Positions 1 through 64,000 of a stretch of DNA of 64,000 nucleotides are shown one piece after another (within the stretch, counting starts at the first letter, position 1; each line of letters begins with the position of its first letter). The DNA is taken from positions 31,039 to 95,038 of the forward strand of contig JASFQK010000024.1 of NCBI GenBank assembly GCA_050115495.1. The letters are read 5' to 3'. This DNA comes from Phycisphaerae bacterium (GTDB lineage: Bacteria; Planctomycetota; Phycisphaerae; UBA1845; Fen-1342). The notes under the pieces are model-generated. The model was given only the letters and a program-made list of their open reading frames with translations, was not told the DNA's origin and ran no database searches. A program made the translations under genes and the position numbers.

Positions 1-393
<393 letters not shown>

Positions 394-504
394 TCACACC
401 TCCCCCGCCGACCATCGTGCGGCCGGTCGGCGACCAGCCACCGCAACTGCCGGGATCATGTCGCCTCCTTGCGTCCCGGACCGCCTGACCCGCCGGCCTT
501 ACGC

Positions 505-678
505 TTAGCTACCGGGCGGCGGCAACAGCGATCCGAACAGGCTCATCGCGCGAGCGCCGACGTAGAGCGTCGCCGCCAATACGAACAGAAACGCCACGAC
601 CACCAACGCCGTATAGATGTCGTTTTCCGCCGCTGGCCGACTGCTGGTCCGGGCCGGTCCTGTGTTGGGTAATGCCAT
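505..678 (-). CDS. Small (57 aa) single-TM membrane protein
   Basis: Manual translation MALPNTGPARTSSRPAAENDIYTALVVVAFLFVLAATLYVGARAMSLFGSLLPPGS*; GGGAG SD-like sequence upstream; sits between two co-oriented genes; below the ORF-track cutoff. Confidence 0.7.
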   Translation of the reverse strand: MALPNTGPARTSSRPAAENDIYTALVVVAFLFVLAATLYVGARAMSLFGSLLPPPGS

Positions 679-698
679 GATGCTGCTGCTCCCGCGGT

Positions 699-1574
699 CT
701 AGTTCCCGGTACCTTCCAGCCCGTAAGCCACGGCGTCGCCTGGCCGCACTTCTTCCTTGATCGTCTTCAGCTTGCCGCCGGCCTGGTCGGGCCAGACGCG
801 GTCGACGACGAGCTCGGCGACGAAGGACTCACCGCGGTGCACCATGAACGTCATGCCGGAGACGACGCCGGAAGTCTGCCCGATGTTGATGCTGGCGTAG
901 TTGCCGTCGATCGCGGTGACTTCGCCGCGGATGGGGCCGGCGACGGGCGCCGCGACGGGCATGACACCGGCGACGGTCTCACTCGCCGAGGCCACGCGGT
1001 GCCCCTCGGCCATGCGCTGCTGGAGCGCGGCGACCTGCTGCTCGGCGGCGTAGAGCTTCTCCTGCAGATTGCGAAGCTGGTCCGTCATGATGGTGACGTT
1101 GGAGGTCAGCTCCAGCACGCGGCTGTTCAGACGCGTGTTGCGGGTCTGCAAGTCGATGTTCTGCGTAAGCAACGCTTGGTTCTGCTTCTGGAGGGCGGTG
1201 TTCTCGCCGGTGAGCACGCCGAGCATCTCTTCGAGTTTCTTCCGGCCGGCGTCGGCGGCGACCGCCTCGTTGGTCCGGCGGGCAAGCTCGTTCTTCGAGT
1301 CGGCCAACTCGTTGGCCAGGTCCTGACGCTGCCGGTCGTTGACGTCCAGCTCCTGCGTGAGCCGCTGGATTTCGTCCTCCTTGATGGTCAGCGAGGCCTC
1401 GGCGACGCTCTGAACGCTGTTGCGCTCGGTGATGGCGGCACCAGCCTGCTCCTGATACTTCGTGGCCAGCTCCCGCCAGTTAACCCACTGGGCGGCGGCA
1501 GCGATGAACAGGCAGGACATCGCGATCGACAGGACGGCATTCAGGACGATGAACACTTTCGTCATGGTGCTCAC
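699..1574 (-). CDS. Membrane-anchored coiled-coil hypothetical protein with C-terminal beta-domain
   Basis: N-terminal TM helix, long heptad-rich region, C-terminal GEVTAIDGNYASINIGQTSGV motif. Confidence 0.8.
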   Translation of the reverse strand: MSTMTKVFIVLNAVLSIAMSCLFIAAAAQWVNWRELATKYQEQAGAAITERNSVQSVAEASLTIKEDEIQRLTQELDVNDRQRQDLANELADSKNELARRTNEAVAADAGRKKLEEMLGVLTGENTALQKQNQALLTQNIDLQTRNTRLNSRVLELTSNVTIMTDQLRNLQEKLYAAEQQVAALQQRMAEGHRVASASETVAGVMPVAAPVAGPIRGEVTAIDGNYASINIGQTSGVVSGMTFMVHRGESFVAELVVDRVWPDQAGGKLKTIKEEVRPGDAVAYGLEGTGN

Positions 1575-1811
1575 GAGCGAACTCCTTTACAACCTCAGGA
1601 GGAGTCAACCGTCGGCGACGTCGGCACCTGCGGGCAGACGCGGCCTGCTGTAGCCTTACAGGCCCGAACGGGACAGTCCGGTCGGGATTGTACGGGCCGT
1701 CCGGCACAATGCAACCCGGATTGTGCCACGTCAGTCCCGCCGGGGCAATGGCCGCGGTCCGGAGAAAGCGGCGGTTGCCAACGGCGCCCCGCACTCGCTA
1801 GGCTACGTACC

Positions 1812-2834
1812 ATGGAGCTCTCGGTAACGCTGCGTGAACCGCAGAAACGCGCCGGGCTGTTCGGGACGAGCGACCGGCACCTGCGGCGAATTCGCGACGA
1901 GTTGGGCGTGCGCCTGCTCGCCCGCAACGACGTTCTGCGCATCCAGGGCGAACCGGCCCAGGTGGCCCGGGCCGCCGCCGTCATCGAGTCCCTCCAGGAG
2001 CTGCTCCACGGCCGGGAATTCCTGGACGATGAGGACGTGGCCGAAGTACTGGCGAAAACCGGGGACCGGGTGGCCGCCAGCGACCCCGACGCCCTGCCGG
2101 TCTTCACCGGCCACACCGTCATCCGGGCCCGCACCGATGGCCAGCGGCACTACATCCACGCCATGCTGAACCACGACCTGGTCTTCTGCGTGGGGCCGGC
2201 GGGGACCGGTAAGACCTACCTGGCCGTCGCCGTCGCCATCCACCTGCTGAAGGCCGGCAAGACGAACCGCATCGCCTTGGTCCGGCCGGCGGTCGAGGCG
2301 GGCGAGAAGCTGGGCTTCCTACCCGGGGACCTGCAGCAGAAGGTGAACCCCTACCTGCGGCCGCTGTTCGACGCCATGCACGACATGATGACGTTCGACC
2401 AGCTCAAGCGTTTCCTGGTCAACGACGTGGTGGAGGTCATCCCCCTGGCCTACATGCGGGGACGGACGCTGAACAACGCGGTGATCATCCTCGACGAAGC
2501 GCAGAACTGCACGCCGTCGCAGATGCTCATGTTCCTCACGCGGCTGGGCCATCACAGCAAGATGATCGTGACGGGAGACGACAGCCAGAGTGACCTGGAG
2601 CCGGGGCAGCCGTCGGGCCTGATCGACGCCCTGCATCGGCTGCGCGGCATCCCGGGCATCGATATCCTCCGTCTGACCGACGCGGATATAATCCGTCATC
2701 GCCTCGTGCAGGCGGTAGTGGCTCGTTACGCAGACACCGCGGCAGCGAGCCGGAACAGGCGAGCCGAGACCGATAATCCGGGCATGTCCTCGCACGCCGC
2801 CGGCGAGTCCGATAGCGCACCGGCGGCGGGCTGA
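1812..2834 (+). CDS. phoH: PhoH-family ATPase (YbeZ-like)
   Basis: GPAGTGKTYLA Walker A, RPAVEAGEKLGFLPGDL, YMRGRTL, LDEAQN. Real start ATG 1812 within ORF 837..2834. Confidence 0.95.
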   Translation: MELSVTLREPQKRAGLFGTSDRHLRRIRDELGVRLLARNDVLRIQGEPAQVARAAAVIESLQELLHGREFLDDEDVAEVLAKTGDRVAASDPDALPVFTGHTVIRARTDGQRHYIHAMLNHDLVFCVGPAGTGKTYLAVAVAIHLLKAGKTNRIALVRPAVEAGEKLGFLPGDLQQKVNPYLRPLFDAMHDMMTFDQLKRFLVNDVVEVIPLAYMRGRTLNNAVIILDEAQNCTPSQMLMFLTRLGHHSKMIVTGDDSQSDLEPGQPSGLIDALHRLRGIPGIDILRLTDADIIRHRLVQAVVARYADTAAASRNRRAETDNPGMSSHAAGESDSAPAAG

Positions 2835-2869
2835 AGTTCCCGCCCGGGCGTGTCGAAGGCGCTATTCTG

Positions 2870-5305
2870 ATGTGGCCGTTTGCCAAGAAATCAGCGCGTC
2901 GCCAGGAGATACGCCGCTCGCGTACCGAGCGCGGTGCCGGGCGCGTGTCGCGCCTGCTCGGCCAGGAGCAGTTGCTGCGGGCCGTCTTCCTGGCGGGCGT
3001 GGCGGTGGCGGCGGCGATCCTGCTGAACATCGGGGGGGATGTGCTGCCGTACCGGATTGGGCAGTCGGTGCCGCGGGCGGTGGCCTCACGCTGCGAATTC
3101 TCCGTCGACAACCAGGCGCGGACGCTCGAAAAGCGCTTGCAGGCCTACAACACGGCCGACACCTACTATGAGCTCGACGCGTCGCTGGTACGCGACATTC
3201 GCGGCCGGCTGACCAACGCCCTGCAACTGGCCAAGGAGCACGCCGCCGACCCGGCCGAACTGGTGGCCGAGGCGCGGAAGGTGCGGATCGTGCTGGACGA
3301 CGCCGGCCGGGACGAGCTGATACGGATGGCGACGCTGACCGACACCGCCGAGTTACAGGCGGCGGTGGAGCGTTTCCAGCGTGCGGTGGACAGCGCCATC
3401 AGCCGGCTGGTCTTCCCGCCCTACCAGCTTCCGATTCTGGTCGAGGCGGTGGAGCCGTCGCGGCGAAGGACGCCGCTGAACGCGATCCTGGTGGATCCGG
3501 GTGAGCCACAGGCGAACACGCCCGCGCAACGGCGGGCGGTGCCGGTGGCCCGGCTGCTGAGCACGTCGCGTCCGGATGCGGGTGAGACCGTCGCCGAGGC
3601 CGTGGCGCAGGCCTTCTCGGCCCCGCTGCGGGCGAGCATGCAGGCCTCGATTCTGGCGATGCTGCGTGGCGAGGGCGAAGGTGAGGGCAGTCTGCGGCCG
3701 GTGTACCGGTATCTGCCGGAGCAATCGGAACGGGCCGCCCTCGAAGCCCGCGATCGCGTCGAGACGCAGACGGACACGTACGCGACCGATCAGCAGCTCA
3801 TCGCCGCCGGCCCGATCACCAAAGAGGAATACACCCTCCTGCAAGCGGAGCACGACGCGTACAACACCTGGGTCGCCACCGCGGGGGCGCCGACAACGGA
3901 GCCGGGCGGCGTGGCGGAGTCTGTTGAAGGGGGTGTGCTCGATCGTGAGGCGGCGCAGGCCGCGGCGGCTCGGGCGGCCTGGCGAGCCAGTTGGCTGTCG
4001 GCCGCCGGTCGCGGGCTGCTCGCCCTACTGGTGACGCTGGGTCTGGCGTATCTCGTCTGGCAGATGAAGGGGCGGGTGCGCATCGACCCGCGGCGGCAAC
4101 TGCTCGCGACGGGGCTGCTCATGGGGCTGCTGGCGGTGGCCCGACTGCTGTACGTGCTGACGGGTGTGCCGCACTATGCGGTCGGCGTGCAGGCCTTTGC
4201 GGCTGTGCTGCTGGCCATCGCCCTGGCCCGCGGGCCAGTGCTGGCGGTTTGCGGGGCGCTGGCCCTGCTGATCACGATCGCCACGCGACAGGGCGTCGGC
4301 TTCTTCCTGCTGCTGATGTCGGTGTCGATGGTGCTGCTGGCGGGTTTGCGCGACATTCGCAGCCGCGGGAAGATCGTGGCCGTGGGCAGTGCCGCCGGCG
4401 CGGTGGCCCTGGTTACGGGGCTGGCGGTGGGGCTGATCAACGGGCAGACGCTGAGCTTCGCGTTCTGGCGGCAGGCGGCGCTGGCCGCGGGGGCGACGTT
4501 GGCGGCGGCGTTCATCATCGAGGGCATCCTGCCCACCATCGAGCGGCTCTTCCACTTCAGCACGAGCATGACGCTGCTGGAATGGTGCGATGCCAGCAAG
4601 CGGCTGCTGCGGCTGCTGGCCGCCGAGGCACCGGGCACATACAACCATAGCTTGTTGGTCGGGACGCTCGCGGAGTCGGCGGCGGAGGCTGTCGGGGCCA
4701 ACGGCCTGTTGGCCCGTACCGGGGCCTACTACCACGACGTCGGCAAGATCAACAAGCCCGAGTATTTCGCCGAGAACCAGGCCATGGGCGTCAGCCGGCA
4801 CGACCGCCTCTCGCCGGCGATGAGCCACCTCATCATCATCGGGCACGTGAAAGACGGCATCGAAATGGCGGTCGAGTATGGCCTGCCGGCCAGCCTGCAC
4901 CCGTTCATCGGCGAGCATCACGGCACGACGCTCGTGCAGTACTTCTATCACGCGGCCAGCATGCAGCGCAAACCGGGCGATCGCGAGGTGTCGGACGTCG
5001 AGTTCCGCTATCCGGGGCCGAAGCCACAGTCGAAAGAGACGGCGATCGTCATGCTCTGCGACGGCGTCGAAGGCGCGGTGCGGGCCATGCCCGAACCAAC
5101 CGCTGGCCGGATCGAGGACGTCGTCACCAAGATCGCCCAGCAACGTCTCGTGGACGGGCAGTTCGACGAGTGCGACCTGACGTTCCGCGAGCTCGAGACG
5201 ATCGAGCGCAGCCTGGTGAAGAGCCTCTGCGCCATCTACCACTCGCGTATTCAGTATCCCGAGCGCGGCGACGAGGAGAAGACGGTCAACTCGCGGGCGT
5301 CGTAG
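2870..5305 (+). CDS. 7TM-HD (HDIG) phosphohydrolase, PgpH-like cyclic-dinucleotide phosphodiesterase
   Basis: Extracellular domain, about 7 TM helices, APGTYNHSLLV, YYHDVGK, EHHGTTLVQYFY, FRYPGPKPQSKE; classic phoH-7TM-HD-ybeY order. Confidence 0.9.
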   Translation: MWPFAKKSARRQEIRRSRTERGAGRVSRLLGQEQLLRAVFLAGVAVAAAILLNIGGDVLPYRIGQSVPRAVASRCEFSVDNQARTLEKRLQAYNTADTYYELDASLVRDIRGRLTNALQLAKEHAADPAELVAEARKVRIVLDDAGRDELIRMATLTDTAELQAAVERFQRAVDSAISRLVFPPYQLPILVEAVEPSRRRTPLNAILVDPGEPQANTPAQRRAVPVARLLSTSRPDAGETVAEAVAQAFSAPLRASMQASILAMLRGEGEGEGSLRPVYRYLPEQSERAALEARDRVETQTDTYATDQQLIAAGPITKEEYTLLQAEHDAYNTWVATAGAPTTEPGGVAESVEGGVLDREAAQAAAARAAWRASWLSAAGRGLLALLVTLGLAYLVWQMKGRVRIDPRRQLLATGLLMGLLAVARLLYVLTGVPHYAVGVQAFAAVLLAIALARGPVLAVCGALALLITIATRQGVGFFLLLMSVSMVLLAGLRDIRSRGKIVAVGSAAGAVALVTGLAVGLINGQTLSFAFWRQAALAAGATLAAAFIIEGILPTIERLFHFSTSMTLLEWCDASKRLLRLLAAEAPGTYNHSLLVGTLAESAAEAVGANGLLARTGAYYHDVGKINKPEYFAENQAMGVSRHDRLSPAMSHLIIIGHVKDGIEMAVEYGLPASLHPFIGEHHGTTLVQYFYHAASMQRKPGDREVSDVEFRYPGPKPQSKETAIVMLCDGVEGAVRAMPEPTAGRIEDVVTKIAQQRLVDGQFDECDLTFRELETIERSLVKSLCAIYHSRIQYPERGDEEKTVNSRAS

Positions 5306-5348
5306 CCGCGAGCGTCGTGCGCTGTCCAGGCAACCTGGGGTCCCACCC

Positions 5349-5822
5349 ATGCGTCCCGCTCAACCGCCGCTGGACATCACCGTTTCGTGGCAGCTTCGCG
5401 AGTCGTGGCGGGCACTGCGCCTGCTGTGGCAGGTGGCCGGGCACGTGGCGGCGGCGGAGGGTTTTCACAGCGGGTCGTTGTCGGTGGTGGTCGTCGGGGC
5501 GCGGGCCATGAGTACGCTGCATCAGCGGTATCGCGGGCAGCCGGGGCCAACGGACGTGCTGGCGTTCGACCTGGGGACGGAGCGGCGGCGGGGGATTCTC
5601 GACGGGGAGATCGTGCTGTGCGCTGACGTGGCTCGCCGGCGGGCCGGGCGGCGCGGCTTGGCGCCGGCCCGGGCCGAGCTGGCGCTGTACCTGGCACATG
5701 GCGTGCTGCACCTGGCGGGGTATGACGATCACAGCCCGGCGGGCTTCCGGCGGATGCACGCCCGGGAGGATGACCTGCTGAGCGAGCTCGGTCTGGGACG
5801 GGTGTTCGCGCGGGGCGCATAA
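5349..5822 (+). CDS. ybeY: rRNA maturation endoribonuclease YbeY
   Basis: PTDVLAF and HGVLHLAGYDDH (H3XH5XH) motifs. Confidence 0.93.
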   Translation: MRPAQPPLDITVSWQLRESWRALRLLWQVAGHVAAAEGFHSGSLSVVVVGARAMSTLHQRYRGQPGPTDVLAFDLGTERRRGILDGEIVLCADVARRRAGRRGLAPARAELALYLAHGVLHLAGYDDHSPAGFRRMHAREDDLLSELGLGRVFARGA

Positions 5823-6001
5823 GCCGACAACGGGCGACGGGCCGTTTTTCCACTTTGCAGCGGGGGGCCGCAGTAGTATGTTGAGCGATGGAACGCCCGC
5901 ACGGGATGCAGGCTGTTTGACGGGGCGGCATGTCCCTGGCGCCGGGCGCCTGCGGAGGCCTGGGCAGAGGGGGGCCGACCAAGTACGCCGGGAGGAGCCC
6001 G

Positions 6002-6853
6002 ATGGCGCGGATGAGTTGTCCCCACTGCGGGCAGCAGTATCGTCTCCCCGAGGGACGGCTGGGGCAGAAAATGCGTTGCGCATGGTGTGGGTCCACGTTC
6101 GTGGCCGGGACCGACGAACACAACACATCTCCGCCGCTGCCGGCCAAGCCAGCCAAAGCAGCGGCACCAGCGAGACCGGTTAGAGCAACCAAGCCGGCCG
6201 CAGAGGCCGGCACGCTGCGCGTGTCCTGTCCGAACTGCCAGGCGCACATCAAGCTCCCGGCCAGTGCCGCCGGACGACGGCTGAAGTGCCCGAAGTGCGG
6301 CAAGGTGCTGCGGGCGCCGGGGTCGAGCCCGGCACCGGCTGCCGTACCACCCCCACCGCCGGCACGAGAACCAGCACGTCAAACCGCGAGTGGCGTTGGC
6401 GACGACGACTTCGAAGACCTGATGGCCACGGAGCGTGCCGGCGAGGCGATCGCGGTTGAACGTCCCGTGATGCGAGCCCCGCAGCCGATACCGGAGGCCA
6501 CGGAGACGCCCGCCGCGAGCGAACGATCGTTCTCGTTGTCGATCGGGCCACTGAGCAATCCGTGGATGCTGGCGCTCGCCATCGTGGTCGCATTCACGGT
6601 GACGTTGCTGATCGCGGACGTGGCTCCGGTAATCGGATTGATCGGCCTATGCCTCGCGGCGCTGTTCCAACTTGGCCTGGGGCTGTGCGTGCTGGTCTGT
6701 GCCTTCCGGGAATCCGTGCTCACCGGCATCCTGTGCCTGTGTCTGCCCTTCTACGTGCTGTACTTCATCTATGTGACCTGTGATGACTCACGGCTGAAAG
6801 CGATGTTCAGCGCGTCGCTGGCGATGAACGTCCTGGCCTGGGCCCTGCCATAG
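6002..6853 (+). CDS. Double zinc-ribbon (MJ0042-like) protein with C-terminal membrane domain
   Basis: Two CxxC-x17-CxxC ribbons (CPHC..CAWC; CPNC..CPKC), Pro-rich linker, TM helices. Start chosen at ATG 6002. Confidence 0.75.
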   Translation: MARMSCPHCGQQYRLPEGRLGQKMRCAWCGSTFVAGTDEHNTSPPLPAKPAKAAAPARPVRATKPAAEAGTLRVSCPNCQAHIKLPASAAGRRLKCPKCGKVLRAPGSSPAPAAVPPPPPAREPARQTASGVGDDDFEDLMATERAGEAIAVERPVMRAPQPIPEATETPAASERSFSLSIGPLSNPWMLALAIVVAFTVTLLIADVAPVIGLIGLCLAALFQLGLGLCVLVCAFRESVLTGILCLCLPFYVLYFIYVTCDDSRLKAMFSASLAMNVLAWALP

Positions 6854-6861
6854 CGCGTCAT

Positions 6862-7323
6862 ATGATTGCCCCCACCCAACGAGCCGTCGCACTCCGCACG
6901 CCCAGCCAGCGCTGGTTCGGGCGGCGCAGCGGCGTGGTCGCGTGGGTGATTCTGGCGTTCGCGCTCGTTCACCCGGCGCACGGCCTGGGCTTACCGATTT
7001 GCATGTGGCGGGCGGCGGCCGACGTGCCCTGCCCCGGATGCGGGATGGCCCGCAGCTTGAGCTGCACGCTGCGCGGCGACATCACACAGGCGTGTGCATA
7101 TCACCCGTTCGGCCCGATCTTCGCCGGGCTGTTCGTGGTCATGGGCGTGGTGGGGTACCTGCCGGAATCCGCCCGCGGGCGCTTCATGGCGTGCCTGGAC
7201 CGTCATGGCAGGTGGACAACAGCCGCCTACGTCACGCTCATCGGCGCGTTCCTGGTGTTCGGAGCGGTCCGGGCCCTGGTGGCGTTCGGCCACAACCTCG
7301 CCGGCGGCGCGCCGTGCGGCTGA
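6862..7323 (+). CDS. DUF2752-family membrane protein
   Basis: LPICMWR..PCPGCGMARS..LRGD..A..YHP motif. Confidence 0.85.
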   Translation: MIAPTQRAVALRTPSQRWFGRRSGVVAWVILAFALVHPAHGLGLPICMWRAAADVPCPGCGMARSLSCTLRGDITQACAYHPFGPIFAGLFVVMGVVGYLPESARGRFMACLDRHGRWTTAAYVTLIGAFLVFGAVRALVAFGHNLAGGAPCG

Positions 7324-7333
7324 CGGCGTTCGT

Positions 7334-7981
7334 CTACCGCCGCCGCAGCAGTCCCAACCCAGCGGCGAGCACGAGGACCGGGCTCGTCGGCTCGGGGACT
7401 GGGGTCGCCGACACGGTGAACTGGAACGCGTCCATACCATCTATGGATTCGAAAAACGGCATGGGCACGGTCATCGTGTTACCGTCCACGCGCAGCAGCC
7501 ACTGCGTGCCGACCGGCGGGCCGCCCTCGACACCGTCGGGAACACTGATCAGTTCGAGCGTGTACACCCAGTCGGCCGGCGGCTTGTAGTAGCTGTCGGC
7601 GCGGATGGAGAAGTACATCGTGTCTTCAAGCTCTGAACCCGGTTCGGCCCAGACGTGGATGGGCCCCCAGGTCTTGGAGTCGCCGGGGTCCATCTTGGCC
7701 TTGTGGTCGGTCCGATAAAATCCGGTCGGCCCGGTCCATTCCGGCGGGTTAAACTCGTGGTAGATGGACGCATGCCCGTCGCCGGTGAGCTCGTCCGGCC
7801 AATCGAGCTGGTCGTCCCAGTCGTCCGTGGCGTCGGACCTGACGCCGAACTGGTGCATGGTTCAGCCGCAACCGGGGCCGTAGTCGTAGAAGAAGCGGAA
7901 TTGCTCGGCATCGGCGGCGGCCGGTTCGTTCAAGGCCGTCGCCGCCACGATCAGGCCCAGTGCCCAGACCCAGCGCTGCAT
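7334..7981 (-). CDS. Secreted PEP-CTERM protein with in-frame TGA at codon 40 (candidate selenoprotein; alternatively a nonsense-interrupted gene)
   Basis: GGAG SD, ATG 7981, signal peptide MQRWVWALGLIVAATAL..AAADA, then ..GPGCG-TGA(7864-7862)-TMHQFG.. in the same frame through to VPEPTSPVLVLAAGLGLLRRR*. Confidence 0.75.
7817..7853 (-). promoter_or_regulatory. Putative bacterial SECIS element
   Basis: CCAGUUC-GGCGUC-[AGGUCC]-GACGCC-ACGGACGACUGG: 6-bp upper stem, loop starting 21 nt after the UGA with G at loop position 2, lower stem CCAGU/ACUGG. Confidence 0.65.
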
Positions 7982-8293
7982 TCTGTAGCTCCGCACCGCC
8001 CCGCTGCCACTTGTCACCGACGCCAGCCGGCCCACTGCGGCGCGCAGATCATCCCTGCAACTCGTTCGAGCGAAAGGGATTACCCAGCGCACTTCCAGTC
8101 TCCGGCCCCAACCGACTCGCCGCTGGGTCGATTCTACTGAAACACGTGTCTCAAAACAACCCAGAGCCACCGGGCCGTGGAACGGTATGCGGAATCGGGC
8201 GCGGTATGCGAGGCACGATGTCGCTGCCCCCCTGCCCATCCTGGCCGGTCCGTATAGAATGCCCACAGGCGCCAGCAGGAGGTATGACTGCGG

Positions 8294-9100
8294 ATGTTGC
8301 CGGGTCGCCGTGTGGGCGGATTCACGTTGATCGAGCTGCTCGTCGTCGTCGCGATTATCGCGGTGCTGCTGGCGATTCTGCTGCCGTCGCTCGCTCATGC
8401 GCGGGCCGCGGCCCGGGTCGCCGTCTGCGCGAGCAATCTGCGGCAGCTCGGGGCGGCCGTTCACGTTTACGCGAACAACAACGACGGGCTCATTCCCCGC
8501 GGGCCGGACGGAGCACACCCCTACGACATCACCGGCAACCAGATGGCCACGAACCAGTTGTGGATCGGCTCCGGCACCGCCCCGCCGCCCACCGTCCCGC
8601 ACATGTACCAGGGTCTCGGCCCCCTGCTGAAAACCACCTGCCCCGAAGCGCGAGCCTTCTTCTGCCCGGCGGACGGCAAGCAGAACCTGCAACAGGAGCT
8701 GCCCAAGATCGGCACCGACGAGGACGCCTACGGTTCGTACCTGTATCGCCAGCTCGACCAGTTGCCCGAGGGCTACGAACGCGGTTTGCTCGACACGCTC
8801 GGCGAGAACATCGTCGACGAGGTCGCGATCCCCGTGGAAACCCTGGCCTTCGACATGAACAGCTTCGGTCCCGAGCCGTATTATCAGGCCAACCACGACG
8901 GGCTCGTCGTCAACGTGCTGTACCGCGACGGCTCGGTTCGGCGATTCGCCATGCGCGACGACTGCCTGGCGATCCCGCTCGAAGCCTTCTTCTCGCCGAC
9001 GGGGATCTTCACCGCGCTCGACCAGATCCTGGTTAACGCGGACTACGCCTACCGCACGGGCCGGCCCGCCGAAGCGCCGCGCCTGGAGACCGTCAAATAG
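8294..9100 (+). CDS. Prepilin-type N-terminal cleavage/methylation (DUF1559-like) protein
   Basis: [44 protein letters not shown]. Confidence 0.9.
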
Positions 9101-9111
9101 GATCCTTAGCC

Positions 9112-10506
9112 TTGCCTACGACGCCTGCGATCGCGCTGAACCCGCCGAATTGGGGGACGTGGCGGCCGTGCCTTGCCGCCGGGATTGTCGCCGCTTGTCT
9201 CCTGGCCGCTGTCGCCGACGCGCAGCCGCCACAACCGCTCGACCCGATGTGGACGTGGCAGCCGTCGGAAGGCGTCGAATGGGTGGAGGCGGTGCCGGGT
9301 TCGGAGCCGCCGTTGATGCTCGTGGCGGCGGGCGACGCGAAGCTGTACATCTTCGCCGTCAACCAGGCCCCGCAGCGGCTGCCGGCGTTCGTGCAGGCAC
9401 GGGCCGGCGTGCGACCGGTGCCCTATGCACCGGAAGCGGTTCCGGCCACCACGACGACCACGCAGCCCGCCGCGAGCAGACAGCTCATGTACTGCACCGA
9501 CCGGCTGGCCGCCTACGCCCTGCGGCCCGGCCAGCCGGTGAAGCTCCAGTGGCAGGCCGGAAGCTGGCGCGAGGACTTGGCCGAGCCGATCGAAGGCGTA
9601 ACCACTCCCGAAGACGTGTTCCAGGGCGACCCGGAGCAATTGCCGCGAATCGTCGACGCGGCCGGAACCGGTTACGGCCTGCTACTCCTCCGCGATGACG
9701 GGCTGTTCGGGTTGCTCGACCGCGACGACGGGCACGTCCGCTGGAAACACCAACTCCCGCCTACGACCGCCGCTGAGCTGCATTTCTGCTGCGACCGCGT
9801 GGCGCTGCTGCGGCAGGAAGGGGCCAACGCGGCGGCGGCGTTCGTCGATTCGTCCGCGGGAACGCTCACGGACATTCCGATTCCGCCGGAGACGCCGTGG
9901 CCGCTCTGGAGCGAATTGACGAAAGACGGCCTGCTGCTGGCGCAGCCGACGAGCATCATGTTGTACACGGCGGCGGGCGGGCGGCGGCTGTTCGAGACGA
10001 GCGAAGAGGCGGCGGTGCTGGCCCGCACGCTTCACGTGCACCGCGGGAACCTCCTGCTGTTCGGCACGAACGACGGGCAATTGCACGCACTGGACGTGTC
10101 CGCCGGCCGGGAGCTGTGGGCCACCATCGATCACCCGGATCGGCGGGCCGGCTGGGATCTGCTGCGGGCGCAGGGCGACGAGCTGTTCAGCGGTGCGGGG
10201 CGGCTGCTGGTCTGCCGCGACGTGGAGAGCGGGAAGAGACGGGCGCGGTTCGCCGGACGGGGCGGCGCCCGCCTGCTGGACGTGCGTCAGCGAAGTGAGG
10301 CGCTCTGGCTGGTCTGGGGGGCGGCCGGCGTGAACGGGGAACGACTGCTGCTGGAGCGGCTGGGCTGGACGGCAACGCCGACGCCGAAGTTCGAGCAGCG
10401 GGTGTTCGGGTTGGGTCAGATCGCGCAGCTCCGCAGTCTGGTGTGGATCGAGGATCGATTGGTGGTCGCCGGCGGCGATGGGCTGTCCGTGTTCCCCCTG
10501 CGCTGA
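9112..10506 (+). CDS. Secreted PQQ/BamB-like beta-propeller protein
   Basis: Signal-like N-terminus; LLDRDDGHVRW and LHALDVSAGRELW repeats. Start uncertain. Confidence 0.65.
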   Translation: MPTTPAIALNPPNWGTWRPCLAAGIVAACLLAAVADAQPPQPLDPMWTWQPSEGVEWVEAVPGSEPPLMLVAAGDAKLYIFAVNQAPQRLPAFVQARAGVRPVPYAPEAVPATTTTTQPAASRQLMYCTDRLAAYALRPGQPVKLQWQAGSWREDLAEPIEGVTTPEDVFQGDPEQLPRIVDAAGTGYGLLLLRDDGLFGLLDRDDGHVRWKHQLPPTTAAELHFCCDRVALLRQEGANAAAAFVDSSAGTLTDIPIPPETPWPLWSELTKDGLLLAQPTSIMLYTAAGGRRLFETSEEAAVLARTLHVHRGNLLLFGTNDGQLHALDVSAGRELWATIDHPDRRAGWDLLRAQGDELFSGAGRLLVCRDVESGKRRARFAGRGGARLLDVRQRSEALWLVWGAAGVNGERLLLERLGWTATPTPKFEQRVFGLGQIAQLRSLVWIEDRLVVAGGDGLSVFPLR

Positions 10507-10624
10507 GGGGGAACGGGCGGCGCTTGCCGGCGGCGGATGATTGACCTACGCTCTGCGTCGGGTCGGGTACGAGTGAAGACTCGGCGGCGTACGGGCCAGC
10601 GCAGCGGACAGCAGTGAGACAGAG

Positions 10625-10981
10625 ATGGACATAGCGAGCGAAAACCACGCGGGCGTGACGTTGCTGCGGCTGACGGGGGAGCTGGCCGGCGGGGAAGACA
10701 ACCCCCTGATCGGCGCGGTTACGGACCAGCTCGGCGACCGCGGGGCACGCGTCGTGATCGATCTTGGCGACGTGCACTTCATGAACTCGGCCGGCCTCGG
10801 CGATCTGGTGCGGCTCGTCGCCCAGGCGAACGTGCAGGAGTCGCGCGTGGTGCTGGCGAACCTGTCGGCCTACCTCGCCGGCGTGCTGGAAATGACGAAG
10901 CTCGACCGGTTCTTCGAGACGTACAGCACGGCGGAAGATGCGCTGCGTACGCTCGGCGAGCAGACGCGGGCGAAGTCGTAG
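10625..10981 (+). CDS. STAS-domain anti-sigma-factor antagonist
   Basis: LRLTGEL, VVIDLGDVHFMNSAGLGDLV, LEMTKLDRFF. Confidence 0.92.
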   Translation: MDIASENHAGVTLLRLTGELAGGEDNPLIGAVTDQLGDRGARVVIDLGDVHFMNSAGLGDLVRLVAQANVQESRVVLANLSAYLAGVLEMTKLDRFFETYSTAEDALRTLGEQTRAKS

Positions 10982-11075
10982 AACGCGAGGCGCCCGCAGT
11001 CGCTGCCGACGCCGGGCCCAGAACGACCCCGGCCTTCGCGTGCGTGCCGTCGGCCTGCCGTTCAGGCAGAACACG

Positions 11076-11504
11076 TCAGCGCACCGTAACGCGCCGCACC
11101 CGCCACCGATCCTGCTTCCTGCTGTCGTTCAGACGGATCTCGAATGTCCGGGCGTCCGTCCACGTGATGAACGTCTGCGCGTCTCCGCAGTGCGACCACC
11201 CCGCGGCAACGACGCGCCAACGCTCCCACCAATGCCGCTTGTGCAACACCCAGACGTAGTGCAGCCCCACGTGTGCCGCGCCGGCGTTGTTGAGCACGTG
11301 CCGGACGACCTCGCCGCCGGGACTGACCGACTCGGTGACCTCCGAGTACAACCAGAACAGCTCCAGGTCTTCAGCCAGCACGCCCGCCGGCCAATACGCA
11401 GCAGTCAGCATGCACGCCACCCCCAGGAAAGGCGCAATGAGCACTGCGGCCGTTCCAAGCCGGCGTGCCACCCTTCTCCGGCGCGACGGCGCATCGGCGT
11501 GCAT
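11076..11504 (-). CDS. Hypothetical membrane-anchored protein
   Basis: GGAG upstream, one N-terminal TM helix, globular-looking C-terminus. Confidence 0.6.
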   Translation of the reverse strand: MHADAPSRRRRVARRLGTAAVLIAPFLGVACMLTAAYWPAGVLAEDLELFWLYSEVTESVSPGGEVVRHVLNNAGAAHVGLHYVWVLHKRHWWERWRVVAAGWSHCGDAQTFITWTDARTFEIRLNDSRKQDRWRVRRVTVR

Positions 11505-11664
11505 CTGCCATCTCCGCTGCTCAGGACAACGGGATCACTCTACTCCGGTCAGACACGTGTTCCCGCTGTTCGCATGGTCTCGCGCTCGCCGCGGGAACCA
11601 CCGGTTCCGCTGGCGGCCAGCACTGGCAGGCGTTCGCGCGGGCTGTTTGGTGGCTCCGTTCAGA

Positions 11665-11690
11665 CGTCCGGTGCGGAGCCCGGACGCTAC
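11665..11690 (-). repeat. GTAG-type REP-like palindrome, family A
   Basis: GTAGCGTCCGGGCTCCGCACCGGACG; near-identical copy at 16697-16722. Confidence 0.65.
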
Positions 11691-11818
11691 AGCAGGGCAC
11701 CCGCCTGCGTACCATCCCTGCTCGTATGTACGCACGTACTGCAGATCAGGTTCGCAACCCCCGCGCCGCAGACATCGTGGCAGATTGGTGACACGGACAA
11801 CCGCCGGGCGGCGGCCGG

Positions 11819-12379
11819 TTAGTCCACTTCGCGGCCGAGGAGGAAGCCGGTGAGGGCGCCCATTTGGAGGACGGTGGCGAAGGCAAGCTTCACGAGCAGG
11901 GCGTCGCGCGGCTCGCCGAAGATCCAGTCCGACGCCGCCCACAGCAACAGCCCCGCCACGAGCGCCTGGGCGATCGAGCCGAAGAGCCGGGCGAGCGAGA
12001 ACTCGTACTGACGCTTCTCACGCACGGTCGAGCTGACCAGGCTGCGCAAATCGCCGAGGACACGCTCCACACGCTCGATGGTGGCGAGGAGGTCGGCGAC
12101 GCCGGCGCGGCGGTTTGATGGCTCCGCCGACTCGGGGCCATGTGGCGGGGACGGGGCGCGCTCCGCCGACTCGGGCGCGTGTGATGGGCGCGCCGTCGAT
12201 TGAGGCAACTCGGGAGCATGCGGTGGACGCGCGGTCGATTCCGACAGCTCGGGGCCGTGCGCCGAAGGCGGGGTCGGCTGCGACGACTCGGCGCCGGGCG
12301 GCGTGGGCTGCGGCGAATCGTCGCCGCCCGCGCGGTCGATCTCACTGATGAAGAGACCGCTGGTTTCGCGCTCGTCCAT
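11819..12379 (-). CDS. Hypothetical membrane protein with Pro-rich 13-aa repeats
   Basis: P-x-H-[GA]-PE repeats, short coiled coil, two C-terminal TM helices. Confidence 0.75.
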   Translation of the reverse strand: MDERETSGLFISEIDRAGGDDSPQPTPPGAESSQPTPPSAHGPELSESTARPPHAPELPQSTARPSHAPESAERAPSPPHGPESAEPSNRRAGVADLLATIERVERVLGDLRSLVSSTVREKRQYEFSLARLFGSIAQALVAGLLLWAASDWIFGEPRDALLVKLAFATVLQMGALTGFLLGREVD

Positions 12380-12388
12380 AGCTCGTCC

Positions 12389-13372
12389 TCACGCCGACAG
12401 GTGTTCGAGTATGGCCTGCCGCAACAACGGCAGCAGGATCTCGTGGTGGCCGATGACGCTATGTCCGCAGCCGGGCGCTACCGGGCGGGAGATGACGTTC
12501 TGCGTGGGCCGGTAGTGCCGCAGCATGTCGAAATTCGCCGTGTGCATCCCGGTCAGCGGGTGGCCGAGATTGCGAGCGACGGAAACGGCTTTGAGAAAGA
12601 CCTCGGGCATGACGACGGCGGAGCCGACGTTGAGCCAGACACCGCCGGCCTGATCGTCGCCGGCGGCGTTCAGATCCGCCACGACGGCGCAGAGGGTGCG
12701 AAAATCGGCCAGCGTCGCCGCACCGAGCGCCGCGCCGTCGGCGTCGGGGTGCATGTGCACGGTGTCGGTGCCGATCGCCACGTGCACCGTCGCCGGCAAA
12801 CCGAGCCGCGCCGCCGATGCGAACAGGCTCAAGTGACGGTACGAGACGTTTTCCGCCGACAGCAGCTCACCGAGCGCGCGACCGAGCCCGGGACCGGCGG
12901 CGCCGCGGCGGGCGGCTTCGTTCATGCGCTCGCACGTCTCGGTCACCATGCCGAAGCTGCCGTCGCGGATCGTGTCGGCGACCTCTTCGCTGGTCGCACC
13001 AGTTTCGGCGAGTTCGAGATCGTGGATCGCGCCCGAGCCGTTCGTGGCCAGGGCGGTGATGATGCCACGCTCCATCAGGTCGATCACGACCGGCGAGCAG
13101 CCCGTCTTCACCACGTGGCCGCCGAAAGCGAAGATGACCGGCCGCCCCGCTCGGCGGGCGGCGACGACCGCGTGCACCACCTGCATGAGTTGGTCAGCGC
13201 CGAGGAAGGACGGCAGTGACGCCAGCCACTCGCCGAACGAGCAACCCGGCGGCGGCGTCTTGCCCAGCAGCGTGGCGGCAACCTTATGGGCGCGGGCGTC
13301 GCGTGACTTCATGCGCAATCGCGTGAAATCCAGTTGCGCCGGCCCGGAATGGGGTTGCTTCCGCGTGCTCAC
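12389..13372 (-). CDS. Deoxyhypusine-synthase-like (GSU2086-type) protein
   Basis: FGGHVVKTG, ATNGSGAIHDLE, TSEEVA..DGSFGM, TVHVAIGTD..HMHP, GSAVVMPEVFLKA, GHHEILLP. Confidence 0.8.
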   Translation of the reverse strand: MSTRKQPHSGPAQLDFTRLRMKSRDARAHKVAATLLGKTPPPGCSFGEWLASLPSFLGADQLMQVVHAVVAARRAGRPVIFAFGGHVVKTGCSPVVIDLMERGIITALATNGSGAIHDLELAETGATSEEVADTIRDGSFGMVTETCERMNEAARRGAAGPGLGRALGELLSAENVSYRHLSLFASAARLGLPATVHVAIGTDTVHMHPDADGAALGAATLADFRTLCAVVADLNAAGDDQAGGVWLNVGSAVVMPEVFLKAVSVARNLGHPLTGMHTANFDMLRHYRPTQNVISRPVAPGCGHSVIGHHEILLPLLRQAILEHLSA

Positions 13373-14409
13373 TTGCTCTCCTCGAACAGGTGCCGCAACC
13401 GCGCCGCAAACTCGCCACGCGGATCGGCCAACTCCAGCCGCGCCTCCAGGCGCAGCAACTCGGCCGTCCCGCCGGCGTCAGGGGACGAGGCCCACAGCGT
13501 CCCCAACTTCACCCAGTCCTTGCGCGTGGTCACCACGCAGGCCGCCTCCTGTCGGCGAGCCTCGTTGGTGATCGCCAACACGTCGATAGCACTGTAACGA
13601 TGGTGGTCCGGGAAGACCAGCGGTTCGACGACGTGGTCGGAGAGTTGTCGCAGCAGGCGCAGGAACGTGCCCGGGTTGCCGAGGCCGCACACGGGCAGCA
13701 CGACGCGCTCGCGCAGCACGTCGACCGGGCGCACTTGGTCATCGGCGGCGACGAGTTGCGACGGCGCCAACGCCGCCCGACTGATCGGAACCGCCGGCGC
13801 CCAGTGCTGTATCGTGCGCATCAGCTCCTGCACGGCGACCGGATCGACCTGGTTGCTGCGCGTGATGACGACCCAGTGCGCGCGGCGCAACGATGCCGGC
13901 GGCTCGCGCAGACGCCCCGCCGGCAGCAGGCGCCCGCCGCCCCACGGGTTGAGCGCATCGATCAGGACGACGTCGAACGTGCGGCGCAGCCGGCGATGCT
14001 GAAAGCCGTCGTCGAGCACGAGACAGTCAGCGTTGTGCTGTTGCCGAGCGGTGGCCGCGCCGGCGACGCGGTTCGGATTGACCACGACCGGCACATCGGG
14101 CAGGGCCAGGTGGAATTCCTGCACCTCGTCGGCGACGGCCTCGGCCGCGGCGCCGTAGCCGCGAGTGAGTATCGCCGGTCGATGGCCCGCCGCCCGCAGG
14201 CGGGAGACGATCTCGATGGTCAGCGGCGTCTTGCCCGTGCCGCCGACGGTGAGGTTGCCGACGCTGATCACGGGCACGCCGGCGTCGTGCGAAGCGGACG
14301 AAACACGGTCGTACCAGAGGTTACGAGCGGCGATCACGGCGTGATAACCGACCGTGGCCGGCGCAAGCAGCAGGCGCAGCCAACGCGGATTGGTGCCGGG
14401 GAGATTCAT
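13369..14409 (-). CDS. lpxK: Tetraacyldisaccharide 4'-kinase
   Basis: ISVGNLTVGGTGKTP, LTRGYG, LDDGFQHRRL, PAGRLRE, FPDHH, TTRKDWVKL. Confidence 0.95.
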   Translation of the reverse strand: MNLPGTNPRWLRLLLAPATVGYHAVIAARNLWYDRVSSASHDAGVPVISVGNLTVGGTGKTPLTIEIVSRLRAAGHRPAILTRGYGAAAEAVADEVQEFHLALPDVPVVVNPNRVAGAATARQQHNADCLVLDDGFQHRRLRRTFDVVLIDALNPWGGGRLLPAGRLREPPASLRRAHWVVITRSNQVDPVAVQELMRTIQHWAPAVPISRAALAPSQLVAADDQVRPVDVLRERVVLPVCGLGNPGTFLRLLRQLSDHVVEPLVFPDHHRYSAIDVLAITNEARRQEAACVVTTRKDWVKLGTLWASSPDAGGTAELLRLEARLELADPRGEFAARLRHLFEESK

Positions 14410-14434
14410 CGATATCCGAATCGGCGGGGGCAAC

Positions 14435-15370
14435 TCAGCGGACCGGCAACACACCGGTCTCGCGCTGCCACTTCACGGAAGCGGGTACGCCGGCGGTCAG
14501 AGGCGTCCGCGGCTCGTAGCCGAGGAGGCTGCGGGCCTTGGTGATATCGGCCACGTAGCGGGTGACTTCGCCGACGCGTGACGGTTCGTAGGTGACGTTG
14601 GGCTCTTTCTGGAGCGAGAGACTGATCAGGTTGACGAGGTCGACCAGGGTCGCCCCCTGCCCGCAAGCCAGGTTGATCGTCTCGCGCGAGAGGCGGCCGC
14701 TGGCCAGGGCGTCGATCCCGCGCAGCACGCCGTCGGCGCAATCATCGACGTACGTGAAGTCCAGCACCTTCTCGCGGCCGTAGACGACGATTGGCGTACC
14801 GTCGACGATGCGGCGGATGAACAGCGGGATCACGCGCTCCAGCCGGTCGATGTCGCAGTCGTACCGCCCGTAGACGTTGCTGAAGCGGAAGACCAGGTGC
14901 GGCAGGCCGTAGCACTCGGCGTACGAGTAGATGAAGGCCTCGGAGGAGATCTTCGAAGCGCTGTACGGGCTCTCGGCCACGACGAAGTCGGCCTCGGACT
15001 CCTCGGTGATGTGACGATGGATGTCGCCGTAGACCTCGCGCGAGCTGCCGAAGATGAGCGGCGTGCGGTGCAGGCGGCAGAATTCGAGAACGTTGAAGGC
15101 GACGCCGACGTTCTCCATGGCCCGGGTGGGCACTTCGACGAGCTCGAACACTTTGGCGTGAGCCGCCAGGTGCAGGACGACGTCGAAGTCGCCCTCGACG
15201 CCGAGGTCGCCGCCGGTGCAGGACATCAGGTTACGCACCACGGTGGGGACGCGGTCGGTCCACGTATTGGGGCGGACGTCGATGCCCTGCACCTGGTCGC
15301 CGCGGGCAAGCAGCGCGAGGGCCACGTTCGTTCCGATCTGCCCGCTCGATCCGGTGATGAGAACCCGCAT
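14435..15370 (-). CDS. NAD-dependent epimerase/dehydratase (extended SDR)
   Basis: MRVLITGSSGQIG, HLAA, SSREVYG, YSASK, FSNVYG, DFTYVDD. Confidence 0.92.
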   Translation of the reverse strand: MRVLITGSSGQIGTNVALALLARGDQVQGIDVRPNTWTDRVPTVVRNLMSCTGGDLGVEGDFDVVLHLAAHAKVFELVEVPTRAMENVGVAFNVLEFCRLHRTPLIFGSSREVYGDIHRHITEESEADFVVAESPYSASKISSEAFIYSYAECYGLPHLVFRFSNVYGRYDCDIDRLERVIPLFIRRIVDGTPIVVYGREKVLDFTYVDDCADGVLRGIDALASGRLSRETINLACGQGATLVDLVNLISLSLQKEPNVTYEPSRVGEVTRYVADITKARSLLGYEPRTPLTAGVPASVKWQRETGVLPVR

Positions 15371-15456
15371 GCTGGCTCCGGCTCTAGAACATAGGTCTGT
15401 GTTGCCGCCTTTGTACGGCCCGGGGTGCGCGCCGTCAACGCGGCGGCACGCCGGCG

Positions 15457-16107
15457 TCAGCCCTGCTGCTGTGGACGGGCCTGGGCCCGCAGCCAGTCCA
15501 ACCCCTCGTCGGCGACGGACTGGATGACCTGGGGGTACAACTCGCGTTCGGCGACGCCGACGCGGTGGGCCAGCGTGGCTGGATCGTCGCCGGGTTCGAC
15601 CGGGACGCGGGCCTGGGCGACGATCGGCCCGTGGTCGTACAGCTCGTCGACGAGGTGCACGGTGCAACCGCTTTCGGTCTCGCCGGCGGCGAGGACGGCG
15701 GCGTGCACGTGGGCGCCGTGCATGCCCTGGCCGCCGAAGCGCGGCAGCAGCGCCGGGTGGATGTTCAGCACGCGACCGCGATAGCGGTCGGGCAGGCGCC
15801 AGTGGCAGAGGAAGCCGCCCATGACGACGAGATCGACGCCGGCCCGATCGATCGCCGCCGTCAGGGCCTGCGAAAAGGCCGCGTCGTCGGGGAAGTCGAT
15901 CCGGCGGATGATTTCGAGCGGCAGGCCGGCGGAGCGGGCGACGTCCATGCCGGCCACATTCCGGCGGGAGCTGACCACGAGCGCAATCTCGACGCCCCGC
16001 AGCCGCCCGTCGGCCAGCCGGGCCGCGAGGTTATCCAGGGTCGTCCCGGAACCGGAAATCAGCACGGCGATCCGCAGCGGGCGGCGGCTATCCTGGCTTG
16101 ACAACAT
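15457..16107 (-). CDS. purN: Phosphoribosylglycinamide formyltransferase
   Basis: IAVLISGSGTTL, LNIHPALLPRFGG, SGCTVHLVDELYDHGPIVAQ. Confidence 0.95.
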   Translation of the reverse strand: MLSSQDSRRPLRIAVLISGSGTTLDNLAARLADGRLRGVEIALVVSSRRNVAGMDVARSAGLPLEIIRRIDFPDDAAFSQALTAAIDRAGVDLVVMGGFLCHWRLPDRYRGRVLNIHPALLPRFGGQGMHGAHVHAAVLAAGETESGCTVHLVDELYDHGPIVAQARVPVEPGDDPATLAHRVGVAERELYPQVIQSVADEGLDWLRAQARPQQQG

Positions 16108-16302
16108 GCGGGCATCATAGGGTTAAGGCCGGCCGGCGGGGAGAGTGGCGGCCCCCGACTGCGGACTGGCAGGGCAGGAGCCGATGATATATTATCGACG
16201 GGGTATGCAGCCGAGCCGGCGGCGTCGGCCGGACCCGAGCCGTGGTGCCCGCGGGGGTGGTCCGCGGCAGGTCCCCTGGAGCCCCTAGCTGAGGATCTCA
16301 AC

Positions 16303-16683
16303 GTGGCCGTCAGGCAGAACACCTACGAGAAACAGGCCAAGCTGAGCGTACTGCTGGCCATCGTCGGGGGCGTGTGCACGCTAGCGGGGGCTTTCTTTAT
16401 CCTCCGTGCCTTCGATCCGACGAGCTTCCAGACGGTCTACAGCAGCCGGAGCCTGCGGCTGCCCGCCATTCTCGGAGCGCTGTTCGTCGGACTCGGGGCG
16501 GCGGGGATCGGCTGGCTGCTCGGGCTGCTCAGCGCCGGGAACCGGCTAAACAAGCTCAACCGCCTCTCCTGGATCGGATTCTTCGCCTGCTCGGGCGTCA
16601 TCGCCCTCGGCATGTCGCTGGGGATCTTCTTCTACCTGACGAGGTTCGCCCCGCCGGTAAGCAAGATACCGGGCGCGGGTTAG
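16303..16683 (+). CDS. Hypothetical 3-TM membrane protein
   Basis: GAGG upstream of GTG; three hydrophobic helices. Confidence 0.75.
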   Translation: MAVRQNTYEKQAKLSVLLAIVGGVCTLAGAFFILRAFDPTSFQTVYSSRSLRLPAILGALFVGLGAAGIGWLLGLLSAGNRLNKLNRLSWIGFFACSGVIALGMSLGIFFYLTRFAPPVSKIPGAG

Positions 16684-16696
16684 TGGCAGGCGGGCT

Positions 16697-16722
16697 GTAG
16701 CGTCTGGGCTCTGTACCGGACG
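16697..16722 (+). repeat. GTAG-type REP-like palindrome, family A (copy 2)
   Basis: GTAGCGTCTGGGCTCTGTACCGGACG; 3 mismatches to the 11665-11690 copy. Confidence 0.65.
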
Positions 16723-16838
16723 GCGGCGGGGAGCCGTCAGCCATCAGCCGTCAGCTTCCGACTTTGAGCCACGAGCCGGGCACGACATCCCACTCCCCTG
16801 ATCGCCGGATTCCCTGATCCCATGCTCTCGCGCAACCT

Positions 16839-16923
16839 GTGTGGCATGCCGAAGCGCAGCGCCGGCATGTGCCACTTGTACGCTGGCACGTTCATGCCGG
16901 CGCTGCGCTTCGGCATGCCACAC
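16839..16923. repeat. Perfect 31-bp inverted repeat (REP doublet, REPIN-like)
   Basis: GTGTGGCATGCCGAAGCGCAGCGCCGGCATG (16839-16869) and its exact reverse complement (16893-16923); each arm contains CATGCCG..CGGCATG. Confidence 0.85.
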
Positions 16924-17068
16924 TCCCTTGTCGGGCGTCGGTCGCGCTTTCGGTCAGCACTGCTCAAGAGCAGTGGCACACCGTGGCGTTGCCGCGAAAG
17001 CCGGGCGTGCGCTCCGGCTCATGGCTCATGGCTTGGAAGCAGTGGCGGATGGCGGGAGACTGCGTGAA

Positions 17069-17650
17069 CTACGGCTTGGGGCCGAGCTCGACGCGAGTGA
17101 CGTCGCCCTTCTCGTAGCGGTGCATGTACTCCTCGGCGCGGGCCAGCATGCCGATGAACTGGCCGCCGGGGACGTAGCCGTACTCGCTCAGGGGACTGGC
17201 GATGCCGAGGTAGTTGAGCTCGCGCCAGGCGTAGCGGCCCAGGCCGGTCAGCCGCCAATTGAGGCCGCTGCGGATGCCGCAGGCCCGGCAGAGGAGGTAA
17301 CCCACGCTGCCGCGGCTGATAAGGGCGTCGGCCGGGTAGTCCCAACCGCCGGGGATCACGCTACCGGCTTCGAGGGCATCGGTCAGGGCGGCGAAGTCGC
17401 CGTCGAAGACCTCATTCTTCCATAGGATGTAGACGGCCCGGTAGGCGGGCTCGACGGTCACATAGGGCTGGTCGGCGATGTACTCGGCCAGGGCGCCGTT
17501 GCCCTCGGTGGGTACCGCCGGCTGCGTCGTCGCCCGCGGACCGGGGGCCTGGCAGCCGGACAGGAGCAGCCCCAGGAACAGGATGCACCACACCAGCGGG
17601 CCGGTGCCGCCGGCGCTACGCTTGCCGCACGTTGATCCCGCGAGGCTCAT
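17069..17650 (-). CDS. Putative lipoprotein (SLH-like helical motifs)
   Basis: Lipobox LLSGC; TGATG overlap with the upstream gene's stop. Confidence 0.75.
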   Translation of the reverse strand: MSLAGSTCGKRSAGGTGPLVWCILFLGLLLSGCQAPGPRATTQPAVPTEGNGALAEYIADQPYVTVEPAYRAVYILWKNEVFDGDFAALTDALEAGSVIPGGWDYPADALISRGSVGYLLCRACGIRSGLNWRLTGLGRYAWRELNYLGIASPLSEYGYVPGGQFIGMLARAEEYMHRYEKGDVTRVELGPKP

Positions 17651-19062
17651 CAGAAGCTCCACGTCAACCCGGTGAAGATGAAGTGCCGCGCGTGGCAGTC
17701 CTGGTAGGCGTCGCCGGGGAAGAAAACGCCCCAGCGCGTCGTCCAGGAAACATCCGAGGCCAGGCGCCAGTTGATGAAGTAATCCATTTCCCAGCCGACG
17801 TAGCCCTCGAACTGCTCGGCGGTGAAGTCGCTGATCGCGGCCCGCGACCGGTTCTTGTGATAGAGGAACCAGTTCGTCCCGATCTCCAGGTCGTGCAGCA
17901 GCTCGATCTGCTCCAGCGGGGCGAGCGAGGCGCCGGCCCGCCAGATGTGCAGGTTGCTCGGCGTCAGGCCGGTGGCCAGACCGGTGTCGCGATAGCCGAA
18001 GCCCACGAAGCTCGTGTCGCGGGTGTCGCCGCGATTGCCGCCCTCGGCGTTGGTCGGGCTGAAGAGGCGGTCCGCGTCGCCGCTGGCGAACATGTACTCG
18101 GCGGCAAGGCGGGGCCGCATGGGCAAGTCGAAGAGGTACTCGACGCCGACATCCCAGCCGAAGGCCTCGACGTAGTCGCGGTGCAGCCAGTCGCCGTCGC
18201 CGTAGCTGTGGCCGGACTCGAACACGCCCTCGGCCCAGTAGTTGAGGTTATGGGCGAGTTCGCCGCGGGCGCCGAAACCGAGGTAGAACGAGTCGTACTG
18301 GTAGTTCTGGAAGAACGTACGGGGGCGCTCGTCGGTGCGGTCGTTGTTCCACAAGGCGTAGACGAAGGGCCGGTGGCGGTCCCAGCCGTCATAGGCGACC
18401 TGAACGCCGTAGAAAAGGCGGTCGCTGTGCGTATCGACGGCGTTGCTGCGGTCGATGTTGGGATAGCTGCCGATCGTGCGGCCGACCAGGCCGGTGACGA
18501 GGAAGTCGTGCAGGCGGCCCTCGAGCACGACGGCGTCGAGGGGCATGTCCAGGGCGTATCCGGTTCCGAAGAGGACCGATTGCCGCCCGATGCGGGCCTT
18601 GAGCTGGAACGGGTCGCCGGGCTCGGCGAAGTGCAGAGCGCGGCCGATGTCGACCTGGTACCAGGCGCGGTCGAAGTTGGGCCCCCACCAGTCCTTCTGC
18701 CGCCCGATCTGGTCGCCGCAGCGGAAGTGCGTGTAGTGGAGGCGCACGCGGGCGAAGATCTCGTGCGTGCCGTCGTCGATGCTGGCCCGCGTCCAGAAAG
18801 CGAGACCGGGCCGCTGGACGTAGCGGGAACGCTGCACGCCATCATCGAAGTGGAAGGCGTAGTACTCGAGCCAGCCGCCCCACTGGAGGTCGAGCGCCGA
18901 GGAAAGCGGGGCCAGTTCCCGCCGTTCGTCGCGCAGCTTGTCGTCGATGGTGCGCTGCTGTTGCAGGAAGCTGCCGGAGGTTGCGGCCTCCTGGGCCGGC
19001 GCGACCGTCGCCGCGACCAGCCACACCAGCACCGGGGGCAGAATCGCCAGACTTGACCGCAT
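17650..19062 (-). CDS. Alginate-export-family outer-membrane beta-barrel
   Basis: Signal peptide; ARIGRQ, EYMFASGD, GWEMDYFINW; C-terminal Phe (LTWSF). Confidence 0.8.
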   Translation of the reverse strand: MRSSLAILPPVLVWLVAATVAPAQEAATSGSFLQQQRTIDDKLRDERRELAPLSSALDLQWGGWLEYYAFHFDDGVQRSRYVQRPGLAFWTRASIDDGTHEIFARVRLHYTHFRCGDQIGRQKDWWGPNFDRAWYQVDIGRALHFAEPGDPFQLKARIGRQSVLFGTGYALDMPLDAVVLEGRLHDFLVTGLVGRTIGSYPNIDRSNAVDTHSDRLFYGVQVAYDGWDRHRPFVYALWNNDRTDERPRTFFQNYQYDSFYLGFGARGELAHNLNYWAEGVFESGHSYGDGDWLHRDYVEAFGWDVGVEYLFDLPMRPRLAAEYMFASGDADRLFSPTNAEGGNRGDTRDTSFVGFGYRDTGLATGLTPSNLHIWRAGASLAPLEQIELLHDLEIGTNWFLYHKNRSRAAISDFTAEQFEGYVGWEMDYFINWRLASDVSWTTRWGVFFPGDAYQDCHARHFIFTGLTWSF

Positions 19063-19224
19063 CACACCCACTCGCTTTGAAAGGCCCAGACCCGACCCGG
19101 GCGTCGACCGCCGCCGCGCACCGCGCACGCAGGGAGTCGGGCGTTCCCGCCAGTCCGATAGCAAGCCGTGGCGGGCAGTGGTAGCATGCAAGCAGCCGGG
19201 GCGGGTGTCAATCGTGTTGCCGCA

Positions 19225-19791
19225 ATGGCGAGCGAAATCGAGGTCAAATTCCGGCTTTCCACACCGCAGGGGCTGCGACGCCGCCTGCAAGAACGGGCTG
19301 CTGCGCCCGCGGGGCAGGTCACCGAGGTCAACCGGATGTTCGATACGGCGGACCGGCGTCTGCTGGCGGCCGACAGCGGGTTGCGGGTGCGCACCTGCCG
19401 GGCGGAGGGCGGCGCGACGTCGCACACGCTGACGTACAAGGGGCCACGCCGCGGCGGGCCGCTGAAGGTGCGCGAGGAGATCGAGGTCACCGTGGGTGAT
19501 CCGGCCGCCCTCGGCGGCGTCCTGGCCCGGCTCGGCCTGCGGGAGGTCGTCACGTTCGAGAAGCACCGCGAGACCTGGCGCGTGGCCGACTGCACGGTGA
19601 CGCTGGACGAGTTGCCGGTCCTGGGCTGGTACGCCGAGATCGAGGGCCCGTCAGCGGAGTGCGTACAGGGGGTCCGGGCGGATCTGGACCTGGCGGACAC
19701 GCCGGCGGTGGAGGAAACGTACGTGCACCTCGCCGCCGCCCACGGCGTCACGGACGCCGACGGGTGCGTTCGCCTACTGTTCGAACCGTAA
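19225..19791 (+). CDS. CYTH-domain protein (class IV adenylate cyclase-like)
   Basis: EIEVKF, LRVR, LTYKGP, KVREEIE, FEKHRE, LDELP..AEIEG. Confidence 0.9.
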   Translation: MASEIEVKFRLSTPQGLRRRLQERAAAPAGQVTEVNRMFDTADRRLLAADSGLRVRTCRAEGGATSHTLTYKGPRRGGPLKVREEIEVTVGDPAALGGVLARLGLREVVTFEKHRETWRVADCTVTLDELPVLGWYAEIEGPSAECVQGVRADLDLADTPAVEETYVHLAAAHGVTDADGCVRLLFEP

Positions 19792-19884
19792 CACCGACTG
19801 TGGGAGCCGTGCAGGAAGCAGAAGAAGGGCCGTCGCGTGGCGGCGGCCCTTCCGGTTACGCGGAGCCCGCGGACCAGACCCGGC

Positions 19885-21060
19885 CTAGCGACGACGCCAC
19901 GCCGCCAACCCGACGAGAGCCAGGAGCACTACCGTAGCCGGCTCCGGGACACAGTACGTGGACAGGTCCCAGTCCTTCACGTTGCCGGCGAGCGTGAAGT
20001 AGCGATCGTCGGGGAACACGATCCGCTCCCAGTCCGGCTGGTAATCCAGATCCCAGTAGAACCGGAGCTGACCGCCGTCAGCGGATTCGAGCACTTCGGT
20101 CGGCAGCCACTCCGTGCCGGTGTCGTCGACGAGGCGGACATCCTCCTGCCGCCCCAGAATGCGGTCGGTGTAGTCGACGAGGAGCCATATTTCCTTCTCG
20201 TTCTCCTCGACATACTGGTTGTCGACGTGGAAGGTGTTGTCGTCCACCCAGGACGGATCGTCGTAGACGTCTTTGAGCGAGCCGGCCTCGCGGAAGTCGG
20301 CGTTCCAGACGCCGTCCTGGTCGGTGTCGCTGCTGAACCAGGCCACATCGTATTGGGACATCGCGTATTGCGGCTTGTTGAGACCGTCGCACAACGTGAT
20401 GTAGGACTGGGCAGTCCACGCCTGGTAGTCGGACAAGTCCCAGCCACCGGCCGCCGGGAAGCTGTTCGTATACACGTCATTGCTGACGACGCCCGGGGCG
20501 GTGCGATCGGAGTCGTGCCAGACGGACTGCGAGCCGAGGCCGTTGTCGTAGTTGCCGCCGACGAGCGTCATGCAATGTGGCGGGTAGTCCCAGCCGACGG
20601 CGACGTACTGGCAGCGAGCGAGCTCATCGAGCAGGAAGTTGTAGTCGGGCCGGCCCAGCGGCGGGTCATACTGATACACGGCGGTCACATCCGTGTAGCC
20701 GTTGAGCGGGCGGTACTCGACCGAGTCCGGGTTCTTGCCGTAGGTGTAAAGCCAGTAGTTGATGGCCCGATCGGCCCAGCCCAGGTTGTTCCAGCCGAGA
20801 TCGGTGATGAGCTGGTTGTAGATGCTCTGGGCGCGCAGTTGGGCCGAGGCGCCCGTCCCGTAGCCGGCCCCGCCGAGCAGGTTGGCGGCGGCCGCCTGCC
20901 AGCAACTGTTGTCGCCGGCGTCGGGCCAGCCCGGCAGCTCGGGCCGGTCGAGCTTATTCACGTCGGGCACGTCTTTGAACACGTCCCAGTCGTCTCCGCC
21001 GAGTGCCCCGGCGGCCAGCAGGCCGACGACAGCCAATGCCATGAAACCTCTGCTGATCAT
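19885..21060 (-). CDS. Secreted PEP-CTERM protein with papain-like (IdeS/Mac-like) cysteine peptidase motifs
   Basis: AGGAGG SD; signal peptide; DNSCWQAAAANLL and HCMTLVG motifs; C-terminal VPEPATVVLLALVGLAAWRRR. Confidence 0.8.
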   Translation of the reverse strand: MISRGFMALAVVGLLAAGALGGDDWDVFKDVPDVNKLDRPELPGWPDAGDNSCWQAAAANLLGGAGYGTGASAQLRAQSIYNQLITDLGWNNLGWADRAINYWLYTYGKNPDSVEYRPLNGYTDVTAVYQYDPPLGRPDYNFLLDELARCQYVAVGWDYPPHCMTLVGGNYDNGLGSQSVWHDSDRTAPGVVSNDVYTNSFPAAGGWDLSDYQAWTAQSYITLCDGLNKPQYAMSQYDVAWFSSDTDQDGVWNADFREAGSLKDVYDDPSWVDDNTFHVDNQYVEENEKEIWLLVDYTDRILGRQEDVRLVDDTGTEWLPTEVLESADGGQLRFYWDLDYQPDWERIVFPDDRYFTLAGNVKDWDLSTYCVPEPATVVLLALVGLAAWRRR

Positions 21061-21543
21061 GTCTTCCTCCTCGTCCTCGTGGACGAACACCCCCGGTTCC
21101 GTCACGTGAACCGGTTTCCTGCCGCGCGATTTCGGCAGGCCCCTCATCCGCTCGAAGGCCGCGGGGTCAATGCCCCGCGCTCTGCGTGGGACGCGCGACG
21201 CCAGCAACGCGCTTGCAGCACATGCGTCCAACGACACGCCTACGCACCGAGGAGTGCGCCATCACCAATGAACAACCGGGTGGACAGGTCGAACGGCCTC
21301 TCACCCACTCACAGAAATGCAGCTCCCGTCCGAAGGAACGGGAACGTGACGTCCGCGCTCGCCGAACTCAGCAACGCCGGGAGCTTCGGCACGCCCTTCA
21401 GTCGCGAGCCGTCACCGGCCGGCGGAGGCGGACTCGAACCGGCCGAACGTCTCGACATTCTCGGCATACAGTACGCTTCTGCCGGCCGCGTGGAATCCGC
21501 ATGTGGGCCGTCGGCTATTCAGCCAATGCGCCGGCCGGCGTTT

Positions 21544-21903
21544 TCAGACCTCACCGCGCTGGGGCGATTGCAGGCGACCCATTTCGTCGGCGGTGGAAAG
21601 GGCAAGGTGCTCTGCGAAGACGCGCACGAGGAGACCGGCCCGGCTGCGCACGTCGAGCTTGTGGTAGACACGCTCCAGGTGCGTGTGCACAGTGTGCGCG
21701 GAGATTCTCAAGGCGCGGGCGATCGCTGCCTCGGTTTGATCCTGGAAGATGCACTGGAGGATCTGTAGTTCACGTTCAGACAAGCGCAGGGCCTGGCCGA
21801 GGCGAGACCACTGCGCGTCGGTCAGGATCTCCTGCCCCTGCTCAGGAACCCAGTTCCCCCCGCGCCCCGGCTGTAACTCCGAACGCGGCGGTTCAGCGGC
21901 CAT
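21544..21903 (-). CDS. Stand-alone LuxR-type HTH regulator
   Basis: LSERELQIL..AIARALRISAHTVHTHLERVYHKLDVRSR. Start uncertain. Confidence 0.88.
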   Translation of the reverse strand: MAAEPPRSELQPGRGGNWVPEQGQEILTDAQWSRLGQALRLSERELQILQCIFQDQTEAAIARALRISAHTVHTHLERVYHKLDVRSRAGLLVRVFAEHLALSTADEMGRLQSPQRGEV

Positions 21904-22124
21904 GACATACCCCTCATCATCCCGGGAAGGCATTGGCGGCTGGGTTCGGTCGCCGTCATGGGCCGGCGCCGGGCACCACAGACGTGCTGCCGCATACCGC
22001 CCGGGACATGTTGTCCATACGCAGGTCTGAAGCTGGGCTCCCTCAAGCCCGGTCGAACTGCGCCCGAATCATAAAGTGCATATTAAACCCCCGAAACGGC
22101 ACGTCAAGACTAAGTGCGCAAACC

Positions 22125-23069
22125 TTATGAACAACTGGCCCGAACACGGAGCATTCCGGCCAGCCAGCGGCGCAGCGCGCCGTCGTCCCCGACCAACTGC
22201 CCAAAGCGGATGATCGATGACTGAATGGCTCCGCGACCCACCTTGGCCCGCTCCGGATCACGCTCCGCCCGGGCCAGCGTCATCGCGCCCCAGGCGATCG
22301 GCAGACCACAGAACGACCGCAGGCCGGCGGCATGAGCCGGCAACGCCAAAACGAACTCCACACCCTTCTGGAGGCTCTGCCGGGCCTCATTCAGCACGGC
22401 CCGGTAAATCTCCGCCGACGAAACCTCGTTGCCCACCGGCGTAGGCAGATAGCGGCGACCTTGCTGGGAATCCTTTAGGGCGTCTTTGAGGATATTGACG
22501 AGCTGAAGTCCGATACCCAATTCGACCGCCAACTCGCGCAGGTTGGTCAGCGCTGGGATGCGCAGGAAGTGCGCCATCATCCGACAGAGCATCTCCCCGA
22601 CGACGCCGGCCACGTAGTAGCAGTACTCGCGCAGCTCCCCGGCGTCGCGGATGGCGGGATAGGGCGCCCCACGGGCCGCGGCCCGCTCGGCAAGCTCCCC
22701 CACGCCCGTGATCATCTTCCGGGCACATTCGCGGACGGCCGCCCCATGCTCGGCGTCGAGGGCAGCGATCCGGGACAGGACCTCACGCATCTGGGCCATC
22801 AGCCGGCGCTCGGCGGGAATCTCCCCGATCGGCCGGGCTAGGCTGTCCGGCACGTCCACCGCCGGATCGTCCAGAACCGCCATCAGGCTGGCGAAATGCT
22901 CGCGTCGCTCGGCGGCGGAGAGTTCCGGGGCGTCCTCGATGGTGTCCACGATGCGCATGAGCAGGTAGGCCAGCCCGACCGGGTCGGCCAGGCCGCGCGG
23001 CAACATCGGGATCAGAATCGCGTAAGTGCGCGAGACGCCCTTCAGGTGCTCGGCGATGAAGCTGTCCAT
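22125..23069 (-). CDS. Squalene/phytoene synthase family protein
   Basis: VSRTYA, YLLMRIVDTIED, YCYYVAGVVG, GLQLVNILKD, GRRYLP. Confidence 0.9.
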   Translation of the reverse strand: MDSFIAEHLKGVSRTYAILIPMLPRGLADPVGLAYLLMRIVDTIEDAPELSAAERREHFASLMAVLDDPAVDVPDSLARPIGEIPAERRLMAQMREVLSRIAALDAEHGAAVRECARKMITGVGELAERAAARGAPYPAIRDAGELREYCYYVAGVVGEMLCRMMAHFLRIPALTNLRELAVELGIGLQLVNILKDALKDSQQGRRYLPTPVGNEVSSAEIYRAVLNEARQSLQKGVEFVLALPAHAAGLRSFCGLPIAWGAMTLARAERDPERAKVGRGAIQSSIIRFGQLVGDDGALRRWLAGMLRVRASCS

Positions 23070-23119
23070 GGCTCGCGCCGCCCGCTCCCGGCTGTTTGGT
23101 CCCCCAGTCCGTCCGTCCG

Positions 23120-25114
23120 CTACGAATCCTTACGGATGGTACGCGAGACCTCACGCGGTGTCGAGCGAATGGCATCCGCACCCTCACGGGCGGCCCGGAC
23201 GGCCCGGCGCACCACCGCGGCGATGCCCGCCGCGTCGATGCCGGCCGAGGCCAACTGGGCACTGCGGGCCCCGTGGGCGTAGAAGTCGTTTTCCGCCAGG
23301 CCGAGTCTGATTACGTTCTCGGTCGGCAGGCCGAGGCGGTTGGCCGTCTCCAGAACGGCGCTGCCGAAGCCGCCGGACACGGAGTGGTCCTCGACGGTGA
23401 CCACCGGCGTGCCGCGGGTAATCGCCGTGGTGACCATGTCGGCGTCGATCGGCTTGGCGAAGCGAGCGTTGACGACGGTGATGAAGATGTCGTCCTGCTC
23501 CAGCGTGCGGGCGGCGTCGAGGGCGAACTGCACCTCGGAGCCGTAGGCCAGGACGGTCGCGTCCGGCCCCTCCCGCATGACCCGGGATTTGCCCAGGTAG
23601 AACGGGGGTGTCTCGCCGTACGGCGTCGGCACCGTGTCCCGCGGGTAGCGCATGGCGAACGGCCCGTCGAGCTTCAGCCCGAAGCGCAGGGCGGCGAGCA
23701 GCTCGGGCTCGTCCGCCGGGGCCATGAGGACCATGCGCTGGAACGGGCGGAGGAAGGCGATATCGAGGTAGCCGTGGTGCACGGCGCCGTCACCGCCGAC
23801 CACGCCGGCCCGGTCGATGCACAGGCCCACGGGCAACCCTTGCAGGACGAACTCCTGGAAGACCTGGTCAAAGGCTCGCTGGAGGAACGTTGAGTAGATG
23901 CAGGCCAGCGGGCGCAGGCCGGACTTGGCCATGCCGGCGGCGACGTCCACGGTGCAGCTTTCGGCGATGCCGCAGTCGAGCACCTGCTCCGGGAACTCGT
24001 TGCGCACCTGGGCCAGGCCGGTGCCATCGGGCATGGCGGCGGTGAGGGCGTGGACGCGGGGATCCTCGCGCATAATCTCGATGACCGCCCCTGCCAACGC
24101 GCTGGTCCAGCTCTTCCGCTCGCTCTTTACCGGTGAGACGGTGTCGCCCGTGACGGTCAGCTTGCCGGGGCTGTGGTAGGCACAGGGATCGGCGGACGCC
24201 CAGTGGCAGCCGCGGCCCTTCTCCGTATGCACGTGCAGCAGGACGGGATGCGGAACGTCTTTGAGCAGCGCGAGAATCTCGGTGAGACTGCGGAGATCGT
24301 GGCCGTCGACGGGGCCGAGGTACATGAAGCCGAGCTGCTCGAAGATCTGCTCGGGCGAAACCGAGGCCTTGATGCTGCGCTTCAGGTGCTCGAGGGCGCC
24401 GTAGACGCTCTTGCCGACGAGCGGCACGCGAGGCAGCGCCGCCTCGACCTGCGCCTTGGCCTCGCCGTAAATGCTGCTGGTGCGGAAGCGGGCCAGGTAC
24501 TTCGCCAGACCGCCCTGCGTCTTCGAGATGCCCATCGAGTTGTCGTTGAGCACGACGAGGAACTGGCGGCGGAGCGTGCCGGCCTGGTTGAGCCCCTCGA
24601 AGGCCAGACCGTTGACGATGCTGGCGTCACCGACGAGGGCCACGACGTGGTTCTTCCGGCCGAGGGCGGCATCGCCGCGGGCCAGGCCCGTCGCGGTGGC
24701 GATGGCGGTGCCGGCATGGCCGACGTCGAACAGGTCGTAATCACTTTCGCCCTGGCTCGGAAAACCGCTGAGGCCGCCGGCCTGACGGAGCGTGTGGAAA
24801 CGGGCGGCGCGGCCGGTGACGAGCTTGTGCACGTAGCACTGGTGGCCAACGTCCCACAGCAGGCGGTCGGTGCGGAAATCGAAGACGCGGTGCAGAGCGA
24901 GGGTCAGCTCGACGACGCCGAGATTGCTGGCCAGGTGCCCGCCGCACTGGCAGACGGTTTCGATAATCCGCGTCCGGATCTCGGTCGCCAGCCGCTCGAC
25001 CTGGTCCAGCGGGAGCCGGCGCAGGTCGTCGGGCGATTCGATCGTTTCGAGGATTCTGCTGTTCACGGGGGGCTCCGTTGCATCGGGCGGCCGGACGAGC
25101 CGGTCAATGGTCAC
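23120..25114 (-). CDS. dxs: 1-deoxy-D-xylulose-5-phosphate synthase
   Basis: GGHLASNLGVVELT, WDVGHQCYVHK, GDAS..LNDN, TAAMPDGTG, IYSTFLQRAFDQ, DRAG. Confidence 0.97.
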   Translation of the reverse strand: MTIDRLVRPPDATEPPVNSRILETIESPDDLRRLPLDQVERLATEIRTRIIETVCQCGGHLASNLGVVELTLALHRVFDFRTDRLLWDVGHQCYVHKLVTGRAARFHTLRQAGGLSGFPSQGESDYDLFDVGHAGTAIATATGLARGDAALGRKNHVVALVGDASIVNGLAFEGLNQAGTLRRQFLVVLNDNSMGISKTQGGLAKYLARFRTSSIYGEAKAQVEAALPRVPLVGKSVYGALEHLKRSIKASVSPEQIFEQLGFMYLGPVDGHDLRSLTEILALLKDVPHPVLLHVHTEKGRGCHWASADPCAYHSPGKLTVTGDTVSPVKSERKSWTSALAGAVIEIMREDPRVHALTAAMPDGTGLAQVRNEFPEQVLDCGIAESCTVDVAAGMAKSGLRPLACIYSTFLQRAFDQVFQEFVLQGLPVGLCIDRAGVVGGDGAVHHGYLDIAFLRPFQRMVLMAPADEPELLAALRFGLKLDGPFAMRYPRDTVPTPYGETPPFYLGKSRVMREGPDATVLAYGSEVQFALDAARTLEQDDIFITVVNARFAKPIDADMVTTAITRGTPVVTVEDHSVSGGFGSAVLETANRLGLPTENVIRLGLAENDFYAHGARSAQLASAGIDAAGIAAVVRRAVRAAREGADAIRSTPREVSRTIRKDS

Positions 25115-26024
25115 GGGCGATCACGTAGCGGGCCATTTCGCGAAGACGATCAGCACGCTCGCCAAACATGTCGACGGCGGCCAGGGCGGCGGCCACCTCC
25201 TCGTGCGCCCGGCGGCGGCTCGCTTCGGTGCCGTGGGCGGCGGGGTAGGTCTGCTTGGCCGCGGCGGCGTCTTTGCCGACCTGCTTGCCCAGGGCCGCGG
25301 TCGAGCCGGTCACATCCAACAAATCATCGGTGATCTGAAACGCCAATCCTAAGTGGCGGCCGTAGTCGCTTACCGCCTCGCGGGCCGCGGCATCGGCCCC
25401 GGCGCACAAAGCGCCCATCCGACACGTGGCCTCGATCAATCGGGCGGTCTTGTGCAAGTGGATGTACTCCACCAGGGTGGCGTCGGTCGGCCGCTCTTCG
25501 CCGTCCACGTCGGCGCCCTGGCCCTCGACCATCCCCAGGGCTCCGGCCGCCAGGGCCTGACCGAGAGACGCGGCCAACTCCGCCGGATACGCCTCCAGCA
25601 GCAGCGCGAACGCATGCGTGGCCAGCCAGTCGCCGGCGAGAATCGCCATGGCCTCGCCGAAGACCTTGTGGTTGGAGGGCTGCCCGCGGCGGAGATCGTC
25701 GTCGTCCATGGCCGGCAGATCGTCGTGGATGAGCGAAAATGCGTGCACGCACTCCACGGCGATACCGGCGGTCAGGGCGACCACTTCGACGCCGCCGCAA
25801 CAGCGACAGCACTCCATCAGTAATACCGGGCGAAAACGCTTCCCGGGCAGCGCCACTGAATACCGTACGGCTTCACCCAGGCGACTGTGCGTCCCAAGTG
25901 AAGTTTCCAGCTTTTTCAAATGCGTTGTGATCGCCGCGTTGACGCGGGCCAGCGCACCCGCATACCACTCCAGCCCGACCGGCACCCCCGGCGAACTCGC
26001 GGCGCGCTCCGTACTGACGTTCAC
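25104..26024 (-). CDS. ispA: Farnesyl/geranylgeranyl diphosphate synthase
   Basis: GKRFRP, SLIHDDLPAMDDDDLRRG, AILAGD, HKTARL, FQITDDLLD, GKQVGKD. Start approximate (GTG 26024). Confidence 0.92.
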   Translation of the reverse strand: MNVSTERAASSPGVPVGLEWYAGALARVNAAITTHLKKLETSLGTHSRLGEAVRYSVALPGKRFRPVLLMECCRCCGGVEVVALTAGIAVECVHAFSLIHDDLPAMDDDDLRRGQPSNHKVFGEAMAILAGDWLATHAFALLLEAYPAELAASLGQALAAGALGMVEGQGADVDGEERPTDATLVEYIHLHKTARLIEATCRMGALCAGADAAAREAVSDYGRHLGLAFQITDDLLDVTGSTAALGKQVGKDAAAAKQTYPAAHGTEASRRRAHEEVAAALAAVDMFGERADRLREMARYVIARDH

Positions 26025-26169
26025 AGCTTGGCCAGCTCCTCGGCGGCTCGTCGGCCCGACGACCCCAATCCAAACAACGCAGCATAATGGCGGACGGGCC
26101 GGCTTGCCAACCCCCGGCCGCTCCGATAATGTCGCACCCGCCACACATAAGGGCCATTGTTTCGCATCC

Positions 26170-26754
26170 ATGAACCCACGGCTGACACCCGATTTCGTCC
26201 TCAGCGGCTACCGCGCCGGCGTCTTTCCCATGGCCGACGACGCCGGCGACATCTACTGGTACAGCCCCGACCCGCGGACGATCTTCGACCTCGAGGGCTT
26301 CAAGGTCTCCCGTTCGCTGCGCAAGACCATTCAGCGAGAGGTGTTCGAGGTCCGAGTCGATACGGCGTTTGATGAGGTGATCGCCGCCTGCGCCGACCGC
26401 CCGGAGGGCACGTGGATCTCGACGAGGATCATGAAGGTGTACTCCGCCCTGCATCGGGCGGGACACGCCCATTCGGTCGAGTCGTGGCAGGAGGGGCGGC
26501 TGGCAGGCGGACTGTACGGCGTGAGCATCGGCGGGGCGTTCTTCGGCGAGTCGATGTTCTATCGCGTGACGGACGCGTCGAAGGTAGCGCTGGCGGCGTT
26601 GGTGACGCGGCTGCGCGAGCGGGGGTTCAGGCTGCTCGACACGCAATGGACGACGCGGCACCTCGAGCAGTTCGGCGTGATCGAGGTGTCCCGCCGGGTG
26701 TACCTCTCGCTATTGCGGCGCGCCCTGGCACGGCCGTGCACGTTCGTGGATTGA
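26170..26754 (+). CDS. aat: Leucyl/phenylalanyl-tRNA--protein transferase
   Basis: YRAGVFPM, WYSPDPR, GTWI, HAHSVE, GGLYGV, FFGESMF, DASKVAL, LLDTQ. Confidence 0.95.
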   Translation: MNPRLTPDFVLSGYRAGVFPMADDAGDIYWYSPDPRTIFDLEGFKVSRSLRKTIQREVFEVRVDTAFDEVIAACADRPEGTWISTRIMKVYSALHRAGHAHSVESWQEGRLAGGLYGVSIGGAFFGESMFYRVTDASKVALAALVTRLRERGFRLLDTQWTTRHLEQFGVIEVSRRVYLSLLRRALARPCTFVD

Positions 26755-26830
26755 GGCGGCGGTGCGGTGTGCGAGACGTTTGTCGCAGGCGACGTCGGCC
26801 ACGGGGGGCCGACGCTACGATGCCGTCCGA

Positions 26831-28801
<1,971 letters not shown>

Positions 28802-28891
28802 GTTGCGACGCTCTCCCAGGTTGTTGTACGTCAGACAGGAAGAGCATGCATTGTTGAGGAAGGTGTGGCGCGGGTCAACGGCGGGAATCCG

Positions 28892-28913
28892 CGGCGGGCA
28901 GAACCCACCCTAC
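28892..28913 (-). repeat. GTAG-type REP-like palindrome, family B
   Basis: GTAGGGTGGGTTCTGCCCGCCG; related copies at 63805-63826 and 63840-63861. Confidence 0.6.
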
Positions 28914-28934
28914 CATGGGCCGGGGTTCGGGCGC

Positions 28935-28972
28935 AATAAACTGGGCGGCCGGCTCCACGTGGCCGACCGCCC
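28935..28972 (-). terminator. Probable intrinsic terminator after small paralogue A
   Basis: GGGCGGTCGGC-8 nt-GCCGGCCGCCC followed by AGTTTATT. Confidence 0.55.
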
Positions 28973-29006
28973 GCGAGAGAAAGATGCGACCTGGTGGCGG
29001 AGCCTG

Positions 29007-29285
29007 TCAGAAGTCGACCCGCACGTCCATTGTGTGGGCCAGGGCCCGAGCCTGATTGACGCCGAGATAGGGGTTTTCACTGATCTTCGTTACGAGCAAC
29101 GGTTCGGAGCCGATCAGGTTGATGGGCGGGTGCCGTGCTGCGCCAAGACCGTCGCCGGGTATGCGCAGCAAGTGACCGCTCCAATTGCACACGTACGTGC
29201 CGGGTCCGCCGATTTCGTCGAAGGGGACGGTTGCCCCGACCACCACGCCGCCGATGATGAGCGACGGATCCTCAAGTCTCGCCAT
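29007..29285 (-). CDS. Small hypothetical protein, paralogue A (92 aa)
   Basis: GGGAGGT SD; VPFD..PG.YVCNW.GHLLR.P...VTKIS..P...DF shared with 29640-29936. Confidence 0.85.
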   Translation of the reverse strand: MARLEDPSLIIGGVVVGATVPFDEIGGPGTYVCNWSGHLLRIPGDGLGAARHPPINLIGSEPLLVTKISENPYLGVNQARALAHTMDVRVDF

Positions 29286-29558
29286 CCGTACTACCTCCCG
29301 GCTCGCGGTGTGAGCGCACCGAGAGCGCGGCTCCTATGGCCCGAATCTTGTTTGTTGCAATGCTCGCGACCCGAACGGCCGGCCGGCCGACGTCCTGTCA
29401 ACCGGTCCGCACGCCGGGTATGGCCCGACTATGGCAGTGGCGCTTGTGACTCGTCGACCGTTACCGGAGTCGAGCGGGCGCTCCGCCCCGCGTCACGACC
29501 GATCCGTTCCTGTGGCAATCAAGGAGGCGCCGAGTTCCACACTGCCTGATGCACACTA

Positions 29559-29587
29559 AGTTTTGCACAGCCTGTTGCGAATGTCAA
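29559..29587 (-). promoter_or_regulatory. Sigma70-like promoter for paralogue A
   Basis: TTGACA-17 nt-AAAACT with a T-tract immediately upstream. Confidence 0.5.
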
Positions 29588-29639
29588 AAAAAAGACGGCA
29601 AGAGCGCAGAGTACGTCGCGGCGCGGCGTACACGATGCG

Positions 29640-29936
29640 CTAGAAGTCGGCGGTGATGCTGAAGTCGGCGGCGAGGCGCTTCGCTTCGGCGACGGAAACG
29701 TCGGGGTCGTCGCTGATCTTGGTGACCATGAGCGGCGTGCTGCCTACGATGTTGATCGCCGGCGAACTGTCGCGGCTGAGCGCGCCGCGCGGCACGCGCA
29801 GCAGGTGCCCGTCCCAGTTGCAGACGTACGCCCCGGGCGTGTCCACATAATCAAACGGCACCGAGGCTCCGAGAGTGGTCGCGGCGGACTGGGCGTGACG
29901 GCTCACGCTGACGGCGGTCTTCATCTCATCTCTCAT
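29640..29936 (-). CDS. Small hypothetical protein, paralogue B (98 aa)
   Basis: Aligns without gaps to paralogue A over the C-terminal ~75 aa. Confidence 0.85.
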   Translation of the reverse strand: MRDEMKTAVSVSRHAQSAATTLGASVPFDYVDTPGAYVCNWDGHLLRVPRGALSRDSSPAINIVGSTPLMVTKISDDPDVSVAEAKRLAADFSITADF

Positions 29937-30269
29937 AATTCACCCACTACTTGGATACGCAGTCGCTCCAACCGGCGGAGCGATCTGCCGGGAGCGGGGC
30001 TCCCCTGCCAACTCGGCGAAGCTGGACCCGCAAACGCGAGACCCGGGAGGCCCACGGTCAACCTCTCCTGACCGAGCCTTCCCGTCATCCTTATCGGTCG
30101 CGCAAATCTTTCCACTTGAGTTGCCGCCCCGGGGACACGCCGTCGCCGCCCCGTCAGCGTCCGCTTATGCTACGATACGCCCCGCGCGGTGCTGGTTCGG
30201 CCACGATCCGGTGAGAATCGTGTGAATTCCGGGTGTTCCCGCCGCGCTAGTCGACCGGAGACCGGCAGC

Positions 30270-32240
30270 ATGGTCAGCGACAGCCCCGAGAAGCCGGCAG
30301 GTTCCCGACCGGCGGCGTCGCCGGTGCTACCATCGCTCACGCAGCGGTACGCCCGCAACCTCGCGGCCCTGTACCGCAGCCATCCGGCACTGGCCCCGCA
30401 GATCGACGCCCTGCCCTTCTCCGCCTGCGTGCCGCTGGAGCCGACGCGCGACGGGCATTACACGGTGCGACTGATCGCCGATGACGGCAAGCCGGTTTAC
30501 GCCCACAGCCGGTACCGCCCGGTGGAAGAAGCCAGCCGCTTCGTCGAGGCCCAGCGTCGCGCCCCGGCGGAGGGCACGACTGAGGACGACCCGGGCAGCC
30601 GGACGTATTTCATCGCCGGCCTGGGACTGGGATATCACCTGGAGGAGTTCGAGCGGCAGGGTCAGCCGCGGCTGATCGTGGCGGAGGACGACCTGGCGCT
30701 GATCAAGGCGGCGCTGTGTGTCGCGGATCTGTCGAAGCCGCTGGCGGACGGGCGGCTGATGCTGCTGACGTCGGTGGACAAGGGGCTCTTCCACGCCACG
30801 CTGCGTCCGGTGAACGCCGACGTGCTGCTGGGGCTGCGATTCGTCACACCGCCGCAGGCGACACGCTATCACCTCGCGTTTCAGGCCGAGGCCCGGCGGC
30901 TGCTGATGGACTTCCTCGCCTTCGCCCGGCTGCAAATGGTGACGCTGCTGCGAAACGCGAGAATCACGTGTCGCAACATCGCCTACAACCTCGGCGCGTA
31001 CCTGGCCCGGCCGGGCGTCGAGGTGCTCGCCGGTCGCGGGGCGGGCTATCCGGCGATTCTCGTGGCGGCGGGGCCGTCGCTGGCGCGCAACGTCGAGCAG
31101 TTGGGCGCGCTGCGCGAGCGGGCCGTGATCGTCGCCGTGCAGACGGTGTACAAGGCGTTGCTGGCCCGTGGGATTCGGCCGCACTTCGTGACCAGCCTGG
31201 ACTTCCATGAGATGTCGGCGCAGTTCTTCCGCGGGGCGGGCGATCCGGGCGACTGTATGCTCGTTGCCGAACCGAAGGCGACGTGGCATGTGCTCGATGC
31301 GTTCCCCGGGCGGACGCACGTGCTGAGCAACGAGTGGTACGCCGACGCCCTGCGCGAACGGGCCCCGCACCGGGCCGGTCTGCGGGCGGGCAGCACCGTG
31401 GCGCATCTGGCGTTCTACCTCGCCGAGCATCTGGGCTGCGATCCGATCATCCTCGTCGGGCAGGATCTGTCGTTCACCGAAGGGCTGTACTACCCGGCGG
31501 GCATGCCGATCGAGCAGGTCTGGGCGCCGGAGATGGGGCGCTTCGACACGATCGAGATGAAGCAGTGGGAGCGGATCGTGCGGATGCGGGCGTCGTTGCG
31601 CCTGGTCAAGGACATCCACGGGCGTGACGTGTACACGGACGACCAGATGTTCACCTACGCCGAGCAGTTCCAAAGCGATTTCGCCGGCTCGCGGGCCCGC
31701 ATCATCCACGCCAGCGAAGGCGGCATGCGGCTGGCGGGGACCGAGGTCATGACGCTGCGCGAGGCGGCGGAGCGCTACTGCACGCGCCCCCTGCCGGCGG
31801 AGCTGTTCGCCGCCGGCGGCGAGCCGGCGCCGGTCACACCGCGTGAGCAAGCCGCGGCGGCGCTGGCCGAGCGTGCGGCGGAAGTCGCGAAGCTCAAGAA
31901 GATCGCGGTGGAGATGCGCGGCCTGCTGGAGAAGCTGGTCGGGCTACTCGATCGCCCGGATGAGTTCAACCGGGTCGTAGTGCGCGTGGACGACCTGCGC
32001 ATGGAGATCCAGCAGTACGACCGCACGTACAAGATGGTCGTCGGCGTGTCGCAGGCGGCGGAGCTGCGGCGCTATTCGGCCGATCGGCGCATCGGCGAAA
32101 AGGAGCGCGAGACGCCAGAAACGGCCCGCCGGCGGCTGCTGCGCGACCGCGAGTTTGTCGAGGCGTTCATCGACGGCTGCACGTACCTGGCCGACCTGCT
32201 GCCCGAAGCCCTGGCCCGGCTGGAGAGGAAGCCCGCATGA
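30270..32240 (+). CDS. Maf/DUF115 (MptE-like domain) motility-associated glycosyltransferase family protein
   Basis: AHSRYRP.EEA, GLGLGYHL, LVAAGPSL, GIRPHFVTSLD, GSTVAH.A..LA..LGCDPIILVGQDLSF. Confidence 0.85.
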   Translation: MVSDSPEKPAGSRPAASPVLPSLTQRYARNLAALYRSHPALAPQIDALPFSACVPLEPTRDGHYTVRLIADDGKPVYAHSRYRPVEEASRFVEAQRRAPAEGTTEDDPGSRTYFIAGLGLGYHLEEFERQGQPRLIVAEDDLALIKAALCVADLSKPLADGRLMLLTSVDKGLFHATLRPVNADVLLGLRFVTPPQATRYHLAFQAEARRLLMDFLAFARLQMVTLLRNARITCRNIAYNLGAYLARPGVEVLAGRGAGYPAILVAAGPSLARNVEQLGALRERAVIVAVQTVYKALLARGIRPHFVTSLDFHEMSAQFFRGAGDPGDCMLVAEPKATWHVLDAFPGRTHVLSNEWYADALRERAPHRAGLRAGSTVAHLAFYLAEHLGCDPIILVGQDLSFTEGLYYPAGMPIEQVWAPEMGRFDTIEMKQWERIVRMRASLRLVKDIHGRDVYTDDQMFTYAEQFQSDFAGSRARIIHASEGGMRLAGTEVMTLREAAERYCTRPLPAELFAAGGEPAPVTPREQAAAALAERAAEVAKLKKIAVEMRGLLEKLVGLLDRPDEFNRVVVRVDDLRMEIQQYDRTYKMVVGVSQAAELRRYSADRRIGEKERETPETARRRLLRDREFVEAFIDGCTYLADLLPEALARLERKPA

Positions 32241-33883
32241 GAACCGTGGCGGCCGTCTTCGCCGACTTCGAGCAGACGTTCCTGGGCGGACCGAGCCAAC
32301 TGCTAAGCGAGCTCGGTGGTGTGCCGATCCTGCGGCGGACGCTCGAACGCCTGCGGCAGGTGTCGGGGCTGGATGCACGGTGCCTGCTGGTGCGGCCGCG
32401 CGACCAGGCGGCGGCGGAGCGGGCGTTGCGTTCCTGGGAACTGACGGGAGCAATCGAGTTGTTGCCGCTCGATCGTGGCGTGCGGCCGCGGCAAGGGCTG
32501 CTGCGCTCGGCGCGGAAGTGGCTGCTCGACGGATGGCGCGGCAGTCCGCTGGGCACGACGTGGTTCGACGAATACCTCGACCTGGTGGGCGTGGCCCAGG
32601 TGCTCGACCATTACGAGTGTCACGCCGTGCTGGCCCTCGAAGGGCACATGCCGCTGCTCGACGTCGAGCTCTGCGGGGCGATGGTCGGGCAAACAAGCGA
32701 CTTCGAGGGTGAGGCGAAGATGATGTTCACGCAGGCTCCGCCCGGGCTGGCCGGCGTGATCCTGCATCGCGACCTCACCCGCGAGTTGCTCGAACAGGAC
32801 ATCCCGCTCGGGCTGCTGCTCACGTATCGCCCGGAGATTCCCCGGGGCGACCCGATCAACCAGCCGATCTGCACGCACGTTGCCGACGAGGTAGCTCACA
32901 CGGCGATGCGGCTCACCGGTGACACCCGGCGTTCACGCGAGCTGCTTGCCGCCGCCATCGCGGAACTGGGCGAGCCACTGGACGCAGCGGGCGTCTGTCG
33001 CTGGCTGCGACAGCAGTCGCCGGAAGCCGCCTGCGGCCCGCTGCCGGTCGAGGTCGAGCTGGAGTTGACCACCGACGATCCGCTGCCGGAGACGACGCTC
33101 CGCCCGCGTGGGTCGCGCGTGCCGCGACGGCACTTGCAGGATCTGGAAGCGGTGTCGCGGCTGGCGGCGGAGCTGGCGGCGTATGACGACCGCTGCGTCG
33201 TGCTCGGCGGACACGGCGACCCGCTGGCTCATCCGGACTTCCACGAGGTCTGTCGCCGACTGCGCGACGGTGGCGTGACTGGGCTCGCGGTGGTGACGCC
33301 GCTGGTGGCATTATCAGACGCCCACCTCGCCGCCCTGGCCGAGGCGAAGGTGGACATGCTCCAGGTGCGGCTGGACGCGGACAGCCCGGAAACGTACCGG
33401 GCGGTACACGGGGCGGATCACTTCGGCCAGGTCACGGATAACGTGGCCCGGGTCGAGCGGATGCGGCAGGAGCAGCACAGCCCGCAGCCGACCGTGGCGT
33501 GCAGCCTGACGCGCTGTGCCGCCACGCTGGCGGAGATAGAGCGTTTCTACGATCGGTGGATCCGGGCGACGGGCTGGGCTGTGATCGAAGGATACAACGA
33601 GTACTGCGGCGAGCTGCCGGCGGACACGCTCCTGCCGACGGAGCCGCCGGTACGGGGGCCCTGCCGGCGGCTGGGGCGGCGGCTGATGCTGCTGGCGGAC
33701 GGCAGCGCGGTAGTGTGCGGGCAGGACTTGCGGGGAGAGAGCCGGGTCGGGAACTGGTTTTCGGAACCGCTATCGGAGATATGGGCCGGAGCGAACCTGG
33801 GGGCAATTCGAAGGCATCACAGCGAGCTGGACCTGCGTGATCTGCCCCTATGTGGGCGCTGTCGCGAATGGTACCGGCCCTAG
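32237..33883 (+). CDS. Cytidylyltransferase-like + degenerate radical-SAM + SPASM-domain protein
   Basis: ATGA overlap with the upstream gene; LGGVPIL..TLERL N-terminus; GGHGDPLAHPDF; SPASM motif PCRRL..L.LLADG..VVC.QD...CGRC. Confidence 0.8.
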   Translation: MRTVAAVFADFEQTFLGGPSQLLSELGGVPILRRTLERLRQVSGLDARCLLVRPRDQAAAERALRSWELTGAIELLPLDRGVRPRQGLLRSARKWLLDGWRGSPLGTTWFDEYLDLVGVAQVLDHYECHAVLALEGHMPLLDVELCGAMVGQTSDFEGEAKMMFTQAPPGLAGVILHRDLTRELLEQDIPLGLLLTYRPEIPRGDPINQPICTHVADEVAHTAMRLTGDTRRSRELLAAAIAELGEPLDAAGVCRWLRQQSPEAACGPLPVEVELELTTDDPLPETTLRPRGSRVPRRHLQDLEAVSRLAAELAAYDDRCVVLGGHGDPLAHPDFHEVCRRLRDGGVTGLAVVTPLVALSDAHLAALAEAKVDMLQVRLDADSPETYRAVHGADHFGQVTDNVARVERMRQEQHSPQPTVACSLTRCAATLAEIERFYDRWIRATGWAVIEGYNEYCGELPADTLLPTEPPVRGPCRRLGRRLMLLADGSAVVCGQDLRGESRVGNWFSEPLSEIWAGANLGAIRRHHSELDLRDLPLCGRCREWYRP

Positions 33884-33929
33884 ACGAATTCGGACCAAGT
33901 GACGGTTTCGCGCTGGTTTCGATTTCCTA

Positions 33930-33958
33930 TTGAAACCCACCAAGGGCCACGATAGGAT
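33930..33958 (+). promoter_or_regulatory. Sigma70-like promoter
   Basis: TTGAAA-17 nt-TAGGAT in an AT-rich intergenic stretch. Confidence 0.5.
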
Positions 33959-34148
33959 TTGATAGAGATGAGGTGGCCTCAGGCGTAACATCATAATTTA
34001 CCGACTGTAACGGACTTATCTCGTTCATACGCCACTCCTACCTCAGCGGACAATTGGAATATGTTTGCCTGGGGCACGAGGCGACGTGCATGCTTGCGGT
34101 GCAGCCGCACCGTCAGGTATGGTGATCACGTCGGAACGAGGTGTAGTC

Positions 34149-34445
34149 GTGTCGGATACTGTCAAGTGCAGTTGTTCGCACTGTGGTGCCAAGTATCGCC
34201 TGCCGGTGGAAGCACAGGGGCGGTCGGCACGGTGTAAACGGTGCGGCAAGCGCTTCGAGGTTCCACGTCAGGAAAACCTCGAAGACACCATCCTCTCCTG
34301 GCTGGCGTCGCCAGAGGAGGAGGAACAGGAAGAGGTCGCCCGCCCGCGGATCATCAACATGCCGGACGAACAGGCCGGCGATGAAGAGGCCGCCAAGCGG
34401 GTACGCGGCCCGATCCGGATGAAGGCCACCAAGGCCGGGGAGTAG
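34149..34445 (+). CDS. Small zinc-ribbon protein with acidic tail
   Basis: GAGG SD before GTG; CSHC..CKRC; LEDTILSWL; EEEEQEE. Confidence 0.75.
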   Translation: MSDTVKCSCSHCGAKYRLPVEAQGRSARCKRCGKRFEVPRQENLEDTILSWLASPEEEEQEEVARPRIINMPDEQAGDEEAAKRVRGPIRMKATKAGE

Positions 34446-34557
34446 GCCCGACCCCTGCGGCCGCCGACAGTGGCGGCGCCAGCGCGGTCCGGGCAGTGGG
34501 GAAAGCTCGCAGGAGCAAGTGAGCGGCGCAGATTCTGCGCCGTGGCCGGCGGCAGTG

Positions 34558-37500
34558 TCAGTCCTGCGCCGCGGCCGGCGCCCCGTACCACACGCGGGCC
34601 AGCAGGCGCAGGATGTCCTCACGCACCTTGTAGACGGCGGGAACGAGCACGAGGGTCAGCACGGTGGCGAACGCCAACCCGAAGCTGATCGAGATCGCCA
34701 TTGGGATCAGGAACCGGGCCTGAAACGACGTTTCACACAGCAACGGGGCCAGTCCCAAGATCGTCGTCAGCGAAGTGAGCAGGATCGGCCGCAGCCGGCG
34801 ACGGGCGGCGGTTATTACCGCTTCGGTCTCCGGCCGGCCAGCGGCCCGTTCCTTGTTCACAAAGTCCACCATGATTAAGGCGTCGTTAACGACGATCCCC
34901 GTCAGAGCCACGAAACCGATCGAGGACATGATGGTCAGGGGGTACCCCATCAGCCAGTGCCCGGCTACGGAGCCGACCAGACCGAAAGGCACGGAGACCA
35001 GCACGATGAACGGCTGCGTGTAGCTGCGGAAGAGACCGGCCAGCATAACGTAGATGATGACGAGGGCGATGCAGAAGTCGCGGCGGAGCGAGCCGAGTGA
35101 CTTGAGCGTCTCGCGCTTGTTGCCGGCGAACTCGATATGCACACCGGCGTGGCTGCTTTCGAGGCCGGCCACGGTGTCGGCGAGTTCGGCGATGATGAGG
35201 TCGGCGTTGGTCTGGGACTGGTCGACGTCGGCGGAGACGGTCACGGCCTGGCGCTGATCGAGGCGGTGGATGGCGGCGGTGCCGCGGGCCTCGACGAGGC
35301 GAGCGACCTCGCAGAAGGGAACCATGGCACCGGCCGGCGTGGCGATGCGCATGGACTCGAGCTCGTAGACCTGCCGGCGGCGATCGGCGGGGAAGCGAAC
35401 GCGGATGTCCACGTCCTCACGGGCCCGCTGGAGCGTACGGGCTTCGAGGCCGTAGAAGGCCCCGCGCACCTCGGTGGCCAGCGCCTGCGTGGTCAGGCCG
35501 AGCGGGCGGGCGCTGTCGAACAACTCGATCTGCACCTCGCGGTGGCCGGCCTCGTAGTCGTCGGTGATGTCGTAAACGCCCTTGTGGTCGGCGAGCACGT
35601 CCCGCAGGTGATCGGTGACAGCGAGGATGTCGGGCAGATGCTCGCCGGTGACTTCGACCTCCACGTCCATGCCCGCCGGGCCAGCCTGAAGCGGCTGGTA
35701 GCGGAGCGAGTTGACGCCGACGATGTCGCGGGTGCGGTCGCGCAGCTCAGCGATGATCTGGTCGCTGCTGCGCTCGCGTCGCTCGATGGTGTTGAGCTCG
35801 ATGATGGCCTGGCCGATGTGTGCGCGGCGGCTGACCGTAGCGCCGCCCTCGTCGGCGGTGATCTGGGCGCCGACGATCGTGTAGACGCTGTTTACCTCGC
35901 CGGTGTCGTGAAGGTGGAGGGCGGCGTCTTCGACTTGGCGGAGCGCATCTTCGGTGCGAGCCACGGGCGTGCCGACGGGCATTTCAAGATTGACGAGCAA
36001 CGTCTCGGAATCGACGTCCTGGAAGAACACGTACGGCACGCGGCCGCCGGCCACCAGCCCCAGCATCACGAGGAACAGGCAGAGCACGGCGGCGATGGTC
36101 GTGTAGCGGTAGCGGACGGCGAGGCGCAGCCCGGCCTCGTAGAGGTGGCCGAGCCGGGCGCCCAGCACATTCCGCTGGTGGTCGCGAATGACCCGGATCG
36201 CGCGGAGCAGCGGATTGCGCGTCGGCGTGTGGTTGAGATCACGCCGGACCGGCCGCAGCCATTCCGCCAGGTGCGAGGGCAGGATCGATAGCGCTTCGAG
36301 CAGTGAGACGGCCAGGGCGCACATCACGACGACCGGCAGCACGCCCATGAAATCGCCGATGCGGCCCTCGATCAGCAGGAGCGGAGCGAAGGCACCGATC
36401 GTGGTGAGCACGGCGATGACGACGGGCCAGGCTACCTCCTCGGCACCGGTGATGGCGGCGCTGCGCGGATCCTCGCCGGCCTCGATGTGGGCGAAGGTGT
36501 TCTCACCCACGACGATGGCGTCGTCCACGATCAGACCGAGCACGACGATCAGGCCGAACATGCTGATGAGGTTGAGCGTTTCGCCCAGCATCTGCATCAC
36601 CATGATCGAACCGCAGACGGCGAGCAGCAGACCCATCAGAACCCAGAACGCCAGCCGCCAGTTGAGAAAGAAGAGCAGCGAGAGGAAGACGAACGACAAC
36701 CCCCACAGGCCGTTGCGGGTGAGCAGCTCGAGGCGGTCCTCGATGTAGCGGGCCAGGTTGCTGTGCGTGTAGAGCTCGACGTCGTCCGGATAGGGATCGT
36801 TCCAGGCCCGCTGGTAGACCTGCTGGGCGGCGGTCTGGCCGAACAGACCCTTGAACCGGGTGGTCCAGTCCCACTCGATCGGTTCGTGGCGTTTGCCGGC
36901 GACGAAAGCGCGAACTTTCTGCGAGATGTCGATGGCGTCCTGGTCGCCGGTCTTGTAGACGGTGACGTCGACGGCCGGCTTGCCGTTGAAGCGACCGCGA
37001 ACGTCGCTGTCCTCGAAGCCGTCGATGACGCGGGCCAGGTCGCTGACGCGGACGATGTCGCCGTCGGGCATGGTGCGGACGATGGTACGAGCGATGACCT
37101 CGGTCTGGTCGCTCTCGCCGAGCGTGCGGACGGCGACGTCCTGGTCGGGCGTCTTCAGCGTGCCGGCGGGCAGGTCGAGGTTGGCGTGGCGGATGGCCTC
37201 GGTGACGGCGGCCAGCGACAGGTGATACTCGATGAGCTTCTCGGGCTCGACCTCAACGGTGAGCTCGGCCTTGCGGGTGCCCTCGAGGACGACGTCGGTG
37301 ATGCCCGGCAGGAGCAGCAGGTCGTCACGCAGGCGCTGGCCGGCGGCCTTCAGCGTGGCCTCGTCGACGTCGCCGAAGACGGCCACGGAGATGACCGGCA
37401 GACGCGGCTCGAAGTCCATGACGCGGCTCTGCTCGGCGTCGGTGGGGAGCTCGTCGCGGGGGATGGCGTCGATGGCGGCCTTGACGTCGTTGACCTTTTG

Positions 37501-37812
37501 GTTGAGGTCGGTGATGCCGCTCTCCAATTCGACCATGATCGTGCAGAGGCCTTCGCTGATGTGCGTGTCGATCTGGTCGATGTCCTCGATGTCGCGGATG
37601 GCCTCTTCGAGACGGAGGGCGAGCCCCTTTTCGACCTCGCGTGGCGTGGCGCCGGGATAGACGGTGGTGACGAGGACGCTGTTCGGGCGAGACTCGGGGA
37701 ACATCTCGCGGACGAGCGTGAACGCCGCGTAGACGCCGCCGACGAGGATCGCGGTCATCAGCACGCCGACGAGAACGGGATTCTCGACGCTGAGCCGAGG
37801 CAGCGACTTCAT
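34558..37812 (-). CDS. RND efflux permease (AcrB/AcrD/AcrF family)
   Basis: 1084 aa; YPGATP.EVE, LGLIVDDAIVVGEN, GIVVNDAL, RRLRPILLTSLTT. Confidence 0.95.
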   Translation of the reverse strand: MKSLPRLSVENPVLVGVLMTAILVGGVYAAFTLVREMFPESRPNSVLVTTVYPGATPREVEKGLALRLEEAIRDIEDIDQIDTHISEGLCTIMVELESGITDLNQKVNDVKAAIDAIPRDELPTDAEQSRVMDFEPRLPVISVAVFGDVDEATLKAAGQRLRDDLLLLPGITDVVLEGTRKAELTVEVEPEKLIEYHLSLAAVTEAIRHANLDLPAGTLKTPDQDVAVRTLGESDQTEVIARTIVRTMPDGDIVRVSDLARVIDGFEDSDVRGRFNGKPAVDVTVYKTGDQDAIDISQKVRAFVAGKRHEPIEWDWTTRFKGLFGQTAAQQVYQRAWNDPYPDDVELYTHSNLARYIEDRLELLTRNGLWGLSFVFLSLLFFLNWRLAFWVLMGLLLAVCGSIMVMQMLGETLNLISMFGLIVVLGLIVDDAIVVGENTFAHIEAGEDPRSAAITGAEEVAWPVVIAVLTTIGAFAPLLLIEGRIGDFMGVLPVVVMCALAVSLLEALSILPSHLAEWLRPVRRDLNHTPTRNPLLRAIRVIRDHQRNVLGARLGHLYEAGLRLAVRYRYTTIAAVLCLFLVMLGLVAGGRVPYVFFQDVDSETLLVNLEMPVGTPVARTEDALRQVEDAALHLHDTGEVNSVYTIVGAQITADEGGATVSRRAHIGQAIIELNTIERRERSSDQIIAELRDRTRDIVGVNSLRYQPLQAGPAGMDVEVEVTGEHLPDILAVTDHLRDVLADHKGVYDITDDYEAGHREVQIELFDSARPLGLTTQALATEVRGAFYGLEARTLQRAREDVDIRVRFPADRRRQVYELESMRIATPAGAMVPFCEVARLVEARGTAAIHRLDQRQAVTVSADVDQSQTNADLIIAELADTVAGLESSHAGVHIEFAGNKRETLKSLGSLRRDFCIALVIIYVMLAGLFRSYTQPFIVLVSVPFGLVGSVAGHWLMGYPLTIMSSIGFVALTGIVVNDALIMVDFVNKERAAGRPETEAVITAARRRLRPILLTSLTTILGLAPLLCETSFQARFLIPMAISISFGLAFATVLTLVLVPAVYKVREDILRLLARVWYGAPAAAQD

Positions 37813-39134
37813 GGCGTGCTCATGGAGTGGGCCTGCGGCTGCGTGGTGGGCACGCGGCCGGCGAAGGCCGGCCGGCTCGTGGGGCTCGCGCCGGCCAGAA
37901 GGACCTCGACGGGAGCGCCGTCGTAGAGGGCGTCGAGATTACTGGTGATGACGACGTCGCCGGGATGCAGACCCGTGACGACGGTTTCGTCGAGCAGGTG
38001 GCGTTCGACGTGGATGGGTCGCTGGCGCGCGCAGCCGTTGTGGTAGATGAAAACGCGCTCGTCCTGGATGCAGCCCCGCGGAACGAGCAGGACGTCGTCG
38101 TGCTCGGGGCCGTCGATGCAGGCCTGGACGAACGTGCCGGGGATGAGCGGCTGGCGCTGGGTGGCGTTGTCGACCTCGACGAAGACGGGGAACGTGCGGG
38201 TTAGCTCGTCGGCCAGTGGCGCTGCGCGGGCCACGCGACCCTGCCAGAAGGCGTCGCGGCGACTGTCGAGGGTCAACTGCACCGGGGCACCGCAGGCAAT
38301 CCGGTCGTGCTGCGAGACGGGCAACTCGACGGGCACCTCGATCCGCCGGGGATCCACCAGGAGGAAGAGCCGCTGGCCGGGGACGACGTGCTCGCCCCGC
38401 TCGACGCCGACGGCATCGAGGCGGCCGGCGAAGGGGGCAGTGACGGTGCAGCGTTGGAGGTTGACGTCTGCGAGGTCGAGATCGGCCCGGGCAAGGTCGC
38501 AGGCGGCCTGCTGCTGGGCCCGGCGTTCGGGGAGCAGGGCCTGCTGGTTGCGGAGCGTCCGCAATTCGCGGCGGGCCTGCTCGAAGATGAGCCGGGCCTG
38601 GTCGAGCTCGCGCTCGCTGGAGTTGCCCTGTTCGAGCAGGTCGCGGATGCGGGTCAGCTCACGCTCGGCGACGGCGAATTCCTCGGTGGCGATGGACTCG
38701 AGGGCGGCGAGATTGCCCTCCTCGACGTCGCACTGGGCCAGGGCGGCGGTCTCGGCGGTGAGGCGACTGCGGGCGCGGTCACGGGCCGCCTGGTAGTCGC
38801 GGTCGTCGACGCGGAGCAGCACATCGCCCTCAACCACCGCCTGACCGGATTTGAGACGGTCGGCGGCGAAGACGACCTGGCCGGCGACCTGGGCTGCAAT
38901 CCAGGCCTGGCGGTCGGCCCGGGCGGTGCCGTAACCCACGATGGGCTCTATCTTTGTCTGCGGTTGCAGGGCGATAGCCTGGACGACGAGGGGTGGTCGG
39001 GCCGTGTCCGCGGTCGGCGGCGCAGGGCGCGTGCGCACCAGGTAGCCCAGCGAAAGGACGCCGGCGGCTAACAGAGCGATCACCAGCACAAAAGATAGGA
39101 TGATCTGCCGTCGCATCTGCGCTCTTTGGCTCAC
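37809..39134 (-). CDS. RND periplasmic adaptor (membrane fusion protein)
   Basis: N-terminal TM, VAGQV, helical hairpin, VTAPFAG, TRTFPVFVE; ATGA overlap with the permease. Confidence 0.92.
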   Translation of the reverse strand: MSQRAQMRRQIILSFVLVIALLAAGVLSLGYLVRTRPAPPTADTARPPLVVQAIALQPQTKIEPIVGYGTARADRQAWIAAQVAGQVVFAADRLKSGQAVVEGDVLLRVDDRDYQAARDRARSRLTAETAALAQCDVEEGNLAALESIATEEFAVAERELTRIRDLLEQGNSSERELDQARLIFEQARRELRTLRNQQALLPERRAQQQAACDLARADLDLADVNLQRCTVTAPFAGRLDAVGVERGEHVVPGQRLFLLVDPRRIEVPVELPVSQHDRIACGAPVQLTLDSRRDAFWQGRVARAAPLADELTRTFPVFVEVDNATQRQPLIPGTFVQACIDGPEHDDVLLVPRGCIQDERVFIYHNGCARQRPIHVERHLLDETVVTGLHPGDVVITSNLDALYDGAPVEVLLAGASPTSRPAFAGRVPTTQPQAHSMSTP

Positions 39135-39283
39135 CGCGAATGGCCCCGTGGGCCTGACCCGCAGGCCATACGAGCCGGTCCGCCGTGCCTCCAGGAGCGG
39201 CTGGTGCGGCAGGTGAGCACGGGGGGATTATAGACGGCCCCTGGCGGTGGACAAAGGGCGCGACCGGCCCCAACAATGGAGCC

Positions 39284-40372
39284 ATGAGCGCCAGCAAACC
39301 GATCGTGGTGCATCTGCTCGCCGGAGACGCCTGCCGGGAGCGGCTCGCCGTGCTGCACGCGCTGGTCGAGCAGCCCGCCGGCGAGTTCGCACATCGCGTA
39401 ATACGGCTGGAATCGACGGCTCCCCCCTACCGCGACGCGGAGCTTATCCGGACGCCGCTGGAGTTGGGCTGGCTGAAAACGCGGATGCTGAGGCGGACGC
39501 TAGCTGGGGACCACCCCTTTACGATTCTTCACGCGTGGTCGCCGAGGGCGCTGGCCTGGTGCCCGGCCGATGCGCCGCTGCTGGTCGAGGCGCAATCGGT
39601 CGCGGAGGCGGAGTCGCTTTGGCAGAAATTGGCGACGGGCAATGTCGCTATCTCCTGCCCTACGGAGTCGCTCCGCCGGCAACTTGGCAGGCGGGGAATC
39701 CCGGCGGAGTCGACGGTGCTGCTGCGGGACGTGGCGGATGGGCGGCCCGCAGACGGTGCGGAGCGAACCGAGCTCCGGGAGCGGCTGGGCTGGTCGGCGG
39801 AGACGGTGGGCATCGTCGCGGTTCCGCCGGCGTCGCGGGCGACGGGAACGTTCGTCGCGGCGTGGGCGGTGATGGTGCTCGGCGAATCGAAGCCAAACGT
39901 GCGGCTGCTGCTGCGGAAGGACGGGCGCGAGGCACGCCGAGTCATGCGGCTCGCGGAGGCGATCGAGCGTTCGCACCTAGTGACGCTCGTGGATCGAAGC
40001 TGGACGGCGGCGATGATGCAGGCGGCGGACATCGCGGTGTATCTGCCAGGCGGGAGCGCGCCACTGGGCGGGCTGGCCGCGGCGATGGCGGCGGGCTGTC
40101 CGTTGGCGACGACGGGCGTGCCGAGTGTCCGCGAAGTGCTCCGCGACGGGGTCGAGGCGCGATTCTGCCCGCCGGCTGATCCGGAGACGACGGCGCGGCT
40201 GCTGCTGAAGATGACGGAGCAGCCGGAGGAAACGGCGCGGCTGGGGCAGGCGGCGCGGGCCCGGGCCACGGAGCTGTTTGGAGTATCCGTCGGCGTGGCG
40301 GCGTATGAGCGGGTGTACGCGAACCTGGCCGCCGGCCGGCGTGCGGCGGCGGTCTGTGTCGCGAGTTCGTAG
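39284..40372 (+). CDS. Glycosyltransferase family 4 (GT-B), divergent
   Basis: AADIAV..AMAAGCP..T..EVL.DG..PPADPE..LG.AAR.RA. Confidence 0.75.
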   Translation: MSASKPIVVHLLAGDACRERLAVLHALVEQPAGEFAHRVIRLESTAPPYRDAELIRTPLELGWLKTRMLRRTLAGDHPFTILHAWSPRALAWCPADAPLLVEAQSVAEAESLWQKLATGNVAISCPTESLRRQLGRRGIPAESTVLLRDVADGRPADGAERTELRERLGWSAETVGIVAVPPASRATGTFVAAWAVMVLGESKPNVRLLLRKDGREARRVMRLAEAIERSHLVTLVDRSWTAAMMQAADIAVYLPGGSAPLGGLAAAMAAGCPLATTGVPSVREVLRDGVEARFCPPADPETTARLLLKMTEQPEETARLGQAARARATELFGVSVGVAAYERVYANLAAGRRAAAVCVASS

Positions 40373-40378
40373 GGGGCG

Positions 40379-41377
40379 TTACTTGCCGGCCTGCAAGGCG
40401 GCCATCCGCTGCTCGACCTGGGCGAGGATGCGCTCGTAGGCATCCTGGTCCTGGTGGGCGGCGGCGACGAGCTGCTGCATCAGGCTGACAAGCTCGAGCT
40501 CCTCCGGGCTGAGGGGGCCGGGAGGCGGCTGGTTTTCGTACGCCAACGGCGGCAGAACGGGGGCCTTGGGCTGCTCCCCGGGGGGCGGATTCTGAGCCAG
40601 CGTCGGCGACGTTCCCTCGGCGATCGGCTGCTCCGCACCTTGCGCGAACTGCGGCTGCGGCACGGGTTGCTCGGCCTCGGCGGCGAGGTGAGCGACGACG
40701 TGCAACTGCTCGCGGGCCGCCTCGAACTTCGGGTTCAGGGCAAGGGCCGTTTCGAGCAGGTGGGCGGCCTCGGCAAACTGGCCGGCCTCGGTATGCAGCA
40801 CGGCAAGGTTGTAGTGGGCGTCGGCCTCGCTACCGACGAGGCGGAACTCCTGGAGGGCATCGTTGTACCGGCCGAGCCGGGCCAGCACGATACCGTAGTT
40901 CATGTGGGCCCGGGGGTAGTCCGGCCGAAGCTCGATGGCCCGCTGGAAGCTCTGCGCGGCCTGGTCGTACAGCCCTTCGAGGTAGAGGCTGAAGCCGAGA
41001 TTGTTGTGGATGTAAGCCTGGGTGGGCTGGAGTCGGATGGCGAGGCGGAACTGTGCGGTCGCCTCGGCATGCTGCCTGAGCTTGTTGAGGGTGATCCCCA
41101 GGCGGTTGCGGGCCGAGACCATGTTCGGCGAGCGCTCAAGCGCCTCGCGATACTGCTCGGCGGCCTGCTGGAACTCACCCTGCCGTTCGAGCAGATGGGC
41201 ATGGGCGAAATAGGTCGAGGCGTCGATGCCCCGCTGGGGATCGAGCTCCAAGGCCGGCATCGAGCCGGCCCCGGTCGTGGGCGCGTCCGACTGGCAGCCG
41301 AGCAAGCTCACGGCGAGGATGCCGGCGACAATGACCCCGCTTCGCAGCACGGCGTGGTACACGGTGAATCTCCTCAT
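40379..41377 (-). CDS. TPR-repeat lipoprotein
   Basis: LLGC lipobox; repeated NRLG/NNLG/NYG/NLA TPR units. Confidence 0.85.
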   Translation of the reverse strand: MRRFTVYHAVLRSGVIVAGILAVSLLGCQSDAPTTGAGSMPALELDPQRGIDASTYFAHAHLLERQGEFQQAAEQYREALERSPNMVSARNRLGITLNKLRQHAEATAQFRLAIRLQPTQAYIHNNLGFSLYLEGLYDQAAQSFQRAIELRPDYPRAHMNYGIVLARLGRYNDALQEFRLVGSEADAHYNLAVLHTEAGQFAEAAHLLETALALNPKFEAAREQLHVVAHLAAEAEQPVPQPQFAQGAEQPIAEGTSPTLAQNPPPGEQPKAPVLPPLAYENQPPPGPLSPEELELVSLMQQLVAAAHQDQDAYERILAQVEQRMAALQAGK

Positions 41378-41378
41378 G

Positions 41379-41888
41379 CTACTCCTCGCCCTGCCCACCC
41401 AGGCCAGTCGACCCGCCCGAAGCTTCCGGGCGGTAGGTCCCCTCGTTGGTCTTGATGAGGATGACCTCGGTGGCGTCGAGCCCCCGTCCACCGGGCATGT
41501 CGAGCCGAACGGTTTCGGCGGTCGCATCGATGCCGGCCTGGCAGAGGAACTCGAGCACTTCATTGATGCGGGCGTCAACGAGGCCCTCGTCGGTGACGTT
41601 GGTGCTCAGGCGAATCGTCCCGCCGTAAGCCTGCATGAGCAGCGCCAGCCGGGAGAGGCGCTCCTCCCCGAGCGAGCTGAGCAACGCCCGGTGCGGCAGG
41701 AAGTGAATGTCCGAGACGGTCATGTCGGCCAGCAGAGCGTTGTCCGTCATGTGCGTGTACATGCTCTGCATTTCGCTGGTCGTCTCGGGCTTGCCATGCG
41801 GCGGGGCGTTCAGGCGAGGCGAGGGGGACGAGCAGGCCGTCATGGCCAGCAGGCCGACCGCCGCCGCGCAGACGAGAATGTTTCTCAT
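41379..41888 (-). CDS. Hypothetical lipoprotein
   Basis: AGGAG SD; MRNILVCAAAVGLLAMTAC lipobox; stop lies 1 nt before the TPR gene start. Confidence 0.8.
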   Translation of the reverse strand: MRNILVCAAAVGLLAMTACSSPSPRLNAPPHGKPETTSEMQSMYTHMTDNALLADMTVSDIHFLPHRALLSSLGEERLSRLALLMQAYGGTIRLSTNVTDEGLVDARINEVLEFLCQAGIDATAETVRLDMPGGRGLDATEVILIKTNEGTYRPEASGGSTGLGGQGEE

Positions 41889-42141
41889 GATCGACTCCTG
41901 TCCGGGGTGAACGTCCGAAACATCGAAGGCCGGCCGCGCGACAAAGGAAGCGGCGGCGCATCGGTCCCGAGGCGGTCCATCGCCGGGCACTTCCCAGAAA
42001 ATCGGCAACAACTGCAAGTGGACTGAAGGGTGGCGTCCGGGAGGGCGCCCGGGGCCGGGGGCTCCGGGAGCGGTTACGGAGCCTGTCCGGAATCGTCGGG
42101 GCCGGCTCGCCCTGTGGGGGCCATGCATTAGAATCCGGCCC

Positions 42142-43668
42142 ATGCGGCATTTGCGCCTGATTCTGTTGTGCGGGCTCGTTCTCGTCACCCTGGGCACGCT
42201 GGCTGGCACGTTGGGGTATGCCTGGTATTTGCGCAGCGGAGCGTACCGGGACTACTGCGCGACGTCCCTGGAGGAGGCCCTGGGGCTGCCGAGCGAGATT
42301 GGCAAAGCCATTCCACGCTCGTGGACGTCGCGGGAATTCGAAGACGTCACGGTTTGGCTGCCGGGTCGGCGGGGAAAAGCCCTTAGCTGCGAGCGGGCGG
42401 TGCTGCGCTATACGCCCCGGGCCAAGGATCCGAGTGCCTACGAAATCGACCTGATGGGCGGGACGTCGGAGATATCGACGCAAACGTGGCTGCGGGAGGA
42501 CTATCGCCTGGTGGTCGAGTCGGGGTTGCGGCCCGGCTTCGATCCGGACGGCCCGCGGGAAGTGCGCTTCAGCGACATGGACATCCGCTTTGCCCGGGAC
42601 CAGTTCGCGGCGTCGCTGGAAGCGGCCAGCGGGATCGTGATCTTCGAGAGCGCGCAGCACGCCTCGGCGACGATCACCTGCCGGGCGTTCAACGGCCACG
42701 TCGCCGCCCAGCCGGCGTTACTGCACGCGCAGTTCTCGCCGCGGGCGACGGGCATCCGGGTCGACCAGCTCGAATTCAACGTGCCGACGCTGCCGCTGTC
42801 GGTGCTGCATCTGGACGGCCTGGCCGGCGTCGAGCTGAGCCACGGGACGTTCAACGGGCGGCTGATGTACAGCGAGGGGGACGACGGGCGGCGCGTGAGC
42901 CTGAGCGGCATGTGCTGCGACGTAAGCCTTGAGGAATGCACGACGGGGTTGATGCCCCACCCCTGCCGTGGGACGTGCCCGGAGCTGGAGCTCACCGAAT
43001 TGACGCTGCTGAACCGCCGGCCGGAGCGGCTGCGTTTCCGCGGCGTGCTCAACGGGGTGGTTCTGGGCGATATTCTGGCTCCGTGGGGTCTGGAGTCGAT
43101 CGGGGGCGACCTGGTGCTGCGCGTACGCGAGGCGGACCTGTCGCCGAACGGGATCGAGCGGCTGGTGGCGTCAGGAGAGTGCGGAGGCATTTCGCTGGCG
43201 GCGCTGACGCAGTGGTTCGGGAACGGGCGGATGAGCGGGTCGGCGCGGCTGGTGATCGACGACCTGACGATCGAGCAGAACTGCCTGCGTTCGCTCAACG
43301 CCGACCTGAGGATCGAGGACGACGACGAGGCGAAGTGGATCGAAGGCCGGCTGGTGACGGAGATGGTCAGCCGCGCGCTGAAGATGGACATCCCGTCGTG
43401 GTTGCCGGAACGAATCGAATACACGGACCTGGGCGTGCGGCTGGACGTGCGGGACGAGATTCTGCACGTGTTCGGAACGCACGGGCCGGGTGAGCGAACC
43501 ATTCTGACGGTGCGGATGTTCGAGCGCGACATGCCGCTCATCACTGAACCGCAACGGGAATTCGACCTGAGCGCGTGGCTGGAGCAGATGCGGGTGCGAG
43601 CAGCGGAGCAGCTCCGACAGCGGATCGACGAGCTGTCGACGCAGCCGGCGCCGCTGCTCGGTCCGTAA
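42142..43668 (+). CDS. Hypothetical membrane-anchored beta-rich (AsmA-like?) protein
   Basis: N-terminal TM followed by alternating beta-strand patterns; family call tentative. Confidence 0.7.
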   Translation: MRHLRLILLCGLVLVTLGTLAGTLGYAWYLRSGAYRDYCATSLEEALGLPSEIGKAIPRSWTSREFEDVTVWLPGRRGKALSCERAVLRYTPRAKDPSAYEIDLMGGTSEISTQTWLREDYRLVVESGLRPGFDPDGPREVRFSDMDIRFARDQFAASLEAASGIVIFESAQHASATITCRAFNGHVAAQPALLHAQFSPRATGIRVDQLEFNVPTLPLSVLHLDGLAGVELSHGTFNGRLMYSEGDDGRRVSLSGMCCDVSLEECTTGLMPHPCRGTCPELELTELTLLNRRPERLRFRGVLNGVVLGDILAPWGLESIGGDLVLRVREADLSPNGIERLVASGECGGISLAALTQWFGNGRMSGSARLVIDDLTIEQNCLRSLNADLRIEDDDEAKWIEGRLVTEMVSRALKMDIPSWLPERIEYTDLGVRLDVRDEILHVFGTHGPGERTILTVRMFERDMPLITEPQREFDLSAWLEQMRVRAAEQLRQRIDELSTQPAPLLGP

Positions 43669-43687
43669 GACGCCGGCCTCGACCGGA

Positions 43688-45184
43688 TTGGAGCGACGCT
43701 TGGCGCGGCGATCGGCAGAGCGACACCTGGTGATCGTGGCGATCACGGTCAGCGTGGCGTTGGCGGCGCTGACGGTGTGGGCGGTGGCCGAGCAGGGTAA
43801 CGCGCTCTGGCAGCGGGACCTGGCGGACCTGCGGCATGCGGCGGCGCAGGCGGGGGCGGACAAGACCGTAGCGCTGCGCGGGGATCTGGAGAAGGCGTTT
43901 GCCGCCGCCGGTCTGGCCTGGCAACTGGGCAAGACGGACGGGTTGGGGTGGTGGCTGGAGGGGCGGGAGCTGTGGTCGCTGGCGCTGCTGAAGACGGAGG
44001 ACACGGGCTGGCAATTCGTGCCGCGGGCGCGCGATCGAGAGGCGCCGCCGGCGCTGATCGAGGCCCTGCGGGCGACCGCGGGCGATCCGGAGGCCCCTAC
44101 CGACGAGATCCACTTCGCCATGGCGGTCGGCGAAGCCGGCGAACCGCAGGTCGTCGCCGCCCGTAACCTGAGCCCGACCGCCCGACTGGCCCTGGTAGCC
44201 TCGACGGCGGAGCTGCTCGCCCACTACTGGCCGCCGGACGACAGGGCGCCGTGGCAGGTGGCCCCGGCCGCGACGACGGGGGAGAGTCTATGCGAACTGG
44301 GCATTCCTTTCGGCGAGGCGCGACTGGTGCCCAGTGCGGCTACGGCCCGCGGGCTGGCGTCGCACCGGCAGCGGCGGATCGCCTTCGTGGCGGCGACGGC
44401 GCTGGGCACCGCCGGCGCGTGGGGTGTCGTGATCTGGCTCATGCTGCGGGCCGTGGCCCGGCAGCGCGAATTGGTTCGCTTGCAGCGGCGGTTCGTGGCG
44501 GACGTGAGCCACGAACTGAAGACGCCGCTGACGATGATCCGGCTGCTGGCGGAAACGCTGCTCGACGGGCGGGTGCGAGACCTGGACCGCGTGCGCACGT
44601 ATCACCAGACGATCACGCGCGAGTCCGAGCGGCTGAGCGTGCTGCTGGACGGCATTCTCGATTTCAGCCGACTGGAGAGCGAGCGGTCGCCGACGGAGCT
44701 AGTGGAGTGTGACGTGGCCCAGGTGGCTCGGCGGGCGTGGATCCTGTTCGAGCCGCAGTTCGCCGCGGAGAACTTCTCGCGGCAACTGGAGATCGCCCCG
44801 GACCTGCCGCCGGTGCGGGCGGATGCGGACGCGCTGCAACAGGTGTTCGTGAACCTGCTGCAAAACGCGTATCGGTATGCGGGCGACGGGCGCTACGTGC
44901 GGATGAACGTGGGACGCGAGGGGTACCTCGTCGTTATCACGGTCGAGGATCACGGCATCGGCATGACGCGGGGGCAGCTCGAACGCCTCGGCGACAGCTT
45001 CTTCCGGGCGGAGGACACGCGCGTGCGGCAGCAGCGCGGCACCGGACTCGGCCTGGCCATCGTCAACCACATCGTCCGGGCACACGGCGGCAAGCTCGAA
45101 GTGCACTCGCGGCCGAACGAGGGCAGCCGTTTCACGGTCTGGCTGCCCTGCGAACCCGCCGGCGACGAGAGCCGCCGCCGCTGA
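43688..45184 (+). CDS. Membrane sensor histidine kinase (HisKA + HATPase)
   Basis: FVADVSHELKTPL, NLLQNA, VEDHGIG, FFR, GTGLGLAIV, GSRFTV. Confidence 0.93.
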   Translation: MERRLARRSAERHLVIVAITVSVALAALTVWAVAEQGNALWQRDLADLRHAAAQAGADKTVALRGDLEKAFAAAGLAWQLGKTDGLGWWLEGRELWSLALLKTEDTGWQFVPRARDREAPPALIEALRATAGDPEAPTDEIHFAMAVGEAGEPQVVAARNLSPTARLALVASTAELLAHYWPPDDRAPWQVAPAATTGESLCELGIPFGEARLVPSAATARGLASHRQRRIAFVAATALGTAGAWGVVIWLMLRAVARQRELVRLQRRFVADVSHELKTPLTMIRLLAETLLDGRVRDLDRVRTYHQTITRESERLSVLLDGILDFSRLESERSPTELVECDVAQVARRAWILFEPQFAAENFSRQLEIAPDLPPVRADADALQQVFVNLLQNAYRYAGDGRYVRMNVGREGYLVVITVEDHGIGMTRGQLERLGDSFFRAEDTRVRQQRGTGLGLAIVNHIVRAHGGKLEVHSRPNEGSRFTVWLPCEPAGDESRRR

Positions 45185-45199
45185 TCTCCGCCGCGCGCG

Positions 45200-46829
45200 T
45201 TACGGCAGGTGCGTGAGCAGGTAGATCAGATCTCCGATATCGAAGTTGTTCACGAGACCGTCGCCGTTGAGATCGCCGAGCAGGTCCAGGCAGTCCGGGT
45301 ACTCGACCGCGTAGCCGTCGGGATCGAGCAGCGCGAGGACGAAGGGGCTCAAGTCGAAGTTGCTGATGCGGCCGTCGCAGTTCAGGTCGCCGAAGACATA
45401 CGAGGCGAACTCGTCGGCCCCCATGTCCGTAACGGCGACCGCGTCGTCATCGCCATCCCAGACGCGATACTTGCCGTAGAAGTCCGGCTCGCCCGGCGTG
45501 GGCACGAACGCGGGATCGCCCGCGTCGATGCAGGGGGAGTCGGCGGTGAGATGGAAGTCGCCGGCGGCCGGATCGGCCAGCAGCGGCACAAGATCGATGT
45601 TGCCGTCGCCCCACGTCAGCACAGACGTGCCTTCGATATGGACGTCGGCTTCGCCGCCGGCGACGTCGCTGTAACGCACCTCGGCGGTCGGATAGCCCAT
45701 CAGGTCATCGCCGAACAGAGCGAGCGACGGGCCCTGGCCCGACGTCACCCTGTTGTCCCAGAGGATGGTGTCTTCGCAGGTGAGCAGGGTGGGCCCGTAC
45801 TCGATCGCCAGGGCGCCGCCGAGCTGGCCCGACGTGTTGCCGACGATCGTGCAGTGGCGCAGCGTGGTATCGCAGTTGGCGTGGATGGCACCGCCGTTGT
45901 GCGTGGCGTGGTTGTCCGCGAAGACGCAGGAATCGAACACCGCGCTGCAGTAACAGATGACGCAGGCACCAGCACCGCAGCAGTCGACCGTACCCAATGT
46001 GGTGTTGCCGGTGATGAGGCAGCGGCGGACGACCACCTGACTGAAGTAATAGAAGAAGAGGCCGCCGCCGGAGTACATCGTGACGGTGTTGTCGGCGATC
46101 CGGCAATCCTCGATGAGCACGTCGCTGCTCTCCGCGCAGTGGAAACCACCGGCGACATATTGCGCGTGGTTCCCGACGATCTGGCAGCGACGGATGGTCG
46201 TTCCGTTGGCTTCATTGAGGCCGATGCCGCCGCCGGAGCCGGGGGCCGTGGTGGCGTCGTTGTCCATAATGCGGCAGTCCTCGATGAGCGGGGCGCCGAC
46301 GTTGCAGTAGATCCCGGCGCCGCTCTCGTCGGAGACGTTTTCGGCGATGAGGCAGCGGCGGATCGTCGGGCTGCTGTGGTCCAGGTGAATGCCGCCGCCC
46401 GAGGCGCCGGTGATGTGCAGGCCATCGAGCACGGTGGACCGCGTTTCGGCGGTGCCGGTCAGGTCGAAGGCGTGCGGCTGGCCGGCGCAGTCGATGATGG
46501 TCGCGTCGACGACGGCGGGATCGGCCGGAGTGGTGCTGCGGACCGTGATGGCGCGGCCGTAGAGAAGCAGGTCGTGGTTGCCCGAACCGCTGTACGTGCC
46601 GGGGAGCGAGGACGACGCTGTCGCCGCCGGCGGCAATGTTGATGGCGGCCTGGATCGTGGCCTTGGGACCGTTGCTGCCGCCGGTCCAGTGGTCGGACAG
46701 GCCGTTCCAGGCATCGTTGCCGGCGGCGGCATCGACGTAGTACGTGGTGGCCAGGGCAGGCGCGGTAACGGTCAGCAGTACGAGCAGACAGAGCCCCGTG
46801 TAACCGGTCGATCGAGTGGACATGAGCAT
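45200..46829 (-). pseudogene. Secreted right-handed beta-helix protein with dockerin-like C-terminus, frameshifted near 46601-46604
   Basis: Signal peptide plus TTYYVDA..GND..GPKATIQAAI..GDSVVLAP in one frame; GTYSGSGN..beta-helix repeats..DFHL..SPCIDAG..DMGADE, GDLNCDG..DLNGDG in another. Removing one C from CCCC joins them. Confidence 0.75.
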
Positions 46830-46926
46830 GTTCCTCCCTGGAAAGGGGCGAGCGCGGCGGCCGCAGAACTGCGGCCCGACCACCGCCGCCGATGCTTCCA
46901 TTATGGGGGGAACCAGGTGCGCGCCG

Positions 46927-46943
46927 TGTAACAATACTGTAAC
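46927..46943 (-). promoter_or_regulatory. Direct repeat GTTACA-N5-GTTACA (OmpR/PhoB-like box)
   Basis: 11-bp period, 21 nt upstream of a CATAAT -10-like hexamer (46905-46900). Confidence 0.4.
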
Positions 46944-47000
46944 TGGGCGGGAGAAGACAGGAGGCAGCATCGCGGGGCGGGCGCGTTGGCGGGGCCGGGG

Positions 47001-47951
47001 TCAGGTCGTGCGGCGGAGTTGGAAGCGGGCGACCAACTGGCGGAGTACGTGGCCGGAGACGCCGAGTTGGGCGGCAGCGCGGGCGTAGTTCCAGTGGTTC
47101 TCGTGCAGGGCGCGGGCCACCATCAGCCGCTGGGCGTAGGCCAGCGACGACGCCGACTCGCCGGCCCGCGGGGCGACGAAACCGCCGACCACGTCCGCCG
47201 GCAACTGCCGCTCGGTTATCCGCTCGCCCTGTGACAGCAACAGGGCCCGCTCGATCGTGAACTGCAACTCGCGCACGTTACCGGGCCAACGGTAGCTGAT
47301 GAGCAGGGCCATCGCCGTGTCGCTGAAGCCGGACTGCCGGCAGCGGTTCTGCCGGGCCGCCGCGTGCAGGAAATGCGTGGCCAGGGCGGCGATGTCCTCG
47401 CGCCGCTCGCGCAGCGGCGGAACGTGGATCGGAAAGACGCTGAGCCGGTAGAAGAGGTCCTCGCGAAAATGACCGCGGCGGGCCATGACCAGCAGGTCGT
47501 GACGCGTGGTCGTCACGATCCGCACGTCGGACTCGCGTGAATACGTGGCACCCAGCCGGCTGAACCGCCGCTCCTGAATGACGCGGAGCAGCTTGGCCTG
47601 GGCCAGCAACGGGATGTCGCCGACCTCGTCCAGCAGCAGCGTGCCGGCGTGCGCACGCTCGAAGAGCCCCGCGCGCGGCTGCGTGGCGCCCGTGAACGCT
47701 CCGCGCTCGTGGCCGAAGAGCTCGCTTTCCAGGAGCGTCTCCGGGACCGCCGCACAGTGACAGGCCACCATCGGATGATCCCGGCGCGGGCTGAGCCGAT
47801 GCACGAGACGGGCGACGAGCTCCTTACCCGTGCCCGTTTCACCGGTGACGAGCACGGTGGCGCGCGTCGGGGCGACGCGGGCGCAGAGTTCGAGCACGTG
47901 TTGCCAGGCGCGGCTGGTGCTGATCAGCTTGAGGTCGGGCGGCAACTTCAC
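47001..47951 (-). CDS. Sigma54-dependent activator (AAA+ plus Fis-like HTH) lacking an N-terminal sensor domain
   Basis: [50 protein letters not shown]. Start uncertain (47951-48062). Confidence 0.88.
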
Positions 47952-48074
47952 GACGTGCTCAACGAAGCGGGTGACAGTCGAAAAGGATGCCCCGCGCGAG
48001 ACACGCCTTTCCGTCCACCGAGCCTGACCGGCATCATGTCCCGGGCAGGCGCAATTGTCCACGGTGAAGCGGCA

Positions 48075-48872
48075 TCAACGGCCGGAAGAGCGCTGCAAAC
48101 GGCCGTCGGTCAGCAGAAGGGTGCGGTCGGCACAACGGGCGACACCGGGATCGTGCGTGACCATGACGATGGTCTGCCCGGTTTTGTGCAGGCCGCTGAT
48201 GAGGTCCATGATCTTCTGGCCGGCCTCGGCGTCGAGGTTGCCGGTGGGCTCGTCGGCGAAGAGGACGCGCGGGTTGTGCACGAGGGCGCGGGCGATGGCC
48301 ACGCGCTGCCGCTCGCCACCGGAGAGCTCGTTCGGCTTGTGCCGCAGGCGTTTGCTGAGGCCGACGCGCTCGAGCATGTCGATGGCGTCCTGGTTGGCGG
48401 TGGTGCGGCGGGCCCGCCAGGCGAGCGTGGGCGTGCCGATGCGGCAGGTCAGCAGCACGTTCTCCAGTACATTCAGCTCGGGCAGCAGGTGATAGAACTG
48501 GAAAACGAAGCCGAAGGCCTGCCGGCGCAGGCGAATGCGGCGGCGTTCAGCCGCGGAAAGCACATCGGTCAGGCCGGTGTAGAAGCGGCGCCGATCGGGC
48601 GGAGCGAAGATGGGGACGCCATCGAAGCGCACCTGCCCCTGCTGCGGCACGTCGAGGGCGCCGAGGATGTGCAGGAGCGTGCTCTTGCCGCTGCCGGACT
48701 TGCCCATGATGGCGACGAACTCGCCGGCGTTGACCTCGAGGCTGCACCCGTGCAGCACGCGGAGCTCGTAGCGGCCCATGCGGTAGCGCTTGTGCAGGTC
48801 CTCGGCCACGAGCAGTGGGCCGATACCGGCGCTGGTGTTGGCGTAGCTGAGGGGGGCGGGTCGCTCACTCAT
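48075..48872 (-). CDS. lolD: Lipoprotein-releasing ABC transporter ATPase (LolD-like)
   Basis: GKSGSGKSTLLH, FVFQFYHLLPEL, LSGGERQRVAIARAL, ADEPTGNLD. Confidence 0.88.
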   Translation of the reverse strand: MSERPAPLSYANTSAGIGPLLVAEDLHKRYRMGRYELRVLHGCSLEVNAGEFVAIMGKSGSGKSTLLHILGALDVPQQGQVRFDGVPIFAPPDRRRFYTGLTDVLSAAERRRIRLRRQAFGFVFQFYHLLPELNVLENVLLTCRIGTPTLAWRARRTTANQDAIDMLERVGLSKRLRHKPNELSGGERQRVAIARALVHNPRVLFADEPTGNLDAEAGQKIMDLISGLHKTGQTIVMVTHDPGVARCADRTLLLTDGRLQRSSGR

Positions 48873-50538
48873 GGCGAATCGCCTCCACGGGCTGCATGGA
48901 CCCGGCCCGCCAGGCGGCGGCGAACGAACCGAGCGTCGAGGCGGCCAGCGCGGCCAGCGCGACGAAGGCCACATCCCACGGGCTAACCTCGCTGGGAATC
49001 TTGTCGAAGGAGTACACCTTGAGGTCCCACACCCGCCAGGCAGGGTTCAGCGACGTAAGGAAATCCTGGATCTCGTTGATGTAAGTGACGACGAGCGAGC
49101 CGAGCACCGTGCCCAGCAGGCCGCCGACCACGCCGACGGCGGCCCCGTAGATCACGAACACGAAAGCCACGCCGGCCGACGAGCCGCCGATAGCCTTGAT
49201 GATGCCGATATCGCGCGTCTTCTGGAGCACGATCATGTAGAGGATGCAGAGGATGAGGGCCACGGCCACCAGCGAGATGATGCCGAAGAGGATGGTGACG
49301 AGCACCTTCTCCTTTTCGACGGGGGCGATGATGCTGGCCTGGGACTGCTGCCAGGTCATGGCCTTCACGTGGCTGACCAGGATGCGCTCGGTCAGGTCCA
49401 GCTCGAAGCGGGAGTCGTCGACGTAGCTGCGGTACAGGCTTTGCAGCCGCTCGGTGAGCGCGGCCGCATTGACGCCGTCGGCGACCTTGATCTGGATCTG
49501 CGAGCAGCGGGCCGGGGACGTGCCGACGATGTTGCCGTCGGCGTCCACGCGCGGCGTCGCGTTCATCTGCAGGAGCTTCTGCAACAGCGTGAAGTCGCAG
49601 TAGATGTGCTCCGAGTCGATGGCGTAGATGCCGGTGCGTGAGTCGTCCACGTAGCGGAAGGGCTGCTTCACCGGGATGGGGTCGACGTTGCCGCGGGCCG
49701 ATGTCGCCCAGAGCGTCACCGTGACGAGCGTGCCGCGCGGGTAGTAGCGGTCGTAGCGGCCGTCGGACTGGCGTTCGGCGACGATATCCCGGCCGAAGAT
49801 GATGCCGGGCCAGGGATCGCCGGCGATCCCCGGCATGCCGTCGCGGTCGTTGATAGCGTACACGCCGGGGATGAGCGGCAGGTGATAGCGGGCCAGCTCA
49901 GCGTCGAAGGGGCTGGGCACGGAGTCCGGATCGCTCAGCGCCTCATCCTCGCCGCGGGCGCGGGCCTGCTCGGCGTGCCGCTCGCGGACGGTCTCGAGGG
50001 CCTCGCGATAAGGTGAAGGCAGAATGGGGCGGTGCAACTCGCCGACGAGCGTGCCGTCCTCGTCGTGCACCGGGATCGGCTTGCTGTTGAGGTCGAAGCC
50101 GATCAGCGGCTGCCCCTGCTCGCCGAGGTTCGTCGTACCCGGATAGTACTTCTCGTAGAAGAGGCTGCTCTTGAAGGCGTTGACATCGTAGACGTCGCTG
50201 AGGCGAATGCCGACGACGCGGGCCGTGGCGGTCTGCTCGGTCGTGCGGAAGTTGAACAGGCTCCAGCTATAGATGACCGGCGTGGCCTTGGCGATCTCCG
50301 GCCACTCGCTGATCTCGGCGATGAACTCGTCGTAGAGCGGGAAGCCGGCGTAGCGCTGGTTATCGACGATGATGTCGCCGAGCAGGCCGCGGGCCTGCTT
50401 CTTGACCATTTCGAGCCAGCCGCCCATCACCGACAGAACGATCAGCACCATGGCCACGCAGAGGGTCACCGCGCCGATGGCGAAGTAGGCGATGCGCCCT
50501 TTGCGCAGGTACCGCAATGTCAGGAAGAGCTTGTACAA
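48865..50538 (-). CDS. Lipoprotein-releasing ABC permease (LolC/E, FtsX-like)
   Basis: LRYLR..LIVLSVMGG, KTRDIGIIKAIG, AWRA..QPVEAIRHE; lysS-lolE-lolD order. Confidence 0.88.
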   Translation of the reverse strand: MYKLFLTLRYLRKGRIAYFAIGAVTLCVAMVLIVLSVMGGWLEMVKKQARGLLGDIIVDNQRYAGFPLYDEFIAEISEWPEIAKATPVIYSWSLFNFRTTEQTATARVVGIRLSDVYDVNAFKSSLFYEKYYPGTTNLGEQGQPLIGFDLNSKPIPVHDEDGTLVGELHRPILPSPYREALETVRERHAEQARARGEDEALSDPDSVPSPFDAELARYHLPLIPGVYAINDRDGMPGIAGDPWPGIIFGRDIVAERQSDGRYDRYYPRGTLVTVTLWATSARGNVDPIPVKQPFRYVDDSRTGIYAIDSEHIYCDFTLLQKLLQMNATPRVDADGNIVGTSPARCSQIQIKVADGVNAAALTERLQSLYRSYVDDSRFELDLTERILVSHVKAMTWQQSQASIIAPVEKEKVLVTILFGIISLVAVALILCILYMIVLQKTRDIGIIKAIGGSSAGVAFVFVIYGAAVGVVGGLLGTVLGSLVVTYINEIQDFLTSLNPAWRVWDLKVYSFDKIPSEVSPWDVAFVALAALAASTLGSFAAAWRAGSMQPVEAIRHE

Positions 50539-50565
50539 ACCGGGCTCGCTTGCCGGGCCGAACTC

Positions 50566-52068
50566 CTAGGCTTCCTCTGGGACCTCCGCGGCGGCCTCCT
50601 CCTCCGGACGGAGCGGACGCTGGAGCGGGAAGAGGATCACGTCGCGGATGCTGGTGCTGCCCGTGAGCAGCATCACCACGCGGTCGATGCCGATGCCGAG
50701 CCCGCCCGCCGGCGGCATGCCGTATTCGAGGGCTCGCACGAAGTCGTCGTCCATGACCGCCATGGTCTCTTCTTCCTCGCCGCGAAGCTGCCGGCTGAAC
50801 GTCTCGTGCTGGACGATGGGGTCGTTCAATTCGCAGTAGGCGTTACCGAGCTCCATGCCGTTGATGAACAGCTCGAAGCGCAGGGCGACGTTGGGGTCCT
50901 GCGGGTCGCGCTTGGTCAGCGGGCAGAGCGGAGCCGGCCAGTCGAGGACGAAGGTCGGGTTGATGAGCTGCGGCTCGACGTAGTGGTCGAACAGCGCGTG
51001 GATCACGACGGCGTCGTCGAGCTTCTGCTCGGGGATGTTCAGGTCGCGGGCCCGGGCGCGGATCGCCGGCAGGTCCGCCAGTTCCAGACCGACGTGCTCG
51101 CGAAACAGATCGGCGTACTTTCGGCGCGCCCAGGGGCCGCTGTAGTCGATCTCGCGGTCGCCGAAGGGCAGCCGTGTTGAGCCCATGACCTCGCGGGCGG
51201 CGCCGCCGATGAACGCCTCGCAGAAGTCCATCATGTCGTGATAGTCGCCGTACGCCTGGTAGAGCTCGAGCATCGTGAATTCGGGGTTGTGGCGCGGGCT
51301 GATGCCCTCGTTGCGGAAGCAGCGGGCGATCTCGTAGACGCGCTCCAGCCCCCCGACGAGGCAGCGCTTCAGGTACAGCTCGGGCGAGATGCGCAAATAC
51401 AGCCGCATGTCGAGCGTGTTGTGGTGCGTCAGGAACGGACGCGCTGCCGCTCCGCCGTAGATCGGCTGCAAGACGGGCGTCTCGACCTCGATGAAGCCGC
51501 GCTCGTGCAGCAGCCGGCGGCCGTATTCGATGATCTGGGCCCGGCGGATGAACACGTCGCGGGCCGGCGGATTCGAGAAGAGGTCGACCGCCCGGTGCCG
51601 GTAGCGCAGCTCGACGTCGGTCAAGCCGTGCCATTTCGCGGGCGGCGGGCGCAGAGACTTGCTCAAGACCGCCAGATTCGTCACCCACAGCGTCAACTCG
51701 CCGGTCTTGGTCCGGCCGAGCCGACCGTCGGCACCGACGATGTCGCCGAGGTCGAGGAGCTTGGCGATCTTGAAGCCGGGTTCGACGACGGTCCGCTTGG
51801 AGAGGCCGAACTGGAGGTCGCCGGTGGCGTCGCGGACGGTCAGGAAGATCAGGCTGCCGATGTCGCGGTGCAGGACAACGCGGCCGGCCAGCCGGAAGGT
51901 CGCTTGCGGGCCGTCCAGGATCTCCCCCGCCGGGATCTCGAACCCGTCGGCGGCGGCGCGGACGGCGGCGACACGGGTCACGCCCTCGTAGCGTGTGCCG
52001 TAGGGGTCCACGCCCAGGTCGCGGAGCTTGTCGAGTTTCGCCTTTCGGTCGGTAATCTGATCGCTCAT
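50566..52068 (-). CDS. lysS: Lysine--tRNA ligase (class II)
   Basis: GGAAARPF.THHN, LRISPELYLKR, FRNEG..HNPEFTMLE, EYGMPPAGGLGIGIDR. Confidence 0.98.
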   Translation of the reverse strand: MSDQITDRKAKLDKLRDLGVDPYGTRYEGVTRVAAVRAAADGFEIPAGEILDGPQATFRLAGRVVLHRDIGSLIFLTVRDATGDLQFGLSKRTVVEPGFKIAKLLDLGDIVGADGRLGRTKTGELTLWVTNLAVLSKSLRPPPAKWHGLTDVELRYRHRAVDLFSNPPARDVFIRRAQIIEYGRRLLHERGFIEVETPVLQPIYGGAAARPFLTHHNTLDMRLYLRISPELYLKRCLVGGLERVYEIARCFRNEGISPRHNPEFTMLELYQAYGDYHDMMDFCEAFIGGAAREVMGSTRLPFGDREIDYSGPWARRKYADLFREHVGLELADLPAIRARARDLNIPEQKLDDAVVIHALFDHYVEPQLINPTFVLDWPAPLCPLTKRDPQDPNVALRFELFINGMELGNAYCELNDPIVQHETFSRQLRGEEEETMAVMDDDFVRALEYGMPPAGGLGIGIDRVVMLLTGSTSIRDVILFPLQRPLRPEEEAAAEVPEEA

Positions 52069-52258
52069 AGGGCGCGTACTATATCGTGGCCTCCCCGCGG
52101 ACCCAACCCCGGCTCCGCTCAGCACATGGGCGCCGCGGCCCCCGGGCGAACCGGCCCACAGACCGGCACCTTAACAGACGAGCTCCGCCGCGCCGGCGTT
52201 TCGCGGGAGCGCTTGCCCGGACACCGCCGTTCGCCGATGATAAGGGTGTTAGCAGCCT

Positions 52259-52354
52259 GGGAGTGTCCGGGCACCTGGTGGGCTCCGCGGCCTTCAAAGC
52301 CGTTGAGAGGCAGTACAAGCTGTCTCTGGTGGGTTCGATTCCCATCCACTCCCG
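52259..52354 (+). tRNA. selC: tRNA-Sec (anticodon UCA)
   Basis: Acceptor GGGAGTG/CACTCCC plus discriminator G; long D-stem with TGGT loop; GCGGC-CTTCAAA-GCCGT anticodon arm; 8-bp variable arm AGAGGCAG/CTGTCTCT; GTGGG-TTCGATT-CCCAT; CCA not encoded. Confidence 0.93.
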
Positions 52355-52381
52355 TTCGCCGCCGCCCCGGGCGGCGGCGAA
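52355..52381. terminator. GC-rich hairpin directly after tRNA-Sec
   Basis: TTCGCCGCCGCC-CCG-GGCGGCGGCGAA, 12-bp stem. Confidence 0.55.
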
Positions 52382-52520
52382 AGAGCAAGTGAGCAGAAGA
52401 ACAGGTGAGCAGGAGAGCGCGGACATCGTCCGCCGGGGAGCAGGCGATCGCTGGCCGGCAACCGGCTCACCTGCGGCCCCCTGCTCCACTGCTCACCTGA
52501 TCCATTCTGGGGGTCGGCTG

Positions 52521-52580
52521 ATGACCTTCCCGTTCGAGAAGTTGGGCGTCTGTAAGAAGAGCGACGGCTTCCACGGTTGA
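52521..52580 (+). pseudogene. Possible N-terminal remnant of a four-helix-bundle (23S rRNA IVP-like) gene
   Basis: MTFPFEKLGVCKKS resembles the F-E-K-L-x-V-Y/W-Q-K start of that family; preceded by short degenerate GAGCA(G/A) repeats. Confidence 0.4.
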
Positions 52581-52596
52581 CGCCAGGGAGACAGGC

Positions 52597-53253
52597 ATGA
52601 GCGAGGAAGCACCGGCGAAGGAAGCACGATCGAGCACGAGGTTCCTCGTCATCGGCTTGATCGGTGTGCTGCTGGCGGGCGGGCTGAACGTCTTCGCGGA
52701 TTACGCCGCAGTGGCTCCGTGGGGATCGATATCTTTCCTGGCCGTGGGCCCTGCGTCCGTGCTGATCGGGCTGTTCTGCATCGGAACGATCCCGATTGCG
52801 GCGGTTTGTTGCCTCTCGCGCAGACTCCGCGAGCGGGCGTGCCAAGTCATCATGATCAGCGTCTTCTTCGTCATCGTCCTCTTCGTGGCCCTCCGAATCG
52901 GCGGCAAGGTCCGCATGAGCGGCTTTCGTGCACTGGCCCAGCGGAGCGCACTACTGGTGCAGGCAATCAAGTCGTACGAGCAGGCCCACGGCAGCCCGCC
53001 GCCGAACCTGGAGGCGCTCGTGCCCGAGTTCCTGCCCGCGGTCCCCGGCACGGGAATGGGCGCGTACCCGCAGTATCAGTACTGCGCCAGCAAAGAAAGG
53101 ACCCGCGCGGGCAATCCGTGGAGGCTCGTCGTGCCCTGCTCCATCGGGTTCGCGAACACGGATGAGTTCGTCTACTTGCCCAAGCAGAATTATGGCCCGC
53201 GGATTGGCGGCTGGTATGAGCAAGTGGAAGACTGGGGGTACTTCCACGAATAG
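52597..53253 (+). CDS. Hypothetical membrane protein with pseudopilin-like (GspG-like) segment
   Basis: Three TM helices, then AIKSYEQAHGSPPPNLEALVPEFLPAVP. Confidence 0.75.
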   Translation: MSEEAPAKEARSSTRFLVIGLIGVLLAGGLNVFADYAAVAPWGSISFLAVGPASVLIGLFCIGTIPIAAVCCLSRRLRERACQVIMISVFFVIVLFVALRIGGKVRMSGFRALAQRSALLVQAIKSYEQAHGSPPPNLEALVPEFLPAVPGTGMGAYPQYQYCASKERTRAGNPWRLVVPCSIGFANTDEFVYLPKQNYGPRIGGWYEQVEDWGYFHE

Positions 53254-53291
53254 ACGCGGGCAACCGCAGCGGACATTCGCGGGGCAGCGCG

Positions 53292-53567
53292 GTGTTTGAG
53301 ACGGCGAATTACATCGAGGCGGGATTGTGGGGCGTGATCGGCGTGGCGTTCCTCGTGCGGGCGCTGCTGCGGGCGGCCAGCCGCCGCGTCGCCCTGCTGG
53401 CCGCCGGCGTGTTCATCGCGTTCGGTCTGTCGGACGTGGTCGAGGCGCACACCGGCGCGTGGTGGAAGCCCCCGTGGCTGTTCGTGTGGAAGGCGATCTG
53501 CGTGGTGGCGATGGTCGGGCTGCTGATCTGGTATCAGCGGTCACGCCGGACGAGAGAACCCCGTTGA
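53292..53567 (+). CDS. Small 3-TM hypothetical protein
   Basis: NYIEAGLW, FGLSDVVE..TGAWW.PPWL.VWK. Confidence 0.75.
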   Translation: MFETANYIEAGLWGVIGVAFLVRALLRAASRRVALLAAGVFIAFGLSDVVEAHTGAWWKPPWLFVWKAICVVAMVGLLIWYQRSRRTREPR

Positions 53568-53682
53568 AACGGGGTGATGAACGGCGAAAGAGAGGATGGG
53601 GACGGCGGCGCGTCTAACCAGCCCTCAAAGGGCTGGCCCAGTAGCCTGCCTGCGGCGGGAAACGCCGCTGAAGCGGCGTAAC
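53558..53682. repeat. Cluster of three short palindromes between convergent genes
   Basis: ACCCCG-TTGAAA-CGGGGT, CCAGCCC-TCAAA-GGGCTGG, ACGCCGC-TGAA-GCGGCGT. Confidence 0.6.
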
Positions 53683-53757
53683 GCCGCCATCGACGCCCAC
53701 CGCACACACGTCAACGATCCGCGAGCCGCGCTCCGCCAGCGCACCTTCCGCCCGCGC

Positions 53758-55386
53758 TCATTCATCCAGGGTCAGGACGATGTCGTCATCGTCGGCGCCG
53801 TCATCTTCGCCGTCCTCGCCGACACTCCACACACAATACCCCCCGCCGTGGCGTTCGTAATGGAGATCGCCGCCGGTGAAGTGGTCCTGTGGGACGGCCG
53901 CGAGGTACCGCGGGGCCAGGGCGGCGAGCGTGTCCGGATAGTCCTCATGGTCGGCACGGTAGGCCGCCAGCGCCAGAGCGAGCCGCGCGGACTCCTCCAT
54001 TACGGCCAGGCGAACGTCGGTCAGGGCGACGTTGGCGTCGGACAACATGAAAGCCAGCAGCGTGTAGACAATGACATCATCCAGGTATTGCCGCTTGGCC
54101 CGGCTGCTCGACAGCAGCAGCGCTACCTGGGCCAGAGCACCTTTTCTGGTAATCCGCTGTTCGAGCTCGGAGAGCAGCCGCTCGCTCGATGCGGCGACGT
54201 TCCGGACCATCCGCGAACGGCTCGGGAAGTCCGGACAGACTACCGCCTCGTGGACGTCGTCGTAGACGGCGTTGATCCGGGTCATGACGTCGTTCGCATC
54301 CACCGAGAACCCCCATTGGGACGCAGGTAAGGCAACGTCGAGCGACTGGAGCATCGCCCGGTCCCGCGCCAGTCGCATCATGAAGTCCAGCGACATCAGC
54401 CGCATCAACAGCACATCCGCTTCGCCCACGTAGCCCGCCGGTGGCAACGCGTCGTAGGCGTGGAGCATCTCCATCGCCCGGGCGGAAGTCAGATCCTGTC
54501 CGTGGGCAATCCGCGTGATAATCGCCACGCCGTCACGGCGAAGCAGCAGGGCGCCGTAGACCTGACCGCCGCTCTTCACATCCGCCAGCAGACGACCCAG
54601 ATAGCACATCAGCAGCGCGTCATCCCACGCACCGGCGAGGTCGCCCTGCCCCAGGCGAAGCGTGGCCCGACAGACGAGCACCTGCCGGAGCTCCGGCAGA
54701 ACGCCGTCGGCGAGGAGCGAACGGAGCTCCACCTCCGGCGGGCTGGCCAGCGAGATCATCGGCAGAAAGAACGCTTCGTGCCGCTTCAGTCCGACGATCC
54801 TGTCCAGCACCGGCTCGTTCGCCGTGAGCCAGTCGGTCACGATGCGCAATTCCTCAGACCGCCAGGGCTGCGTGGTGGCCTGCTCGATCTGGGCATCGGC
54901 CAGTTCCCGCAGCGGTGTCGGCTCCCGGTACGCATCGCCCAAAGCCTGCCGGATCAACTGCCGCAGATGGCGGTCCTGCTCGGTCTCCGGCGCCTGCTCC
55001 TCCGCCGGCGGGATCAGGGCTTCGTACTCGGCGGCGTGCGCCCGAAGGTGGTCCTCCAGCCGGACGAAGTGCGGATCGTCATCGGAGAAGTTGAGCTTCA
55101 GGGCGGCGATCGCCGACGGTCGCAGGTCGGCGGACAGCGCCCTCGGCCCCAGCGCCTCGATGATGGGCACCGCCATGTTCTCAGCCGGGGCGACAGCGCC
55201 GCCGACGTGCTGGTTATAGGCGGCGACGTAGTTGACGGTTCCGTCCGCGTTGAGCGGCTCCGTGAAATACGTGGTCGGCCCGGAAACGACCAACGGCACC
55301 GGTGGCAACGGCCAGAAGGAGCGCGCCAACACGAAGCCCCAAACGACGAAATCCGCCAGCGAAAGAATCACCCCACGCCTCCGCAT
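53758..55386 (-). CDS. Hypothetical membrane-anchored protein with GspG-like C-terminus
   Basis: TTYFTEPLNADGTVNYVAA; ALAAYRADHEDYPDTLAAL.P.YL..VP.D.F..WSVGEDGEDDG. Confidence 0.8.
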   Translation of the reverse strand: MRRRGVILSLADFVVWGFVLARSFWPLPPVPLVVSGPTTYFTEPLNADGTVNYVAAYNQHVGGAVAPAENMAVPIIEALGPRALSADLRPSAIAALKLNFSDDDPHFVRLEDHLRAHAAEYEALIPPAEEQAPETEQDRHLRQLIRQALGDAYREPTPLRELADAQIEQATTQPWRSEELRIVTDWLTANEPVLDRIVGLKRHEAFFLPMISLASPPEVELRSLLADGVLPELRQVLVCRATLRLGQGDLAGAWDDALLMCYLGRLLADVKSGGQVYGALLLRRDGVAIITRIAHGQDLTSARAMEMLHAYDALPPAGYVGEADVLLMRLMSLDFMMRLARDRAMLQSLDVALPASQWGFSVDANDVMTRINAVYDDVHEAVVCPDFPSRSRMVRNVAASSERLLSELEQRITRKGALAQVALLLSSSRAKRQYLDDVIVYTLLAFMLSDANVALTDVRLAVMEESARLALALAAYRADHEDYPDTLAALAPRYLAAVPQDHFTGGDLHYERHGGGYCVWSVGEDGEDDGADDDDIVLTLDE

Positions 55387-55542
55387 GGTCTGTGGTCGCC
55401 CGGTCCTCGCCGCCGGTGACCGATGGCACCACCTGCGCCGGGGCATGCAGACCACACGCAGGAGCAAGCCCCACGCAACCGGCGCGTACAGTCTATAGAG
55501 GAGCGTGCGGCTCGGCAATTGACGCCGCACGCACCGAAGCGT

Positions 55543-56265
55543 TCACACGCCCGGCGGATCATCGTCGCTCGGGCTGGGCTCTTGCTTGACCAGCGCCGAG
55601 GCGATCAGCCCGGAGGGAATGGCCACTACGCCGAGCCCCAGCACCAGGATGATGAACGTAAAGATTTTGCCAGCGACCGTGACGGGGTACACGTCGCCGT
55701 AGCCCACCGTCGTCAGCGTGGCCACCGCCCACCACATCGCGTGGAAGACCGAGCGGAACACCTCCGGCTGAGCGTCGTGCTCGCAGTAGTAAATGCCCAC
55801 CGACGCCAGATACAACAAGGCCACAGCTACGCCGCAGAAGACGACCAGTTCGTCCTTGATGTCGGCGAGCGCGCGGTGCAGCCGCTCGTACGCCGTACCG
55901 TAACGCTGGAGCTTCGCCAGCCGCAGCAGCCGCAACAGCCGGAGGATTCGCACGAACCGCAGGTCAACGACGCCGAGCGACACGTAGAACGGCAGGATCG
56001 CCAACAGGTCGACCACACCCAGGAAGCTGCGGGCGTACGCAAGGCGTTTGCAGGCCAGCCGCAACGCGTACTCCAGCGTGAAGATAGCCACGATGATCCG
56101 CTCACTCCACGACAACCAGGCCTCGTACGGCGCCAGTTCCGGCAGCGTCTCCAGCGCGACCTGCACGAGCGAGAGGATGATGAGCGTGTAGATGATGTAA
56201 TCGAACGTGCGCCCCGGCCTGGTATGCGGGTCGGTCAGGGACTTCAGCCAGCCTGTGATGCGCAT
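55543..56265 (-). CDS. Voltage-gated potassium channel (ion transporter)
   Basis: S4 segment RFVRILRLLRLLRLAKL; pore WWAVATLTTVGYGD. Confidence 0.93.
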   Translation of the reverse strand: MRITGWLKSLTDPHTRPGRTFDYIIYTLIILSLVQVALETLPELAPYEAWLSWSERIIVAIFTLEYALRLACKRLAYARSFLGVVDLLAILPFYVSLGVVDLRFVRILRLLRLLRLAKLQRYGTAYERLHRALADIKDELVVFCGVAVALLYLASVGIYYCEHDAQPEVFRSVFHAMWWAVATLTTVGYGDVYPVTVAGKIFTFIILVLGLGVVAIPSGLIASALVKQEPSPSDDDPPGV

Positions 56266-56517
56266 TACCGAACCACCAACAACAGCCATACTGCCGTTTG
56301 CCCTCGACGCAATCTCGGCTGACCGCAGGCCGGTCGCCGAACCGGAGGCTACCGCCAGGCCGCCGACGGGTCCACAGGCCGGAATGATGCGCCTGTCGGG
56401 ACCGGCCCTCGCCCGACGGTTGGGGAAACGTGCCCCCCCTACCGCCGCCGGCGACAGCGCGTATACTGCGCTACACAGCGTTTGGTGCCGATTCTGACCG
56501 CGATGGGGAGACGCCGG

Positions 56518-57405
56518 ATGGACGCGAACCCCCTGCCCATGATCGCCGATCCGCCGCGGGCGGTGCCGCTGCTGGTGCGCGGGCGGGTGCTCTGCGGCGG
56601 GTTCGCCAACCAGTTCGGCTGGCTGTTCCTCGGCTTCGGACTGGTCTTCGTCTGGATCTTCGTGGGCTTCGGGGACGTCAGCTCGATCTTCATCTTCCGC
56701 GGCGAACTGGACACGGCGATGGGACACGTCACGCACGGCGAGAAGACCAGCTTCTCCGAAGGTGGCGACGAGAACAACGACGGCACGCCCATCTACGCCA
56801 TTCACTATACGTTCACCGACGAAGACGACCGCACATACGACGGCGTCTCGTACGCCACCGGGCGCGAACTGGACGCCGGAGCGAACGTGACCATCGAGTT
56901 TCCCGCCGGCTCGCCGGAGACGTCGCGGATCCGCGGCATGCGCCGGGCGCCGTTCGGGGCGCTGGTGCTCATCACCTGGGTGTTCCCGCTGGTGGGCGCG
57001 ATCTTCGTCGTGGCCGGGCTGCGGAAGGGCGTGCGCGGCGGCTACCTGCTGCGTAACGGCCGGCTGGCCCATGGGCGACTCCTGGACAAGAAGACGACGA
57101 ACACGCGGATCAACAACCGGATGGTCTACAAGTTGACGTTCGCCTTCGAGGCCGACGACGGCGTCACGTACGAAGCCATCGCCCGCTCGCACGAGCCGGA
57201 GAAGCTCGAAGACGAAGCCGATGAGCTGCTGCTATACGACCCGCTGCGTCCGGAGAAAGCCGTGTTGCTGGACAACCTGCCCGGCCAGCCGCGCTTCGAC
57301 GAGTTCGGCCAGATCCGCACGGGCAGCGTGCGTGCGGCTCTGCGCGTGCTGATTCTCCCCGCCGTCACCATCATCGGGCATGGGCTGTACGCCCTGCTGC
57401 GCTGA
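56518..57405 (+). CDS. DUF3592-like membrane protein, paralogue 1
   Basis: TM-beta-TM-beta architecture; GGFANQFGW, YTFTDEDDRTYDGVSY, SRIRGMRRAPFG. Confidence 0.8.
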   Translation: MDANPLPMIADPPRAVPLLVRGRVLCGGFANQFGWLFLGFGLVFVWIFVGFGDVSSIFIFRGELDTAMGHVTHGEKTSFSEGGDENNDGTPIYAIHYTFTDEDDRTYDGVSYATGRELDAGANVTIEFPAGSPETSRIRGMRRAPFGALVLITWVFPLVGAIFVVAGLRKGVRGGYLLRNGRLAHGRLLDKKTTNTRINNRMVYKLTFAFEADDGVTYEAIARSHEPEKLEDEADELLLYDPLRPEKAVLLDNLPGQPRFDEFGQIRTGSVRAALRVLILPAVTIIGHGLYALLR

Positions 57406-57535
57406 ACGCCAACGGCCGCACGCGAATCCCGGCGTACGCCCCCCTGGCACCCCCTTTCAATCCCCGCAACAATGCCCGGCGGCGACCGCGCCGGGAGTGT
57501 CCCGCGGGAAGTGCTGACCACCTGAGGACCTGATC

Positions 57536-58912
57536 ATGAAACTCGCCTTCATCCAGACCATCTGTCTCTGCGCGCTGGGCATCGGCCTGGGTGCTCTCAC
57601 ACCTGCGGCCGTCGCCGACGAACCGGCCAACGCTGCAGATGGCGCCTGGCCGCAGTGGCGCGGGCCAAATGGCAACGGCGTCGCTCCGCACGGCGATCCG
57701 CCCACGACCTGGAGCGAAGGTCAGAACATCCGCTGGAAGGTCGAGATCCCCGGGCGCGGCCACGCCAGTCCGATCGTCTGGGGCGACCGCATCTACATCC
57801 AGACCGCCATCAAGACCGATAAGCTCGCCGACGCGGGCCAGGACTCCGCCGCGCCGGAGCCGCCGGCGGAGGGTCGGCGCGGCCGACGAGGCAGCCCGCC
57901 ACCGACCCACATCCACCAGTACATGCTCCTGGCGCTCGATCGGGCGACCGGGAAGACCATCTGGCAAAAGACGCTTTGCGAAGCACTGCCGGCCGAAAGC
58001 GGTCACCAGAACGCCAGTCCGGCGTCCGCCTCGCCCGTCACCGATGGCGAGCACATCCTCGCGCATTTCGGCTCGCAAGGCCTCTATGCCCTCGACATGG
58101 CCGGCAACGTCCTCTGGCACAAGGAGCTCGGCCGGATGACGACGCGCGGCGGCTTCGGCGAAGGCGCGTCGCCGGCGCTGCACGGCGATACGGTCGTAAT
58201 CAACTGGGATCACGAAGGCGATTCGTTCATCGTCGCCCTGGACAAGCGAACGGGCGAGGAGCGCTGGCGGGTAGCACGCGACGAACGAACGTCCTGGGCA
58301 ACGCCGGTGTTCGTGACCGCGGGCGGCAGAGTGCAGGTCGTCGTCAACGGCGCCAATCGGATCCGGGCGTACGACCTGGCCACGGGCGAAGTCGTATGGC
58401 AGTGCGATGGCATGACGGAGAACGTCGTCCCGACGCCGGTCTGGGACGATAAGCGGCTGTACTGCCTCAGCGGCTTCCGCGGCGCCGGGCTCGTGGCGAT
58501 CCGCTATGGCGAGGCCCGGGGCGAAATCACGAATACGTCGGCGGTGGCCTGGATCTACGACGGCAAGGGCACGCCGTACGTACCCTCCCCCGCGCTGTAC
58601 GACGGGGCGCTCTACTTCCTCGCGGAAAACCGCGAGCAGCTCTCGTGCGTCGACGCCCGCACCGGCCGGGTTCACTACAGCCGCGAGCGGCTCGATGGTC
58701 TGGACGGGGTGTACGCCTCGATCGTTGCCGCCAACGGACACGTCTACGTCGTCGGCCGCAACGGCAAGACGGCGGTGCTGGCCCACGGACCGGAGCTGCG
58801 GACACTGGCCACGAACGAGCTGGACGACAGCTTCACCGCTTCGCCGGCGATCGCGGGTCGGGAGCTCTTCCTGCGCGGACACAAGTACCTATACTGCATC
58901 GCCGAACCGTAA
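57536..58912 (+). CDS. PQQ-binding-like beta-propeller (BamB-like) protein
   Basis: Signal peptide; WPQWRGPNGNG, WSEGQNIRWK, GHASPIVWGD, ASPAIAG.ELFLRG. Confidence 0.9.
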   Translation: MKLAFIQTICLCALGIGLGALTPAAVADEPANAADGAWPQWRGPNGNGVAPHGDPPTTWSEGQNIRWKVEIPGRGHASPIVWGDRIYIQTAIKTDKLADAGQDSAAPEPPAEGRRGRRGSPPPTHIHQYMLLALDRATGKTIWQKTLCEALPAESGHQNASPASASPVTDGEHILAHFGSQGLYALDMAGNVLWHKELGRMTTRGGFGEGASPALHGDTVVINWDHEGDSFIVALDKRTGEERWRVARDERTSWATPVFVTAGGRVQVVVNGANRIRAYDLATGEVVWQCDGMTENVVPTPVWDDKRLYCLSGFRGAGLVAIRYGEARGEITNTSAVAWIYDGKGTPYVPSPALYDGALYFLAENREQLSCVDARTGRVHYSRERLDGLDGVYASIVAANGHVYVVGRNGKTAVLAHGPELRTLATNELDDSFTASPAIAGRELFLRGHKYLYCIAEP

Positions 58913-58945
58913 GCCCCGACCGTGCCGGCGACGAAGGACGAGCCG

Positions 58946-59833
58946 ATGACGGAACGCAAGCTGCCCATGATCGCCGAACCGCCGCGAGCGGTGCCGTCGC
59001 CGGTGCGTCTGCGGATTCTCTTCGGCGGGTTCGCCAACCAGTTCGGCTGGTTCTTCTTCTGCCTCGGGCTGGTCTTCGTCTGGATCTTCGGCAGTTTTGG
59101 CGACATCAAGGGGTTCTTCATCTTCCGCGGCGACCTGGCCACGGCGCCCGGACGCGTCACGCACAGCGAGCCGAGCGGCTTCACCGAAGGCAGCCGGCGG
59201 TCCGACGGCGGGACACCCATCTACGCGGTGCATTACACGTTCGCCGACGAGGACGGCCGGACGTACGAGGGCGTCTCGTACGCGGCCGGGCAGGAATTGC
59301 CCGCCGGGGCGCAAGTGACGGTCGAATTCCCCGCCGGCTCGCCGGGGACGTCGCGCATTCGCGGCATGCGTCGGGCACCGTTCGGCGCGGTCGTCGCCCT
59401 GGTCGGCATGTTCCCGCTCACGGGCGTGGGTTTCCTGGTGGTCGGGCTGTGGGGCGGGTTGCGTGCGGGCCGCCTGCTGCGTCACGGGCGTCTGTCCGCC
59501 GGCCGGCTGGTGGCGAAGAAGCGGACGTCGGCGAGGGTCAACGGCCGGCGCGTGTACAAGCTGAAGTTCGCCTTCGTGGCGGAGGACGGCCTGACGTACG
59601 AAGCCGTCGCCCGCACGAATCAGCCGGAAACGCTCGAAGACGAGGACGAGAAGCTGCTGCTATACGACCCGGCACGTCCGCAACAGGCCGTGCTGCTGGA
59701 CAACCTCCCCGGCCGCCCGCGTTTCGACGACACGGGCGAAATGGCCCCCGGCAACCCCGCGCCAACCGTAGGCGTCCTGATCCTCCCCGCGCTCGCCATC
59801 ATCGGTCTGGTGCTGTATCTGCTGCTGGGCTGA
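58946..59833 (+). CDS. DUF3592-like membrane protein, paralogue 2
   Basis: Collinear with and highly similar to 56518-57405. Confidence 0.8.
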   Translation: MTERKLPMIAEPPRAVPSPVRLRILFGGFANQFGWFFFCLGLVFVWIFGSFGDIKGFFIFRGDLATAPGRVTHSEPSGFTEGSRRSDGGTPIYAVHYTFADEDGRTYEGVSYAAGQELPAGAQVTVEFPAGSPGTSRIRGMRRAPFGAVVALVGMFPLTGVGFLVVGLWGGLRAGRLLRHGRLSAGRLVAKKRTSARVNGRRVYKLKFAFVAEDGLTYEAVARTNQPETLEDEDEKLLLYDPARPQQAVLLDNLPGRPRFDDTGEMAPGNPAPTVGVLILPALAIIGLVLYLLLG

Positions 59834-59863
59834 GCACGCGTCGACCTTGCTCTCGGTTGCCGG

Positions 59864-60946
59864 TCACGCCTCTCGCCACGTGAATCGGCGTTTCAATCTG
59901 TTCAGATAGCTCCCCCAGGGCACGATGCCCTCCTTCTGTAGCCGCCCGACCACGATGCCTGGAGATATGCCGATCGACTGAGCGAAACAGACAACCTGCG
60001 CCTGCGTCGTGAGCGTTGGCAGCACCTCCGACCGATCCGGCGGAATCAGGAAATCGGCCGAGAAGCGGTTGGCCCGCTCCTCGCGCGAGCCGTCGCCATC
60101 GTCGCCATCGTCGATGAACACGTCCTTCTTGGCGTCGTTTAGAATGTGGCCGGCTTCGTGGAAGAACGAGAACCAGAACTGGTCCTCGGTCTTGTACCGC
60201 AGGCTGAGCTGAATCAGGGCCTTCGTCGGCGTGAGCCACCGCGCCACGCCGCTCGCCGGGCACTTCCTGATCGGCGGAACGAAAACGACTGCCACCCCCG
60301 CCGCCGCGGCCAATTCGACCATCCTGGGCTCGAAGACGTCTGGCGCCTTCACCGTAAGCATCCGAATCTCGTCCAAGGCAGCGAGGAATCGATTCTTATC
60401 GTACAGCTCCGTCTCGATCTTCTGTGCCGCCAGTTCGCCCAGCCGCAACCAGGCAGCCGTCGCGCCAGGCTCCGCCACGAAACGAGCCGACTGGCGAAAC
60501 GCCGCCTCGGGCTTCATCCACAGCTCATGCCAGGCCGCCGAGTCTCTGACGCCGAAGAAACGCAGCACGGCGTTGAGCAGCGACGGCTTGTCAGGCTGAT
60601 CCTCAACAGCGCCGCGCTTGATCAACTCCCGAGTCGGGATCATCTCCAGCAACCCCAGGTCGGCCTCAAGTCGCTGGCGGTCGTCGATCAGGGCAAGCTG
60701 CTCGCGGTAGTTCGCCTCCAGGTTGTTCCACATGCGGGCCGGCACCCCCGTCACCCGCTCCAGCGCCACGGCCGTGTCGGGAGTGATCGGCGCCTTGCCT
60801 TTGATGATCTCGTTGATCGTCTTGGGCGCCATGCCGGCCCGGACGGCGAGGTCACGCTGCGTCATCCCGAGCGATGCAATCGTCTCCTGCAACGTCTCGC
60901 CCGGTGCAACGGCGTAATCAGGCTCGAAGCTGTATCTCTCTTTCAT
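59864..60946 (-). CDS. higA: HigA-family antitoxin fused to ImmA/IrrE-type metallopeptidase domain
   Basis: APGETLQE..MTQRDLA.RAG..KTINEIIKGKAPIT HTH; FWFSFFHEAGH (HExxH); E.RANRFSADFLIP. Confidence 0.88.
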   Translation of the reverse strand: MKERYSFEPDYAVAPGETLQETIASLGMTQRDLAVRAGMAPKTINEIIKGKAPITPDTAVALERVTGVPARMWNNLEANYREQLALIDDRQRLEADLGLLEMIPTRELIKRGAVEDQPDKPSLLNAVLRFFGVRDSAAWHELWMKPEAAFRQSARFVAEPGATAAWLRLGELAAQKIETELYDKNRFLAALDEIRMLTVKAPDVFEPRMVELAAAAGVAVVFVPPIRKCPASGVARWLTPTKALIQLSLRYKTEDQFWFSFFHEAGHILNDAKKDVFIDDGDDGDGSREERANRFSADFLIPPDRSEVLPTLTTQAQVVCFAQSIGISPGIVVGRLQKEGIVPWGSYLNRLKRRFTWREA

Positions 60947-60979
60947 GGCGCCTTTGCGCATGTGCTGGGCCTCCGGGAA

Positions 60980-61315
60980 TCAGTGCGGATCACACACTTC
61001 CAGCACGAGAACCTTCGTCACGCTGGCCCGGTCGAGTCCGCCGTCCGGCTTCTGCGGCACCGGATCGTGATCGGGCACAAAGATCAGCCGATACGGATGG
61101 GCAAGATCCACCGAAATCTGTCCGGCCCGGTCGCCGGTAAGTTCATGGCACCGCGCCGGCGGCAGATGCGAGATGTCGGCCAGCGTCTCAGCCGCCCTCA
61201 ACTCCATCAGCCTCTGCTGGAGCCGGCGAGCCACAGCACTCCCCCACTTCCTGTGGGCCTCCTTCGCTATGGAGCACACCTTCTGCATGCTGCGGCTGGC
61301 GAAGCTCACTTCCAT
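60980..61315 (-). CDS. higB: HigB-family (RelE-like) toxin
   Basis: MEVSFAS, PPARCHELTGDRAGQISVDLAHPYRLIF; toxin-before-antitoxin order. Confidence 0.88.
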   Translation of the reverse strand: MEVSFASRSMQKVCSIAKEAHRKWGSAVARRLQQRLMELRAAETLADISHLPPARCHELTGDRAGQISVDLAHPYRLIFVPDHDPVPQKPDGGLDRASVTKVLVLEVCDPH

Positions 61316-61336
61316 GACCGGCTTCTGTTAAGATAT

Positions 61337-61365
61337 AGTTTACGTAATACGTTAATGATTTTCAA
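61337..61365 (-). promoter_or_regulatory. higBA promoter with palindromic operator
   Basis: TTGAAA-17 nt-TAAACT; palindrome ACGTA-T-TACGT in the spacer. Confidence 0.7.
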
Positions 61366-61400
61366 GTCCAACGGGGGTCCTGTCAAGTTCCCCGCGGCGG

Positions 61401-62066
61401 TCACTGCCCCTTCCGAAAGTGCCCCACCTCATAAACCTGGCCGAAGATCGGCGGCGTGCTGTACATGGGGATGACGCGGACTTCGTCGAAATGCCGGCCG
61501 GCGGCGGCGCGGACGTCCTGCTCGGTCGAGAAATGATGCTCGCGGATGTTGCAGCCCAGGCAGCGGAACGCCACCACCATGAACAGCCGCTCCACCGGCA
61601 CGCCGTAAACCACCTGCCCGCCGGGCCGCAGGACGCGGCGGATCTCGGTGAAGGCGGCGTCCTGCTGCTCGGGCCGCAGGTGCTCCAGAATGCTGATCAG
61701 CAGCACCGTGTCGAACGTCCCGTCCGCGTACGGCATCTGCGTCACGTCGCCGTTGGCCAGGTGCGTCGGAATGCCGTGCCCGGCGAACAGCGTGCGGATC
61801 TCCTCCACGTCCGCCGTCAGATCCAGCCCGTGGATCTCCTCGTACCGCTCACGCAGGTTCAGAAACGTCAGGCCCGTCCCGAAGCCGACCTCGAGCACGC
61901 GCTTCCCGCCGGTGCACTCACCCAGACACAGCTCCACCCGCCGACGATACATGCCGCCCAACACCGGCCAGTAATAGAACCGGATCGGGTCGGCCTGATT
62001 CACGCCGCGATAGGCGCTGCGCGGCAGCAGCTTGAGACGCGGCCGACTGGTCGTCGTAACGCTCAT
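61401..62066 (-). CDS. Class I SAM-dependent methyltransferase
   Basis: VLEVGFGTG, GDVTQMPYADGTFD, LEHL, RRVLRPGG. Confidence 0.9.
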   Translation of the reverse strand: MSVTTTSRPRLKLLPRSAYRGVNQADPIRFYYWPVLGGMYRRRVELCLGECTGGKRVLEVGFGTGLTFLNLRERYEEIHGLDLTADVEEIRTLFAGHGIPTHLANGDVTQMPYADGTFDTVLLISILEHLRPEQQDAAFTEIRRVLRPGGQVVYGVPVERLFMVVAFRCLGCNIREHHFSTEQDVRAAAGRHFDEVRVIPMYSTPPIFGQVYEVGHFRKGQ

Positions 62067-62151
62067 GCAGGAGTTCTCCGCGAAAGACCGCCCGGTGTTC
62101 GGCGATGTCCGGCGGTCGAGGCGAGCGGGATCATACCAGGACAGGCCGTCA

Positions 62152-63699
62152 TCAGACGAACTTCAGCCGCCCCGCCGCGAAGAGCACCATCCGCAACAGG
62201 ATCATCCCGTGCTTCCAGCGATCGATGTTGGTGTCGCCGTAGGTGCGCTCGCGATAGCGGATCGGCAGATCGACGATCCTGAGGTTGAGCTTGGCCGCGC
62301 CGAAAAGCAGGTCGAAATCGCCGAACGGATCGAAGTCGCCGAAATAGGCCCGATTGGCGGCGATCTTCTCGTAGTCGCGTTTCCACATGACCTTCGTGCC
62401 GCAGAGCGTGTCCTTGACGGGCTGGCCCAGCGTGTACGTGAAGGCCGCGCTGAAGAACTTGTTGCCGAGCAGGTTGAAGAACCGCATGGCGCGGTCTTCC
62501 ATCGGATAGACGAGGCGGACGCCGTTGATGAACTCGCCCCGCCCGCTGCGCAGCGCCTGGTAGAACAGCGGCAGGTCCTCGGGCGCGACGGTCAGGTCGG
62601 CGTCGAGAATGAGGACAATGTCGCCTTTGGCCCGGGCGAAGCCCAGCCGCACCGCATCACCCTTGCCCTTGCCCGTCTGCCGCATGAGCTGGCAGCGGCG
62701 CTGCGGGTTGGCGGCGATGCCCTGCTCGATCGCCTCGTACGTATTGTCCGACGAGCCACCCTCGACGAAGACGAGTTCGGTGCCGCGGCCGAGTTCGGGC
62801 ACACGCTCAAAGATCTTCGGGACGTTCCCGGCCTCGTTGCGTGCCGGCACGATCACCGAAACGAGCGGCTCCTCCTCGAGCTCCAAGCCGAGCGCCTCGG
62901 GCCGGGCCACGATGAAGTTGGTCAGGGCGAGGTGGCGGAACGGCCAGAGCTTCGCCAGGAAGCGGTTGCACAGGCCGCCCAGCAGCGGAATCGGCAGCGG
63001 CAGGAGCACCTCTTCCCAGTGCCGCATCATCTCAAAGCCGGTCAGCCGCAGCAGGTTCGCGATGTCGGGCACGGTCAGCCAGTTCTGCCGCAGCGTCGGC
63101 TTGGCCAGCCCGAACCGTTCGGTCAGCGTCAGCGGCAGCTCCCACAGCCGACTGTACGAATTCAGGATGATGCGGGTCTGCGGCGTGCACAACGGCCGCA
63201 GGCGCTGCAACACAAGCTGCACGTCCCAGACGTCGTTGAGCAGGTCCGACAGGATGATGACGTCGAACTGCTCGTCGAGCCGCAGCTCGTGAGCGTCGGC
63301 GTGAATCAGGCGCAGCTCCGGGTGGCGCTCGCCCGCCCGCTTGAGCATCTCCGGGGAGAAATCGACGCCGACGCCGACCGCCGGCTTGAGCGACGCCAGC
63401 AGGTCGCCGCGAGCGCAGCCGATTTCGAGCACGCGCAGTCCGGGCGGCACCAGAAAGCGATAGACCTCGCCCAGTCGGCGGTGGTATTCGCCACCCCACG
63501 ATCGCCAATGGTCGAGATGACGGGCGAGGGCATCCCACCGGCGAATCCGGCGGTGCCGATACTGCATCGCCGCCGCATCGTCCAGGCGGCTCGCGAGCAG
63601 CTCCCGCCGCTGGTTCCAGGTGGCGGGCAGCGGTGTCGTATCGTCAGCACCGGCGGCGCGCGGGGCACTCTGCTCGGCAGATGTGGACGGTACCTGCAT
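62152..63699 (-). CDS. Methyltransferase-domain + family 2 glycosyltransferase fusion
   Basis: VLEIGCARG..GVDFS; then VSVIVPARNEAGN, VEGGSSD, GKGDAVR, LDADL, DTLCGTK. Confidence 0.9.
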   Translation of the reverse strand: MQVPSTSAEQSAPRAAGADDTTPLPATWNQRRELLASRLDDAAAMQYRHRRIRRWDALARHLDHWRSWGGEYHRRLGEVYRFLVPPGLRVLEIGCARGDLLASLKPAVGVGVDFSPEMLKRAGERHPELRLIHADAHELRLDEQFDVIILSDLLNDVWDVQLVLQRLRPLCTPQTRIILNSYSRLWELPLTLTERFGLAKPTLRQNWLTVPDIANLLRLTGFEMMRHWEEVLLPLPIPLLGGLCNRFLAKLWPFRHLALTNFIVARPEALGLELEEEPLVSVIVPARNEAGNVPKIFERVPELGRGTELVFVEGGSSDNTYEAIEQGIAANPQRRCQLMRQTGKGKGDAVRLGFARAKGDIVLILDADLTVAPEDLPLFYQALRSGRGEFINGVRLVYPMEDRAMRFFNLLGNKFFSAAFTYTLGQPVKDTLCGTKVMWKRDYEKIAANRAYFGDFDPFGDFDLLFGAAKLNLRIVDLPIRYRERTYGDTNIDRWKHGMILLRMVLFAAGRLKFV

Positions 63700-63804
63700 C
63701 GTTTCGGGCTCTTCTTAGAACGTGACCGCGAAGCTCAAGGGACTCCGCCGAGTCTACGTGACCTGCGCAGACCGGTCAACACAAACCGCCCGCGGCGCTC
63801 TGGC

Positions 63805-63861
63805 GTTGGGCGGGTTCTGCCCGCCGACGCTTCGCTGGCGTAGGCCGGGTTTCACCCGCCG
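63805..63861 (+). repeat. Two tandem REP-like palindromes, family B
   Basis: GTTGGGCGGGTTCTGCCCGCCG and GTAGGCCGGGTTTCACCCGCCG. Confidence 0.6.
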
Positions 63862-64000
63862 ATACTCCACTCGTGTAATCCCATGAAAGGCTGCCTCCTG
63901 CCGGGAACGGTTATCGTTTCCGGTGGGATTCTCTGGAAGCAGGAGACAGCCATGGGAATGCAGACGAGCGTATCGCAGATTGGGATGGACGTCCACCGAA
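63862..64000 (+). mobile_element. Left end and first codons of a probable IS110/IS1111-family transposase (ATG 63952, truncated by the window)
   Basis: AGGAG SD; MGMQTSVSQIGMDVHR matches the xGxDVH first catalytic Asp motif of DEDD IS110 recombinases. Element boundary approximate. Confidence 0.65.

Follow-up and report, generated by a model that had tools for sequence, protein, structure and literature searches.

A probable exported selenoprotein of a new family, with a Cys-Sec pair and a PEP-CTERM tail, in a Phycisphaerae genome

Does a TGA codon lying within an otherwise open frame of a Phycisphaerae bacterium end a short protein, or does it encode selenocysteine (Sec) within a longer one? 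The question arises in a 64,000-nt window of contig JASFQK010000024.1 (assembly GCA_050115495.1); the window is the whole stretch of DNA analyzed, and all coordinates given here refer to it. A sequence-only reading of the locus had proposed a secreted selenoprotein with a PEP-CTERM tail, for which it expected TGA or Cys at the same column of homologues, a conserved SECIS element 3' of the codon, selA, selB and selD in the genome, and TGA rather than a sense codon in independent sequence data.

The frame across the TGA codon and its conservation

The complete coding sequence, as judged from translation and from homologues that align with it over the full length across the TGA, occupies positions 7334..7981 of the minus strand and comprises 215 codons plus the stop codon, with Sec as codon 40. 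The following features are all on the minus strand. By direct reading of the sequence, the ATG start codon is at 7981-7979 and is preceded, 7 nt 5' of it, by a Shine-Dalgarno-like GGAG (7989..7992). Codons 1-25 (7907..7981) make up the predicted signal peptide, composed of MQR, a hydrophobic core and A-D-A, with a putative cleavage site. Cys38 (TGC, 7868..7870), the partner of Sec40, is encoded by the single Cys codon of the frame and is followed by Gly39 and then by codon 40, the in-frame TGA (7862..7864), 3' of which 175 further codons are open. The protein begins with MQRWVWALGLIVAATALNEPAAADA and ends with VPEPTSPVLVLAAGLGLLRRR, followed by TAG (7336-7334). Thus, the layout given by the sequence-only reading, from the Shine-Dalgarno sequence through the signal peptide and the TGA to the end of the 175-codon continuation, was reproduced, including a sole Cys two residues before the TGA. 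At 68% G+C, an open frame spanning a TGA is by itself unremarkable.

A search of 72 genomes from the same taxonomic family yielded 27 matching places, 18 of which contain exactly one TGA; in all 18 places, the TGA falls in one alignment column, within the motif FG..C(G)U. Two further TGA forms (L042 and L043) come from other families within the same order. In an alignment of 21 sequences (A3), this column is invariably U or C, with TGA in 16 sequences and Cys in 5, and a Cys is found 1-3 residues before it in all 21. In the aligned sequences, the surrounding motif, F.F.FAFG..C(G)U....GV[WR]S.ATD, is conserved through the TGA column. Family members differ in the spacing of the pair, which is either CU or CxU, where x is G, A, S or T. 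Because protein conservation extends to either side of the TGA, and the TGA column itself is conserved, the frame spanning this codon exceeds what chance would provide.

The exchange between Sec and Cys was recurrent. At the TGA column, TGT or TGC is found in five full-length genomic homologues, as the sequence-only reading had anticipated, and CxC is seen in about 10 more full-length representatives from databases. In a tree of 34 rows, the Sec forms and the Cys forms intermingle; parsimony counts 8 changes between them, and well-supported branches force at least 5 of these; furthermore, one genome carries a Sec gene and a Cys gene of the family in tandem. Distant family members lack Cys at either position of the pair, which suggests that the Cys-Sec pair is a clade-specific addition to the scaffold. 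As far as sequence comparison goes, UGA codon 40 stands in a conserved coding context and alternates with Cys in homologues.

A hairpin after the TGA and the selenocysteine machinery

A SECIS-like hairpin, GGCGUC-AGGUCC-GACGCC with GGUC in the apical loop, is located at 7829..7846 (minus strand). In each of the 18 Sec forms, a 7-bp stem begins 15 nt 3' of the TGA and is capped by an invariant GGUC loop; the present copy has A-C at the loop-closing position, which leaves a stem of 6 bp and a loop of 6 nt. Across the 18 sequences, 96.0% of the cells are paired, compared with 88.0 +/- 1.5 after shuffling and 26-48% for slid controls. Compensatory changes were observed in 4 of the 7 pairs, some of them at synonymous sites, and none of 500 shuffles reached the observed covariation score (18 sequences). 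Furthermore, RNAalifold recovered the hairpin independently. The hairpin energies of the 18 Sec forms lie between -1.8 and -12.6 kcal/mol, with -9.8 kcal/mol in this copy, whereas in the 5 Cys forms, from which the hairpin is absent, the corresponding values are +4.0 to -4.2 kcal/mol. Thus, the element sought 3' of the TGA is conserved and covarying.

The hairpin is less conspicuous when this copy is considered individually. A single-sequence fold of positions 7800-7870 is unexceptional (z-score -0.83), and the minimum-free-energy structure of this segment differs from the hairpin, which is contained only in the centroid structure. No Rfam model matched the hairpin region at a permissive threshold. 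Genomes and metagenome contigs were also scanned with a degenerate DNA pattern, TGA-N15-hairpin. The pattern matched 15 times across 185,579 species, each represented by one genome, and all 15 matches correspond to this gene; among 20 matches in metagenome contigs, 19 correspond to this gene. These scans presuppose the hairpin and accordingly provide no independent evidence of covariation.

The genome encodes the components needed for Sec insertion. A tRNA-Sec with anticodon TCA, which the sequence-only reading had reported, is located in the window at 52259..52354 on the plus strand, 44 kb from the selenoprotein coding sequence; it was called by ARAGORN and matched Rfam RF01852 with 66.7 bits (gathering score, 47). 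The genes selA (442 bits) and selD (367 bits) scored above their curated cut-offs, as did selB (302 bits against a cut-off of 242), so that the expected machinery is complete in this respect. The selD gene has an in-frame TGA of its own, 3' of which the mRNA has a hairpin with AGGUAC at its apex. Given that selA was found in 68 of the 72 genomes from this taxonomic family, its presence cannot separate carriers of Sec forms from carriers of Cys forms.

Two other accounts of the codon have to be weighed against recoding. UGA could terminate translation, the downstream part being made separately from the ATG at 7858 or not at all, or it could be read through by a standard tRNA. In favor of such an account, gene callers predict a 174-residue downstream ORF (P0002), and in this copy an ATG is found two codons 3' of the TGA. 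However, the downstream product would have a sorting tail but no signal peptide, no ATG, GTG or TTG follows the TGA within 12 codons in 8 of the 18 Sec forms, and protein-level conservation includes the 39 codons before the TGA. Moreover, the residue that replaces the codon in homologues is Cys, neither Trp nor a variable residue, the codon is followed by a covarying hairpin, and as an ordinary stop, TGA is used more often than any other in the window, ending 20 of the 42 long high-GC3 ORFs. We therefore consider it very improbable that this UGA is anything other than a Sec codon. That the gene is a pseudogene, with a nonsense mutation in a Cys-form gene, or the product of a sequencing or assembly error has a negligible probability. 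A lone in-frame stop in an otherwise intact gene does resemble a recent nonsense mutation, but a stop is present at the same column in 18 places of other genomes, the proteins of which are 34-47% identical to that of this copy, and in 19 metagenome contigs. In addition, the same TGA, rather than a sense codon, stands in contigs from two sequencing runs, including one from a second sample, and these contigs show 0 differences across it.

Predicted export signals, the mature domain and a possible function

The N-terminus of the protein has typical n-, h- and c-regions with A-D-A, as read directly from the sequence, and forms a helix at residues 3-16 in the structural model; homologues begin with equivalent hydrophobic N-termini. 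At the other end, residues 195-215 (7337..7399, minus strand) constitute the PEP-CTERM sorting tail, with the PEP motif, a hydrophobic helix and RRR. The tail claimed by the sequence-only reading was recognized by TIGR02595 marginally, at 16.0 bits with a cut-off of 16, and the Pfam PEP-CTERM model PF07589 did not match this copy. In the family as a whole, PEP-CTERM models match 54-56 of the 89 members (PF07589 matches 54), and an exosortase gene is present on contig C7 of the same genome (PF09721, 168.2 bits). Matches to named PEP-CTERM families, among them floc_PepA, are confined to the tail, and the Cys-form relative P0006 falls in an unnamed PEP-CTERM cluster of the protein atlas. A 'CCXG family PEP-CTERM protein' model, which matched 3 members and appeared attractive because of C-C/U-x-G, was dropped as an identity since its aligned range covers the tail only (P0009, the one member inspected). 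From these signals, we infer a cell-surface location for the protein.

The tails of the family are of more than one type. Among the 21 aligned relatives, 12 have a PEP-CTERM tail and 9 a dockerin-like one. In L043, a single frame encodes a signal peptide, the Sec domain, a dockerin-like segment and a multihaem cytochrome c, the latter matched by PF13435 (58.5 bits), PF09699 (47.3) and PF14522 (44.5). This cytochrome fusion is a single case.

Between the two signals, residues 26-194 (7400..7906, minus strand) form the mature domain, modeled by AlphaFold as a beta-sandwich with a pLDDT of 90.8 and a pTM of 0.82. Apart from the helices of the signal peptide and the tail, the model is all-beta, with 11 strands. 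Conserved positions of the protein include Asp53, Asp56, Asp60, His75, Trp82 and Trp111. The Pfam scan of the protein returned no family at E up to 1, scans against NCBIfam and PHROGs matched only the PEP-CTERM tail, and HMMs of the thioredoxin family gave no match to the protein. A Foldseek search against the PDB produced no match at E <= 0.001, the best match of a wide VIA-align search had a Z of 4.9, which is within noise, and the best E of a profile search against PDB sequences was 0.079. Failed fold searches are no demonstration of a new fold. A single-protein search of genome contigs confirmed no relative. Among the 119 selenoprotein families of PMC13188914 Table 1, none of those defined by Pfam or NCBIfam models fits; the families described by Haft and colleagues were compared solely through their entries in that table. 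Taken together, we regard it as highly probable that the locus encodes a genuine, exported selenoprotein of a new family.

The locus would then be one gene for a 215-residue selenoprotein precursor. By the established bacterial mechanism, SelB with Sec-tRNA(Sec) would bind the hairpin on the mRNA under translation, and Sec would be inserted in place of termination. The N-terminal signal peptide would direct export through the cytoplasmic membrane, and the exosortase of this genome may take hold of the protein by its C-terminal PEP-CTERM helix; with these two signals, the beta-sandwich should end up outside the cytoplasm, at the cell surface or in its matrix. There, Cys38 and Sec40, which the model places in the loop joining the first two strands, would cycle between the thiol/selenolate and selenenylsulfide states.

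The most likely function, which we propose tentatively and with somewhat less than even confidence, is that of an extracytoplasmic Cys-Sec redox center that might pass electrons to and from partners at the surface, multihaem cytochromes for example. The gene neighborhood was uninformative in this respect. In a scan of 44 ORFs flanking homologues, the only recurrent ones were housekeeping genes (RsgA at 5 loci, ThuA at 4, HD_5 and peptidase M29 at 2 each), and neither an operon partner nor a conserved neighborhood was found among them; thus, no partner backs the redox function.

The Cys-Sec pair could instead be structural, forming intermolecular selenenylsulfide or diselenide cross-links in a surface layer, a fibre or the exopolysaccharide matrix. 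The PEP-CTERM class is tied to matrix and floc formation, consistent with the floc_PepA match of the tail, the distant members without the Cys pair imply that the scaffold functions without redox chemistry, and the structural matches at Z 4.0-4.6, below a meaningful level, are mostly fibre or pilus subunits. However, all fold matches, including the best, lie within noise, Sec is costly and is normally retained where its reactivity counts, and the cytochrome fusion of L043 is better suited to electron transfer; we consider a structural role rather unlikely. Slightly more doubtful still is the binding of soft metals or metalloids, for example Hg, Cu, As or Se/S species, by C-x-U or C-U at the surface, for capture, detoxification or uptake. 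The pair occurs in a loop near the mature N-terminus of the model, and CU or CxU is found in the metal-related HgcA, the MerB-like SaoL, the CopZ family and MbdU (PMC13188914 table). Against a metal site, no other conserved ligand adjoins the pair, His43 and Met42 not being conserved, and genes for metal resistance or transport do not recur beside the homologues.

Significance and comparison with known systems

Gene callers systematically split selenoprotein genes in two. Public protein collections contain just the tail fragment of 174 residues, along with its relatives, either unnamed or entered as 'PEP-CTERM sorting domain-containing protein', and recognition of the family would correct annotations across an order of Phycisphaerae. 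Among known selenoproteins, in which thioredoxin-like folds predominate, the family would be a further one outside that group; it offers at least 5 events of the Sec/Cys switch within one family, including a tandem Sec and Cys pair, and points to the use of selenium outside the cell in mostly uncultured anaerobes. If display at the surface is correct, selenium would be employed at the cell surface, beyond cytoplasmic and periplasmic enzymes. Moreover, the regular hairpins, with their GGUC loop and fixed 15-nt spacing, represent a natural set of SECIS elements for studying SelB recognition in Planctomycetota. It is possible, although we judge the proposal as a whole to be somewhat doubtful, that this is the first selenoprotein sorted by an exosortase (or through a dockerin-like segment), a beta-sandwich without relatives that would hold a Cys-Sec pair outside the cells of anaerobic Phycisphaerae, for extracellular electron transfer or for sulfur, selenium or metal chemistry.

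DUF1573 proteins are common in Planctomycetes. A DUF1573 (PF07610) selenoprotein with a UGC motif has been listed (PMC13188914 Table 1); it is likewise small and functionally unassigned, with Sec and Cys two residues apart. However, the order is UGC rather than the CGU of the present protein, which PF07610 does not match at E up to 1.

A Cys-Gly-Sec motif is known from the eukaryotic Sep15, and thioredoxin reductase ends in Gly-Cys-Sec-Gly; in the known CxU and CU cases, the Cys near Sec supports a selenenylsulfide or a metal site. Bacterial CxU/CU selenoproteins include thioredoxin-like Sec.1, rhodanese form 3, UshA-like proteins, ferredoxin-thioredoxin reductase, KCU-star, HgcA and SaoL (PMC13188914). 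Like the present protein, they carry a Cys one or two positions before Sec, but they have thioredoxin-like, rhodanese or other known folds, whereas the present protein is modeled as an all-beta sandwich with no detectable relative.

Extracytoplasmic selenoproteins implicated in extracellular electron transfer comprise the multihaem ExtKL, the outer-membrane protein GSU2204 and the octahaem tetrathionate-reductase family (PMC13188914 Table 1). The present family resembles this group in acting, as predicted, outside the cytoplasm and in including one fusion to a multihaem cytochrome c. In contrast, Sec in that group lies inside a cytochrome or a barrel, whereas here it lies in a separate beta-sandwich, and there is no sequence similarity between them.

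Bacterial SECIS elements are described (PMC1088965) as stem-loops that lie within the coding region 3' of the UGA and have G in a small apical loop. With genes decoded through SelB and SECIS, such as those for formate dehydrogenase alpha and SelD, the present gene shares the UGA and stem-loop, the Sec/Cys alternation and the accompanying tRNA-Sec, selA, selB and selD, although its product is unrelated to any listed selenoprotein family. Known selenoproteins have been reported in other Planctomycetes (PMC4807772), and the accessible parts of PMC12013277 and PMC13326102 mention neither Planctomycetes nor secreted forms. In the literature searched, we found no relevant paper on a Phycisphaerae selenoprotein of this kind and no description of a Sec-containing exosortase substrate, in agreement with the sequence-only reading. 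With the known PEP-CTERM/exosortase substrates (TIGR02595, for example PepA), the protein has in common the PEP motif, with, at its N-terminus, a putative signal peptide, the hydrophobic helix and the Arg cluster.

TGA and cysteine forms of the gene

The predicted selenoprotein gene on the minus strand of the window (7334..7981) begins with an ATG at 7981, located 7 nt downstream of a Shine-Dalgarno-like GGAG (7989-7992, minus strand), and its translation opens with a predicted signal peptide of typical pattern, MQRWVWALGLIVAATALNEPAAADA. The frame then runs through ...FYDYGPGCG to a TGA at 7864-7862 (codon 40) and continues for 175 further codons, beginning TMHQFGVRSDATD... and ending with the C-terminus VPEPTSPVLVLAAGLGLLRRR and a TAG stop at 7336-7334; Cys38 is the sole cysteine. 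Given that the window has a G+C content of 68%, long open frames are common in it and an open frame across the TGA is by itself little proof. Furthermore, TGA is the commonest ordinary stop in the window (it ends 20 of the 42 long ORFs whose GC3 is coding-like). Thus, the case rests on comparison with relatives.

The gene stands alone in the window, without a conserved partner, and no conserved neighbour genes were found among the homologue loci. The DUF2752 gene convergent with it (stops 10 bp apart) is the last of a run at 2870-7323 (+) that also encodes a 7TM receptor with HD hydrolase, YbeY and a zinc-ribbon protein. The divergent gene at 8294-9100 (+) encodes a prepilin-type N-methylation/DUF1559 protein typical of Planctomycetes and is adjoined by one at 9112-10506 (+) with a weak PQQ_2 (BamB-like) beta-propeller match (26.3 bits, below the 27.6-bit cut-off).

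A word-indexed protein search returned only the 174-residue downstream fragment of the gene and two relatives, one of which (178 residues, encoded in a Phycisphaerae MAG) starts at the equivalent site just 3' of the TGA. A six-frame search reading through stops in 72 genomes of the same taxonomic family identified 27 matching places in 24 genomes: 18 with exactly one TGA, 5 full-length without a stop, 1 fragment lacking the N-terminal part and 3 matching the C-terminal tail only. In all 18 TGA-containing (Sec) forms, the TGA falls at a single alignment column, within the motif F-x-F-x-F-A-F-G-x-x-C-(G)-U, and all 5 stop-free full-length (Cys) forms carry TGT or TGC there. The sequence-only reading had named such a Cys-or-TGA column together with a conserved SECIS as the support to look for, and both were recovered, the latter as a hairpin in 18 of 18 Sec forms. 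In an alignment of 21 homologues, no position of the mature N-terminal part other than this column is invariant (U in 16, C in 5). Every sequence has a second Cys 1-3 residues upstream of it (CGU, CU or CGHC), and protein similarity is continuous on both flanks of the TGA.

Of 401 genomes sampled from the class, 9 had matches, including TGA forms in two more families of the same order; outside the order, this sample contained nothing but one tail-only match. When 1.84 billion cluster representatives were searched exhaustively without a profile, 213 relatives emerged at E <= 0.001. About a dozen of these begin no more than a few residues past the TGA column with M-G-V-W/R-S..., as expected of Sec forms cut short by gene callers; some ten span the full length and have CxC, and more distant relatives have Cys at neither position. 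The public gene calls of the database protein P0003 and about a dozen representatives begin directly 3' of the TGA, an example being a 178-residue 'PEP-CTERM sorting domain-containing protein'. Thus, public entries for Sec forms appear to be truncated annotations, fragments without the signal peptide.

A maximum-likelihood tree was built from 34 hand-chosen sequences: the 21 aligned homologues, 9 representatives with CxC and 4 outgroups that lack Cys. On it, the 16 Sec forms are interspersed with the 14 Cys forms, with 8 Sec/Cys changes by parsimony, at least 5 of them forced by well-supported branches; the root is midpoint only, so the tree does not give the direction of change. In one genome (locus L029), a Cys and a Sec form lie in tandem on the same strand, ~160 bp apart (336-1133 and 1294-2070, both minus), and the pair could represent a selenium-independent backup copy.

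In independent assemblies of two public runs, the contigs that span the TGA show zero differences. One run, perhaps the source sample, spans the whole stretch at a depth of 21.8; the other, from a separate sample and study, covers 7737-7887 at a depth of 2.2. Moreover, 8 of the 18 Sec forms contain no ATG, GTG or TTG in the first 12 codons past the TGA, so separate initiation of the downstream part is not conserved; such a hypothetical product would have the sorting tail and no signal peptide.

The hairpin and the decoding machinery

All 18 Sec forms carry a 7-bp hairpin with an invariant GGUC loop 15 nt past the TGA (7829..7846, minus strand, in the window), and RNAalifold on their alignment returned exactly that helix and no other. 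Paired cells amount to 96.0%; shuffling the columns lowers this to 88.0 +/- 1.5%, and displacing the partner by 1-3 columns to 26-48%. Of the 7 pairs, 4 show compensatory double changes. The covariation score was reached by none of 500 shuffles, a figure that is no probability because the sequences are related. Several double changes fall partly on synonymous third positions, a Ser codon covarying with the first base of a Trp/Arg codon and an Ala codon with the first base of a Gly/Ser codon; such covariation at synonymous sites is what selection on the RNA, not the protein, would predict.

Threading the 18-mers onto the hairpin gives energies from -1.8 to -12.6 kcal/mol for the Sec forms (16 of 18 at <= -7) and from +4.0 to -4.2 kcal/mol for the 5 Cys forms, from which the encoded G-V-W/R-S peptide is also gone, with the exception of the L021 locus. 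This Cys form (L021:1489-2127, plus strand) keeps a GGUC relic and the G-V-W-S peptide with a broken stem (+4.0 kcal/mol), and looks like a recent Sec-to-Cys conversion. In the Sec form of locus L043, from another family of the order, a two-codon insertion is accompanied by a matching 6-nt shift of the hairpin. In the window's copy, the loop-closing pair is A-C, leaving a stem of 6 bp, and its single-sequence fold is unexceptional (z -0.83).

A degenerate DNA pattern (TGA, 15 nt, hairpin and the following Asp codon) had 15 matches in 185,579 species, each represented by one genome. All 15 belonged to this family and came from MAGs that bear the label Phycisphaerae, Phycisphaerales or 'Planctomycetales'. 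Of 20 matches to metagenome contigs, 19 belonged to the family, and these copies add the spacings CAU, CSU and CTU. The pattern is thus all but confined to this gene.

A tRNA-Sec lies at 52259-52354 of the window (ARAGORN; Rfam RF01852, 66.7 bits, gathering score 47). The genes selA, selB and selD, on which the sequence-only reading depended, were all found in the genome (92% complete, 85 contigs): SelA at 442 bits, SelB at 302 bits (cut-off 242; the frame also includes its C-terminal part) and SelD at 367 bits. SelA is present in 68 of the 72 genomes of the family, indicating that selenocysteine use is a trait of the whole group; SelA therefore does not separate carriers of Sec and Cys forms. 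In ~30 of the 72, the SelA model is split into pieces 1-183 and 192-366 inside one open frame, which suggests an insertion. The selD gene of the genome (locus L010, contig C36) is itself a selenoprotein gene, with one TGA (motif G-U-A-A-K) and a hairpin with an AGGUAC apex ~27 nt 3' of it.

In bacterial Sec insertion, SelB carrying Sec-tRNA(Sec) binds a hairpin and the UGA is decoded. By this established route, SelB and Sec-tRNA(Sec) would bind the hairpin of the present mRNA and the UGA would be read as Sec. The comparison establishes the conserved UGA, its alternation with Cys, the covarying hairpin, the predicted decoding machinery and the sorting signals, and the identity of the gene as a selenoprotein gene is well supported.

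Domain, export and possible function

AlphaFold, with an 89-sequence alignment, gave a confident model (pLDDT 90.8, pTM 0.82) consisting of a signal-peptide helix, eleven strands arranged as a beta-sandwich and a tail helix, with Cys38-Gly-Sec40 in the loop joining the first two strands. Solved relatives were found neither by Foldseek (nothing at E <= 0.001) nor by VIA-align (best Z 4.9, within the chance range) nor by a sequence profile against the PDB (best E 0.079). The window's copy has no Pfam match, and NCBIfam recognizes its PEP-CTERM tail alone, with a score exactly at the cut-off.

PEP-CTERM (54-56 of the 89 family members) and, in a few members, dockerin are the only models that recur across the family. 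In the close clade, 12 of 21 tails are PEP-CTERM and 9 are two-repeat dockerin-like. As to the dockerin label, hits to Pfam Dockerin_1 fall slightly under the cut-off, and a GC-type dockerin NCBIfam model is matched by 4 family members (best E 6.9e-8). Judging from sequence, the two tails are alternative extracytoplasmic anchoring modules on one domain. Together with an exosortase gene in the genome (168 bits), they argue that the beta-sandwich acts outside the cytoplasm; the protein would be exported by the Sec pathway and then handled by the exosortase.

One 632-codon frame, L043:1462-3357 (+), encodes a multihaem cytochrome c fused to a signal peptide, the Sec domain and a dockerin-like segment. 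By-eye inspection of the translation gives about nine CxxCH motifs in the cytochrome part, which matches Cytochrome_C554 (58.5 bits), Paired_CXXCH_1 (47.3) and Cytochrome_C7 (44.5).

Function is the weakest step of the proposed mechanism. Tentatively, Cys38 and Sec40 may form a redox centre through a reversible selenenylsulfide, a reading favoured by the close Cys-Sec spacing, the recurrent switching between Sec and Cys, and the fusion to a cytochrome; such spacing is known from other redox selenoproteins in the table of a review (PMC13188914). The same pair might instead cross-link the surface matrix, which we consider somewhat less likely, and binding of a soft metal or metalloid at the site seems a little less probable still. 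Distant family members lack the pair, so the sandwich itself probably has another role, possibly binding or structural.

Relation to known selenoproteins

Full-text literature searches returned nothing relevant linking selenoprotein with PEP-CTERM, exosortase with selenocysteine, or Phycisphaerae with selenoprotein; the families of two papers on new selenoproteins and of BSepDB were compared as they appear in the 2026 review PMC13188914. Its Table 1 gives domain models for 119 families and subfamilies of prokaryotic selenoproteins, and the present protein matched none of the Pfam/NCBIfam models, which define all but a few (CDD-defined) of these families. Unlike the Phycisphaerae selenoprotein, none of the families in that table is PEP-CTERM, exosortase-sorted or dockerin-anchored. 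Compared with this table, we rate the gene as a new family using a known Sec-decoding system: decoding follows the usual bacterial pattern, whereas the protein family differs from those listed.
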